Shown here piece by piece: positions 1 to 64,000 of a stretch of DNA of 64,000 nucleotides. This DNA comes from Hypanus sabinus. Lineage: Eukaryota. Under the pieces are notes generated by a model. That model had not been told where the DNA came from. It made no database searches and worked only from the letters and a program-made list of their open reading frames with translations. The stretch spans positions 148,552,001 through 148,616,000 of the forward strand of contig NC_082712.1 in the NCBI RefSeq assembly GCF_030144855.1, read 5' to 3'. The position numbers were made by a program, and so were the translations under genes. Position 1 is the stretch's first letter. Every line of letters begins with the position of its first letter.

Positions 1-1530
1 GAACATCTATTCATGGACTTTAAAAACAAGAGTGAAATTGTGCAGAAAATCAGGGATATGCCCCTCTCTGCAAAGACAGATCAATAAAAATGGCAGAAGA
101 CATCACAAGACAGCAAATTAAAGACATCAATTCAGCTGTGGCCTACTCGATTGCCTGTGACGAGTCCAAAGACAAAGGTGATATTGAACGAATAGCGCTG
201 TTCTGCCGGTATGTAAACTCTGCCGGGCCACAGGAAGAAATGATTGAGTTGATACCTCTAAAAGGCCAAACTCGGGGGGGAGGACATCTGTGAGGCTGTC
301 TTGAATTGTTTAAGAGCCAAAGGAATAAAGACCACCCACCTGGTGTCAGTAGCTACTGATGGGGCACCAAGTATGACAGGAGCGCACAAGGGATTTGTGG
401 CTTTACTGCAGAAGTCGCTGGACAGAAAGCTGCTGATTTTTCACTGCATCTTGCACCAAGAGGCACTGTGCGCTCAAACATTTCCTCCGGAATGCACAGA
501 AGTAATGGATGTTGTCATTCAGATTGCCAATAAAATAATGGCAAAAAGTTCAAATCACTGTCAATTCCGTTTGTTACTGGATGAGCTGGAAAGCGCATAT
601 TCTGATCTCCTGCTGCACAACAAAGTCCGGTGGCTGTCAAGAGGGGAGGTGCTGAAACGCTTTGTCGCGTGTCTGGAAGAAGTGAAAACTTTCCTGGGCA
701 GCAAAGGGCTCACCATTCCTGAGCTGGAACAACCAGAGTGGCTGGAAAAGCTACACTTCATGGTAGACATGACAGCACACCTGAACATGCTGAACACAGC
801 TCTTCAGGGGAAAGGACGCACAGCCCTGCACATGTTGGAGGATGTTTTGGCATTCGAGCGCAAGTTGACAGTGCTTGCCAGAGATTTACAGAAAGGCACA
901 TTGTCTCACTTCCCCAATTTGAGAGAGTTCAAACAAGCTCATGACATGATAAATTCGGAGTATTTACATTCTGCAATCATCGCAATGCAAACATCGTTTG
1001 GGAAACGCTTCTGTGAGTTCAGAGAGGAAAAAAACACATTATTCTTCCTGGTCACTCTCCTAAGCATCGATCCATCCCTACTGAATACGACTGCATTGGC
1101 AGGTGTGAGTCACCCTAATCATGAGATGCAACTGGCCGACATAGCCGACAAAGACATATGGGTGTCCAAGTTTAGACGCTTGACAGCAAACCTTGAAGAT
1201 GTTGCCCGTCAGAAGGCCGTTCTTGCTCAGAATCACAAATGGAGTGATATTGAAAGCCTCCCCACACCGGACAAACTTGTGTTCGAAACATGGAATGCTA
1301 TCCCCGACATTTATGTAAACATTAAAAAGTATGTGCTTGGAGTCCTGTCAATCTTTGGATCCACATATGTATGTGAGCAGGTGTTCTCCAACATGAACTT
1401 TATTAAAAACAAACATCGTGCACGCCTCACAGATGACAGCCTGCGATCCTGTGTAAAGATGAAGGTGATGTCATACAGCCCTGATGTGCAGACGCTGTGC
1501 GCTGAGGTGCAGGAGCAGAAATCCCATTAA
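1..1530 (+). pseudogene. hAT transposase (GTF2IRD2/EPM2AIP1-like), frameshifted; 409-aa C-terminal part open at 301-1530
   Basis: Motifs DESKD, VATDGAPSM, FHCILHQEALCA (CxxH), VRWLSRG and STYVCEQVFS, plus a C-terminal hATC-like region (KNKHRARLTDDSL). Frameshift in the G-run at ~273-280 between ORF 90-293 and ORF 301-1530. Confidence 0.85.
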
Positions 1531-1986
1531 CCAAGTATGATAAATATTTTAATTGCCTATTATTTTACATATATTCATATTTTTTCATTGTTCAGTGAAA
1601 TAGTCCTTTTATTTTTCAGGATGACAGCTGGCTGACATTTTTGGTTTGCTGCTGGCGGACAATTTAAGTTCGGCGTTTTTCATAAGTACAAGAAGGACTC
1701 AAATAGACATTGAGTATTTTACTTAAAAGTAACCTTCAACCCAACATCTTTTTTTCGGAGTTTTTTGTTGCATGCAGAAATGTAATTTCGTTTTCTCTGC
1801 AGGAGTTCATCGATTTCATAAATGCAACACATTATAGTTTGTTTATACATAGCATAAGGGCAAAAAAAACCCATTTAATGCAGTGTTATTTCATTTTAAA
1901 TGTCAAATGGGTTTTGTGGCTCCCAGTGTTTTCTGTGGGAAACGGGTCCAAATGGCTCTTTCAGTGGTAAAGGGTGCCAACCCCTG
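1..1986 (+). mobile_element. hAT DNA transposon (Buster/Charlie/SPIN-like), 3' part; 5' end lies outside the window
   Basis: Transposase homology 1-1530. Right end reads ...GGGTGCCAACCCCTG (reverse complement CAGGGGTTGGCACCC, a hAT-type TIR) ending at 1986. It is followed by AGCTAGGT, which fits the NNNTANNN target of Buster-type hATs. Confidence 0.8.
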
Positions 1987-2419
1987 AGCTAGGTAGTGAA
2001 GTTACTTCTGGTAAAGTGAAGGAGAAATCATTGATAAGATGCACGCAGTGGATCTGCAGTCTGAGTATTTGAGTTTCTTGTTGATCGATATAAAAGTCTT
2101 ATAAAGCTTGGGCTTGCCTCCTTGGTTTGTGCTGATGACCATGAAGCAAAGTTCGACTTTTACCTGGACTCCTATCTTCTGGGAGGCTTCATTAGTAGAA
2201 AAAACTATTGATGCTTTTCTCCTGGGAGACATCAGTGGCAGAATTGGTAATCTCACCAGGGCTGTAGTGTTAAAGTACGACCTCTCTACTGAACTCCCTG
2301 CCACCACATGGGTCTCACCATGTATGAAGTACTGTTGGCATTATACTGTTTATTTTTTAACTTGTATATGCACCTGATTATTTGTTAATTTATTTGTGGT
2401 AATATTATTTTACGTGCTG

Positions 2420-4285
2420 TGAGTTCACAGGTGAAGTGACATTTCCAGCATAAACTTAAATCATTGAAAGATGCTGTACAGTTGTGGCAGGGCTTGAACA
2501 CTATCACCTCTCATAAAGTTAAATCAAGTAATGTAGGTGACGGCAGGGCTTCACTTGCAGATGAGCTCAATGCCTTCTATGTTCACTTTGACCATCAAAC
2601 ATGAACCATCACAAACTCTCACAGCCCTTCTTGATTCTGTGATTTCAGTCTCTGAGGCTGATGTGCGAGCACCCTTCAGGAGGGTGAACCCACAAAAAGC
2701 ATCCACAGATGGGGTACCTGGCCAAGTAATAAAGACCTGTGCTTATCAACTAGCTGGAGTGTTCACTGAGATCTTTAATCCCTTGCTTTGGTAGTCTTAG
2801 GTTCCCACTTGCTTCAAGCAGGCTTCGATTATACTGGTGCCCAAGAAGAATGTGGTGACCTGCCTCAATGACTATTGTCCAGTAGCACTTGAATAGACAG
2901 TGATGGAGTGCTTTTAGAGGTTGGTAATGAAACTTATCAACTCTTACTGGAGAAGTGACATTAGATCCACTCTTAATTTGCCTACCGGTACAACACATTC
3001 GCAGTGGGTGCCATCTCATTGGCTCTCCCCGCAACCTTGAAACATCTGCACAGCAAAGGTACAACATCGGAATGCTCTATTGACTACAGCTCAGCACCTA
3101 ATTCCATTATCCCCTCAAAACTAATCAATAAGCTTTAGATCTTGGCCTCAGTACCTCCTTGTACAATTGGATCCTCGATTTCCTCACTTGCAGGCCCCAG
3201 TCAATTCAGATTGGCAACAACATCTCCTCCACGATCTCTATCAGCACAGGTGCACCACAAGTTTGTGTGCTTAGCCCCGGCTCTACTTGCATTACACTTA
3301 TGACAGTGTGGATAAGCACAGCTCCAATAGCATATTCAAGTTTGCCGAAGACCCCACTGTCGTAGGCGGAATCAAAGGTAGTGATGAATCAGCATATAGG
3401 AGGAAGATAGAAAATCTGGATGAGTGTCATAGCAACAACCTCTTACTCAATGTCAGCAAGACCAAGGAGCTGCATAATGACTTCAGGAGGGAAAACCAGA
3501 GAGGTCCACGAGCCATTTCTCATCGGAGCATCAGAGGTGGAGAAGTTCATCAGCTTTAAACTCCTTGGTGTTATTATTATGGAGGACCTGTCTTGGGCCC
3601 AGCATGTAAGTGCAATTGCAAAGAAAACACGGCAGTGCCTCTACTTTCTGTAGGAGTTTGCAGAGATTCGGGTTGACATCTAAAACTTTGACAAACATGT
3701 ATAGATGTGTGATGTAGAGTAAATTGACTGGTTGCATCATAGCCTGGTATGGAAACACCAGTAGCTTTATACGGAAAATCCTACAAAAACAGGTAAAGCC
3801 CTCCCAACCATTGAGTACATCTATATAAAACGCTGTTGTAGGAAAGCAACATCTATAATCAGGAACCCCTACCACCCAGTTCATGCTCTCCTCTCGTTGC
3901 TGCAATCAGGAAGAAGATACAAAAGCCTCAGGACTCTCGCCATCAGATTCAGGAACAGTTACTACCTGTCAATCATCAGGCTCTTGAAGCAAAGGGGATA
4001 ACTTCACTTGGCCCATCATTGATATGTTCCCACCACCAACAGGGTCACTTTTAAGGACTCTTCACCTCATATTTTCAATATTTATTGCTTATTTATTTAT
4101 TTTTATTAGTATTTCTTTCTTTTTGCATTTGCACAATTTTCGCACTCTGAACGCCCAAGTTGGTCGGTCTTTTTATTGATTTGGTTATGGTTATTCTGTA
4201 GATTAAGTATGCCCATGAGAAAATGAATCTCAGGGTTGTATATTGTGACGTACATGTACTTTGAAAATAAACTTACTTTGACTTT
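2420..4285 (+). mobile_element. Degenerate Rex1/Babar-type non-LTR retrotransposon (RT and 3' end)
   Basis: Broken RT motifs ([39 protein letters not shown]) across several short ORFs; TE-like 3' tail. Confidence 0.65.
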
Positions 4286-5205
4286 TCCCTGAGTTATATG
4301 TAATGTTGTTTACCTTGGTCTGAAAGAATGTCGTTTTGTTTGGTGGTATACATATGTACAGTTAAATGACAAAAAGAACAAACGAACTCAAATCCTTATG
4401 CAATGATATTTAATGTACCATTTGCCATTGTAATTGCTTTCTATATCGCATATTAACTTTCAATGACTCATGAACAATGTCATCCAGATCTCCCTGAACA
4501 TTTAGAGCTTTTAAAAGTGCTGCATGTTTCTATTTTTTTGTCAAATTTACAATTTTTTGCCTTGCATATCATCTTCCATTCACTTATGCTATCTCCATTT
4601 ACTTGAAAGCTCTCTGTTACTACTTCCTTAAGTTTTGAAAGAACTATCCATGCAGTGCTCTAAGGACAAGCTAGAAAGCAAATGGCACAGGTCTTACGAT
4701 CTTGACCAGATTGACCTCCAACACTCCTGAATGAAATTGGGAAAATTGTCTCCAAAACACTTGTGAAAGGCCTCAAGGTTAAAATAGATTTGTGCATTTA
4801 TTTACAGGTTGAGTTTATGACAGCATCATCATTGATGCGATACTAAGAAGACTTGTATTGCCAATTACATTGAGGATGGATTCTTTTATTAAAAGATGGC
4901 AAAAATGCTGTGCTTTTAGTATTGCTGCTACTTGGTTAGAGAATGATGCTCAAAGAAAATTAATGTATCTTGTTTTGGTTATTTTTCCACACATATCTTG
5001 CTTTTCATACTTTAAAAAAATCACAGAGTTAATCATTAACAAAAACCTTGAAAGCAAATTACAAACTTGCTTGGCTCTATGCCTACAGTAAAAAATAGAA
5101 TAGTTTTAGAAGGGTAGACAAATTATGAGTCATGTGGTTTTGTATCAAAGTGTTCTGATTAGTGGTCAGAATTTAATTTGAACATGTTTATTTCTTTTCC
5201 AACAG

Positions 5206-5331
5206 ATTGTATACAACCTGCTTTCTCTGCAGTTTAACTCTCGTATTCGTGTGAAGACTTACACTGATGAATTGACGCCTCTGGATTCCTTAGTACCTGT
5301 GTTTCAAGCTGCAAACTGGTATGAGAGAGAG
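5206..5331 (+). CDS. NDUFS3: NDUFS3 (complex I 30-kDa subunit) internal coding exon
   Basis: ttttccaacag|ATT...GAG|gtgag, 126 nt, translating [42 protein letters not shown], which matches vertebrate NDUFS3. Confidence 0.96.
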
Positions 5332-5579
5332 GTGAGCTGAAGGAATTCAATAGAATAGTTTTTTTTTCTTGTTCTGAGAAAGGGTCATTGATGTGCAATG
5401 TTGATTTTTTTTTGTCTGTTATGCTGGCTGAACTGAGGTCTTACAGTAATGTCTACTTTTGATCCCTTTGAATAATAGTTAATCTCTTGGGAAAACCAAG
5501 ACAGACTGTAATCTTTTTGTATAATACACTGGGGTGCTCTATTCAGTAACCTCATGAGGTAACCATACCCTTTGGTCAA

Positions 5580-6500
5580 GAGCAGATGTTATCAGGTGGT
5601 GCCCAACCTTCATTGGGTGTTTCGACCTTCAACTACTACGCTATACAGGTGGCGGTTCAGCAGTGGTGGCCAAGTAACTGCCCATCTGCTCCTGACTTCC
5701 AGCTCAACTCCTCTTGCCTGCTCTACATCCAAGTAAAGGCTCTTTCTGCTTCTTCCCCATCCTGTGAGCTGTTTGGTTCTTGCTCTTTTCATCAAGGCCC
5801 AGTGCAGAGAGCAGCCTCCATGCCAGCCTTGCCTGGAACCCTGTAGCCATGTCTGCCATCCTGTATCCCTGCACTCCTGGACTAAAGATTGGTACTTCAG
5901 AGCCTTCCTCTCATAAGCCTCATTGCATCCTTACTTCCATGGTATTGTGAGCTCCACCAGGATGACTTTCTTGTCTTCAGTGGACCACAGTATGATGTCT
6001 GGTTGAAGTGTCAACTTCAGGAACCACACCTTCCTCCCTGCATCAACCCTTATCTCCCATGATTTGGCAGTTTGCAACAGATTGGATTTAGGCCTCTTTA
6101 ATATGACTGGCATGGCCCTCTCCTTGATGAAAATGACTGCCGTGTTTGCCTCTCTGCCAGCTGTTCTGTTTTTATACCTCTCCCACTCCAGTGTGTCAGC
6201 AGGGGACAGCAGGACCTTGTCATGGCCACCTATACTGTCCTTGTGTTAAAGCTGTTTTAAATCCTGATAGTATGTGTGCCAATGAATCCTGCTGACCACA
6301 AAGCCTACAGTTAGGGTCCCCCCCTCAGCCCCCATGTGTGCAGCTTTGATGCTGTAGGGGGAGAATCATACACAGACTGAAGGAGGAAAGCAATGCAGAA
6401 GAGCTTCCAGTCTCCAAAGCTCTGGCCAAGTGTTCTTGCACTTGGGAAGATCGTATTTTGTCCAGGCACTCTTGACTACTGCCATAATGTAGTTCTAAGG
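5580..6500 (-). mobile_element. HERO/R2-superfamily non-LTR retrotransposon 3' fragment (zinc knuckle and restriction-like endonuclease)
   Basis: Minus-strand FLLQSVYD..KLHTWG, CRLCGQQDSLAHILSG, and LQPDIILWSTEDKKVILVELTIPWK (PD..D/E-type endonuclease). Lies in an NDUFS3 intron. Confidence 0.7.
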
Positions 6501-7539
6501 AGTGATAGATAATTGAACTAAGAGTAGAACAATATTAGATGTTATGATGTCCTAAATCTTTGCAAAAGTGGATTAAGTTTTGTACATTTTATCAGGTATG
6601 GAAGCAAGATTTCAATGATCTTGTCTGAATTAGAATTCAGTCAGAAAACTAAAATAACTAAAGGGAACCTTTTACCATGTGTCTCTAGGTATGCGGCTCA
6701 TTAGGCCCTCGCTAATGGCCACTGGACTCTAGGGTGACAGAAACACCTTTCTTAAACTCCATACATGTAGGGTCGGTAATGACTTGGGTCCCACCAAAAC
6801 CGGGAAGTTGGGATAATCTGTGTGGATACTGTGTAAATACTAACCCTCATGGCAATTAGCTGTTAACAAAAAATAACAGATTGTACACTGCATACAATTA
6901 TAAAGAAAGTATATTTACAAATGTCAGCTTTATCAAACAGTTAGTAGGGAAAAGAAAGGGGGGAGAAAATAGAAAGGGTCCATTACAGTTAACCCAGTCC
7001 AAATATACACATAAGTTGGAGCTCACCTTGAAGTAGTCTTTAACTCGTGCGCTGGACCTACAGTCTGTGTGAAAGCATACTCCACCTTCTGAATGTTGTT
7101 TGAAACCCATCTCGGACAAATGGGCTGCCCCATGGGAGTATTAGTCCTTCCTCCTTGAAGCCATTCATCTGCACAAACCACATTGTGCAATAGGGACGAC
7201 ATCCTCAGCCATCTTCCCTCTTACCTTCTTCCAGCTCCTGCCAAAAAGACCTCAACCCACACCAGTGTCTGATGCAAAAAGCTCTCTGCTCAGTGTTCTC
7301 TAGAACCTTCTCCCAATTCCACCATCCTGATTGGATGACGCTACATTCCTAAGCACGAACATCACAACCCCTTATCTTTAGCTCAAACCCAAACCTGCTG
7401 AAAGCAGAACAGGCTGCTCTTACAGAACAGCTATAATGAAATACCTACAACATAGCAGAAAAATCTTAACCAGGGTGTTACTAAAGTAGGCTCCATACTG
7501 TTTGGGACCACTTCTTTTCAGTTCATACCGTGTCAATGC

Positions 7540-8110
7540 TTAGGATGTTGGAATTGGTGGCTTTGTGGCCAACTTTGCAGACAATATAAAGATAGGTGAA
7601 GGGGCAGGTAGTTTTGAGGAAGCAGGGAGTCTGCAGAACAATTTAGACAGATTAGTAAAATGAGCAAAGAAGTGGCAGATGGAATACAGTGTAAGGAAGT
7701 ATATGGATATGTACTTTGGTAGATGAAGTAAAGGTGTAGACTATTTTCTAAATGGAGAGCAAATTCAGAAATCAGAGGTAGAAAGAAATCTGTAAGTCCT
7801 CGTGGAGAATTCCCTAAAGGTTAATTTGCACGTTGAGTCAGTGGTAAGGAAGGCAAATGCAATGTTAGTATTCATTTTGAGAGGATTAGAATATAAAAGC
7901 AAGGATGTAATGCACTATAAGGCGTTGGTCAGTCTGCACTTGGAATATTGAGAGTAGCTTTGGGCTTCTTATCTAAGAAAGGATGTGCTGGTACTGGAGA
8001 GAGTCCAGATGCGGTACACAAGAATGATTCAGGAATGAAAGGGTTAATGTATAAGGTCAGGTTGATGGCTCTAGGCCTCTAATCACTGAGGTTCAGAAGA
8101 ATGAGAAGTG
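7540..8110 (+). mobile_element. CR1-type LINE ORF2 fragment, degenerate
   Basis: Broken FADDTK, MEYSV.KC, ARKANAML and LVSLHLEY..WASYLRKD motifs. Confidence 0.7.
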
Positions 8111-8718
8111 ACAAAAAAGGCTACCCAAAACATTTACTTTTTTTTAGATCCTATTGAAGCACTTTGTATGGCCAGTAATTTGCATACATTCTGAAGTTGG
8201 TCCATATAAATGCTGGATGTCCGGGTTATTAATTTGGTGGAAAGAGGTTGCTTGTGGATGTCAGCAGGCTAGAGATAGATGAATGTTTTAGGATTTAATT
8301 TGAAGGATGGGGCCAGTTGTGGTAGTGTACAGTTTTGTTGGCTTTATGTTATCTGGAAAGAGCAGATTTAATCAACTAGGTGATTTTTTTTTCTCCATTA
8401 ATATTACTAATTTTAAGTGAGAAATTAGCATTAATGTGCTTGAATCATATTAACTGTTATTTAACTCTTATTTTCCAAATGTAGCCATGCAATATAATAA
8501 TTAGGTTTAAGGCAACCATTCTGTGCTTTTGGATACATAGGGCACTATTGTGATAAATATCTTGATTTAATCTAAACTATAAAATTCAGTCCTGTGACAT
8601 TTAAGCAATGTATTTAATTTAGCTTAAAATTTTACCCCCAAATAATTTTTTCTCTTACAGGATAGATGAACTTTATGTCTTCCATTTATAGTATGTCTCA
8701 CATCTATCAAATTTATAA

Positions 8719-8913
<195 letters not shown>

Positions 8914-9100
8914 TAATATTTGATATCTTCACAAGTGTAGATTATCTCTATTTGTATTTCCTTCATGCTGCTCTTGAATTATCAGAAAAAAATATTGGAG
9001 TGAAAATCTGCAACAAATGTACTTCAGAAATTTGCAACATATTAAGCACAAATATTTATTGTTCTAGTCCATGAATATAACCACAAATGTTCCCGTTTAG

Positions 9101-9268
9101 GTACGTTATGATGACGAGGTGAAACGTGTGGTTGCTGAGCCTATTGAACTTGCCCAGGAATTCCGAAAATTTGACCTCAATAGCCCATGGGAAGTTTTCC
9201 CAGCACACCGTAAGCCAGCTGAGGTACCAAAACTTGATGCAGGAGAAACAAAACCCGAAACTAAGTGA
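9101..9268 (+). CDS. NDUFS3: NDUFS3 terminal coding exon
   Basis: ttcccgtttag|GTA, translating [55 protein letters not shown] then TGA at 9266-9268. Confidence 0.96.
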
Positions 9269-9375
9269 ACAGAGACAGCTACATCTTTGGGAAAGCTCTG
9301 AGCAATATCACTTTTCATGTGGACCTAAGTAGCTGATTTTCTGTAATGCCTAAAGGTTTATCTGATATTTATGTA

Positions 9376-9381
9376 AATAAA
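9376..9381 (+). terminator. Likely NDUFS3 polyadenylation signal (AATAAA)
   Basis: AATAAA 108 nt after the stop codon, followed by T/GT-rich sequence. Confidence 0.6.
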
Positions 9382-9607
9382 TTACATGTACAAGTTAGCT
9401 CTGCTGTAGTTTTAATTGTATTTCAGTTCTTAACTTCTTATGTGCCACAAAAGGATACTTTTAACTTGGAAATCTAACTGACAGTGAGATATTCTTTTGA
9501 TTTTGTCATGAAGCTTTGCTTGATTTCTTCTGTTTTCAAATGTTCCTTTAACATGGGCATTGGATTTTGTAGTTCTTTGATGGACTGAGGTTAGTAAATC
9601 TATAGAG

Positions 9608-10746
9608 CAGCGTTTCTGAACTAGGATTCTGCGAGAGATCATGATTTAAGAAAAAAATTAACATCATTTTTTGAACTTTGGGTGATTTTAGCCCTCTCAG
9701 CGGTGTGCAGAGGCAGAGCAGCCCCATTTGCAATCTCGGTAGAGGTCATTCAGCATAGTATGGCAGTGCACTGTACTCAGTTTTGACGTGGGATGTTGAT
9801 AATTGGTGAGCACTGTATTGCACAGAGGGGAGGACAGTATGCTGATGAGAGGCGTAAAGTGCGTTTTCTGAGCATTGCATGAACTCGCCCAACTTGGGCT
9901 ATGACATCAACCTCTCCATCCTGAATTATGTCCTCCAACTTCCTCTTGCACGCTGCTGACTGCCTTATGGAAGCAAATAAACTCTACCAGTGTGGTAGAA
10001 AACTAGAGGGAAATTTCATTGTAAAGAAGGAATTTCTATGCACCATGACTGCTGCTGGCCTGATGCTTTGCTGTTGTTGTAAACATTGCAAAAGGTGGAT
10101 TGTGTAGGTTAGAAGTGAATTACATTATGAAGTTTTCATATTTTTTGTGTGGTTTTCTTGTTTATTTATTTATTATGCTGTTCTTTTTTATATTGTATTA
10201 ACCCCTATTCCATGGTGCCTAGTCTACAGCAAACAACTACAAATGCAGCAATGGCTCCAGCAAAACTGAAAAGACAAGTAAATCACAGCCATATGACATG
10301 TAAAAGTGCTGCGTATTTTAAATGGCTATGGGAATCTGAAGATAAACAGTAAAGCTTGTAATTAGAATCAACTTACAATCTTTAACTAAATTAAATCTAC
10401 CAAGCCCACTTTTAGAAAAATTAAATCCCATGTTGGCTTAAGCCAGTAATTTAACAGAAATTTATTAAGTTTGCCTTATGAGCTTTTAAAATTTATGAAA
10501 GGGAAAGAGATTAATTTCCAGAAACGTAATCTCATTTTAAGTACCTTTTTTTTCCAAGAAAGGTTGGCTAAAAATTCATTTTCTATTCAAAAGAGCATTG
10601 ACAATTATTTTTAGATTATTATATCTCCAACTTACTGATCATGCTAATGTGTCTTGAGCTGTAGATATAATTTTTATGCAGGGATTCCCTGAGACCTAAA
10701 AATCATTTCAAGGGTTTCTCCAGGGCAAAAAGGTTGAGAAAGGCTG
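9608..10746. mobile_element. Non-autonomous hAT element (1139 bp)
   Basis: TIRs CAGCGTTTCTGAAC and GTTGAGAAAGGCTG (12/14 complementary). Exact 8-bp TSD CTATAGAG at 9600-9607 and 10747-10754. Confidence 0.85.
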
Positions 10747-10859
10747 CTATAGAGTAATAACTATACAGAATCAAAGAAAGACTGCCCAACCTGGGCCTTC
10801 AACTAGAGTGCAGAAGGCAACAAATTGGGCAAATACAAAAAGAAGAAACAATAATAATA

Positions 10860-11245
10860 AATAAATAAGGCAAGGTAAGTGTATTTGTACAGCACTTTTG
10901 AAATTCAACATTGAAAGTGCTTTACATAAAACAAGATATAAAAATCAAACATCAAATTTCAGACAATATAAAGACAATAAAATCTCACAGAATAATAATA
11001 AAGAAATAAAAGTTACATTGCAAGAGATTCTAATTAAAAGCTACACCAAAAAGAAAAGTTGTAAGCCTCAATTTAAAAAAAGCTTAAAGTTGGGAAGGAC
11101 TTCAGATCCTCTGGAAGATTATTCCAGATATGTGGAGCATAGTAACTAAAAACTGCCTGATCATGGTTTGATCCTTGGGATGGTAAGCAAACCTGTCCCA
11201 GAGGACCTGTGAGCTTGGGAAGGTTCATAATGCAGCAAGAGGTTG
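10860..11245 (-). mobile_element. L2-type LINE 3' fragment
   Basis: Minus-strand LLHYEPSQAHRSSGTGLLTIPRIKP resembles L2 ORF2 C-termini; L2-like 3' tail. Confidence 0.55.
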
Positions 11246-11249
11246 GAAA

Positions 11250-12110
11250 TAAACAATAAATAGTAAGAACTTGGAATGAAGAGTCCTTGAAAGTGAGTCC
11301 ATAAATTGGGGGATTGTTGACTGGCTATCGCAGCCTGGTATGGAAACACCAGGAATGGAATGTACTACAAAAAGTAGTGAATACATCATGGGTAAAGCCC
11401 TCCTAACCTCATCCTAATGTTTGAAGGGTAGAACCGTTCCTGAACCAGGTGATTTGAATCTTGAGGCTCTTGTATCTTCTTCCTGATGGCAGTAGCAAGA
11501 AGACAGAATGTCCTGTGTGGTGGGGTTCCCTGATGATGGATGCTGCTTTCTTGTGACAGCATTTCATGTAGATGTGTGAGGGCATTATCTGTGATGTATC
11601 CACTACTATTGTAGTATATTCCGTTCAAGGGCATTGGTGTTTCCATACCAGGCTGTGATGCAGCCTGTCAATATACTCCCCACTATATATAGACATCTGT
11701 CAAAGTTTTAGGTGTCATGCCATATCTGTAAGCTAAGGAAGTAAAGGCACTGCTCTGCTTTCTTCGTAATTGTGTTTGCATGCTGGGCCCAGGACAGGTC
11801 CTTTGGAATAATAACACCTAAGAATTTAAAGTTGCTAACCGTCTCCACCTTTGATCCTCTGATGAGGACTGGCTCATGGACCTTTGTCTTCCTTCTCTTG
11901 AAATCAACAATCAGCTTCTTGGTCTTGCTGACATTGTGAGAGGTTGTTGTGCATGACGCCACTAACTCAGATTTTCAATCTTCTTCCAATATGCTGATTC
12001 ATCACTACCTTTGATTTGGCCTGCCACGGTGTCATCAGCAAATTTGAATATGGCATTGGAGCTGTGCTCAGCCACACAGTCATAACTGTAAAGCGAGTAG
12101 ATCAGGGTAC
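11250..12110 (-). mobile_element. Rex1/Babar-type fragment(s)
   Basis: ORFs 11962-12150 (STGTQGSVFS..FKFADDT) and 11708-11962 (NVSKTKKLIVDF..FKFLGV). Confidence 0.65.
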
Positions 12111-12980
12111 TAAACACACTGCCTTGTGTACCTGTGCTGATGGAGATCATAGAGCAGAAACAGTGAAAAGCTTGTTTTGCATATCGTTTGTACAGATCAG
12201 ATCATTACACAGTGCATCAAGGCAGTACAAGGTAAAACAATAACGAGGCACAATAAAGTGTAACAGCCTCAGAGGACCTGCAGTGCAGACAAGGTGCAAG
12301 ATCATAACAAGGTGGGTTGTGAGGTCTGGACAACCTCTTGCTCAAGTCAGCGAGACCAAAAAGCTGATTATTGACTTCTGGAGGAGGAAATCAGTGGCCC
12401 ATGTGCCAGTCCTCATTGAGAAGTTGGAGGTGGAGAGTGTCAGCAACTTTAAATTCCTTGGTGATATTTCAAAGGAACTGTCCTGGGTCCAGCACGCAAG
12501 TGCCATTATGATTAAGTGATTTCCTCACTTGCAGTCCCTGGTCAGTTTGGATTGGTAGGTTATTTCAGGTTTTTGTATCTTTTGTCTGAAGAGGGGAGAT
12601 GAGATAATGTTGGGAGTGAGAGGGGCTTTTGGCTGTTTTACTGAGACAGTGAGAAATGTTGATAGAGTCCATAGAGGCTGGTTTTTGTGATGTGTCCACA
12701 ACTTCCTACAGGTTCTTGCAGTCACGTGCAGAGCAGCTGCTATACCAAGCCATTATGGGATGCTTAATATGGTGCGTTAATAAAAGTTCATTCAGCCTCT
12801 GTCATATTGTGCATTTATTTTGATAAAATTAATTTACAAATCTTAGATTGTGGTCTTTTCTTAAAGGCCTCTGTCAATCCTACAATCAGATACTATGTAT
12901 TATTAAATGGCTGAATTTAAAATCAGAGGAATCCAATTCACAAAATTTCCCAAACAGAATAAAAATTGTATATTACACAT

Positions 12981-13226
12981 GGGCAACATGGTAGCATGCA
13001 GTTCGCATAATTGTATAACAGCGCCAGTGACCCGGGTTGAGCCCTGCTGCTATCTGTGAGGAGTTTGTACGTTTTCCCTGTTACCCCATGGGGTTTCTCC
13101 AGGTGCTCTGGTTTCCTCCCACATTGCAAAGACGTACAGGTTTAGTAGGTTAGTTGGTCACATGGGTAGAATTGCGTAGTGCGGACTTGTTGAGCCAGAA
13201 GGGACTTGCTGTGCTGTATCTAAGTA
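12981..13226 (+). mobile_element. tRNA-derived V-SINE (HE1-like)
   Basis: V-domain core GAGTTTGTACGTTTTCCCTG...GGTTTCTCCAGGTGCTCTGGTTTCCTCCCACATTGCAAAGACGT. Confidence 0.7.
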
Positions 13227-14849
13227 AAAGAAACATTCCAGGGAATATCAATATTTATGCTTTTTTACAAGCCATAGGTATAAAACTGATGCCCCAAAGT
13301 CAATAACTACATTATCTGAAAGAAATGCAGAATGAACCTAACTTTTATTCTTCCCCTCTAAGAAAGTAATGCTGCAAGGTCAGAGAAAGAGCCAATAATC
13401 CTCTATCTTCTTTTAGGTTTCCCATTGCTGATCAGAGATGCTTGTTGTAATAGAAAAGGATTTGTGGGAATTTATTGTTTTCCAATGAGCTATGATAAGA
13501 TACTAAAGGCATGTTCTTGGAGTCAATGAGATATTCTTGTGGCTGAGTGTATGGCCAGGTTCGCCTGGACTAGCTTTTGCACATTCCAACTTTTTCACTT
13601 CAATTTGCAAGTACCGAAGATTGGGATCTCTCTTTGCCTTCTGCTCCTCAAAGGAAGTTTGGATAAGTGGTCATAAATTTTGCTGAGGAATATACAAGTT
13701 CACGTTCATTGTCATGAGCCCAGGGTGTAAATGCCATGAAAATCAGCACAGTATATTACAAACATACTAAACACAAATTACATGAACTTAAGTCAACATA
13801 AGTTATACGTAACTTACAAGACACAATAAAGTATCACAGCAGTATTAGTACAAATATGGGAAATCTGGTTTGTGGTATAATTTGGGTTTTCAAGCTCAGG
13901 CAGTGGAGAAGGAGCTGTTGATGAACCTTGAAGTGTTGGTCTTCAGGCTCCTGTACCACCTACCTGATGGCATCAATGTAGAGGAAATATGAAACATTAG
14001 TATGAATGAAAGTAGCCAATGTAATTTAACTACATTACACTTGGGATTGTAAGGGAAGGGCAGATTTAGTAATTCTTCTCACTTTCTAGGTAAATCTTAG
14101 AAATCCCTAAGGTAGGGGGGAAATTAGTTCCATTTATTATCAAAAGTATGTATGCACTATACAACCTTAAAATTTATCTCCTTACAGGTAGGCACAAAAA
14201 AATAGAAACCCAAAAGAACCCATTTAAAAAAAAAAGAGGACTGACAAACACCCAATTTGCAGAGAGAAAAAAATACAAATTGTGCAAATGATAAAAGCAA
14301 GCAAAAAGCCTTTAACTGAAGTCCACGAAGAGGGTCTATCCACAGGCATGAAGCACAAACTCAGTTCAGCGCAGAGCCAAGTAAACGTCCTGGCCGGTCC
14401 TTCTCACTCCTCGGTCCCTGACTCCCTGACCTCTTCAATCTGGCCTAGCGCTTAAATCGTTGTCCAATCATTGGGTTCTATCACTTCAATACACTCTGGG
14501 CCTGGACTCTGTTGCCACAATTGGGCTTGAACCTGACCTTTCCAATTCAGCCCAGCATTAAATCGATCAAACTTTGAGTCTTTCCTCACTTCGGTGATGG
14601 GCCACATGCCTCGTCTCGCTTTGGTTCTGCAGAATCGAATTGCCTCAGAAGTCTGAAGACAAGTTATAGGCTATTGTTTTTGGAGATTGGTTACCAGAAG
14701 AAGCCTGATTAACAAAGTATTTAATTGCTTTCTGTTTTATTGGTACTAAAAGTAGTTGTCTTCAACAGCACCATCTTAAACCGTATGACAGTCACACCAG
14801 TAACAGGATAATTTCATGCAATATTTGAATAATTAACTTAAATTTATTA

Positions 14850-15095
14850 TTATTGCAGAAAGCCATACTGCCAGGAAACCTCCAATTTAACCCTAGCCTA
14901 ATCATAGGAGAATTTACAATGACTGATTAACCTACTAACCGGTACGTCTTTGGACCGTGGAAGGAAACTGGAGCACCCGGAGATATCTCACACATTCCAT
15001 GGGGAGAATGTACAATCTCCCAACAGAGGACACTGGATTGAACTCTGAACTCCATATCAAGCTGTAATAATGTCACAATAAACGGTACACTACTG
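14850..15095 (-). mobile_element. V-SINE (HE1-like) copy
   Basis: Reverse-complement V-domain (TACGTCTTTGGACCGTGGAAGGAAACTGGAGCACCCGGAG). Confidence 0.65.
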
Positions 15096-16559
15096 TATAT
15101 TATTAGTTAATATTTATGAAGTTTCAAACAAAATGATGAGATTCCATGCTGAGATTTGTTAAGCAAGCTAATGGCATTGTGAGGTGAGGCCTCCATCGGT
15201 CAGACTTGATCATGGATATTGTGTCCTAGCTGTCTAGATACACAAGCCTGGGCAGTAAAATATGGAGAGCAAGCTGTTGCCCATGTAGCAAGATGAACGC
15301 AAAGGAACGGCAGAGATCAATACAGTTTGGTACCGGCAGCATTGCAGGAGCTGCCAGTCAACATTGAGCTGAATGTAGGACTGCCCTAGGGACTGCGGCT
15401 CTGGATTTTTCCCTCTGTGTTTACTCCCGAAGCTTTATGTACGGCAGAGAGCATGCTGACTGGTTGCGTCACTGACTAGTATGGAGACATCAATGCACAG
15501 GATAGAAACAGGCTGTAGAGCAAGGCATGAGAGTGCTTCTACTTTCTTAGAAGTTTGCGTAGATTCATCACATCACCAAGAATTCTGACAAACTTATAGA
15601 GATGCTGTTTTCCCCAGGGCTGAGATGGCTAACACAAGGCTGCATAGTTTTAAGGTGTTTGGAAGTATGTACGGGGGTAAGTTTTTCACACAGAGTGTGG
15701 TGGGTGCATGGAATGCACTACCAGCGACAGTGATAGAGGCAGGTCAATAGGATCTTTTAGACAGGCACATGGCGCTATGCGGTAGGGAAATTCCAGGCAA
15801 TTTCTAGAGTGGGTTACATAGTCAGCACAACATTGTGAGCTGAAGGGCCTGTAATGTGCTGTAGATTTCTATGTTCTATGCACAGTGGAGAGTATCCTAA
15901 CTGGTTGCATAGTAGCCTGTTTGGAAACACCAATGCCCATGAATGGAAATGGTTACAGAAAGTGATGGACACATTCGACTCCATCACAGGTAAAGCCCTT
16001 CCCACCGTTGAATAGAGTGCTGCCGCAAGAAAGCAGCATCCATCATCACAGATCCCTACCATCCAGGTCATGACCTCTTCTCTCTACTATCGGTGGGCAG
16101 AAGATAACAGAGTCCCTGCGTCCCACACAACCAGGTTCAGGAACAGTTGTTACAACCATCAGGCTCCTGAACGAGCATGGATAGCTGCAATCATCACTAT
16201 TCTGAATTGATTCTACGACTACAGATTCACTTTCAAGGACTATTTACAACTCATGCTCTCAGTTTTTTTATTCATACAGTTTGTTTTCTTTTGTTAGTCT
16301 TTCTGTATAATCTCTGTAAAGTCTATTCTATTTTTCCATGTAAATGCCAACCGAGAAAATAAATCTCAAGATATTACATAGCTAACATGTTCAGTATCTT
16401 ATTTTTCTCTTTCCTACCCACCTCTCACCTTCCAGCTATCCTACCTCCCTTCCCACCACCTTTTTATTTTGTTGTCTTGCCCATCCCTTCCAGTCCTGAA
16501 GAAGGGCCTTGGCTCGAAATGTCGACTGTTTATTCATTTCCATGGATGCTGCCTGACCT

Positions 16560-18460
16560 GCAACAAAGCACAACTAAACAAGAAATAAGGAAAGGGAAGA
16601 TAGAGTATGAAAGTAAATCAGCACAAAATATAAAAACAGATACCAGAAGTTTTTATAAATATCTAAAGTGGAAGAAGGTGGCTAAAGTCAATGTAGGTCC
16701 CTTAGAAGATGAGAAGGGGAAATTGATATTGGGTGATAAGGAAATGGCTGAGGCCTTGAACGACTATTTTGTGTCGGTCTTCATGGTGGAGAACACATCT
16801 GATATGCCAAAGAATGATGATGTGGATAAAATGGGAGGTGAGGATCTTGATAGAATCACTGTCACTAAACAGACAGTGATGAGAAAACTAGAGTGACTGA
16901 AGGTAGTTAAGACCCCTGGTCCTGATGGGGTGCATCCCAGGGTGCAGAGGGAATTGGCGAGAGGTTATAGTAGATGCATTGGTAATCATTTACCAAAACT
17001 CTCTAGACTCTGGGCAGGTTCCGGCAGATTGGAAGACTGTAAATGTCACACAACATTTTAAAAAAGGATGTAAACAAAAGATGGTCAACTCTAGGCCTTT
17101 TAGCTTAACATCTGTAGTCCAGAAAATGCTTGAAGCTGTCATTAAGGAAGAAATAGTGAAAGGAGTGGTTCCATTAGACAGACGCAGCATGGATTCAGAA
17201 AGGGCAGGTCCTGTTTGACGAACTGACTGGAGTTCTTTGAGGACATAGTGAGTGCAGTGGATAGAAGGGAACAGGTAGATGTCATATACTTGGATTTCCA
17301 GAAGATGTTCGATAAGGTGCTGCACAAGAGACTTATAAATAAGATACAAATGCATGGGGTTGCAGGAAGTGTATTGGGATGGATAGTGGATTGGTTAACT
17401 GATAGAAAGCAGAGAGTTGGTATAAATGGGTGTTTCTCTGGTTGGCAGTCAGTGGTGAGTGAGGTGCCGCAGGGGTCGGTGCTGGGCCCGCAACTGTTTA
17501 CCATTTACATTGATGATTTGGAAGAGGGGACTGAGTGTTGCGTAGCAAAATTTGCTGATGACACTAAATTGAGTGGAAAAGCAAATTGTACAGAGGATGT
17601 GGAGAGTCTGCAGAGGGATATAGACAGGTTAGGTGAGAGGGCAGATGGTCTGGCAGATGGAATATGACGTTGGTAAATGTGAGATCATCCACTTTGGAAG
17701 GAATAATAGAAGAGAAGATTACTAATAAAATGGTGAAAGATTGCAACATGCCGTTGTGCAGAGGGACCTGGGAGCGCTTGTTCATAAATCACAAAAAGTT
17801 AGTTTGCAGGTACAAAGGAATGTTGGCCTCCATTGCTAGAGGGATGGAATTCAAAAACATGCTGCAACTATACAGGGTACTGGTGAGGCCGCACCTGGAG
17901 TACTGTGGGCAGTTCTGGTCTCCATGCTTGAGGAAAGACATACTGGTTTTGGAGGCAGTGCAGAGGAGGTTCACCAGGTTGATTCCAGAAATGAAGCGGT
18001 TAACCTATGAGGAGCAATTGAGTCGCCTGGGACTATACTCTCCAGAATTCAGAAGAATGAGAGGGGATCTTATAGAAACATACAACATTTTGAAAGGGAT
18101 AGATAAGATTGAAGTAGGAGTGTTGTTTCCATTGGTAAGTGAGACTTGAGCCAGGGGACATTGCCTCAAGATTCAGGGGAGAAGATTTAGGATGGAGATG
18201 AGGAGAAAGTGTTTTTCCTGGAGAGTGGTGAATCTGTGGAATTCTCTGCCCAGGGAAGTAGTTGAGGCTTCTTCACTAAATATATTTAAGATACAGTTAG
18301 ATAGATTTTTACATAGTAGGGGGATAAGGTTTATGGGGTAAAGGCAGGTAGATGGAGCTGAGTTTACTGACAGATCATCCATGATCTTATTGAATGACGG
18401 GGCAGGCTCGATGGCTGGATGGCCTACTCCTGCACCTATTTCTTATGTTCTCATGTTCCT
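16560..18460 (+). mobile_element. CR1-type LINE ORF2 (RT) to 3' end, degenerate
   Basis: VDVIYLDFQKMFDKVLH, VPQGSVLGPQLFTIYIDDL, FADDTKL and LVRPHLEYCGQFWSP across frameshifted ORFs 16387-18149. Confidence 0.9.
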
Positions 18461-18959
18461 CCAGCATTTTGTGCGTATTGCTTTAGATTTCCAGTAACTG
18501 CAGACTTTCTTGTGTTTATATTCAGTATGTACTTTAAAAATAAATTTACTTTGAACTTTGATCTTCTAGAGGTAGCATCCATCATAAAGACCCTCAGAAT
18601 CGGGGTCATGCTCTCTTATCATTATCTCCATTGGGAGAGAGATACAAAAACCTGAAGACTTTAACTCACTGTTTTAGGGACAGTTTCTTCCCCTCTACCC
18701 TCAGGTTTCCGAATGGTGCTGGAACACTACTTCTTTATTGCTCTTCTGGCTCTTCTTTTATTTCCTGTATCTTCGATTAATTGTTATGTTTTGCACTGCA
18801 TCTCCACCACAAAACAGAAAATTCATCACATATGTCTGCAATAACCTGATGCAACTTAGGACATGGAAGCAAAGTGCCTCAGGAGCTGGGTTTGTTGGAA
18901 TGTTGAATGGAGGGGAGAGGAAGGTACGTTTGGTGCTGACACTGTTGTAGGGATGTGTG

Positions 18960-19935
18960 AAGCCTGGTGGGATCTGGAAGAGGGGACCAAGGTGTAGCGT
19001 ATTTAAGTTTGCTGATGGTACTAAATTGAGTGGAAAAGCAAATTTCAAAGTGCAGAAAATACAGAGAGTCTGCAGAGAGATATAGATAGGTTAAGTGAGC
19101 AGGCAAGGGTCTGGCAGATAGAGTACAATGTTGGTAAATGCAAGGTCATCCACCTTGGAAAGAAAAATGAAAGATCAGATTATTATTGAAATGGTAAAAA
19201 TTTGTGGCATGCTGTTGTGCAGAGGGACTTGGGAGTGCCTGTTCATGAATCATGAAAGGTTGGTTTACAGTTACAGCAGGCTATCAAGAAGGTAAATGGA
19301 ATGTTGACCTTCATTGCTAGAGGGATTGGATTTAAGAGCAGAGAGGTTATGCTGCAACTGTATAGGGTGAGGCTGCATCTGGAGTATTGCATGCAATTCT
19401 GGTCTCCTTACCTGAGGAAGGATATACTGGCTTTGGAGGCGGTGCAGAGGAGGTTCACCAGGTTGATTCCAGAGATGAGGGGGTAAGACTATGAGGGGGG
19501 ATTGAGTCACCTGGGACTGTACTCGCTGGAATTTAGAAGAATGACAGGAGACCTTATAGAAACATATAAGACATATGAAAGGGATAGATAAGATAGACGC
19601 AGGAAAGTTGTTTCGACTAATAGGTGAGACTAGAACTAGGGGCCATAGCCTCAAGATTCGGGGGAGAAGATTTAGGTCAGAGATGAGGAGGAACTGCTTT
19701 TCCCAGAGAGTGGTGAATCTGTGAAATTCTCTGCCCAGGGAAGTAGTTGAGGCTTCTTCACTAAATATATTTAAGATACAGTTAGATAGATTTTTACATA
19801 GTAGGGGAATTAAGGTTTATGGGGAAAAGGCAGGTAGGTGGAGATGAGTCCGTGGCCTGATCAGCCATGATCTTACTGAATGGCCAAGCAGGCTCGATGG
19901 GCCGCTCCTGCTCCTATTTCTTGGGTTCTTAAGTT
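18960..19935 (+). mobile_element. Second CR1 3' fragment
   Basis: FADGTKL...REVMLQLYRVRLHLEYCMQFWSPYLRKD; CR1 3' UTR ending in TTCTTA(TG/AG) repeats. Confidence 0.85.
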
Positions 19936-20929
19936 CTTATGTGAACACAATGGAAACCCTACTAAGATCCTATAAAACAGTTTGAGAACACAGATATGTG
20001 AGTTGGAACAGAGAGAGGCCCTAGTCAACTAGAAGAACAAGGCATCCGGCACTAAAGGAAAAGCAAGATTGGAACTGTTGCAAAAGAGACAGAGGCACTG
20101 GATAATGGAATGGAGCAGAATAAGAGAGTGAGTTGGTGGATTATTAGTATACATTTGTGTCAGCCTTTTACTAGATAGAGAAGTTGAAGAAGAACTAGAG
20201 ATGGACATAGCAAGTTGAGAGAAAACTTTATTAGCAAAGTTGGTGAAACATTCCAAATCAACGTGAGAGCAGATGTCTGCACACATTCAGTAACCTAAGG
20301 GAGGGAACTTCTCTAAAATTGAATCAGAAAATATCCCACATATTATTAAAAGGAATAAGCAAGATGTGGGTCTCCATGAATTTGCACAGATGCAATTTAA
20401 TAGAAGTGGAGTGACAGAATAATATTTCACATATGATAGAAAAAAATTAAGGAGTCTATATAAAATCCTAGAGAAGCTTTCTGCTAATGCAGCCAAGAGG
20501 CATAGAAAAGTAATTAGCTCTGTTTTCCTTGCATTAAAATGGGACTTACAATTTATTTAATACTCTTAGAAGTTCCATTAAAAGATGATGAGATTAATTA
20601 ATAGCAACTCAATGGCACTGAGGTGTTGCTCATGTAATGCTACTCTGTGTCAACAAGTGGGCTGTATATCTTGTGTCATGAGCAGCTTTCTTAATAGCTC
20701 TTAATTCAGGTTTGGAAATAAATAAATGGGGCTTCCTCCATAATACCCATCAATTTTATTCAAGATTCAAGATTGTTTGATGTTATTTTCTGTACACAAG
20801 TGTAAGGAGAAGGAAATCATTGTTCTTCTGGATCTGACACAACACAAAACAAAAACAACCCCCCCCCCCCCCCTAATATTATAATAATAATAACAGTGAT
20901 GTTTTAGGCAGTTTGGATGTGATTGTTAG

Positions 20930-21500
20930 GATGTTTGGCTGTGAAGTCATGTGTGAGCAGAGTATGAAGTAATGAGCTCAGTACACAGCTCTGGGGTTAC
21001 CTGATTTGAGGATGATGGGGAGGCAGAAGTGGTTGTACATTCTGTCCACCTGAGGTCTGTTCATTAGGAAGTCCAGCACAGGGGTGTATTTAGACTGAGG
21101 AGTAGGAGCTTGTTCACCAAGGTCTGTGGGACAATAGTGTTGAATGCTGAACTGACATAACTGTCCTTGTTTTCTAGGTGTGTCAGGCCCAGGTGCATGG
21201 CAGATGCTGTGGTGTTTGTTGCAGAGTGGTTCTGTCGGTGGTGAGTGCCCAGTGTGGTAGGAATGGAGCTTTTGATATGTGCCGTTCAAAGCACTTCATG
21301 ATGATTGGCATCAGTGCCACTGGACGGTAGTCATGTAGTTCTGAAGATGTGCTGTTCTTTGGCACAGAGATGATAGAGACTGATTTGAAGCATATGGGTA
21401 TAGCAGTTTGGAAGAGTGAAGTGTTGAAGATGTCCATGAAGATAGTGACTTTAGTGAGCTGGTGTGCACACTCCCTGAATACTGGGATGTTATGATTGGT
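20930..21500 (-). mobile_element. Rex1/Babar-type RT fragment
   Basis: DIFNTSLFQTAIPICFKSVSIISVPK..LHDYRPVALMPIIMKCFER (ORF 21183-21437). Confidence 0.7.
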
Positions 21501-21514
21501 ATGCTGGGATTATA

Positions 21515-22240
21515 CATAGAAACACAGAAAACCTACAGCATAATACAGGCACTTTGGCCCACAAAGTTGTGTTGAACATGTCCCTACCTTAGAAATTACT
21601 AGGCTTACCTATAGCCCTTTATTTTTCGAAGCTCCACGTACCTATCCAGGAGCCTCTTAAAAGACCCTATCGTATCCGCCTCCACCACTGTTGCTGGCAG
21701 CCCATTCCATGCACTCACCACTTTCTGAGTAAAAAACTTACCCCAGACATCTCCTCTGTACCTACTCCCCAGCACCTTAAACCTGTGTCCTCTGGTGGCA
21801 ACCATTTCAGCCCTGAGAAAAAGCCTCTGCCAACACACATGATCAATGCCTCTCATCTTCTTATACACCTCTATCAGGTCACCTCTCATCCTCTGTGGCT
21901 CCAAGGAGAAAAGGCTGAGTTCACTCAACCTATCCTCATAAGGCATGTTCCCCAATCCAGGCAACATCCTTGTAAATCTCCTCTGCACTCTTTCTATGGC
22001 TTCCACATCCTTCCTATAGAGAGGTGACCAGAATTGAGCACAGTACTCCAAGTGGGGTCTGACCAGGGTCCTATATAGTTGCAACATTACCTCTCGGCTC
22101 CTAAGTTCAATTCCATGATTGATGAAGGCCAATACACTGTATGCCTTCTTAACTACAGAGTCAACCTGTGTAGCTGCTTTGAGCGTCCTATGGACTCGGA
22201 CCCCAAGATCCCTCTGATCCTCCACACCGCCAAGAGTCTT
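21515..22240 (-). mobile_element. CR1 LINE 3' end with 206-aa open ORF2 tail
   Basis: ORF 21605-22225: QRDLGVRVH..RSREVMLQLYRTLVRPHLEYCAQFWSP..GHRFKV..FFTQKVV. Confidence 0.9.
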
Positions 22241-22737
22241 AACATGGAGATTTGGTCAGAAAGGCCAAGATAAGGATGTGGTTTTAATGTATTAATGATT
22301 GAATGGGAACTTTTTGCTTTAAAATATTCAGCATCTTTAGGTATAAAACACTAGTGCCTCAAAGTTACTTTGAACATTCAGAATACTATTTAACTATTAA
22401 GGCCTTACCATAACAACCTGCGTAAAGACAGCTTCTTTGTACATCAAAGTTGGTGAATGTCCTCAATAAATGCTTCAGGTTTAATATCGTTGACATGTCA
22501 TGAAGTTTGTTGTTTTCAAGCAGCAATACAGCGCAAGACCTAAAAATTATGACAAGTTACAATAAATAGTGTAAAAGTGGAGTAGTGACATAGTATTCAT
22601 GGATCATTCAGATATATGATGGTTGAGGGGAAGATGATGTTGTCTGTGGGTCTTCAGGCTCCTCTACCTCTTCCCTGATGGTAGTTATCAGAAGAGGGCA
22701 TGTCACTACCATTCAGGGCCTTAAACAGTCCTTCCAG

Positions 22738-23430
22738 CTGAGGCAACACTTCACCTGTGAGTCTGCTGGGTTCATTTACTATGTTTGGTGCTCCTGGTGT
22801 GGCCTCCTGTATATCAGTGAGACTTGACGTAGATTGGGAGACCACTTCACTGAGCATCTACGCTCCATCCAACAGAACAAGCGGGATCTCCCAGGGGCCA
22901 ACTATTTTAATTACACTTCCCATTCCCATTCCGATATGCCAATCCATGGCTTCCTCCACTGTCGGGATGAGACCACACTTAGGTTGGTGGAACAACACCT
23001 TATATTCTAATTGGGTAGCCTCCAACCTGAAGGCATGAACATCAATTTCTCAAACTCTGGTAATGCCCCCCCTTCATCATTTCTCATCCCCTTTTCCCTC
23101 TCTCACCTCATCTCCTTGCCCACCCATTGCCTCCCTCTGGTGCTCCTCCCCACTTTTTGTTTCTTCCTTGGCCTTCTGTCTCTTTCACCAATCAACTTCC
23201 CAGCTCTTTACTTCATTTCTGCCCCTCCAGGTTTCACCTATCACTTGGTGGTTCTCTCTCCCCTACCCCCACATTTTAAATCTCCTCCTCAGGTTTTTTT
23301 CTACAGTCCCGCCGAAGGGTTTCGACCCGAAATGCCGACAGTACTTCTTTCTGTTGATGCTGCCTAGCCTGCTGAGTTCCTTCAGCATTTTGTGTGTGTT
23401 GGTTGGATTTCCAGCATCTGCAGATTTTCT
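22738..23430 (+). mobile_element. Penelope-like element 3' part (GIY-YIG endonuclease region)
   Basis: Degenerate RQHFTCESAG..CGLLYI(G)ETRRRLGD..EHLRS and LGSLQPEGMNINFSN, followed by a pyrimidine-rich tail and GAAGGGTTTCGACCCGAAA. Confidence 0.7.
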
Positions 23431-23519
23431 TTTGTTTGTGAGAGGGCATGTCCTGGATGGAGAGGGTCCTAATGATGCTGATAGCGATATATACCATTAC
23501 AACATTTATCAAATATTTG

Positions 23520-23800
23520 GACGGTGATTTATTTATTTATTGCCCTGCAGCATGGAATAGGCCCTTCTGGCCCTTTGAGCCTCACCATCCAGCAATCCCC
23601 CAATTTTAATCTGAGTTTAATCACAGAACAACTTACAATAACCAACCTGTACATCTTTGGACTGTGGGAGGAAACAGGAGCACCCAGAAAAAACCCACAT
23701 GGTCACGGGGAGAATGCGAAGACTCCTTACGGGCCGCGGAGGGAATTGAACCTGGGTCACTGGTATTGTAAAGCATTGTGCTAACCTCTACACTATTGCG
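23520..23800 (-). mobile_element. V-SINE (HE1-like) copy
   Basis: CATCTTTGGACTGTGGGAGGAAACAGGAGCACCCAG...GGTCACGGGGAGAATG (reverse V-domain). Confidence 0.7.
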
Positions 23801-25729
23801 CACACCCACATCAAGAACTCCCCACTCTACCTATCACGAAAATCCTGTTTCAATGAAGAATAGACCAGGAAAAGCTTCAGATTAGCAGCAGGTCATACAG
23901 AATCAATGAGTAAAGATACTAGGCATGCCATCAGTGTTGCAGATCTTCCAGCCAAAAATATTGAAATAAGCATTTGACTTTGACCAGAAGACTATAAGAT
24001 ACAGGAGCAGGATTGGGCAATTTGGTCCATCACGTCTGCTCCACCATTTCATCATGGTTGATTCAATTTTCCTCTCAGCCCTATTCTCCTGCCTTCTCCC
24101 CACATCCCTTCATGCCCTAACCGGTCAAGAATCTATCAAACTCTGCCTTAAATATACATAAAGACTTGGCCTCCACAGTTGCCTGTGGCAGAGAATTCCA
24201 CAGATTTACTGCTCTGGCTAGAGGAATTCCTACGTTTTGAAAGGATGCCCTCTGTTCTGAGGCTGTGCCCTCTGTTCTGAGGCTGTGTCCTCTGGTCTTA
24301 GATTCTTCCACCATAGAAACCAATTTGCTCATCTAGCCAAGTTTAAAGTGAATTTTAATAGAAAGCTTCTTAAACTATGTTTCTTTAAGTGTTGATCTGC
24401 ATTTTCAGCATTTCCAGTATTTTTAATATTGTCTTGTTTAACACTTTTTAACACTGTCTTGTTCTGCTTTTTTCATGATGAGCCAGAGGGTGGTTTATCA
24501 GTTGAATTTATTGCTATAGAAGCCACTGGACTCAATTCATTATCTAGCATGGAGTTGGATAGGTACTTAATTAGTAAGGGCATCTAAAGATAATGGGATT
24601 GTGAAATAAAGCAGCTCTGATCAAATGGTGGAACAGACTTGATGGGCTGAATGGTCTGATACTGCTCCTATGTCTTATGGTTTTATATTTTATTGAAGAG
24701 CTATTGATGTGGAATCAAATCTTCATGCACCAGCATTGTCTCTTTGTCTTTAAATTCAGGCAAAGAGATATTGTTCAGACAGTGAGGAAGTGACAATCTA
24801 TCCTGAAACTGAATTCATCAGATTAGGAATGAAACTATTTTCTATAAGACCATAAGACATAGGAGCAGAATTAGGCCATCTGCCCCATCGAGTCTGGTCT
24901 GCCATTCAATCATGGCTGATCCTTTTTTTTCTATCTCCTCCTCAATCCCAGTTCCTGCCTTTCTCCTCGTAACCTTTGATGCCATGTCTAATCAAGAACC
25001 TAAAGATTGTGCAATTATTTTCACTACGTTGATTCGTGTAGAACAATGGTGCAGATTCTGGCAAAATAAATACATACATAAGATTCCAACAAAGGAAAGC
25101 CGGAAGGCAAAGGAGAACTGGCCTGGTTAAGTTCATTTTCTGGATGGGCATTTTGTAAGTTGACTGACCTACGTCCTTACTCCCCAAAACCTTTCAATTT
25201 TCATCAGGGCAGAAAAATTGCAGGGTATCCCAACCATTTTAAAAATGTCCTGGAGAAATTTTCCAACACCTCCATAGCTGTAGGATCATAGAGTATTAGA
25301 AAAGTACAGCTGAGAAACAGGCCCTTTGGCCCATCTAGTCTATGTCTAACTATTTAATTTGCCTACTCCCATTGACCTGCACTGTGACCATAAGCCTTCA
25401 TACCCCTACCATCCCTGTACCTATCCAAACATCTCAAACCCAGAGGGGCATCAAATGCTGTGGAGTAGCAATAATTCTAAACCCCCTCCGTACTCAAGCC
25501 CCCAAGTTACACACTGTCCTGTGTTGAACATTCACTGTTATTGTATTGCTACAGACTCAACATACTGTCTCTCCTTGCATCACAGCAGTATGGCTACATT
25601 GTCTCAGCATCACTTTGGTCTTTCAGGTAGACAGTTCATTGTTACACTTTTAAGGTCACTTAGGAGCAACTCTTGAATACTGGCCCTGGCAATAATGACC
25701 ATGTCGTTTGAACAAAAATGTTTCTTTGA

Positions 25730-28690
25730 AAAACACAGTTCAATCATGTCTGGTTCTGTTTTTTTTTAAAATCTGCTCCTCAACCCAAATTCCTGGCTTT
25801 CTCCCCGTAACCTTTGATGCAATGTTCAATCAAGAACCCATCAATCTCTGCCTTAAATACACCCAACAATCTGGACCAATGACCACAGCTGCATGTGACA
25901 ACAAATTCCACAAATTCACCACCCTTTATAGAAATTTGTGCGTCTCCTTTTTTCGTAATCACTATGAGTTTGAGAGGTTATTATATATAGATTATCATAT
26001 ATTTGTATTTATACTTTAACCTATTAATTATGTATCCTCAAACTCTCTGTTTCTATGTTTCTCTTATGTTTGTTTAAAATTAATAAAAAGAAAGAAAGAA
26101 ATTTGTCCGCATCTCTGTTTGGAAAGGGCATCCTTCTATCCTGAGGCTGTGCCCCCTTGTCCTAGACTTGCCTACCATGGGAAACATCCTTTCCACATCT
26201 ACTCTGTTTAGGCCTTTCAACATTCAAAAGGTTTCAATGAGATCCCCCCCCCCCCCCCATCCTTCTGAATTCCAGCAAGCACAGACCCAGAGCCATCAAA
26301 TGTTCTTTGTATGATAACCTATTTCTGTAATTATTTCTGTAATCATCCTTGTGGACCTCCTCTGAACCCTCTCCAATGTCGGGATACTTCTTCTAAGATG
26401 AGGGGCCCAAAACTATTCACAATACTCAAGGTGAGGCCTAACCAGTGCTTTATAAAGCCTCAGCATCACATCCTTGCTCTTGTATTCTAGACCTCTTAAA
26501 ATGAATGCTAACATGGCATTTGCCTTCCTCACTGCTGACTCAACCTGCAAGTTTACCTTCATGGTGTTCTGCACAAGGACTCCCAAGTCCCTCTGCATTT
26601 CAGATTCCTAGATTTTCTCACCTGTTTAGAAAATAGTCCGTGCATTTGTTTCTACTACCAAAGTGCATGACCATGTATTTTCCAACATTGCATTTCACTT
26701 GCCACTTGCTTGCCTATTCTCCGAATCTAATTCCTTCTGCATCCTACCTGTTTCCTCAACAGGACCTGCCCCTTCACCAATTTTTGTATCATCTGCAAAC
26801 TTGGCAACAAAGCCATCTATTTCATCATCTAAATCATTCATATACAGCATGAAAAAGTGGTCCCAACACTGACACCTGCAGAAAGCTACTAGTCACTGGC
26901 AGTCAACCAGAAAAAGATCCTTTTATTCCCACCCGCTGCCTCCTACCAATAAGCCAATGCTCTAACCATGTTAGTAATTTTCCTGTAATACCATGGGCTC
27001 TTAACTTGGTAAGCAGCCTCATGTGGGGCACCCTGTCAAAAGCCTTCTGAAAGTCCAGATACTGTACATATACAATATCCGCTGCTTCCCCTTTATCTAT
27101 CTTACTTGTATTCTCCTCAAAGAATTCAACAGGTTCATCAAGCAGGATTTTCCCTGAAGGAAACCATGCTGACTTTGTACTATCTTGTCCTGTGTCACCA
27201 AGTACTCCATCACCTCATCCTTAACAATTGAATCTAACATCTTCCCAACCACTGAGGTCAGGCTATCTGGTCTATAATTTCCTTTCTGCTGCCTTCCTCT
27301 TTTCTTAATGAGTAACATTTGCAATTTTCCAGTCCTCTGGCACCATGCCAGAGTCCAATGATTTTTGAAAGAATATTTCTAATGCCACCACAATCTCTAA
27401 CGCTACCTCTTTCAGAACTCTAGGATGCAGTTCATCTGGTCTTGGGTGCCTTATGTACCTTTAGGACTTGCAGCTTTTTGAGCACCTTCTCTCTTGTAAC
27501 AGTAACTGCACCCACTTCTCTTCCTTTACACACTACAACATCAGGCATACTGCTTCTGTCTTCCACAGTGAAGACTGATGCAAAATACTCATTTAGTTCA
27601 TCAGCCATCTCCTTGTCCCCTGTTATTTCTCCTGCCTCATTTTCAATTCTCAATTCTTTTTTATTTTTAACATTCTTGAAAAAACTTTCACTATCCGCTT
27701 TGATATTATTTGCTGGCTTGTTTTCATATTTTATCTTTTCCCTTCTAATGATTTTTCTTTAGTTGCTCTCTCTGGAGGATTTTTAAACACTTCCCAAACC
27801 TTTATGTTCCCACTAATTTTTGCTTTGTTGTATGCCCTCTCTTTGGCTCCTACAATAGCTTTGATTTCACTTGTCAGCCACGGAGTATTTCTTCATTTTT
27901 GGAATACACATGTCCTGTACCTCCCTCATTTTCCCCAGAAACGTACGCTATTGCTGCTCTGCTGACATCCCTGCCAGCATCTCCTTCCAGTTTACTTTGG
28001 CCAACTCTTCTCTCATATCACTGTAATTTCCCTTTCTCCATTGAAATACTGCTACATCAGATTTTACTTTTGAACAGGTCATACCTCCCCAGGAGAGATC
28101 CCAATTATCCAAGAACCTGAAGACCTGCCCCCGCTCCAGCTTCTCAGTCACGCATTTATCCACCAAATCATCCTGTCTCTATTCTCACTGGGGCATGGCA
28201 CAGGCAGCAACCCAGAACTTACCACCTAGGAGGGTCTGCTTCTCTGCTTTCTACCTAGCTTTCTAAATTCTCTTTTCAGGACCTCATCACTTTTCCTTCC
28301 TATGTCATTGGTACCAAAATATTGTGGACGTGATCCGAGACATCCCTGACCCTGGCACCTGGGAGGCAACATACCATCCGGGTGTCCCATTCACATCCAC
28401 AGAATTTCCTGTCTGTTCCCCTCACTATCGAGTCCCCTATCACTGCTGTTCCCTTCTTCTCTCTCTCCCTTCTGCACCATGGACCCATGCTCAATGCCTG
28501 TAACCGGGCTGCTGCGGCATTCTCCTGGGTGCTCATCCCCACAAAAGTATCCAAAGCGGTATACTTGTTTTTGAGGGGAATGGCCACAGGGGTGCCCTGC
28601 TCTAACTGTCTATTTCCATTTCTCCTGACAGTCACCCAGCTACTCGCCTCTTGCAACTTTGGGGTGACTACCTGCCTGTAATTTTGATCA
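25730..28690 (-). mobile_element. Long CR1 LINE remnant: ORF1 esterase plus internally deleted ORF2 and 3' end
   Basis: ORF 28300-28656 has the SGNH-esterase motif VIGDSIVRGTDR...CCLPGARVRDV. ORF2 pieces GNYRPDSLTSVVGKMLDSI and KALVRPHLEYC lie downstream on the minus strand. Confidence 0.85.
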
Positions 28691-29174
28691 ATTAAACCCT
28701 TGCTCTCACTTACAAGCCGGTGTCATCCAGTTGCTGCTCCAGATCCCCAACATGGTCTTCAAGGAGCTGCAGCCAGATGTAGTTCCCTGGGAGACTCTGG
28801 GTATCCCAGTTCTCCAACATCCAGCACGAAGTACACACCACAGCCATTTAAAATGGTACAGTAAGAGAGGGAAAAAAGACAAAAAGGAAACCTTAACAGA
28901 TGCTTTACACAGAGCTAACGTCTCCTCCAAGCCAAAACCTCTTCTGAGCCAAAGCCTACCGCTTCTACTCTTGCCATTGGCCTATTCCCAACATTGGCTG
29001 CTCTGCTTATCATTTCTGTACTTCTATTCAGTTCGTAGAGCTCTGTCGATGCGGCTGATAGGCCACATACAAGGGGAAAACGCTCTCGAAGCTCCCTTTT
29101 TAAATAACCACAAGAACTACCTCTTGGTAGAGTTCTGTTGATGCCGCTGATGGGCCACGTACAATGGACAAACA

Positions 29175-29815
29175 CTCTCGGAGCTAACACAAGGAAATCT
29201 GCAGATGCTGGGAAGTCAAGCAACACACCCAAAACGCAGCAGGACAGGCAGCATCTATAGGGAGAAGCACTGTTGATGTTTCGGGCCGAGACCCTTCATC
29301 AGGACTAACTGAAGGAAAAGTTAGTAAGAGATTTGAAAGTAGGAGGGGGAGGGGGAAATGCAAAATGATAGGAGAGACTGGGGGGGGGTGGGGTGAAGCT
29401 AAGAGCTGGAAAGTTGATTGGCAAAATGGATACAGAGCTGGAAAAGGGAAAGGATCATGGGACGGGAGGCCTAGGGAGAAAGAATGGGGGAGGAGAGCAC
29501 CAGAAGGAGATGGAGAACAGGCAAAGCGTGATGGGCAGAGAGAGAAAAGGGGGGGGGGGAAACAAATAAATCATGGATGGGGTAAGAAGGGGAGGAGGGG
29601 CATTCATGGAAGTTAGAGAAGTCAATGTTCATGCCATCAGGTTGGAGGCTACCCAAACGGTATATGAAGTGTTGTTCCTCCAACCTGAGTGTGGCTTCAT
29701 CTTGACAGTAGAGGAGGCCATGGACAGACATATCAGAATGGGAATGGGACGTGGAATTAAAATGTGCGGCCACTGGGAGATCCTGCTTTCTCTGGCGGAC
29801 AGAGTGTAGGTGTCC
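29175..29815 (-). mobile_element. Penelope-like element 3' part
   Basis: ORF 29471-29827: HLHSVRQRKQDLPVAAHFNSTSHSHSDMSVHGL..LRLEEQHFIYRLGSLQPDGMNIDFSN; same family as 22738-23430. Confidence 0.75.
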
Positions 29816-32800
29816 TCCACCTATCAATCTGAACCACTAGACTGCATGCAGCAAAAAGGATCTGCTCACAGAATTCCTTGACTATTCTCTGAAGTCTCAT
29901 AGTAGACTTTTCCACTGTTCCTAAATGTCTCTGATGATCAGACATATTTGAAAACAAGTTAAACAATATAAACAACTCACTTAATGCCAAACTTAAATGC
30001 AAATTAAATAGAATTGTTACTGATAATTAAAATGAAATCAGAAAAATGCACTTACCTGAAATGGATTTGGCTCCGTCAGGCAACACTGAATGAAGCATAC
30101 CTGGTCTCAGATAGGCATTATTAAAAATTACTTCTTTACCTCATAGTTGGCCCAGAGGTGAACATGATCTCCATTATGATCTGTACTTCCATATCAGCGC
30201 AACCTGGTGCATCATTCCTCATCATAATTCACAATAGTTCTATGAAAATCGCAGACCTGTTGCTGAGGGTTTACTTCTCTGTCCCCCAGTAGCTTGCCCT
30301 CACCCTGCGTGCTATTGCTCAGTCCCAGTCTCATGTCAGACTCCACATGGATGTACACTAATACAGCACACTGGTTATTGAAGTCAAGACAGCACATGGG
30401 ACACCAATCCCTGCAGAAAGTGGCACACCATTGATCAATCGAAGCAACAGTCAGTAGGCATCAGTGAGAAAACATTCAGCAAATAAGTGATGAATGCTGG
30501 TGGGCCTCTTCCTCCTGCCAAGCACACATCCAGCTGAACACACTGTACTTTTAGCAGGAGATTGAGCACCAGTTTGGCGGCAGTTACATCAAAGAGATTT
30601 TACAGACTGATTGTCAACATGATAACTAATTCAACATGCGTACTGATGGCAAATTAGACTCAAAATGGCACTTTCTGAGCTCACACAGCAGATGCTGCAC
30701 AGCTGAATTTTGGACCCACTCTACTGTATATCAACAATTTAATATCTGTGACCATTTCATCTTACTTAAAATGTATTTAAGCCACTACTTAAAACAGATG
30801 GTTCATGTAATATGATTGCTGTAAAGTACCAAGATTTCACATTTATAACCAGAGACAGATATAGGTTAGAAAGAACAGAGGAAAAAGCAATTATTCATAT
30901 TAAGTTGCGGATGTCACAATTCAAGAGGAGGAATAATCATTGCAGTTTCTGCCAGAACAGGATGAGTCATGACTGGGAGGAGCAGTGAGCAAAGGACTAC
31001 TGTTGATAATGAAATAACAATGGTATCAGAGAAATGGCTGTAAATCACAGGAGGGGAAAATGCATGGAGGTACTAGTGTGGAAGTGTACCTCTGGCACAT
31101 TCTTTACTGTGCAGCCCCATATTATCTTCCATGAATTTGCATCCTGCATAAGGAAATGGTTAATTCTTCATTAATTTCCATCTACTTAAGGAGTTTCTCT
31201 TCAAAGTCTGGATAAGTCAATTTTCTCTTCCTCTTTCAATCTTTTTATTATTATTATTAATATCAACATAATAAGATTAATACATAGTTAATGGGATTAC
31301 AAATTTAAACTGAACATGAAAGGATACACAAGCAACAGTTACAATATAGCTAAGTCTTCCCAAATCATGAATGATACAAATATCATATAAACAATGCAAA
31401 ACTAGATATATCATATTATATGTGAAAAAAAACAGAAAAGAGAAAAAGAAAAAAAAAATAACCCTAAGAAAAACTAATCTAACAACCTAATAACTAATAT
31501 AGAGAAAAAAAAGGAAGAAAAAAATAGAAAAAAAAGTCAATTTTCTAATCTGGCATAATTACTTAATTGATCCTCTAGCTTTCTTTAGCAGGTCTTTATT
31601 GATATCTCAGCTGTTCTTCTGTGGATAATTCCTGAACAATGCATTTGTTAACAGCTGATGTCAGCAGATCAATAGAAAAGCACTGGACTTCCATAAATGA
31701 GACAATTTATTTAAAATAAAGCTTTGTTAGTGTGTACGATAGGCCTTTTGTTAATACCAAAGTCTAAGTGACTGAGGTTTAACGTTGAACTGTGTGAATC
31801 TTCAGACAATTGTGGTTAAAGTGGTAAGTTAAACTTCAGAAACTGAAAAGATTTCATCAGTGATGCCCTCCAGCCAGAAGACTGCAAGATGAGAATTTTT
31901 AGCTGCTTATGTTGCCCTGAGTATAATCTTATGTGCATATGCAATTATTATTAACAATGTTATTCTTATTTGTTCAAAGGTTCATTTTGTTGCCGATGTA
32001 TGTATGTACAGTACAACTCCAGTATTTGTCTTCTACGGAAAGACGATGGGAACTGATGAAAGAAGAGACCATCAAGTCCCCCTGTCATGGAAAAGAAAAA
32101 GAAACAAAACTCACTACCCCAAAATCAACCCCCACAGGAAAATAAAAGCATCAATGACATTCCCCGACCCCCTTACTCTCAGAAAAAAATGTTCAGTTCA
32201 TACAAAGTGGAATCAATACCTTTGGATCACATTATCTTAAATAATAACTTTAAAAAAAACCTTTGTTAATATTATCACTAAGTCCCAAGTAAGGCATGAA
32301 TCATGCATCTGTTTCAGAATTTTTTTTGACATTGTGAGGAATATCAGAAATCCCCAGAGCTGATCTGCAAGGTAGGGGATGAGGTTATGCTGGCTGTCAA
32401 AGGACACCTTGGTGAGAGGGGTTGCTTGGATGTACCACTGTAAGCTGTGCCAGTGGAGCACAGGACACTTTGTATGTCTTGTGCCTGGATGTGGGGCTGC
32501 CATGGTTAGTGATTGTAAGTGGTCACCTAAAGTCAGTATGATTTGGCAATTACTCTTCAGAGCAAAACACAAATAAACATTTAAGTGTGATCCAAAATTG
32601 AATTTGTGGGAAGAATTTTATAATAACAAGAAAATAAAATATATACTGTAGGTAAGCAAATTTCTTATTTCTGATTTCTTCTGAAGATTTGCAAAACGAG
32701 TACCTCTGGGAAATTATTCATGATCTTCTGTCTCCCAAGGAAAGCAGCAGCTTTTTGGATGTGAAGACAGAAAAAAAGGAATATTCCAAGTTGTGAATTC

Positions 32801-32904
32801 TGATTCTCTGGCCAGGCTCTGGGGTCAAAGGAAAAAGAACGAGCACCTGCCGGCGGAAAAACTCAGCAGAGCGTTGAGGTAACATTGTGGGCCTGGCCTT
32901 GAGG

Positions 32905-33150
32905 TAACATGGTGCATCATAGTACCAGCTACACAGGTTCAATTCGCGCTGCTGTTTGTAAGGAGCTTGTATGCTCTCCCCCTGACCTCGTGGGTTTCCT
33001 CCAGGTGCTCTGGTTTCGTCCCACATTCCAAAGATGTTGACAGGTAAATTGGTCATTGTAAATTGTCCCATTAGGCTAGGATTAAACTGGGTGAGTGTTG
33101 GGTGGCATGAGTCAAAAGGTCAGAAGAGTCTACTCTATGTCATAGGTCAA
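32905..33150 (+). mobile_element. V-SINE (HE1-like) copy
   Basis: GGAGCTTGTATGCTCTCCCC...GGGTTTCCTCCAGGTGCTCTGGTTTCGTCCCACATTCCAAAGA. Confidence 0.65.
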
Positions 33151-33184
33151 TAAAAAAAAATTAAAAATCCGACATTGGTTAACA

Positions 33185-33655
33185 GCGTGCATCTCACATT
33201 GAGGTAACATTGTGCATCTGTCATTGAGGTAGCGTGCGTCTGTCATTGAAGTAACAGTGTGTGTCCGTAATTGACGGAACAGTGTGCGTCTCACATTGAG
33301 GTAACAGTGTTAATCTCACATTGAAGTAACGTGCGTCTGTCATTGAGTTAACAGTATGCGTCTGTCATTAAGGTAATGTTGTACATCTGTCATTGAGGTA
33401 ACACTGTGCATCTCACATTAAGGTAACGTGCATCTCACATTGAGGTAACTGTGCGTCTCACATTGAGGTAACGTGCATCTCACATTCAGGTAACGTGCGT
33501 CTGTCATTAAGGTAATGTGCGTCTCACATTGAAGTAACATTGTGCGTCTCACATTGAGGTAACACTGTGCGTCTCACATTGAGGTAACGTGCATCTGTCA
33601 TTGAGGTAACGTGTGTCTGTCATTGAGGTAATGTTGTGTGTCTGACATTGAAGTA
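33185..33655. repeat. Minisatellite, ~20 copies of a 22/25-bp unit
   Basis: Unit CATTGAGGTAAC[AGT/ACT/ATT or none]GTGC(G/A)TCT(CA/GT). Unit starts from 33197 to 33646 are spaced 22 or 25 bp apart (one 23). Confidence 0.95.
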
Positions 33656-36619
33656 TGTTAAAAGGAGAGCATTAAGCTTCCCTTAATCTATTCATTGATG
33701 CAGTAAAATGTGAACAGAGTCAATTAAACATCAGCTACCTTTTTGAGCCAGAAACAACCTATCTCATGAGTAAATATACACAGTAAACAATTATACATTT
33801 GTTTGGCATTATGGGAATAGTTTGACTTCCAGAATAATTCCAGATTGGCACGAAAGGTTCTGTGAATCATTTTGGTAGACACCTGGTATATAATAATGAT
33901 GAAAGGGTTCTGAGAAATGGTTGCCTGTGGAAAACAGATGGGGTAGTGTTTGAACAGGGGAATTGAAAGAAAAAAAATTCTCAAGTATAGTTAATGATGG
34001 GCAGTAGAGACTCACTCCGACATGTAAGTAAAAACAACAGTGCCATTAATGTTGTGCAAACCCATGTTTCATGTGTTAATTGAGTTCTTGCTGCAATTCA
34101 TTTGCAGTTATGGCGCACCCATGAACCTCATATTAATTAATGTCAATTGACATCAGGTTTCTGCGTGCTTCATAACTGCAACTGGTAGGTTATCAACGTC
34201 AATAACACCCGGTTTTCATGTTTAGCAGGGGGATCTAATTATTCAGAGGTCACTTCATTTTATTTTGCTTTTCAGGCATTGTTTCAAAATGGATTTGGAA
34301 TGGGTAGATAAAAGGTTAATGTATAAATTTGGAAAGAATGCATACAGCTGGAGATAAAAACTTTAATTCACTCATCGATTATAATCCTTATTGATTGAAG
34401 ATAAGAATCATTCTACAATACACCAGTACATTCTTCAGACCCAGGAATACCTTTGGTCAATAATCAATTTAATTTGACAATATAATCAGATTCCTATTAG
34501 ATATCAAACCACTGTAATAAATGTATTTTTAAAAATTATACAAGAAATCTGTAGCAAGTAATTCAATTGCATTGCTTTTGTTGTAAGTAACTTTGTAAAT
34601 ACGCTGGGGAGTCAATGCACAAGTGATCAAAATCCATGATCTACATCAACCTCTAGCTATCATTTGTTTGTGTGTACAGATATGCAGCTATTTATCTCTA
34701 TTACATTGACTTGCATAGAGCGCAGTGCAGAAATAAGCAAGTTATTTGTCCCTCTTCCTATCTTTCCTCACCCATCAGTTTACTTCTCGAGTCTTTTCTT
34801 AATTGTATGCTTGTTTAATTTGTTCTATTTTCATGTTCATTTGGCTGTGAATTCTATGTTCTCACCACACCATGGTTTCTTCTGACTTTCCTCTCTCAAT
34901 GGCCTCTGCTTTTTTCCTTTTTCTCCCAGAGATGCTTTCTTTAACAATTCAATGATCATAATTCAACCCTACCCAAATCTTCCCTACTTAAAGACATACA
35001 TCAATGTCACCTCTCAACATTATGTATACTGTGCAATTATAGGGTAGCATTTCATTTGTTTTACTGAGAGAAATTGGCTAAAATTTTATAGGAATGTGCA
35101 ACAATGGCTGAAAATTACTGTTGATGATGTTGCTATTTTACCAGGTTATTTTATGCGGTGAATGCTTCTGCTAAGGTAGTGCAAAGAGGAAAGTTATAAG
35201 AACGTCTGCTGCATCAGGCCACTGAAATAATAAACCACCAATTTCAGTCTGTTATATTCTTTCTTTTTGTATCTGTTTCTTCTTGCAATGTCCAAATTAT
35301 ATATGGAAACACTGAACTTTGATATGGACTCTGAAAGTACAACATGCCAGGAACAAAGAGTTTCCAATACGAGTGTAACAAAGCTCAATGCATTACCTAC
35401 ACTGGTAACTATACTGTGGAAATTACGAGAATAAAATTGATTTTCTTACATAATTCAAATGATCAGTTTTGCTATGATAGATTTTCTTCATTTGATATAA
35501 TAATAATAATTGTAATTATAAAAATTAGGCACATTGAAGCTGAAAATACACAGACTGAGGAGAGCCCAGCCAAAAGTGGTTGAGTTAGTGGGGTCAGTGT
35601 ATCTGAAAACATAACCGAAATAGATATTTCAGCCTACATTTTGTTTTCTATCATTGAAAGAGACATCTGATCTGTATCTTAGCTCCATCCTTTTAACTGG
35701 AGCTCTAAATCATTTTATATATACTTCTTAGCGGAAACATTGATTGATTTCAGAATTATTAATTGAGATTGCTTCTTCTTGTCTCAGCCTTTGTTGGGCA
35801 AAGTGCTTCCTAACTTCTTTGGGCAAAGTGTCTCCTGATTTCTTCCTGAAGCAATGCCGAATTCCTTTTGGCTCCTCAGAAGAGACATGTGTTATTTACA
35901 CACAATCTTAAGCTTTAACTTTGCTGTCCTTTGCCCCTCCTTAGAATCATCAATATCCTAAAAATCATCCTGAACCATGTGCATGTGAGTGAATCGAAGG
36001 AAAATTTATAAACAATCTCTTCAGAAGATTGCCCTGTCTAACATACAGAAAGATTAGAGTGACTCAGCCTGGGAAGTAACTGAGGAAAGTAGTCTAGGTA
36101 ATCCAGCATGAGTTTAGTGAGTGCGACCAGAAGTGTCCCACTTTGGGTGAAGCAGCTGACCCTCTATTACTGGTCCAACTCCCCACTGGCATCACAAAGG
36201 CAGGCAACTTTTAAAAATCTCCTTAAATTGTGTCCCTGGACATTGCATTTTTGGACAACAATTTTTAAGTTCTTTTGCTTCAGGCATGGAGCCCATTGTA
36301 GAGTCTTGATTGAGACTCTATTTGACCGACTGAAGATATAACAAACATTGCTGTTGATACAACATAAGCAGCCATTAATTACCTAAAGCAAGAGAATACA
36401 TCACATGGAACCCCTCCCCCGACACTCCCATGCTATTGCTCTTGCAATCACCTTGAATCAGGTTTAATATCATTGGCACAGGTCGTGAAATTTGCTCTTC
36501 TGTGGCAGCAGTACAGTGCACTACTTAATAATAATAACTATAAATTACAATAAACAAAAATAATAAAATTAAATAAGTATAGCAAAAAGAGAGGAAAAAA
36601 TGCAGAGGCAGTTTTCATA

Positions 36620-37150
36620 GTGTTCTCCACATACCAAGTGCCATCGTCCCAATCTTCACCTCTCCCAGCCCCCACCTTCCACCAGCTCCCCAGTCATCAT
36701 GGACACACCTTCACCACTGGGCTCTGGGGAAACTCAGACACGGCAAAGCATTGGGACCAGATGGTGTGAACCCCAAGGTCCTGAAGCAGTGTGCTGAGCA
36801 GCTGTGTGGAGTTCTCCAGTGCATTTTCAATCTGAGCTTGGAAAGGGTCCCCACTGTGTGGAAAACATCACGGGTAGTCCCAGTACCCAAGAAGGGCAAA
36901 CCAAAAGTCTCAAATGGCTACTGTCCAGTGGCCCTGACTTCACACATCATGAAGACCCTAGAGAGGCTGGTCCTGGCTCACCTCTGACCTCAGCCCTCGA
37001 TCCCCTGTGGTTTGCCTCCCAGGAGCACATTGGTGTTGAACTGGAGAACTCAGGACAAAAAGCAAGTTGTTTTGTTTATGTCTCCCCTCTTGCTGTGAAA
37101 GGATGACACCTCTCTGTCCCTTTATTAGGGAGCAAGAGAGCCTGTGGTAT
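36620..37150 (+). mobile_element. Rex1-type RT fragment and LINE 3' UTR, interrupted by the Gypsy insertion; continues at 41357-~41660
   Basis: ORF 36751-36987 GPDGVNPKVLKQCAEQL..VPVPKKG..YCPVALTSHIMKTLERLV. The rejoined flanks (GAGAGCCTGTGGTAT|GTTGAATT...) resemble 60935-61237. Confidence 0.65.
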
Positions 37151-37364
37151 TGTAGCGCCTCATTTCCTAGCGTATCCGAACCGACTCACAATTAGATAGC
37201 CTACGGGGGTTTGCGAGCACAGAGCTTTGGAGCCTCTTCGCCATGGGGGGCCGGTTGACAGAGGCTTAAAAGTGAGGCTGAAGTTTTCGAATAAAGTTTT
37301 TCCTTCGACTGCAGTTACCGACTCCGTGTCGTAATTTTAGCGCTGCTTGTAGCACACCGCTACA
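37151..37364 (+). repeat. Gypsy 5' LTR
   Basis: TGTAGCGCC...CCGCTACA with internal AATAAA; differs from the 3' LTR only at 37177 (C). Confidence 0.97.
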
Positions 37365-37366
37365 AT

Positions 37367-37380
37367 TGGTGACCCCGACG
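37367..37380 (+). promoter_or_regulatory. Primer-binding site complementary to tRNA-Trp
   Basis: TGGTGACCCCGACG, 2 nt after the LTR; matches the first 14 nt of the tRNA-Trp PBS known from avian sarcoma/leukosis viruses. Confidence 0.85.
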
Positions 37381-37404
37381 GTCCAAACGATTTTTGGACC
37401 AGAA

Positions 37405-38091
37405 ATGACCGACGCCGCCTCTGTTCATGCGGTTTCGTTGAAACTGCCGGGTTTCTGGACACAGCGCCCGGACCTATGGTTCCAGCAAGCCGAAGCCCAA
37501 TTCCACGTTCGCCGGATCACCTCAGAAGACACCCGCTACTACTACGTGGTGGGCTCCCTCGACCAGGACACAGCTGCCCAGGTCGCGGAGTTCGTACAGT
37601 CGCCCCCGGCAGACGGCAAGTACACGGAATTCAAAGCCCTGCTCCTCAGGACTTTCGGACTCTCACGGCGCGAGCGGGCTGCCCGTTTACTGCACCTGGA
37701 TGGCTTGGGCGACAGACCTCCATCGGCTTTAATGAATGAGATGTTGTCTCTGGCCGAGGGACACACAGGCCTCATGTTTGAGCAGGCATTCCTGGAGCAG
37801 CTGCCCGAGGACATACGCCTGCTGCTGTCCGACGCGGATTTCAGTGACCCCCGGAAGGTGGCAGCCCGGGCGGACTTGCTGTGGAACGCCAAAAAGGTGA
37901 GCGGGGCGTCCATCGCACAGATCTCCCAGCCACGCTCCCGGCAGCAAACCAGTCCAGGCCCGGCCGCAGAGCCCACTAACCCCCGGCCCAATGACCACTG
38001 GTGCTTCTACCACCAGCGGTGGGGCGCAGAAGCCCGCCGTTGCCGCCCGCCCTGCAAGTTCCCGGGAAACGCCGGGGCCAGCCGCCGCTGA
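37405..38091 (+). CDS. Gypsy Gag
   Basis: First ATG at 37405 ([33 protein letters not shown]), with C-terminal [19 protein letters not shown]; TGA at 38089-38091. Confidence 0.9.
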
Positions 38092-41000
38092 TGGCTACGG
38101 CGGCTGGCCATCGGGATAGCCTCCTGTATGTGTGGGATAGAAGGTCGGGACGCCGGTTTTTGGTCGATACTGGGGCTGAGATCAGCGTTTTACCTCCGAC
38201 GAGTTACGACACCCGCAGCAGGGCACCGGGTCCCCCCCTGAGGGCCGTGAATGGCAGCACAGTAAGGACCTATGGCACCCGTCAGGTGCAGCTACTGTTC
38301 GGCCCCAGCCAGTTCACGTGGGACTTCACACTGGCCGCCGTAGCCCAACCGCTTCTGGGTGCGGATTTTTTGCGAGCTCACAGCCTGCTGGTTGACCTAC
38401 CCAGGAAGAGACTGGTACACGCCGAGACCTTTCAGACGTTCTCCCTGGGCGCGGCCCAGTTGCCAGCCCCTCACCTCGGCTCCATCACGCTGTCCGACAA
38501 CGATTTCACCAGGGTCCTGGCGGAGTTCCCATCGGTTCTGGCACCGCAGTTCACAGCAGCCATGCCCAGGCACGGCGTACAGCACCACATCCCGACACAG
38601 GGACCACCCCTCCATGCCCGTGCTCGGCGGCTTCCCCCGGACAAGCTCCGACTGGCGAAGGAGGAGTTCCAGAGAATGGAGGAATTGGGGATCATCCGGC
38701 GGTCCGACAGCCCCTGGGCTTCCCCCCTGCACATGGTGCCCAAAGCGACGGGGGGCTGGAGACCGTGCGGCGACTACCGCAGGCTGAACGAGGCTACCAC
38801 ACCGGACCGCTACCCTGTGCCGCACATTCAGGACTTTGCGGCAAACCTGCACGGCGCCCGGATCTTCTCCAAGGTCGACCTTGTCCGAGGGTACCATCAA
38901 ATCCCGATGCATCCTGACGACGTCCCCAAAACGGCTCTCATCACCCCGTTTGGCCTCTTCGAGTTCCTCCGCATGCCGTTCGGCCTGAAGAATGCCGCAC
39001 AGACGTTCCAGCGGTTAATGGACGCGGTGGGACGGGACCTGGACTTCGCGTTCATCTATTTGGATGACATCCTCATAGCCAGCGGCAGTCGTCAGGAGCA
39101 TCTGTCCCACCTCCGTCAACTCTGCGCCCGACTGAGTGAGTACGGTCTTACAATCAACCCTGCCAAATGCCAGTTCGGACTTGATACCATTGACTTCCTG
39201 GGCCACAGGATTACTAAAGACGGGGCAACCCCTCTGCCCGCTAAGGTAGATGCGGTCCGCCACTTCCCCCGACCCACCACGATCAAAGGCCTTCAGGAAT
39301 TCGTAGGTATGGTCAATTTCTACCGCCGCTTCCTCCCTTCAGCTGCCCGGATCATGCGCCCCCTGTTCGCCCTGATGTCGGGTCCGAGCAAGAACATTAC
39401 CTGGGACGAGGAGTCCGCCGCCGCTTTCGTTCAAACGAAGGAAGCTTTGGCTGACGCCGCAATGCTAGTACATCCCAGAATGGACACCCCTACCGCCCTC
39501 ACAGTGGACGCATCAAACACGGCAGTCGGTGGGGTGCTGGAGCAGCTCATCGCAGGTCGCTGGCAACCCCTGGCGTTTTTCAGCAAACACCTGCGGCCAC
39601 CCGAGCTCAAGTACAGTGCTTTTGACCGGGAACTGTTGGCGCTCTACCTGGCAATCCGGCATTTCAGGTACTTCCTAGAAGGTCGGCCCTTCACCGCGTT
39701 CACGGACCACAAACCGCTTACCTTTGCGTTTACGAAAGCATCCGACCCCTGGTCATCCCGCCAGCAACGCCACCTGTCCTACATCTCTGAATACACAACG
39801 GATGTCCGGCACGTCTCGGGTAAGGACAATGTCGTGGCGGATGCGCTCTCTCGCCCTACCGTTCATGCCCTTTCCCAAGGGGTAGACTTTGAGGCACTGG
39901 CAGAGGCACAGCAGGTAGATGAGGAGATTCCGAGTTACAGGACTGCAGTCTCTGGTTTGCAGCTCCAGGACTTCCCCGTGGGCCCAGGTGAGAGGACCCT
40001 ACTCTGTGACGTCGCCACCGGTCAGCCCCGTCCGGTCGTCCCCGCAGCCTGGCGGCGACGTGTTTTCGACTCCATTCATAACTTGGCGCATCCCTCCATC
40101 CGGACAACTGTCCGGCTGGTTTCCAGCAGGTTCGTTTGGCACGGTCTCCGCAAACAGGTCAGTGAATGGGCCAGAACGTGCATGCACTGCCAGACGGCCA
40201 AGGTTCAGCGGCACACCAAAGCCCCACCGCAGCAGTTCCATCCCGCCCACCGGCGTTTCGACCACATTCATGTGGATATCGTGGGCCCCCTGCCAGTGTC
40301 GCGCGGAGCGCGTTACCTCCTGACTATCGTGGACCGGTTCACAAGATGGCCAGAGGCGGTCCCGCTCACCGACACCACCTCCGAATCTTGCGCCCGAGCC
40401 CTGCTCGCCACCTGGATATCCCGCTTTGGTGTACCAGCCCACATTACCTCCGACAGAGGCGCCCAGTTCACCTCCAGCCTGTGGTCAGCTATGGCCAGCC
40501 TTTTGGGGACTCAGCTGCACCACACCACTGCCTACCACCCACAGTCGAACGGGCTAGTGGAGCGTTTCCACCGTCACCTGAAGTCGGCCCTCATGGCCCA
40601 CCTGCGAGGAGCCAACTGGGCGGACGAGCTTCCCTGGGTCCTTCTCGGCATCCGCACAGCGCCCAAGGACGACCTGCACGCCTCGTCGGCCGAGTTGGTA
40701 TACGGCGCGCCCCTGGCCATCCCCGGGGAGTTCCTACCAGCCCCGAGGGGGCAAGAGGAAGAACCCGCTGCAGTCCTGGGCAGACTTCGTGAGAAGCTCG
40801 GTAACCTGGCCCCCATACCCACTTCACAGCATGGGCGGCACCCGACCTGCGTACCCAAAGACCTACGGAACTGTAAGTTTGTGTTTGTACGAAGGGGCGG
40901 GCATCGGCCACCGCTGCAGCGGCCATACGAGGGGCCGTTTACGGTGCTCCGGAACAACGGGTCCACGTTCGTGCTGGACGTTGGGGGGAAGGAGGAGGTT

Positions 41001-41147
41001 TTCACGGTGGACCGCCTCAAGCCGGCCCATGTGGACCTGGCGCAACGGGCCGGTGCCTCGGCGCAGAGGCCGACCTCCCAAGCAGGTTCTGGCCCAGGCT
41101 GTGGACATTGGGGGGTGTATCGCCGGTTCTGGGGGGGGGTTATGTAG
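38064..41147 (+). CDS. Gypsy Pol (protease-RT-RNase H-integrase), entered by -1 frameshift
   Basis: LVDTGAEIS (protease); [19 protein letters not shown] and YLDDILI (RT); VDAS, TDHKPL and VADALSR (RNase H); H..AHP..CMHC, HVDIVGP, SDRGAQF and NGLVERFH (integrase); YEGPF (GPY/F). No internal stop. Confidence 0.95.
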
Positions 41148-41356
41148 CGCCTCATTTCCTAGCGTATCTGAACCGACTCACAATTAGATAGCCTACGGGG
41201 GTTTGCGAGCACAGAGCTTTGGAGCCTCTTCGCCATGGGGGGCCGGTTGACAGAGGCTTAAAAGTGAGGCTGAAGTTTTCGAATAAAGTTTTTCCTTCGA
41301 CTGCAGTTACCGACTCCGTGTCGTAATTTTAGCGCTGCTTGTAGCACACCGCTACA
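41143..41356 (+). repeat. Gypsy 3' LTR
   Basis: 213/214 identical to the 5' LTR (T at 41169). Confidence 0.97.
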
Positions 41357-42694
41357 GTATGTTGAATTATTAGATGAATGATTAGTTTTTGTTGTATTGC
41401 AGATCATGGTCTTTCTTGGGGGCTTGCTTAGTGGGTGGAGGGTGCTGATTTTATTTTGCTGAAGTAAGAAGGGTGGGGGAGGATCATTGCTTTGCTTTGT
41501 ATGTGGGAGGGAGAGTGGGGGGGGGGCTTTAGCGTTCTAATGTTTTCCCGTCACTCATTCTTTGGGGCACTCTTGTGTTTTCGTGGATGTTTGTGAAGAA
41601 TAAAAATTTCAGGTTATACATTGTATACATTCTCTGATATTCAATGGAACTATTGAAATTATAATTATATCACACCACTTAAACGTTAAAAACATGGTGT
41701 GTTAATTTAGAATTAAGTATTGGACAGAATCTGAAGGGAAAAGAGTGAGACTTCCTTATTCAGCATCGGTTTTGTCAGATTAAAGTTCAGGCTGTATTTT
41801 AACTGTTCCTACAATGAACCATCTGTGTTTGTTAAACATGTGTGAAGGCAAACGATTTTCACCTCAATATATGACTAAGTACAACCGTTTGTTTAGGATG
41901 CAAGGCAGGGTGCTACTGTTATTTCCAAGTTACCTTCATGAGAAGGAGCAGCTGAGAGAGTTCTCTGAAGAAGCATTCTGTGATAGAAAGGTCTCAGAGG
42001 GAATGATTCTCCAATCAATCTAGAGAAGTTATTTCTACTTTATTTGTATGATAATATTGATTAACTGATATGTACATTTTTTTTCCATAGAATCGTGGAA
42101 ATATTTGGGATGGAATGAAGCCATTTATCTGAAGTAATCAGTAACTTAAAATTCTTGCTCAGGCAGTCATATCACAAACAGTGTTGACCACATTCTTACC
42201 TGTACAACATACCAGTCTCTCAAGACTTACTTTTACCTCTGCTGTTCAGTCCATTGGATTTATACTGATTATCCTTGAGCAGGACTCTATAAAAAGACTG
42301 ATATGATGACTAAAATGGTCCTTGAAGTTTCATTCTTACAGCTCTGTGTAGCTGCATGTATTGTTGGTCATCCTTCCCATGCCCAGCTGTCTGCCCAGGA
42401 CTTTAATTACTGAACAGCTGTGTGTTCTAAACATTGTATCGGGAGGATTTTTACAGATTCCTTGCCAATATTTCTCTTTCAGAGGAATGCTAATTTTCTG
42501 GCGCATACATTGAAGTTGCCTTGGAGGATCAGCTTATCTCCCTCTGGGACCTAAGCTAAGTTCTTTCAAGGCTAGAGTAGGCCTTATCCTTAGCTTCCAG
42601 TGTTGGGGCAGATGTGTTGATGACTGTGGCATGCTGGTTCAGCATCATGGTGAGCTGGAATGTCACGAGTCATTGCCTCCCCAGAGGGGTGGAG

Positions 42695-43227
42695 TGTATC
42701 CAGAGATACCGGCCACATGACAGACGCACTGCCACCTGGCTGGTCGGAGGACACACCACATGCCAATCAACATTTGGTCCCTCCCAACTAATCAATGCAC
42801 ACCTAAATTATTGGTCACCTTAATTGGATTATCTCGCCCAGCCCCATGCTTTAAAAGGTGAGACATGTGCCTGGCTCAGTCTCTCTTACAGAACACCTCA
42901 GGAAGGTAAGTGCATTGATTTACGTTTGGGAAGGTCTATTGTTTGTCCTGGTAAGGGAGCCGCAGCTATCCAAGGTCAAGGGGGATAGTTGTTGTAGTGC
43001 TTTTCCCTTGTTCTTTGTTTGTGTAACCGTACCCTGTCCCCACACCCTTCCTGTGTATTGTAGTTGCTTGTGTTGACCCGACTTCCCCTTGTAAATAAAT
43101 CCCTTATTATTAAAACTGTGTGTGTTCAGGCTTCTACTGTTGAGACTCAAAGAACCAGTTATTTTCCATCACAACAGGGAGTCACTGAACTGCCAGACCA
43201 GCTCATACTTGCAAACTAAACGCAACA
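42695..43227 (+). repeat. ERV 5' LTR
   Basis: TGTATCC...CGCAACA; TTTAAAA at 42850, AAG|GTAAGT at 42903-42911, AATAAA at 43094. Confidence 0.9.
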
Positions 43228-43229
43228 TT

Positions 43230-43244
43230 TGGCGCTGCGAGCAG
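43230..43244 (+). promoter_or_regulatory. Primer-binding site, tRNA-Ser type
   Basis: TGGCGCTGCGAGCAG is the reverse complement of CTGCTCGCAGCGCCA, resembling vertebrate tRNA-Ser 3' ends; 2 nt after the LTR. Confidence 0.75.
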
Positions 43245-43283
43245 TGTCTCATAGGTTTTGGCTGGACACAAGCACAGGGGATA

Positions 43284-44845
43284 ATGTTCTGGAATAAGGG
43301 GAAGAAAGCCAGTGCAGGCACCCAGGATAAGATCCCTGGGTGGGCTGATGAAAGGGAGGGATTTGAGAGTCTGGCCAGCATGCTGGCAGACCACGGAAAA
43401 CCAGTGGACTGGTCTGAGCAGTTAGAGCCCCGTGGAAAGAAGCTGGGCCATCATGTGGTCTCCCTCCTGAAGGAATCAGGGTTCCCCAAAGTCAATGGGA
43501 GTCAAAGGGGTGCCTTCTGGTTGTTTGCGTCCCTGCTGAGACGCCAGGTTAGAATTACTGATTACCTGCAGCACTTGTGTGGTCAGAAGGACAGGGAAAT
43601 TGAAGACGTCAGTCAGCGTTGTTGCACGCTGAAGGAAGCAGCACAGGCTGCCCAGGCCCGAGCCAATGACCTTGAAGTTAGGGGAACTGAACTTGCCTAT
43701 CGCCTCATAAAGCTTCAGCAGGCCAGGGCAGCCCGTCGGTCTGGCTGGCAGCCGGACCCATTAAAGATTCGAGCCTTAGTCCAGTGTGGCGACAAGCTGG
43801 ACGCATGGCTGGGGGATGGAGACATCTGGCTGGATAGTGACAACGAGGGGGAGACGGCCGAACTTTCCCCTAGTCACTCGGAGACCCGGGTCTTCTCCCC
43901 CAAGGAGCTGACCCAGTTGGCGGATCGCTGCCGCCAACGACCAGGCGAGCACCTCGCGGCCTGGCTGCTCCGATTGTAGGACGAAGGGGGGCCCAACCTC
44001 AGCCTCTCCCATCAGGAGGCAAGCGCCCTGGGAAGCCTCTCTGGCCGGCAGAGCATAAACAAAGCGCTGCGGGCGCCACAAGCGGAAAAACACAAGGCAC
44101 AACCCTGTGGGATCGGGTAGTGACCGCGGTACGAGCTCGCTATCCCACACTTCTGGAGTGAGATCTACACGGACACCCGCAATGGGGTACGATCAGTGAG
44201 GGCACCCGGGTTATCAGGGAATGGGCACTGGTCGACGGCATCTATCAAGCTGCCTGCGACCGTAACTTCCTTGAAGACACATGAGTGACCGGTGCCCTAG
44301 CGGGATACTTGGTCACTACCGCACGCCCCGATCTTAAGTCGGTAATCCTGCCCCTTCATGGCACCAGCTAGTGGTAGGACCGTACGGGATGCCATCACCC
44401 TCCTGGAGGGATTAAAATATATGCAGAGGGGGGCACGGTACGCAGGTCCGGAAGACCGAGACAAGGGCCCTAGACACTATCTCTCAGATATACACGCAGG
44501 CAGCTGTACACGGACCTACTGCGTGCAGGGGTGGATCGTAACCAGATAGATGGCATCCCCATCCCCAACCTATATGCCCTGTGGAAGGAGCATTGCAGGG
44601 GGAAGACTACTTACAAAACGACCACCAACACCGAGCCACCCTCCGCGCATTCCCTGCCTGAAACTGTCTCGAAGGCCCTCGAAGCAGAACTCAGACAGCT
44701 CGTCAGGCAGGAAATGTCCCACCTCCACCAGCAAAGTGCCTCAGCCCCAGGCGTGGCAGCCCTCTTCCCCCCCCCCCCCCATAGGATGAAGGCCAGGGCC
44801 CCCGGCGCATTTGCTCTCTCGCCCTTTCCCGCCCGGGAGACCTGA
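43284..44845 (+). pseudogene. ERV gag (ERV-L/Fv1-like), with stops and frameshifts
   Basis: ATG at 43284. FSPKELTQLADRCRQRPGEHLAAWLLRL*DEGG..QEASALGSL resembles ERV-L Gag (YTPKEL..WILRVWDNGG); the Trp codon is TAG at 43977. Confidence 0.8.
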
Positions 44846-45735
44846 GGCCACATATACCCGTCACAGTACATTGGGGAAAGGGAAACGCACAGAGGTGGAC
44901 CTGAGGCCACATATACCCGTCACAGTACATTGGGGAAAGGGAAGCGCACAGAGGTGGACCTGAGGCCACATATACCCCCTCTCCAGCACACAATTATCCC
45001 AGGCAATCCTGCCTTATGGAGGGGTACGGTAATGCAGATAGAGGGATTGGGGGGCTCCCTGTTACCCACCAGGGAGGTCACCCTCCGCCTAGCCATAGGC
45101 TACCATTCCCCCAGACGTGTACAAGTCCTTATTGCCTCCTCCCCGGAATGTATCCTCAGAATCAATGTTTTAAAGGGACAAACACTTGAAACAAACGGGC
45201 AAGTTCACCTTTGGCATCGCGCGAGCCACTATTGTCGTCGGGGTGGCTAAGTGGGAGCTAATTGTCATTCCCCCTCCCTCCAAGATCATCTGTAACGGTC
45301 AGTACAGAGTGCCAGGGGGGGGGGGGGGGCGCCAAGAAATCGCAGACTCCATTCAAGCCCTGTTACGGGAGGGTATTAGAACCGCTGCCTCACCTTTCAA
45401 TAGCCCCATTTGGCCCGTCCGTAAGAGGAACGGCTCCTAGCGGATGACCGTTGATTATTGGCAATTGAACAAGGCTGCACCCCCCCTCGCCGCCGCTGTA
45501 CCTGATATTGTCACCCTTATTGAAGACATCGCAGGCCGTCCCCATAAACCCTGGTACGCTGTTGTCGATTTAGCGAATATACATTTTTCTCGATTCCCCT
45601 GCACTCAGATAGCCAAGACCAGTTTGCCTTTACTTGGGACAGCAGACAATACACATTTATTTAATCGCCTGCCCCAAGCAACATTCACAGCCCCACAATC
45701 TGCCATGGCCTTGTCTCCCGCGATTTACACAACAT
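44839..45735 (+). pseudogene. ERV protease and N-terminal RT fragment
   Basis: DLRPHIPVTVHWGKG; VGVAKWE..QYRVPGG..SPFNSPIWPVRK..MTVDYWQLNK..AAAVPDIV..WYAVVDLAN..RLPQ, closely following the HERV-L/MERV-L RT pattern. Ends before YxDD. Confidence 0.85.
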
Positions 45736-46706
45736 CTCTTCCCTTGACCCCCGATGGGGTGGGTGCTTCAGGAACTGGTATTTCCCTCTCTACAATTTGA
45801 CCTCCACCCGAGTCCCCACCCTCAGGGTTATTCCACAGCCACTGAGTAGGCCTAACGAATGCTGGTGCAGACTCTGCAATGTGCACATTTCTAACTTTTC
45901 CGTTGGTCACAGCAACTGTCAGTGAAACAGGTACCCAGGTGCCCCAGTGACCACTGTCGACGATGCCACTAAGCTGGGTGCTCCCTGGACTCTAAACGGG
46001 ACCCACTGGATCTGCGGCCACCGCGCCTACCCGTGGCTCCCCACGAGCTGGTACGGCTGCTGCTTTCCAGCATATGTGGTGCCCTTCATCCACCCCCTGA
46101 ATGAACTTGGGGAGCATCTGGCATACAGCGGCCACCGGGTCAAGAGGGCCATTACGGAGGCAGAGAGGTTCTGGATGATAGCCTTTCCCAGTTATGGTAC
46201 GGCCCGGCTGTCCCGGGAGGTGATCCAGATGACCAGTGTGCTCGAGACTCTGGCCGACGAGACGGCAGTGACACTGCAACACACGGAGGATGCCCTCACC
46301 CGAATGGCGGCAGAACTGACAGCTGTCAGGATGGTCGCCCTGTAGAACCGAATGGCACTGGACTACCTACTCGCTGCTGATGGTGGAACATGTGCAGTGG
46401 TTGGTGAGGAATGCTGTACCTTTATCCCTGATGAGTCCAGCAACATCACTCACTTGGCTGCTCACATTCGGGACTCGGTGGCTAAAATTCAAAAATCAAG
46501 GGACCAGCTCCTCCAGCACAAAACCTCATGGGGCAATTGGTGGCCATTTGGGTCCCTGGGGGGGGTGGTGGGCAACTGTCATTCACTGGTCCATCGCACT
46601 CATTCTTGTAATCATAGCCATTTCTATACTATGTTGCTCATGCCAGCTGATTAGAGTATCTCTGCATTTACTTAGCTGCTCAAAATCGGTTATTTCTGGT
46701 ATATGA
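45736..46706 (+). pseudogene. ERV env, C-terminal SU plus TM (gamma-type)
   Basis: WICGHRAYPWLP..W.GCC, furin site RVKR, heptad region, ISU-like AL*NRMALDYLLAADGGTC, CX6CC (CAVVGEECC), and membrane anchor IALILVIIAISILCC after a G-run frameshift. Confidence 0.9.
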
Positions 46707-46763
46707 TATTGTTTCACCCTCTTATGTGTGTTGGCTATGTGGTTCGTCTTCCGAGGAGTGGAG

Positions 46764-47298
46764 TGTATCCAGAGATACCGGCCACATGACAGACGCACTG
46801 CCACCTGGCTGGTCGGAGGACACACCACATGCCAATCAACACTTGGTCCCTCCCAGCTAATCAATGCACACCCAAATTATTGGTCACCTTAATTGGATTA
46901 TCTCGCCCAGCCCCATGCTATAAAAGCTGAGACATGTGCCTGGCTCAGTCTCTCTTACAGACCACCACATTGGAGATAAGTGCATTGATTTATGTTTGGG
47001 AAGGTCTATCGTTTGTCCTGGTAAGGGAGCTGCAGCTATCCAAGGTCAAGGGGGATAGGTGTTGTAGTACTTTTCCCTTGTTCTTTGTTTGTGTAACCGT
47101 ACCCTGTCCCCACACCTCTTTCTGTGTGTTGTAGTTGCTTGTGTTGACCTGAGTTCCCCTTGTAAATAAATTCCCTATTATTAAAACTGTGTGTGTCCAG
47201 GCCTCTACTGTTGAGACTCAAAGAACCAGTTATTTTCCATCACAACAGGGAGTCACTGAACTGCCAGACCAGCTCATACTTGCAAACTAAACGCAACC
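46764..47298 (+). repeat. ERV 3' LTR
   Basis: About 95% identical to the 5' LTR by eye; TATAAAA at 46919-46925; terminal CA altered. Confidence 0.9.
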
Positions 47299-47499
47299 CA
47301 TGAAGGGTATATATCTTTTCCATACTGCTCTTATAGGACTTTTTTCTTTGAGCTGGTGATCTGTGACCCATCATGACTCGTTCAGGGTGATGATGTCAAT
47401 CTTGCAGCCATAGCAGAAGAGCACCATTCAGCTTTATCATTATTGGAGGTGTCCCTTGGGTTCCAGACTTTCAGGTCCAGAACGTTTTGTTAAGGAGTG

Positions 47500-48350
47500 G
47501 AAGTATAGAACATAGTACAGCACATTACAGGCCCTTTGGCCCACAATGCTGTGCTGACCCTCAAACCCTGCCTCCCATATAACCCCCCCCACCTTAAATT
47601 CCTCCATATACTTGTCTACTAGTCTCTTAAACTTCACTTGTGTATCTGCCTCCACCAATGACTCAGGCAGTGCATTCCACACACCAACCACTCTCTGAGT
47701 GAATAACCTTCCTCTAATATCCCCCTTGAATTTCCCTCCCTTTACATTAAAGCCATGTCCACTTGTACTGAGCAGTGGTGCCCTGGGGAAGAGGCGCTGG
47801 CTGTCCACTCTAACTATTCCTCTTAATATCTTGTACACCTCTATCATGTCTCCTCTCATCCTCCTTCTCTCCAAAGAGTAAAGCCCTAGCTCCCTTAATC
47901 TCTGATCATAATGCATACTCTCTAAACCAGGCAGCATCCTGGTAAATCTCTGTACCCTTTCCAATGCTTACACATCCTTCCTATAGTGAGGCGACCAGAA
48001 CTGGACACAGTACTCCAAGTGTGGCCTAACCTGAGTTTTATAGAGCTGCATCATTACATCGCATCTCTTAAACTCTATCCTTCGACTTATGAAAGCTAAC
48101 ACCCCAAAAGCTTTCTTAACTACCCTATCTACCTGTGAGGCAACTTTAGGGATCTGTGGACATGTGACCCCAGATCCCTCTGCTCATCCACACTACCAAG
48201 TATCCTGCCATTTACTTTGTACTCTGCCTTGGAGTTTGTCCTTCCAAAGTGTACCACCTCACACTTCTCCGGGTTGAACTCCATCTGCCACTTCTCAGCC
48301 CACTTCTGCATCCTATCAATGTCTCTCTGCAATCTTCAACAATCCTCTAC
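47500..48350 (-). mobile_element. CR1 LINE 3' end
   Basis: ORFs 48129-48332 (KWQMEFNPEKCEVVHFGR) and 47440-47964 (ERVQ.RFTRMLPGL..RMRGDMIEVYKI..FTQRVV). Confidence 0.9.
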
Positions 48351-49516
48351 ACTATCTACAACACCACCACCACCACCACCACCAAGTAGCTCAAGTGCAA
48401 TTTCTTTCAAAGGAGGATTGTCTTGCACATCAGATATCATACCCAGAGAGGCAAGGGGAGCCAAGATGTCCAGAGATTAAAGAGTAAAGGGATTCAAAGT
48501 ACATTTATTATCAATGTGTGTATGCAGTATACAACCTTGAGATTCGTCTTCTCCACAAAGCCACAAAACAAAAACATCAAAACTCCGTGTAAAAAGAAAC
48601 AAATTGCACAAATGGCAACAAAACATCACTCCCCAACACTTAAGAAAATGACAAATCACACAAACGGCAACAAGAACATCAACCCCCCCCCCCCCCACAC
48701 ATGCAAAAAAATTCAAATTGTGCAAAAAGCAACATGAGCATTAACAACCCCCACGTGCAAAAAAGAAGCAAATCATGCAAATAGCACAAAGAAAGTATGT
48801 GAGAACTCATGGAAAATCAAACGAGTCCATATTCATTTTGGCTCAGTGTTTGTTAGTCCGATCCATAAATTGCAAGCCCCGAATTTCAGTACCGGCCTCC
48901 AACAGCAACAATGCAAAGAGAGACCATTCAAATGAAGGGACCTTCCCATGGGAGCAGCGAGAGAGAGAGCGACACATGCAGACACCTCCCTCCGCCAGTA
49001 GAGCAGGAGGCTGCTAGACAGTACTGAACTCTCACTTGCCTTGATGTTTCAATCTTTAATTGACAAGATCAGTGAGAAATGAAGTTGATCATGGGCTAAC
49101 ACCCCATCTCTAAGCTTCTTGGCCTCAAAGCCACTTGCCTCCCTGAACCTTCTCAGAGACTGCAAGGTGCCAAATCACTCAATTGGCTTGAAATGACACC
49201 ATTAAACTGTAGATCACAGGCTCCAACAGTACCAGAACCACATTTAAAAGAAAAAGAAGACATAAAAGGTGTGAAAGAAACCGTTACGTGTACCACCTAG
49301 AGAATGTCACCCATGATAGTGTTGTTTGCTGGTGCCATCTTCTTCTGGAATATAGTTTATTCAATAAACAAATACATATGTGGACACACTTTGTAGGTGT
49401 TTGTCAGCACAGAAACACTTTCTCTATCTCTCTTAAGCACACATACATTACACATACACAATACATTTTGACCCAATTAAATGGCTGCCCCAGTTTGCTG
49501 AAGTTTCATGGAAATA

Positions 49517-49755
49517 CGGTACTGTGCAAAAGTTTTAGGCACATGTAAAAGGGGCTATAAAGCGAAGATGATTTCAAAAGTAATGAAATGTTTCTAAATA
49601 TAAAAAAATTACTATCAAGAGCAAGAAAAATAAAAGACTAAATCAAATCAATATTTGGTGTAACCACCCTTTATCTTTAAAACTGCATCAATTCTCTTAG
49701 GTACACTGTTGTGCAGTTTTATAAGAAAATCGGCTGGTAGGTTGTTCCAAGACGC
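49517..49755 (+). mobile_element. Tc1-like DNA transposon left-end fragment
   Basis: TA|CGGTACTGTGCAAAAGTTTTAGGCAC, followed by Tc1-type subterminal sequence (TCAATATTTGGTGTAACCACCCTT..AAAACTGCATCAATTCTCTTAGG). Confidence 0.55.
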
Positions 49756-50252
49756 TTGTACGCTGCTGTGTTCTTTTGATCGACCATAAATGAATACAAT
49801 TAGTGCAGACACCTAGAGCAGGTCATGGACGGCTTTCATACAATGCTTTTGATGATTGCATCCTCCAAATCTTCATGTTTGTTATAATATTCAAGGTGAT
49901 TGTTGACAGCTTCAAATTCTTTGTAGTTGCTAAATAATTGAAGTAGTGAAATCATTTCATTTTCACTCCCAGCCTGAATGCTTAAAATCGTTGCAAGCAA
50001 AACAGTTCTGAATTATTTCTTGGCTACTGTCAGTGACAAAATTCACTGCTTTTTTAACATAAGCACATTCAACTGACACTATTTAAGAACAGTTGGTTCT
50101 AAACACAGTGTGCTGTAACGACCATGCAAGTGCACATGACTGACTCTAGTTAGAAACTGTTCAGCAAGTCTCCTGTCCCAATTAAGTAGAATAGTGTCCC
50201 AAATAAATGAAGGGAATCTCAGTAATTTCTTGATTAATTTTTGTTATGTAAG

Positions 50253-50562
50253 NNNNNNNNNNNNNNNNNNNNNNNNNNNNNNNNNNNNNNNNNNNNNNNN
50301 NNNNNNNNNNNNNNNNNNNNNNNNNNNNNNNNNNNNNNNNNNNNNNNNNNNNNNNNNNNNNNNNNNNNNNNNNNNNNNNNNNNNNNNNNNNNNNNNNNNN
50401 NNNNNNNNNNNNNNNNNNNNNNNNNNNNNNNNNNNNNNNNNNNNNNNNNNNNNNNNNNNNNNNNNNNNNNNNNNNNNNNNNNNNNNNNNNNNNNNNNNNN
50501 NNNNNNNNNNNNNNNNNNNNNNNNNNNNNNNNNNNNNNNNNNNNNNNNNNNNNNNNNNNNNN
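50253..50562. other. Assembly gap (310 N)
   Basis: Run of N. Confidence 1.
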
Positions 50563-52789
50563 AGGAGCACACAGATTATGCACACCATATATGTGTTTAC
50601 ACACTCAGAAACACAGCACAGTTGCCCTTGCCCTATATTTTCTCTTGATATACGTCTCCTTTTGATTCATCCTACTCTTGATTCTCCCCATTCCTGAATA
50701 TATTGTCCTTCAGAGTAATCCTGATCCCTCATCTTTTCCTATCCCTCTCTGTCCTCCATCCTGACAGTCTACATGTGTACAGTTAATTGACAAAAAACTG
50801 AACTCGAACTTGAATTCCAGCATCTGTAGAATCTCTTGTGATGTCTGTAAGGAGTTTGTATGTTTTCCCTGTGACTGCACAGATTTCCTCTGGGTGATCA
50901 GCTTTCCTCAGACATTCCAGAGGCATTCCAGTTGGTAGGTCAGTTGGACACGTCTACAATTGGGCAGTGCAGGCTTGTTGGGATGAAAGAGCCTGTTATT
51001 GTGCTGTATCTCAAAAATAACAGCCCCTGCCCCCGACCCCATCCACTTACTCTGTTCCCGCTAAGACTCTAACCTGTTCCTTTGCATTTTATTCCATGGA
51101 TACCTTCCCAGCTCCACCTCCCGTCATTCTCCATCTATGGTTTGCTCAGCCTATTGCTTAGTGCAGACTCCCCAGCCTTCTCATAGAAGGCTACAGGAGA
51201 AACTGCAGCGCCATCTAGTGCTGCTTGATGTAAATGGTTTCTCAGGGCTATGGGGGAGTGAGGGTAGGTGGGTGCTGGCTTGTGATTTCCTATTCAATGG
51301 AGATGCAGATATACCTTGTGGGAGTGGGAGCATCTCACACAGTCACCATCTTTCAAAAGATAATCTGATGTGCTCAAATGATTGTTTAAGCTCACAAGAA
51401 CACTGTCTGGAGTTTGCAGACTCAAGATATTCTACAAATGCTGGAAATCTTGAGCAATACATAGAAAATTAACCTGCTGAAGGGTATCATCTAGAAATAT
51501 TGACTGTTTATTTTCCTCCAGAGATGCTGCCTGACCTTCTGAGTTCCTCCAGCATTTTGTGTGTGTGGAGCTTGCACATTTTCCCTCTCACTGCATGAGT
51601 TGCCCCCAGCTGCCTCCTATTTCTGGCGCAGAATTGGACATTAATTGGCTCCTGTGCATTGCGCCAGTGTGCAGGGGTGTGGTGGGATTTTGGAGGATGC
51701 AGAAGTTGATGGAAGTGTGGGGACACTAGGGTGGGATTGGTCTGAAAATGGGTGCTTGTTGGTCAGTGGTGGACCAAGGGGTCTGTTTCCTTGCTACGTC
51801 GCCTTGAGACTCTGGAGCACCATCACCATGGAAACGCTCTTCTTGGACCATATCTCACAGACAGTCTGAGGAAACCCAAGGACCAGAAGCTGCAGGGGTG
51901 CAAATAGCACATAGTGTTCTGAAAGCGATTATAATCGCCATGTGTGATGTGATGGCATTTCTACCAGAAAACATAGGATTGACGGAAGTGACCAGAAGAC
52001 CTATGAGCTAACTAACCACAACAAAAGGGATCGTTGAATTAGGTTTATGGGCACTTGAAAGCAAAGATCCTGCAGTACAAGGATTCCAATGAATTGCTAG
52101 CAGTCAGCACATTATATTCAAACCCATGGAGTTGACAAATAAGTGGGAGCATAATTTTCTGGTGATTGATATATGGGTGTAGGGGGGAGGGGAGTTCAAG
52201 AGATAAGTACTTTTTCCACAGAGAGCTGTGGGTTTGTAGAACGCTCTGCCAGAAGTGGTTGTAGAGGCAGATACATTAGGGACATTTTAAGAATCCCTTA
52301 GGTAGATACACGGAAGATAGAAAAATAGAGAGCTATGTTGTTGTGTAAAGAAAGTCACCGGAGAAAAGTACTGATAGATATGAAGCAGCCTCTTCATTTA
52401 ACAAAACAAGTTACAGCAGGCATCATATTAAGATGCTTTTGGTGGAAAGATCTGCCTGGCCCACGCTACCCGATATTTTATCTGCTGAACATCAAAGGAC
52501 AATTCCATATTTACAATGCATCCACAATGCTTTCTTTGGATCTACACACAAACTTCACATGTCCTGATTCAAACCCATACCACAGACATCTGAGTAAGTT
52601 TTAATCAACATTCTCTGGACTGTGATTCAAGGCTTTTTGAAACCTATTGCTCAGAGCTGCATTTTAAATTAAATCTACAATCTATACTCAGATTTGAAGA
52701 TTGATGGCTGAAGTCATTTGCTAGGTGTGCTAAACCCAAAAATCGCTCTAACGATCTACTGTATGTTGGAGAGAATGTTTGGATTGGCC

Positions 52790-54110
52790 TTCGAGTGGGA
52801 TAAAAGGTTTGGCACAAAATCATAGGTCAAAAGGCTTGTAGAGTACTGTAATGCTCTAAGCTTTACACTCTATGTTCTAATCGCAGTGTCTTGACTGATG
52901 AACACCAGCATGCTAATCACCTGCTTCACCACTCTGTCTTCTTATACGGCTGCTTTCTGTGAACTGTGCACTTGTGTTCCCATGTCCCTCTGTCCCACAG
53001 CACGTGTTAGTGCCCTGCCTTTCACATTTCTATAGGTCCAACTTTGGTTTGACTGACTAAAATGCATCACCTCACGCTTATTCAGGTTGAGATCCATTTG
53101 CCATTCCTCAGCTCATCTCCCTAGCTAATCAAGATCTTTTCGCTATTCATTGTAACCTGCTTCATGATCAACAAGTCCTCTTAATTTAGTGTCATCAACA
53201 AACTTGCTAATCATGCCATGCATATTCATATCTAAATGATTTACATACATAATGAATAATAGCGGTACCAACATTGACCCCTAAGACATTACACTAGTCA
53301 CAGGCCTCTGTTTCGAGAATTGACCTTCAACCATCACCCTCTTCTTCCTATCTTTGAGTCCATCTTGTTAGCTCCCCATGAACCTAACTTTCCAGATCGG
53401 CCTGCCATGCAAGATTTTGTCAAAAGTCTTACTAAAGAGAGACAAAATCCACTGCTTTACCTTCATCTACCCCCTTAGCTACCTTTGACAAAAATTGTCA
53501 GACATGACCTCCATGTTAACTATTTCTGATCAGGTTTTGACTATTCAAGTTATCTTGTCTCTTAGCTCACCAGCCTGCAGATCCCTGGCCTGTTATAGCT
53601 ATACTTGTTAAACAATGAAACAACATTACCCACCGTCCAGTCTTCTGGAACTTTGCCAATTGGTAACAGAGAAGCAATTGTCTCTACATAGGCCTCTGTG
53701 ATTTCTTACTTGGCTCTCCATAAGTTTGAGGGGTGCACTTGGTCAGGCCCTGTGGATTTGCCTGCCTTAGTGCACTTCAAATCAACAGATACCTCCTTCC
53801 TCATAAGAGTTCCAAGACCTCACTATTTATTGCCCTCATTTATTTGGCATCAATTTTATTTTTGTTAATAAACTCTGAAGAGGAAATACACATTAAAAAA
53901 TCTCAGCCATCACCTGTGGCTCCACACACAAGCAGCCATGATAATCTTTAAAGAGGACCTAATTCTCCCTAGTTACCCTTTTACTGCTAATATAACTGCA
54001 GAACCTATTGGGATTATCTTTAACCTCTCCTGTCAAATCTATCTCATACCCTCTTTTTACCCTCCTGAATTCCCTCTTAAGTGTGGTTTTCAATTTTTTT
54101 ATTTTCATTG
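52790..54110 (-). mobile_element. Highly degenerate CR1 fragments
   Basis: Reverse-complement CR1 RT-like segments (TTAGTGTCATCAACAAACTT = KFVDDTK; CAGGTTGAGATCCATTTGCCA). Confidence 0.55.
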
Positions 54111-57100
54111 AGGGATTCATTCATAGCTGTCTGCCATCAAACACCCAAATTCCAGCCATGCTGAGGACCATGAACAGGGATGGACTTATCAAACACAAAG
54201 AAACAACTGGTGCTCACTTGAAGGAGCACTTGAAATTACCTCTGGCTCCAGCCTACAGCAAAATGTTTGGTCAGTCCTTGCCACAAGACCAAAGTCAAAA
54301 AGAGCAGCTAATATAACAAACAACAAGGCCCCAGGAGCATATTTTATCCCAGGATATGTCCATTTGTCAGGAGCACTGTAAATCCCTGAAGGAAAGGACC
54401 ACCTCCCAGACCACTCACTCACCTGTACTGCTAAACAGCACCTGCTCCTCCTGGGGCCTTGTCACCCATCTTCGAACACACCGAACTGAAGGAAAAGCAA
54501 ATCAGCCCAATTTTTAGCAACTGGGAAAGAAGATTTGAGGGACAAGCTCCAAAGAAATGCTGTGAAGTTCAATTAATCCACAAGGTGGCAGCATCACGCA
54601 GGTGGACAACCAAAGAAGGTATTTTACTGCACTAAATAAGAGTAAAAAAAAGCTGAGAAATTTGGGGAAATGGGTGAATGGAGAATTGGATATAAAATAA
54701 TAACAATAAATTACAGATTTAGCAAATTCTAACTGTAAATATTATACTTATATTTATATTTATTATACTTATAAAGATTTATTGTAAAGTAGCAAAAATA
54801 TTAAAAAGATTAAATAAAGCTAAATATAAAATATTTTAAAATAAAAGACTCCAGCGGCCATATGAAGATTTACTGTGAGAAAAATATCATGCAAAATTGC
54901 ATTTACAGTTTGAGTATGTGGTTAAGCCTGACCACTAGTTTAGAGTGACAAGCCAAAGAGGCAGGGCAGCCCATCAGCTGCCAAAGTACAAGCCTGAAGA
55001 AGAGAGAGAGAGTTCCTGTTATTTCAGAGTTAACCTCATGGTCTGAAACAGGTGGAAGACCTCTCTGAAAAACACATTCTGCAAGACAAAGGTAATATAG
55101 GAAATGGCACTTCTATTTACACAGTGTGTAATGACTTTTCATTTGGGGCAGAACTATGACTGAATTTTTGTGTTAGATTACTTATTTTTAGTATCTTAGC
55201 TGCACTGAGATTATCTAAATGTTATCAAAACTATAGCCATAGCATACAAACATTATATACTGTATATTATAATATCAAATAAGCTCTAATTTTCACCATG
55301 ACATTTAACTTGAGCATATTGAAACCTGCTAAAAGAATAATAAAACATTCTAATAGGCAAGAGAGTGAAGAATTGTACCAAATATTACTCACAATTAATT
55401 TTATTGATTTTACATTTCGATGTTTTGAATTTTGAATATTTTTAAATATATACGTTATGAAATAGATTTTTCTTTAAATTTTCAAATGGCTGCTTTGCTA
55501 AGCATAGTAAGACTGGATTTAGGATAATGTTGCATATTATATCATACTTTACATTAGAAAGAGCTCTGATAAATATAAAGAGAGGAGGTATGGAGTATTT
55601 CCTGGATAATGAGGGAATTAAGTTGTTTTTGTGAAATGGTGGAATGCGTTTCTATGAATTTTACTCCAGATGACTAGAGAGAATAGACAGAACTATAATA
55701 AATTTTTAAAACTATATTGCTGACTGCTGTGTCACAATATCTTCAGTGTTTCAAAATTTTTTATGAAGTCCAAATCCATTAAAATTAACCTCTAAGGTTG
55801 ACGATATTAATGTTTTGAAATAGCATTTGTTAAAAATGGCAAGAACATCTATAAACCAATCGACCTTTCTGCTATCAGCACTAGAATTCTGAATGCAGTA
55901 AATAATTTGTACTGCTTTCTAAACTGAGCGCTTTTTACATTGAGTCTCTTTTTTTTTTAAATAGCTCGGCAAGTATTACAAAACATAATGGTGTTTCTGT
56001 ACCGGCCAGTTGGTGCAATTCTATCATTCTGTATTCTGAATTTTATCCAGCTATTTAGCTGATATTTAGGCTGGTATCAGTGCAGAATATTACATAATTT
56101 ACCAAAAGACACCAATGGATCACAACCAGGATTTTCCTCAATTGTCCTTTGTCTACATTCAGTAGGCATATGGTTACTGTACCAAATTGCCTACTACTTT
56201 AGAGACAAGGTAGAAATACATTGCGCCTACAGCTTTGGAATATGTGACAATATTATCTTTAAGGATGACATCAGTAACAGATAGTGTGTCTGTCTCATTA
56301 CACAAATTAGACTTCCTGTGCTTTATTGCAAAGATAATGAATAAATATTATGAGTTAGATCATTTTAGATTATTTTATTGGAAAATATTTTACCAATCCA
56401 ACAATTACAGTTGTTAACAATTTTGAGACAATCTAAGACTTAGTATCAACTTAAATCTTTGGCTTTCACTTCTTTGCTAAAGACTCTAGTCTGTGGTGGA
56501 CTTAGTTGTGCAATGAATTGATTTCATTGGGTGGATATTATTGATATGTAATTGTAAGCCATTTGCAGATAGAAATGAGGCTCATTTTCAATCTGTGACT
56601 GTTCTTTGGTAATGTTGCTTGATGTTCCAAATAGAGGTAATTTCTGTGAGTTGAAGGGAATTGCACTTTCTCTTAACTCCAGTGTATTCTCTCCCAAATA
56701 TGACAAATAGCTATTTATAATCATTTCTGTTTCTGCTCTCAGTCTAGATTTTCATTGAAATTTGTGTCTGTGGTGCTGTTTCTTCTTCTATTCTACAGAC
56801 TTCAATTTTGCTAACAAGTCTGACAGGTGAATAGAATAATTAAATTAACAGGTTAATTGAAGGATTGCTTTTCCTTTTGAAGATCTACCTTCACGGTTAC
56901 CTCAACTAAAAAAAACCAATAAATGTAATGGATTTTGATTTGATGAATTCTGCACTGTCTTTCCTTTATTACCCCATAATATATTCAAATCCTGCTATCA
57001 TTCTTTTGGATTATTTTTTAAAGACAATTTTATCACCAAGGCTAGGCTGGATGGCTTGTCATTTTCAGATACACCCTTCTGTTTTTGAACACAAGTTTAT

Positions 57101-57404
57101 CAATTCCTCCTTGGTCATCAAAAACCCTTGGAGATAAACATAATGTAACTTAGTCAAGGGAGACAGAGTTAAGAGGCTGTTTTACAGTCTGACAGAGTGA
57201 CTTACTTAACTCTGCAAATTCCTGCCAGGTAGAATATGCTATATTTAACTTTCTCATATTGGATAAGGTTAGAATAACATTGTGCCATTGAGATTAAAAG
57301 CACAATGTCAGGCTTTGAATTAGAATGTAGGTATTTTAAATTAAAATTTAATTAAAACAGACCGTCTTAAATTAATGACATAAGGAATGATCCTGTTTTA
57401 ATCA

Positions 57405-57430
57405 ATATCCACTTTTATGTCTCTATTAGA
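57405..57430 (+). promoter_or_regulatory. Splice acceptor of the RAG1 coding exon
   Basis: Pyrimidine tract CACTTTTATGTCTCTATTAG|A (AG at 57428-57429), 13 nt before the ATG; same layout as tetrapod RAG1 exon 2. Confidence 0.7.
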
Positions 57431-57442
57431 TATCACTTTCTA

Positions 57443-60400
57443 ATGGAAATGGAGGTGCCTATGCAAATTATACCTGAATATTTCAAGAACTCAGAAGCGA
57501 GGCCAACAGTAAATGTCCAAACAGAAGCCAAGATTTCAACAGAAAAGGCTTTTGAGTCCCAGGCTGTTCTGCCTGTCCGTGGTGTAATGTGGCAAATGAC
57601 TCCTCCTCAGACCAAGCCACAGGGAACTCTGTCTTTAGAAACATTGCCCGTGGACAAGAAGACTTTGGAAGATAAGTTCCTGGATGTCAACCTCCCAAAA
57701 GCCAAGTTCTATGACTATATGCAAATGGAAACAAAATCTTTAGAAGATCACGTGTTGAAGTTACAAAATCTCTGCCGCATTTGTGGAGTTTCCTTTAACA
57801 TGAACAGTTATGACATGAAATACCCAGTCAATGGCCCTGTTGATCATGTCACACAAGAGGTTCTTAAGAAAATGGGATATGGAAACAGTTTTTGGCCAGA
57901 ACTCATCCACAATACATTTAATATAGATGTCATGACAGATTCAGAGGCCAGACATCCCACCCACTTCTGCCATAGTTGTTGGCAGATTGTCATTCAGACA
58001 ATCAACAATCCAACAAATGAAGATGCATTCTTTCCCGTAAGCACAATTATTCAGTGGAAACCACACTCCAGTTTTTGCAATGTTTGCAACTCCTCAAGTG
58101 GAACACGCAAACGCAAAGTTCTCAAACTGAGTGCGCCAGGCACCAAGAAGCCTAAAGTATCAGTTGATATGCCTATCAAAGCAAGAATCATTAAAAGAAA
58201 AGATAAAATAAATTCAACAAGTATCTTATTGGCTAAAAAGATTGTGAGCTGCAAGAAGATCCATCTAAGTTCAAAAGTCCTTCTGCATGATTATCCCAAT
58301 AACTTCATTCAGTCAGTGTCATGCCAGGTTTGTGAACACTTGCTAGTTGACCCTGTGCAGTCACCATGCAAGCATCTCTTCTGCAGAACGTGCATTCTTA
58401 AATGCACTACAGTACTTGGAAAATTTTGTCCAGTTTGTAGATTTCCATGTGATCCTGCAGAGTTTAAAAGCCCAGTGAAATCATTCATTAGTGTTCTCAA
58501 TTCATTAGTTCTAAAATGTCCTGTGGAAGACTGTGAAAAAGAGGTAAGATTTGGTGAATATCCCAAACACACCCAGTGTCACAAAAAAACAAGAATGTCA
58601 CAGGCCTATTCTCCAATAAACAAAGGTGGCCGGCCCAGACAACATTTGCTCTCTCTAACTCGCAGGGCTCAAAAACATCGTCTGCGTGATCTCAAACTTC
58701 AGGTTAAGGCATTTGCGGAAAAGGAGGAAGGTGGTGATGTGAAGTCAGTATGCCTTACTCTGTTGTTGCTGGCATTGAGAGCTGGAAATGAGCACAAGCA
58801 AGCAGATGAACTGGAAGCTCTCATGCAAGGTCATGGATCAGGGCTGAAGTCAGGTGTCTGCCTTGCCATTAGGATTAGTACGTTCCTGAGTTGCAGTCAG
58901 TATCATAAAATGTATAGGACGGTCAAAGCAGCAACTGGGAAGCAGATCTTCCAACCACTGCATGCACTCCGGAATACCGAGAAAACATTGTTGCCAGGTT
59001 ACCATTCATTTGAATGGGAGCCTCCTCTCGCAAATGTCTCCACCAACACTGAAGTGGGAATAATAGATGGTACATGTGGCTGGTTGCAATGCGTTGACGA
59101 CTACCCATTGGAAACAATTTCGAGAAGGTTTAGGTATGATGTGGCAATTGTTTCAGCACTGAAGGATCTTGAGGATCATATTTTGGAAGGTTTAAAACTT
59201 AGAAATATAGATGAGTATGTGGGTGGACCTTTTACTGTAGTAATCAAAGAATCTTGTGATGGAATGGGAGATGTTAGTGAGAAACATGGATGTGGCCCCT
59301 CAGTTCCGGAAAAGGCAGTGAGGTATTCATTTACAATCATGAGTATAAGCGTGGCAAATGAAGATAATGAGAAGGTGAAAATATTTGAAGAGCTCAAGCC
59401 AAATTCTGAATTGTGCTGCAAGCCTCTTTGCTTGATGCTGGCGGACGAATCTGACCATGAAACTTTGACGGCAATATTGGGTCCGCTAATCACGGAAAGG
59501 GAAGCAATGAAAAACAGTGACTTAATCCTCGAAATTGCAGATATACCTCGATCCTTCCAGATTGTCTTCAGAGGCACAGGATATGATGAGAAGCTGGTTC
59601 GTGAAGTCGAAGGCCTTGAAGCCTCAGGCTCTATGTACGTGTGTACGCTATGTGATTGCACTCGAAGTGAAGCTTCGCAAAATCTGATCTTTCACTCTAT
59701 AACGCGGAGCCATGAAGAGAACTTGGAGCGGTATGAAATTTGGCGCACAAATCCATATCATGAGACAGCTGAACAGTTACGCGACAGAGTGAAAGGGGTT
59801 TCAGCAAAAGCATTCATTGAAACATTGCCCTCCATAGATGCTTTGCATTGTGACATTGGGAATGCAACAGAATTCTACAAGCTGTTCCAGGATGAGATTG
59901 GGGAGATGCACAAACATCCCAGTCCATCTAAGGAGGAAAAGAAAAGGTGGCAAGCATTGCTTGATAAACACCTAAGAAAGAAGATGAACCTGAAACCAGT
60001 CATGAGGATGAATGGAAACTTTGCAAGGAAACTAATGACTAATGAGACTGTGGAAGCAGTTTGTGAATTGATTCCCTCCGAAGAAAGACGAGAGATTCTC
60101 AGGGAGCTGATGCACCTTTACACCCTTATGAAACCTGTGTGGCGGTCCACATTCCCACTCAGAGAATGCCCTGAACTGCTCTGTCAATACAGCTTTAATT
60201 CCCAGAGATTTGCAGAACTGCTTCATACAGAGTTCAAGTACCGGTATGATGGCAAGATCACCAACTACCTTCATAAGACTTTGGCTCACGTCCCTGAGAT
60301 CATTGAAAGGGATGGCTCTATCGGGGCATGGGCAAGTGAAGGAAATGAATCCGGCAACAAACTCTTCCGGCGTTTCAGAAAAATGAATGCAAGGCAGTCC

Positions 60401-60580
60401 AAGAGCTATGAGTTGGAAGATATTCTGAAGCACCACTGGTTGTATACTTCAAAGTATTTACAGAGGTTTATGGATGTGAACAACGAATTACAAAATGAAG
60501 CAAATTCATTTGTACCAGATGAATTAATCACCCAACACGATCCAATAAATTCAATAGATGATGATTCCCTTTTTTTTTAA
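57443..60580 (+). CDS. RAG1: V(D)J recombination-activating protein 1, 1045 aa, single coding exon
   Basis: LCRICG N-terminal domain; [25 protein letters not shown]; nonamer-binding [21 protein letters not shown]; catalytic ESCD606G, GYD715E and GNE969SG; Zn ligands (CTLCD; LHK..H). Confidence 0.99.
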
Positions 60581-60934
60581 AGTTGAGTTCCTGAATTTGA
60601 AGTTGGTTTTAAGTCTCTTTAACCACAGAAGACGAAACAGTCTGTAATGTGGTGGCTTGTTGTGGCCATACCTGGGAGATAGAGTTGATGCTGACGAAGT
60701 CCCAGAGGTGTGATTAAGAGAATAGGGTCAGTGTACGATGGACAAGGTCAGCTGATAAACGTAAGTGTTAGCTGCAGTCAAAGCAGGAAGTGATCACAAA
60801 TCAGTGAGTTTTTCTGTATTTGAATTTTGTTCGGTAATCATAGAAAGCAGAAACTTTGGTTAGATTCTCTGCCTAAAAGTGAAAAAAAAGACCTTGGCAA
60901 GATGAGGTAATTTTTCAATGAAGGAGAGATAACT

Positions 60935-61237
60935 TTCTTTCCCTCATTAGTGAGAGAGAGAGCCTGCTTGGATGTTGAAGTGTTAGGATGGACAGTAGTT
61001 TTTGATGTCATGGTCTGTGGGGGTTTGCTATTGCGTGGGTTGGGAATGGCCAATGCTTTTGCTGGGGTGGGTAGAAGCTTTTTCTACTGCTGTGTGTGGC
61101 TGGGGCTTCAGTGTTCTGAAGTTTTCCTGTCATTCATTTGTTGTTTTTGTTTCTCTTTTGTGGATGTCTTCGAAGAGTAAGGATTTCAGCTTGTATACTG
61201 TATACATCCTCAGATATTACGTTGAACCATTGAACCA
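60935..61237 (+). mobile_element. LINE 3'-UTR-type repeat inside the presumed RAG1 3' UTR
   Basis: Similar to the repeat split by the Gypsy element (GAGAGAGCCTG..GTTGAA..AGTTTTTG..GTGGATGT..TGTATAC); ends in TTGAACCATTGAACC. Confidence 0.6.
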
Positions 61238-63744
61238 TTCACGTTTTATTTCCCGAGTGCTAAATTAAAATATTTCAAAATCAACCAAACATGTTTATTG
61301 TTGGAAGGATGATGATGTTGATCTTCACTGCTGGTTGATTGACACCACAAAAGTCCATGGTGAAGTACTATATTATGATGCCTCTCTGAAAAAATGTTCT
61401 TGTTTCCTTGACAAAAATGTATTTGGCTGCTTTTAGATTTTATGTTATTATTTCATGGTGAAAATGGAAGATAAAATGCAGCCAGTGATTACTGCAGCCA
61501 ATACTAATCCAGTGGCTCAAACTGATCCTTCCCGTCAGGAAGACAGAAAGCATGGGGAGTACTGATGGAGCTTCACCATTGTCCAGCTCAGCATTGAGAA
61601 ATGACTACTTCCAACACTCAGGCCTCTTGCTTCAACATGTGCTGTTTCCGTAGCACTGGGCCTGGGTCCCAAAATAGGTGGCTGCAAGTTTGATTCTCCG
61701 AGTTTTTTAATATTTAGTTTTGTTGTCAATTTCTCATGCCATTCTTGGAGATTTTGTTTCATTGTTACTAACTTCATAGGAGATCTGCTAGTGTTTTTAT
61801 GTATAACATTGATTTTTGGTTTGTAGTTTCTAGCACACTTTGTATAAATGTTGCCTTACAACATTCTTTTTGGCTCTGGACACTTTTCTTTTAAAATGAC
61901 AATCAGCACCTACAGATAAATAATTTCTGGTTCTGAAAGCTGAGCTACACTCCCACTAATAGTTTTTTTACGAACACAATAAATTGCAGACAGCATATAC
62001 CATTAGCGACTTTGGAGATATGGCATAGAGCTTTTAAAAATTTGGCCAGGTGTGATAAATGTCCTAACATCTAAATACAAAAGAAAATCGCATCTTCTAA
62101 TGTCACAGGAATGGAGTTAGGCCCAGAATACTAACATACTGTGTCACAAATACTTTATTTACTTAGTAGAGAACTCTTTTCTTAGTGCCAGTGTATTTTC
62201 CTTAGGTTACTCTGAAAAGAAATATAAAAGTACCAGATCCCAAAAAATAAATACCAGCACATTCACCTTTAACCATATCCTGCAATGTAAAATCAAGAAC
62301 TAACTGAATGCAACCTTTGGAGTCTTTATATATATGTTCATTATAGTAGTATATTGGCATCAAAAAGCTGGAAAGAGGTTCTTAAAAGTAATGTGCACAC
62401 AAGTTGATGTTATTACTCTATTGAAGGACTGAAAAAAATGTGACTAAGAAAAAAACCAAATATCCTTTATTGCACGAGGACAATGCAAATTTAAATTGTT
62501 CTCAGCTGAAATCTGATTTGGTAATGGGCAATCCACGGTTCTTTTTAGGTAAATTGTATTTTATGACAAATGTAATTGATTAATTTTGTTAAAGTAATGG
62601 ATAATCTCATATTGATAGACTTTTTTGGAGAATACGGAGCTGTAATGCAGGATTTTGACTCAGAATACCAACAACTCCTTTCCTATCACAGAAGTTGCTT
62701 GACTTGCTGAGTTTCTCCAGCAGCTTGTCTGATGTTCTTTTTTAAAGACACATATGGAATTTATTTCAATTTTGTTGAATACAGTGCTCATAAGAGTCAC
62801 AGCGATTAGATGTAATTGTAGTGCAATCTGCAGTGTTAGTTTATCAACTGTTTTTAGCATTTCACTCGGATACAAAGCAAATTTTGAAATTAATCACTAT
62901 TCAATAGGTCAAAACCGTCATCAATGTTAATGAATAAGATCAGTGTTTATTCACAGCACCTATTTAATTAAAGGTCATAGAAGATGTTAAGCAGCTCAAA
63001 AGAAAGACAAAATGTTCTGGAGTTACTCTGCAGGTCATTCAGTATCTGTTATGAGAGAAATTGGGTAAATGCCTCGAGTTAAATATCCTTCATTATCATT
63101 TTGTGGATTATTGTAGCTCGTGGAGGATGTTACGATGAACGTGCCTTAGCATGCATTTTGAAAATTCTGTGTATTGAAATGTATTTTGTCAAAATTTGCT
63201 TTGCTTTTTTAAAATAAAGATTTCAAACTTTCAAAGAGTTGGTTACGAGTAATTTGTAACTTACAGCACCAATGATGTATTTGGCATTTCTACAATTCAA
63301 GTGATGTTTTGTGACTGAGAAAGTTGACTGCTAAAACCAGAATACATCTATACCTCGGATCCCTTAGACTCGCAGAGGTCTTACTTGTTATGTCCTGAAC
63401 AGAATTTGCTTTGGGTCTCATTTGACTGCGACTGGTGACCTACAATCACTGTTTTCTTACTGCTACTTGTTGTCTCTTACATTACGATATTGGTTGGATC
63501 CAATACCCATGTTCAGAAAAAAAGACAAAGCAGGGATAGTGGGCATGGGGAACTTTAAACAGGGCAGTGAATCTAGTAAGAATGCTCCTTTACTGCTGCT
63601 GTGTGAATCTATCACAAAATAACCTAGGTTAGGAATTCATTACAAAACTCAAAATTAATTCAAAGCTTGCACTTTATTGTCTCTACCCAAATATTAACAT
63701 AACTACATTGACCCCAGGCCAACTACTTATGTTATGAATGCTGT

Positions 63745-64000
63745 TGTTCCCTTTAGAACCATAGAACATTACAGCACAGAAACAGGCCTTTTGGCCCTCC
63801 TTGGCTGTGCTGAACCATTTTTCTGCTTAGTCCCACTGACCTGCACCTGGACCATATCCCTCCATACATCCCTCATCCATGTACCTGTCCAAGTTTTTCT
63901 TAAATGTTAAAAGTGAGCCCACATTTACCACTTCATCTGGCAGCTCATTCCACACTCCCACCACTCTCTGTGTGAAGAAGCCCCCCACTCATGTTCCATT
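63745..64000 (-). mobile_element. CR1 LINE 3' end
   Basis: AGAACCATAGAACATTACAGCACAGAAACAGGCC tail and CTCATTCCACACTCCCACCACTCTCTGTGTGAAG, as in the other CR1 3' ends here. Confidence 0.8.

Follow-up and report, generated by a model that had tools for sequence, protein, structure and literature searches.

A Decayed Class III Provirus with a Gamma-Type Envelope, from a Multicopy Family of Probable Stingray Origin

Overview of the Provirus

The window, i.e., the whole stretch of 64,000 nucleotides analyzed here, contains an LTR-flanked provirus on the plus strand (within 42695..47298), approximately 10 kb upstream of RAG1. Considering all data jointly, we are highly confident that it is a dead, internally deleted provirus that combines a class III ERV-L-type gag-pol with a gamma-type env and represents one copy of a multicopy family, the host being likely myliobatiform. 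Judged from its sequence, the element belongs to class III (ERV3/HSERVIII) and carries an env of gamma type. The anatomy and lesions of the copy, the affinities of its RT and env, and the multicopy family are direct observations. The host is likely of stingray (myliobatiform) type, since the nearest family members come from two stingrays; these near-identical relatives indirectly favor the cartilaginous-fish host suggested in the preliminary description. For RAG1 itself, none of three start variants had a named orthologue among the proteins searched.

The class III ERV-L/ERV-S-like gag-pol and the gamma-type env proposed in that description are backed by homology searches and trees, and all gag, protease, RT, and env motifs that it quoted lie at their places on the plus strand, with homology E-values far beyond chance. 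It described the element as carrying RT and env, and the motifs of both are indeed present, but neither the active site of RT nor any RNase H or integrase is left in the copy, and its env is missing the first ~130 aa. The features are listed in Table 1.

Table 1. Features of the provirus and its surroundings in the window
Feature	Position	Strand	Remarks
Left TSD candidate	42690..42694	+	TGGAG
5' LTR core	42695..43176	+	482 bp, TGT...ACA
5' LTR signals	CCAAT 42763; TATA-like 42850; splice donor 42903-42911; AATAAA 43094	+	
50-bp extra piece	43177..43226	+	between 5' LTR and PBS
PBS, tRNA-Ser-like	43230..43244	+	
gag remnant, ERV-L type	43284..44784	+	ends at TAG in frame with pro
Protease remnant	44785..45195	+	
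RT, N-terminal part only	45196..45736	+	ends before YxDD
Deletion junction, RT to env	45726..45745	+	
env remnant, gamma type	45745..46700	+	C-terminal SU, fusion peptide, ISD, CX6CC, membrane anchor
Polypurine tract	46753..46763	+	
3' LTR core	46764..47247	+	484 bp, TGT...ACA; TATAAAA 46919; splice donor altered
Right flank	47248..47297	+	opens with GGGAG (TSD candidate); holds the 50-bp piece as its source or as a second copy
Host RAG1 coding exon	57443..60580	+	

Coding Regions and Lesions

The gag remnant contains the motif KELTQL..WLLRL*DEGG (at about 43902-43990) and matches a MuERV-L-like gag, and its relatives are annotated as Fv1-like. A zinc knuckle is absent from all three frames of the window gag and from four of four relatives; the absence of a zinc finger and a 5-bp TSD mark ERV3 (PMC4299795). 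The gag lesions comprise an in-frame loss of ~39 codons near 43851, a stop at 43977, a frame change near 44075-44084, and stops at 44159-44471. In the protease remnant, DLRPHIPVTVHWGKG is found at 44839 and again at 44898, within a 59-bp unit present in ~2.4 tandem copies (44839-44983), where relatives have the protease catalytic motif. The RT motifs lie at 45300-45580, with a stop at 45438 and frame changes near 45580 and 45660-45685. Both RT and protease were identified by homology searches and not by Pfam, which gave no RT or protease family matches on three broken fragments of the window.

RT is fused to the middle of env by a deletion, which the nearest near-complete relatives size at ~2.6 kb or more; it removed the rest of RT with YxDD, RNase H, integrase, and the env part with the signal and CXXC. 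In what remains of env, a gamma-type TM with ISD and CX6CC lies behind a furin site (RVKR at 46136; ISD-like motif, containing a stop, at 46343; CX6CC at 46391), whereas the membrane anchor (46596-46652) is in a shifted frame and a further stop occurs at 45923. The copy is dead, because the deletion between RT and env, the replacement of the protease active site by the repeat, and the stops and frameshifts in gag and env leave it unable to make RT, integrase, protease, or Env.

LTR Boundaries and the 50-bp Piece

The preliminary description set the end of the 5' LTR at 43227; the family LTR is shorter (482 bp, not 533), ending at 43176. Seven contigs with unlike flanks all end at 42695, which defines the start, and at the other end contigs pass from the LTR straight into the PBS. 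The two LTRs differ by 21 substitutions (K2P 0.045). The splice donor of the 5' LTR is strong (such a donor occurs in 26 of 5000 shuffles) and is a feature of the whole family, not of the locus upstream of RAG1 alone. The PBS is presumably of the tRNA-Ser type; a published table gives S for one comparable 8-base start, which is weak evidence. A search for tRNAs found none, and the three Rfam matches fell far short of the threshold.

The 50 bp after the 5' LTR are identical to the 50 bp following the 3' LTR and are present in none of the other copies, among the matches listed; they are probably duplicated host flank. The TSD candidates, TGGAG and GGGAG, agree at four of five positions (chance ~0.018).

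We favor the following history. Reverse transcription of the parent virus was likely primed by tRNA-Ser, Pol was likely made by reading through the gag stop, and Env likely came from a spliced RNA with its donor inside the LTR, cell entry being presumably via a furin-cleaved, disulfide-linked SU-TM envelope. Given the anatomy of env and the full-length relatives, it is reasonable to suppose that the parent virus could once infect. Germline integration would have produced a 5-bp duplication, of which one base has changed since, and the copy would then have decayed neutrally. The 50-bp piece behind the 5' LTR is likely a later copy of right-flank sequence, made through a template switch at a microhomology of four bases.

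It is possible, though we consider it somewhat improbable, that the locus was first a solo LTR into which ectopic repair subsequently brought the internal region and 3' LTR of a different family copy that already had the deletion, the entry point being the 4-base microhomology located 50 bp inside the right flank; the LTR-LTR distance would not date the insertion. The identity of the piece after both LTRs and its absence from other listed matches suit this order of events, as do the last 94 aligned bases, with no differences vs. ~4% overall (chance ~0.02), and an LTR depth far above the internal depth, as expected where solo LTRs are common. However, a later conversion on a normal provirus accounts for the same facts with an equal number of switches, and the LTR distance of 4.5% is slightly larger than the divergence of the flank from that of two other organisms (15/415 and 5/232), in keeping with a simple insertion that predates their split.

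We regard it as unlikely that the piece is the U5 of a minor subfamily, with LTRs reaching 43227 and 47298. Both copies of the piece, one in each repeat, end in CAAC like the family LTR end, but there is neither a TSD nor a terminal CA at 47298, whereas with the shorter boundary each LTR runs from TGT to ACA and the imperfect duplication appears, and contigs in three of four runs join the short LTR to the PBS, among the matches listed.

As a separate observation, bases 42684-42694 agree with the polypurine tract of the element at 10 of 11 positions. The left flank was considered as the tail of a second provirus and this was rejected: none of 154 env proteins matched upstream of the 5' LTR, and the flank depth is that of a single copy.

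Affinities of RT and Env

RT is 93% identical to a copy from Hemitrygon akajei. In the protein search, where the RT piece matched an H. akajei protein at E 8.5e-62, it is 85% identical to H. akajei XP_072911374, 59% to a second H. akajei family and to Narcine, 57% to Xenopus XP_031756329, and 37-41% to most bird matches (figures for 16 matches out of 425 candidates). By its primer-encoded peptide and the motifs of Table 2 in the accessible part of PMC8278194, XP_031756329 is a Pol of the XtERV-S family. Searches of viral contigs found no relative.

Two trees were built, both without HERV-L, HERV-S, snakehead retrovirus, foamy, named epsilon, or loki sequences; the rows that we label MuERV-L and GGERV-L are putatively so named by their motifs. 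The 23-row tree with Gypsy was put aside for rooting, because long-branch attraction misplaced the root, and the 17-row tree omits six of its rows (Gypsy, L019, L009, and three near-duplicates). In the latter, the window groups with H. akajei (100/100) inside a clade (98/95) with the MuERV-L-like L001, XtERV-S, and amphibian Pols, class I being outside. A grouping of RT with epsilon/gamma retroviruses or Gypsy elements, named in advance as evidence against the assignment, was not found: the AU test rejected grouping with class I (p 0.030), and identity to the neighboring Gypsy RT is 28% vs. 50-60% to ERV-L-type RTs. Ty3 scored 73 bits vs. 151 for MLV. Resolution within the ERV-L clade is poor: a batoid clade has 84/90 in the 23-row tree and is unsettled in the 17-row tree, and an exclusive clade of batoids and XtERV-S was weakly rejected (AU p 0.046). 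Two traits are read from relatives, both regions being deleted in the window copy: the active site is YIDD in the H. akajei protein of the same family, and dUTPase, which L001 has, is missing from two of two Pol models that are full-length in the second H. akajei family.

The env matches Pfam TLV_coat (E 1e-14) and syncytin-2 (E 4e-14), and its relatives are annotated as PABLB-like. It is 88% identical to Hypanus sabinus XP_059826944 and 42% identical to the full-length Pristis pectinata XP_051893589, which has the signal, CWVC, ISD, and CX6CC. The CXXC of SU, lost with the deletion in the window copy, is present in five of the six longer relatives inspected.

The Family in Rays

Contigs from sequencing runs reveal a multicopy family in several species, and those of three runs cover 29-30 of the 30 bins of the element; five data sets with shares below 0.2 were left out of the counts, and one run that may be RNA is not taken to show expression. 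Relative to the flank, the summed depth, a rough measure only, is ~100-500-fold in the internal part and reaches thousands-fold in the LTR. The env and gag-pol parts have similar depth in three runs, and among the sequencing-run contigs no family member had gag-pol and env on a single contig. One Hypanus protein joins the family gag to a window-type env, and another runs from env into the family LTR.

That the gag-pol belonged to an env-less ERV-L retrotransposon, the env piece being acquired at 45726-45745 in a single recombination with an unrelated provirus of class I, is very improbable. There is a real break at the junction, and the accessible part of PMC4724089 states that the env of class III elements is invariably of class I type; the two Hypanus proteins, however, join gag to env and env to LTR (such joins could be gene-model splices), and the depths of env and gag-pol are alike in three runs.

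The preliminary description further raised a possibly undescribed lineage in chondrichthyans, which is mostly unsupported, Rh_ty_ERV3 (Xu et al., 2018) and ERV-SA.a-Ppe (Chen et al., 2021) being already published as far as the accessible parts of these papers go. What we describe is a family new to a kind of virus that is already known and not an undescribed type of lineage, because an ERV-L/ERV-S-type polymerase with a gamma-type env has already been described in frogs and humans and likely in sawfish. The specific stingray family may still be unnamed: a literature search for a named stingray ERV family, with Dfam, Repbase, and the supplements of Chen et al. outside its scope, found none. A broader scenario, which we consider quite doubtful, is that chondrichthyans have a deep, uncatalogued branch of ERV-L-type viruses with an envelope and no dUTPase, comprising the whale-shark element and three or more batoid families, which co-diverged with their hosts. 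The ancestor of mammalian ERV-L would then be an enveloped marine virus more than 400 million years old, and one family would have multiplied in stingrays to proviruses in the hundreds and LTRs in the thousands.

Position Relative to RAG1 and Implications

The RAG1 ATG lies 10,146 bp past 47297 on the same strand, in agreement with the distance of ~10 kb given earlier. Co-option of an LTR as a RAG1 promoter or enhancer is extremely improbable: the shared strand and the 10-kb distance, the strong donor kept in the 5' LTR and TATAAAA in the 3' LTR, and an insertion that may be common to other species would fit it, but with thousands of LTRs one close to any gene is expected, inspection by eye suggests that RAG1 has an upstream exon of its own near 55000-55092, and the splice donor belongs to the family. 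Nothing found ties the provirus to RAG1 except position.

The architecture of class III Pol with gamma env was known before this copy. Through it, the class III retroviruses that bear an env, among which we know of no living virus, gain a stingray family that is both dated and high-copy. The family supports the interpretation, already in print, of the missing env of ERV-L as a derived loss. If common to ray species, the insertion would be usable as a marker in phylogeny and for calibrating the substitution rates of rays. The 50-bp duplication is a warning for LTR-distance dating.

Comparison with Known Systems

XtERV-S of Xenopus tropicalis, as described in the accessible part of PMC8278194, resembles the window family in its class III gag-pol and gamma-type TM with ISD and CX6CC. 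Shared traits include a Ser PBS (presumed here), TGT...ACA LTRs, a 5-bp TSD (a candidate with a 4/5 match here), a gag stop in frame with pro, a donor upstream of the PBS, a basic Gag N-terminus without the myristoylation glycine, and a short env (441 aa in XtERV-S and 421 aa in the relative from Pristis). The LTR of XtERV-S is longer (705 vs. 482 bp), and, as a further difference, dUTPase is missing from those batoid Pol models that extend to the C-terminus. XtERV-S is probably not the sister of the window family, a sister grouping being weakly rejected by the AU test (p 0.046), and the window copy is dead.

Among cartilaginous fish, the whale-shark Rh_ty_ERV3 heads the HERVL/MuERVL/HERVS/AviERVIII group (clade Huo) in the accessible part of Xu et al. 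(2018; PMC6001957), and by eye its Gag has the same two motifs as the window Gag. The host and family are different, the likeness is a motif comparison only, and the visible part of the 5.7-kb consensus is gag-pol, with no env link stated in the visible passages. ERV-SA.a-Ppe combines a class III Pol with a gamma-type env and comes from a screen that included six cartilaginous fish; its class III group is termed SnRV-related in the accessible text of Chen et al. (bioRxiv 10.1101/2021.11.23.469661). "Ppe" is probably Pristis pectinata, a sawfish and the source of the nearest full-length env to that of the window. CmiERV lineage I of the elephant shark is an env-bearing non-class-I ERV that clusters with snakehead retrovirus, according to the accessible part of Han (2015; PMC4422223), and its Pol motifs, as far as visible in supplement 7 of Xu et al. 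(PMC6001957), differ by eye from the ERV-L type of the window.

In mammals, HERV-S/HSERVIII has a class III pol, a class I env related to PABL/PRIMA41, no dUTPase, and no zinc finger (accessible part of Vargiu et al., 2016; PMC4724089), a likeness to the window family by description and not by sequence. The MuERV-L-like L001 falls in the same clade as the H. akajei copy (RT 53% identical over 309 aa), and MuERV-L/HERV-L resemble the window family in the Fv1-like Gag and in the YIDD of its relatives. ERV-L, however, has a dUTPase and no env, whereas the window family has an env and apparently no dUTPase.

Identity and layout of the provirus

The element consists of a 3.5-kb GC-rich interior between two direct repeats on the plus strand of the window sequence. 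The gag, protease, RT, and env motifs quoted in the preliminary description are all present in the three-frame translation. Among 425 candidate proteins, 16 matched the RT piece, at E 8.5e-62 for the best, and the env part matched Pfam TLV_coat (E 1.3e-14) and syncytin structures (E 4e-14). The provirus is a real but dead copy of a class III family that bears env and occurs widely in stingray-type genomes. Its proposed nature, class III with a gamma-type envelope, stands as far as the RT falls in an ERV-L-type clade outside class I and env matches TLV_coat and syncytins, the tree being one without named HERV-L and HERV-S references. The location about 10 kb upstream of RAG1 is borne out: RAG1 starts 10,146 bp beyond the element end on the same strand, a distance that is approximate because of the intervening assembly gap. 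Since RAG1 has its own upstream exon and acceptor (located by eye), the provirus lies outside this gene. Beyond position, nothing found ties the two together.

Features of the provirus and its surroundings (window coordinates)
Feature	Position	Strand	Remarks
Open frame, 422 aa	262-1530	+	Putative; resembles a hAT-type transposase
Minisatellite	33161-33656		22-25-bp units
Young Gypsy LTR retrotransposon	37146-41356	+	1.3 kb upstream of provirus; LTRs 216/219 identical; CpG o/e 0.82; open gag; pol frame (1050 aa) containing protease, RT, RNase H, integrase
Left host flank	42684-42694		Matches element polypurine tract at 10/11 bases
Full direct repeats	42695-43226, 46764-47297	+	21 substitutions between them
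Family LTR, 5' copy	42695-43176	+	TGT...ACA ends
Splice donor, strong	42903-42911		In 5' LTR, about 50 bases beyond TATA-like box
50-bp piece	43177-43226, 47248-47297		Behind 5' and 3' LTRs
gag start	43284		
env homology start	about 45726-45745		
RT homology end	45736		Ahead of YxDD
Family LTR, 3' copy	46764-47247	+	TGT...ACA ends
Assembly gap	50254-50562		Ns between provirus and RAG1
Probable RAG1 promoter region	54930-55098, 57410-57431		By eye; E-box-like motifs, non-coding first exon (near 55000-55092), splice acceptor (near 57430)

LTRs and target site

Seven contigs from other organisms, with unlike flanks, all end at 42695, and the LTR end is joined straight to the primer binding site (PBS) in contigs of three of the four runs compared; we therefore delimit the family LTR short of the full repeats. 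The 50-bp pieces thus left behind both LTRs are identical to each other, with no further occurrence within the window. With the short LTR ends, the flanks read TGGAG on the left and GGGAG on the right, a match at 4/5 bases (chance about 0.018) that is in keeping with the 5-bp target-site duplication described for ERV3 (PMC4299795). The 50-bp piece is probably right host flank, copied behind the 5' LTR through template switching at a shared CAAC. Such copying would leave the difference-free end of the repeats, whose final 94 aligned bases contain 0 differences (chance about 0.02). The resemblance of the left flank to the polypurine tract may be due to chance, conversion, or a retained primer. 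The splice donor of the 5' LTR is also present in other family copies and is altered in the 3' LTR.

Affinity of gag-pol

Identity of the RT piece is highest, at 85%, with Hemitrygon akajei XP_072911374. It falls to 59% with a second H. akajei family (13 members) and with a family of Narcine bancroftii (14 members), to 57% with Xenopus XP_031756329, and to 37-41% with most matches from birds. A zinc knuckle was searched for and none was found. The metagenome scan yielded 23 loci, among which L005 is presumably GGERV-L-like. L001 is labelled MuERV-L-like because it combines the ERV-L motifs of PMC8278194 with a dUTPase, and XP_031756329 is taken as a member of XtERV-S because it contains the peptide encoded by the published XtERV-S primer and the Table 2 motifs (PMC8278194).

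In the 17-row tree, the window sequence and the H. akajei copy form a pair (100/100) within a 98/95 clade that further includes L001, XtERV-S, L005, and two more Pols. Outside this clade fall the three class I rows and a second bird lineage. AU tests, run under a simpler model, rejected a union of the batoid rows with class I (p 0.030) or with the second bird lineage (p 0.029), and weakly rejected an exclusive clade of batoids and XtERV-S (p 0.046). A 23-row mixture-model tree united the batoid rows at 84/90, but with a misplaced Gypsy root. The RT phylogeny suggested in the preliminary description gave no grouping with class I, among rows that exclude HERV-L, HERV-S, SnRV, foamy, named epsilon, and loki sequences.

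Proteins P0005, P0020-P0022, P0037, and P0040 of H. akajei and N. bancroftii represent two more batoid class III families, one of which has Gag-Pol gene models of 1520-1579 aa, and suggest younger expansions. Several Gag models are annotated as Fv1-like. Metagenome loci L001-L004 (MuERV-L-like) and L005-L007 (bird ERV-L-like) are host ERVs, i.e., host DNA inside metagenome assemblies.

Affinity of env

Among 154 env proteins, the top matches are two Hypanus sabinus copies (the first 88% over 258 aa) and, at 42% identity, a full-length 421-aa Pristis pectinata env bearing signal peptide, CWVC, the immunosuppressive-type motif (ISD), and CX6CC. One Hypanus protein joins the element family's gag to its env and the other continues from env into the family's LTR, so that env belongs to this family, although both joins may be gene-model splices. 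The envelope tree also suggested earlier, here a quick 90-row one, placed the window env beside Hypanus (100) and this pair next to Pristis and Carcharodon (85), amid shark and sturgeon envs. An H. akajei NLR-type gene model (P0047) ends in a family env piece (82% identical), by annotation artefact or exonisation.

Coding lesions

Compared with the H. akajei protein, gag is without about 39 codons near 43851; it carries six stops and one frame change, and ends with a TAG in frame with pro. In pro, a 59-bp unit repeated about 2.4 times takes the place of the relatives' catalytic motif. Set against its closest near-complete relatives, the copy lacks about 750 codons of Pol and 130 of Env. The env remnant retains furin site, ISD, CX6CC, and membrane anchor, with two stops and the anchor frame-shifted. 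Judged from the sequence, RT, integrase, protease, and Env are all beyond the coding capacity of this copy.

Family spread and age

In fourteen runs, which come from 10 coded organisms, 26-29% of the sampled words are present. Of the 24 runs listed, 4 were compared, and in three of these the contigs reach 29-30 of 30 bins. Summed depth in those three, which is not a copy number, amounts to 2-10 for the flank, hundreds to thousands for the interior, and tens of thousands for the LTR, and therefore indicates only that the family is multicopy and that its LTRs far outnumber its interiors. Single-copy contigs of two organisms contain the left flank and 22 bases of LTR; as this reach is below the 31-base bridging rule, it is only a hint that other organisms have the insertion in common. 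The LTR distance of 0.045 corresponds to 10 Myr under the mammalian rate, 20-45 Myr under intermediate rates, and about 100 Myr under the rate that Han 2015 (PMC4422223) assumed for sharks. Refilling or conversion of the locus would make these dates unreliable.

Proposed workings of the parent virus

The PBS presumably matches tRNA-Ser, which would have primed reverse transcription. By its anatomy and relatives, the parent virus would have made Gag-Pol through read-through of the gag stop and Env from RNA spliced at the LTR-internal donor, and may have entered cells by a covalently linked gamma-type SU-TM. For XtERV-S, the in-frame gag TAG/pro layout is used for read-through, and Env splicing from an LTR-internal donor has been predicted (PMC8278194).

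Comparison with known systems

In the literature covered, which does not extend to Dfam and Repbase, we found no named stingray family. Against the suggestion of a possibly undescribed chondrichthyan class III lineage stand, as far as the excerpted sources go, whale-shark Rh_ty_ERV3, which by tree label order heads the HERVL/MuERVL/HERVS group (Xu et al. 2018, PMC6001957), and ERV-SA.a-Ppe, with class III Pol and gamma-type env (Chen et al., bioRxiv 10.1101/2021.11.23.469661), where we infer that Ppe denotes Pristis pectinata. An env-bearing SnRV-like ERV is described in elephant shark (Han 2015, PMC4422223), and many ERV3 have env (Chong et al., PMC4299795); in the excerpted text of Vargiu et al. 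(PMC4724089), every class III env found was of class I type. The element is thus an added member of an already known env-bearing class III type. In the second H. akajei family, the full-length Pol models have no dUTPase, a lack shared with HERV-S (PMC4724089). The Gag motifs of Rh_ty_ERV3 are, compared by eye, the same as those of the element (PMC6001957), and XtERV-S has the same architecture (PMC8278194).
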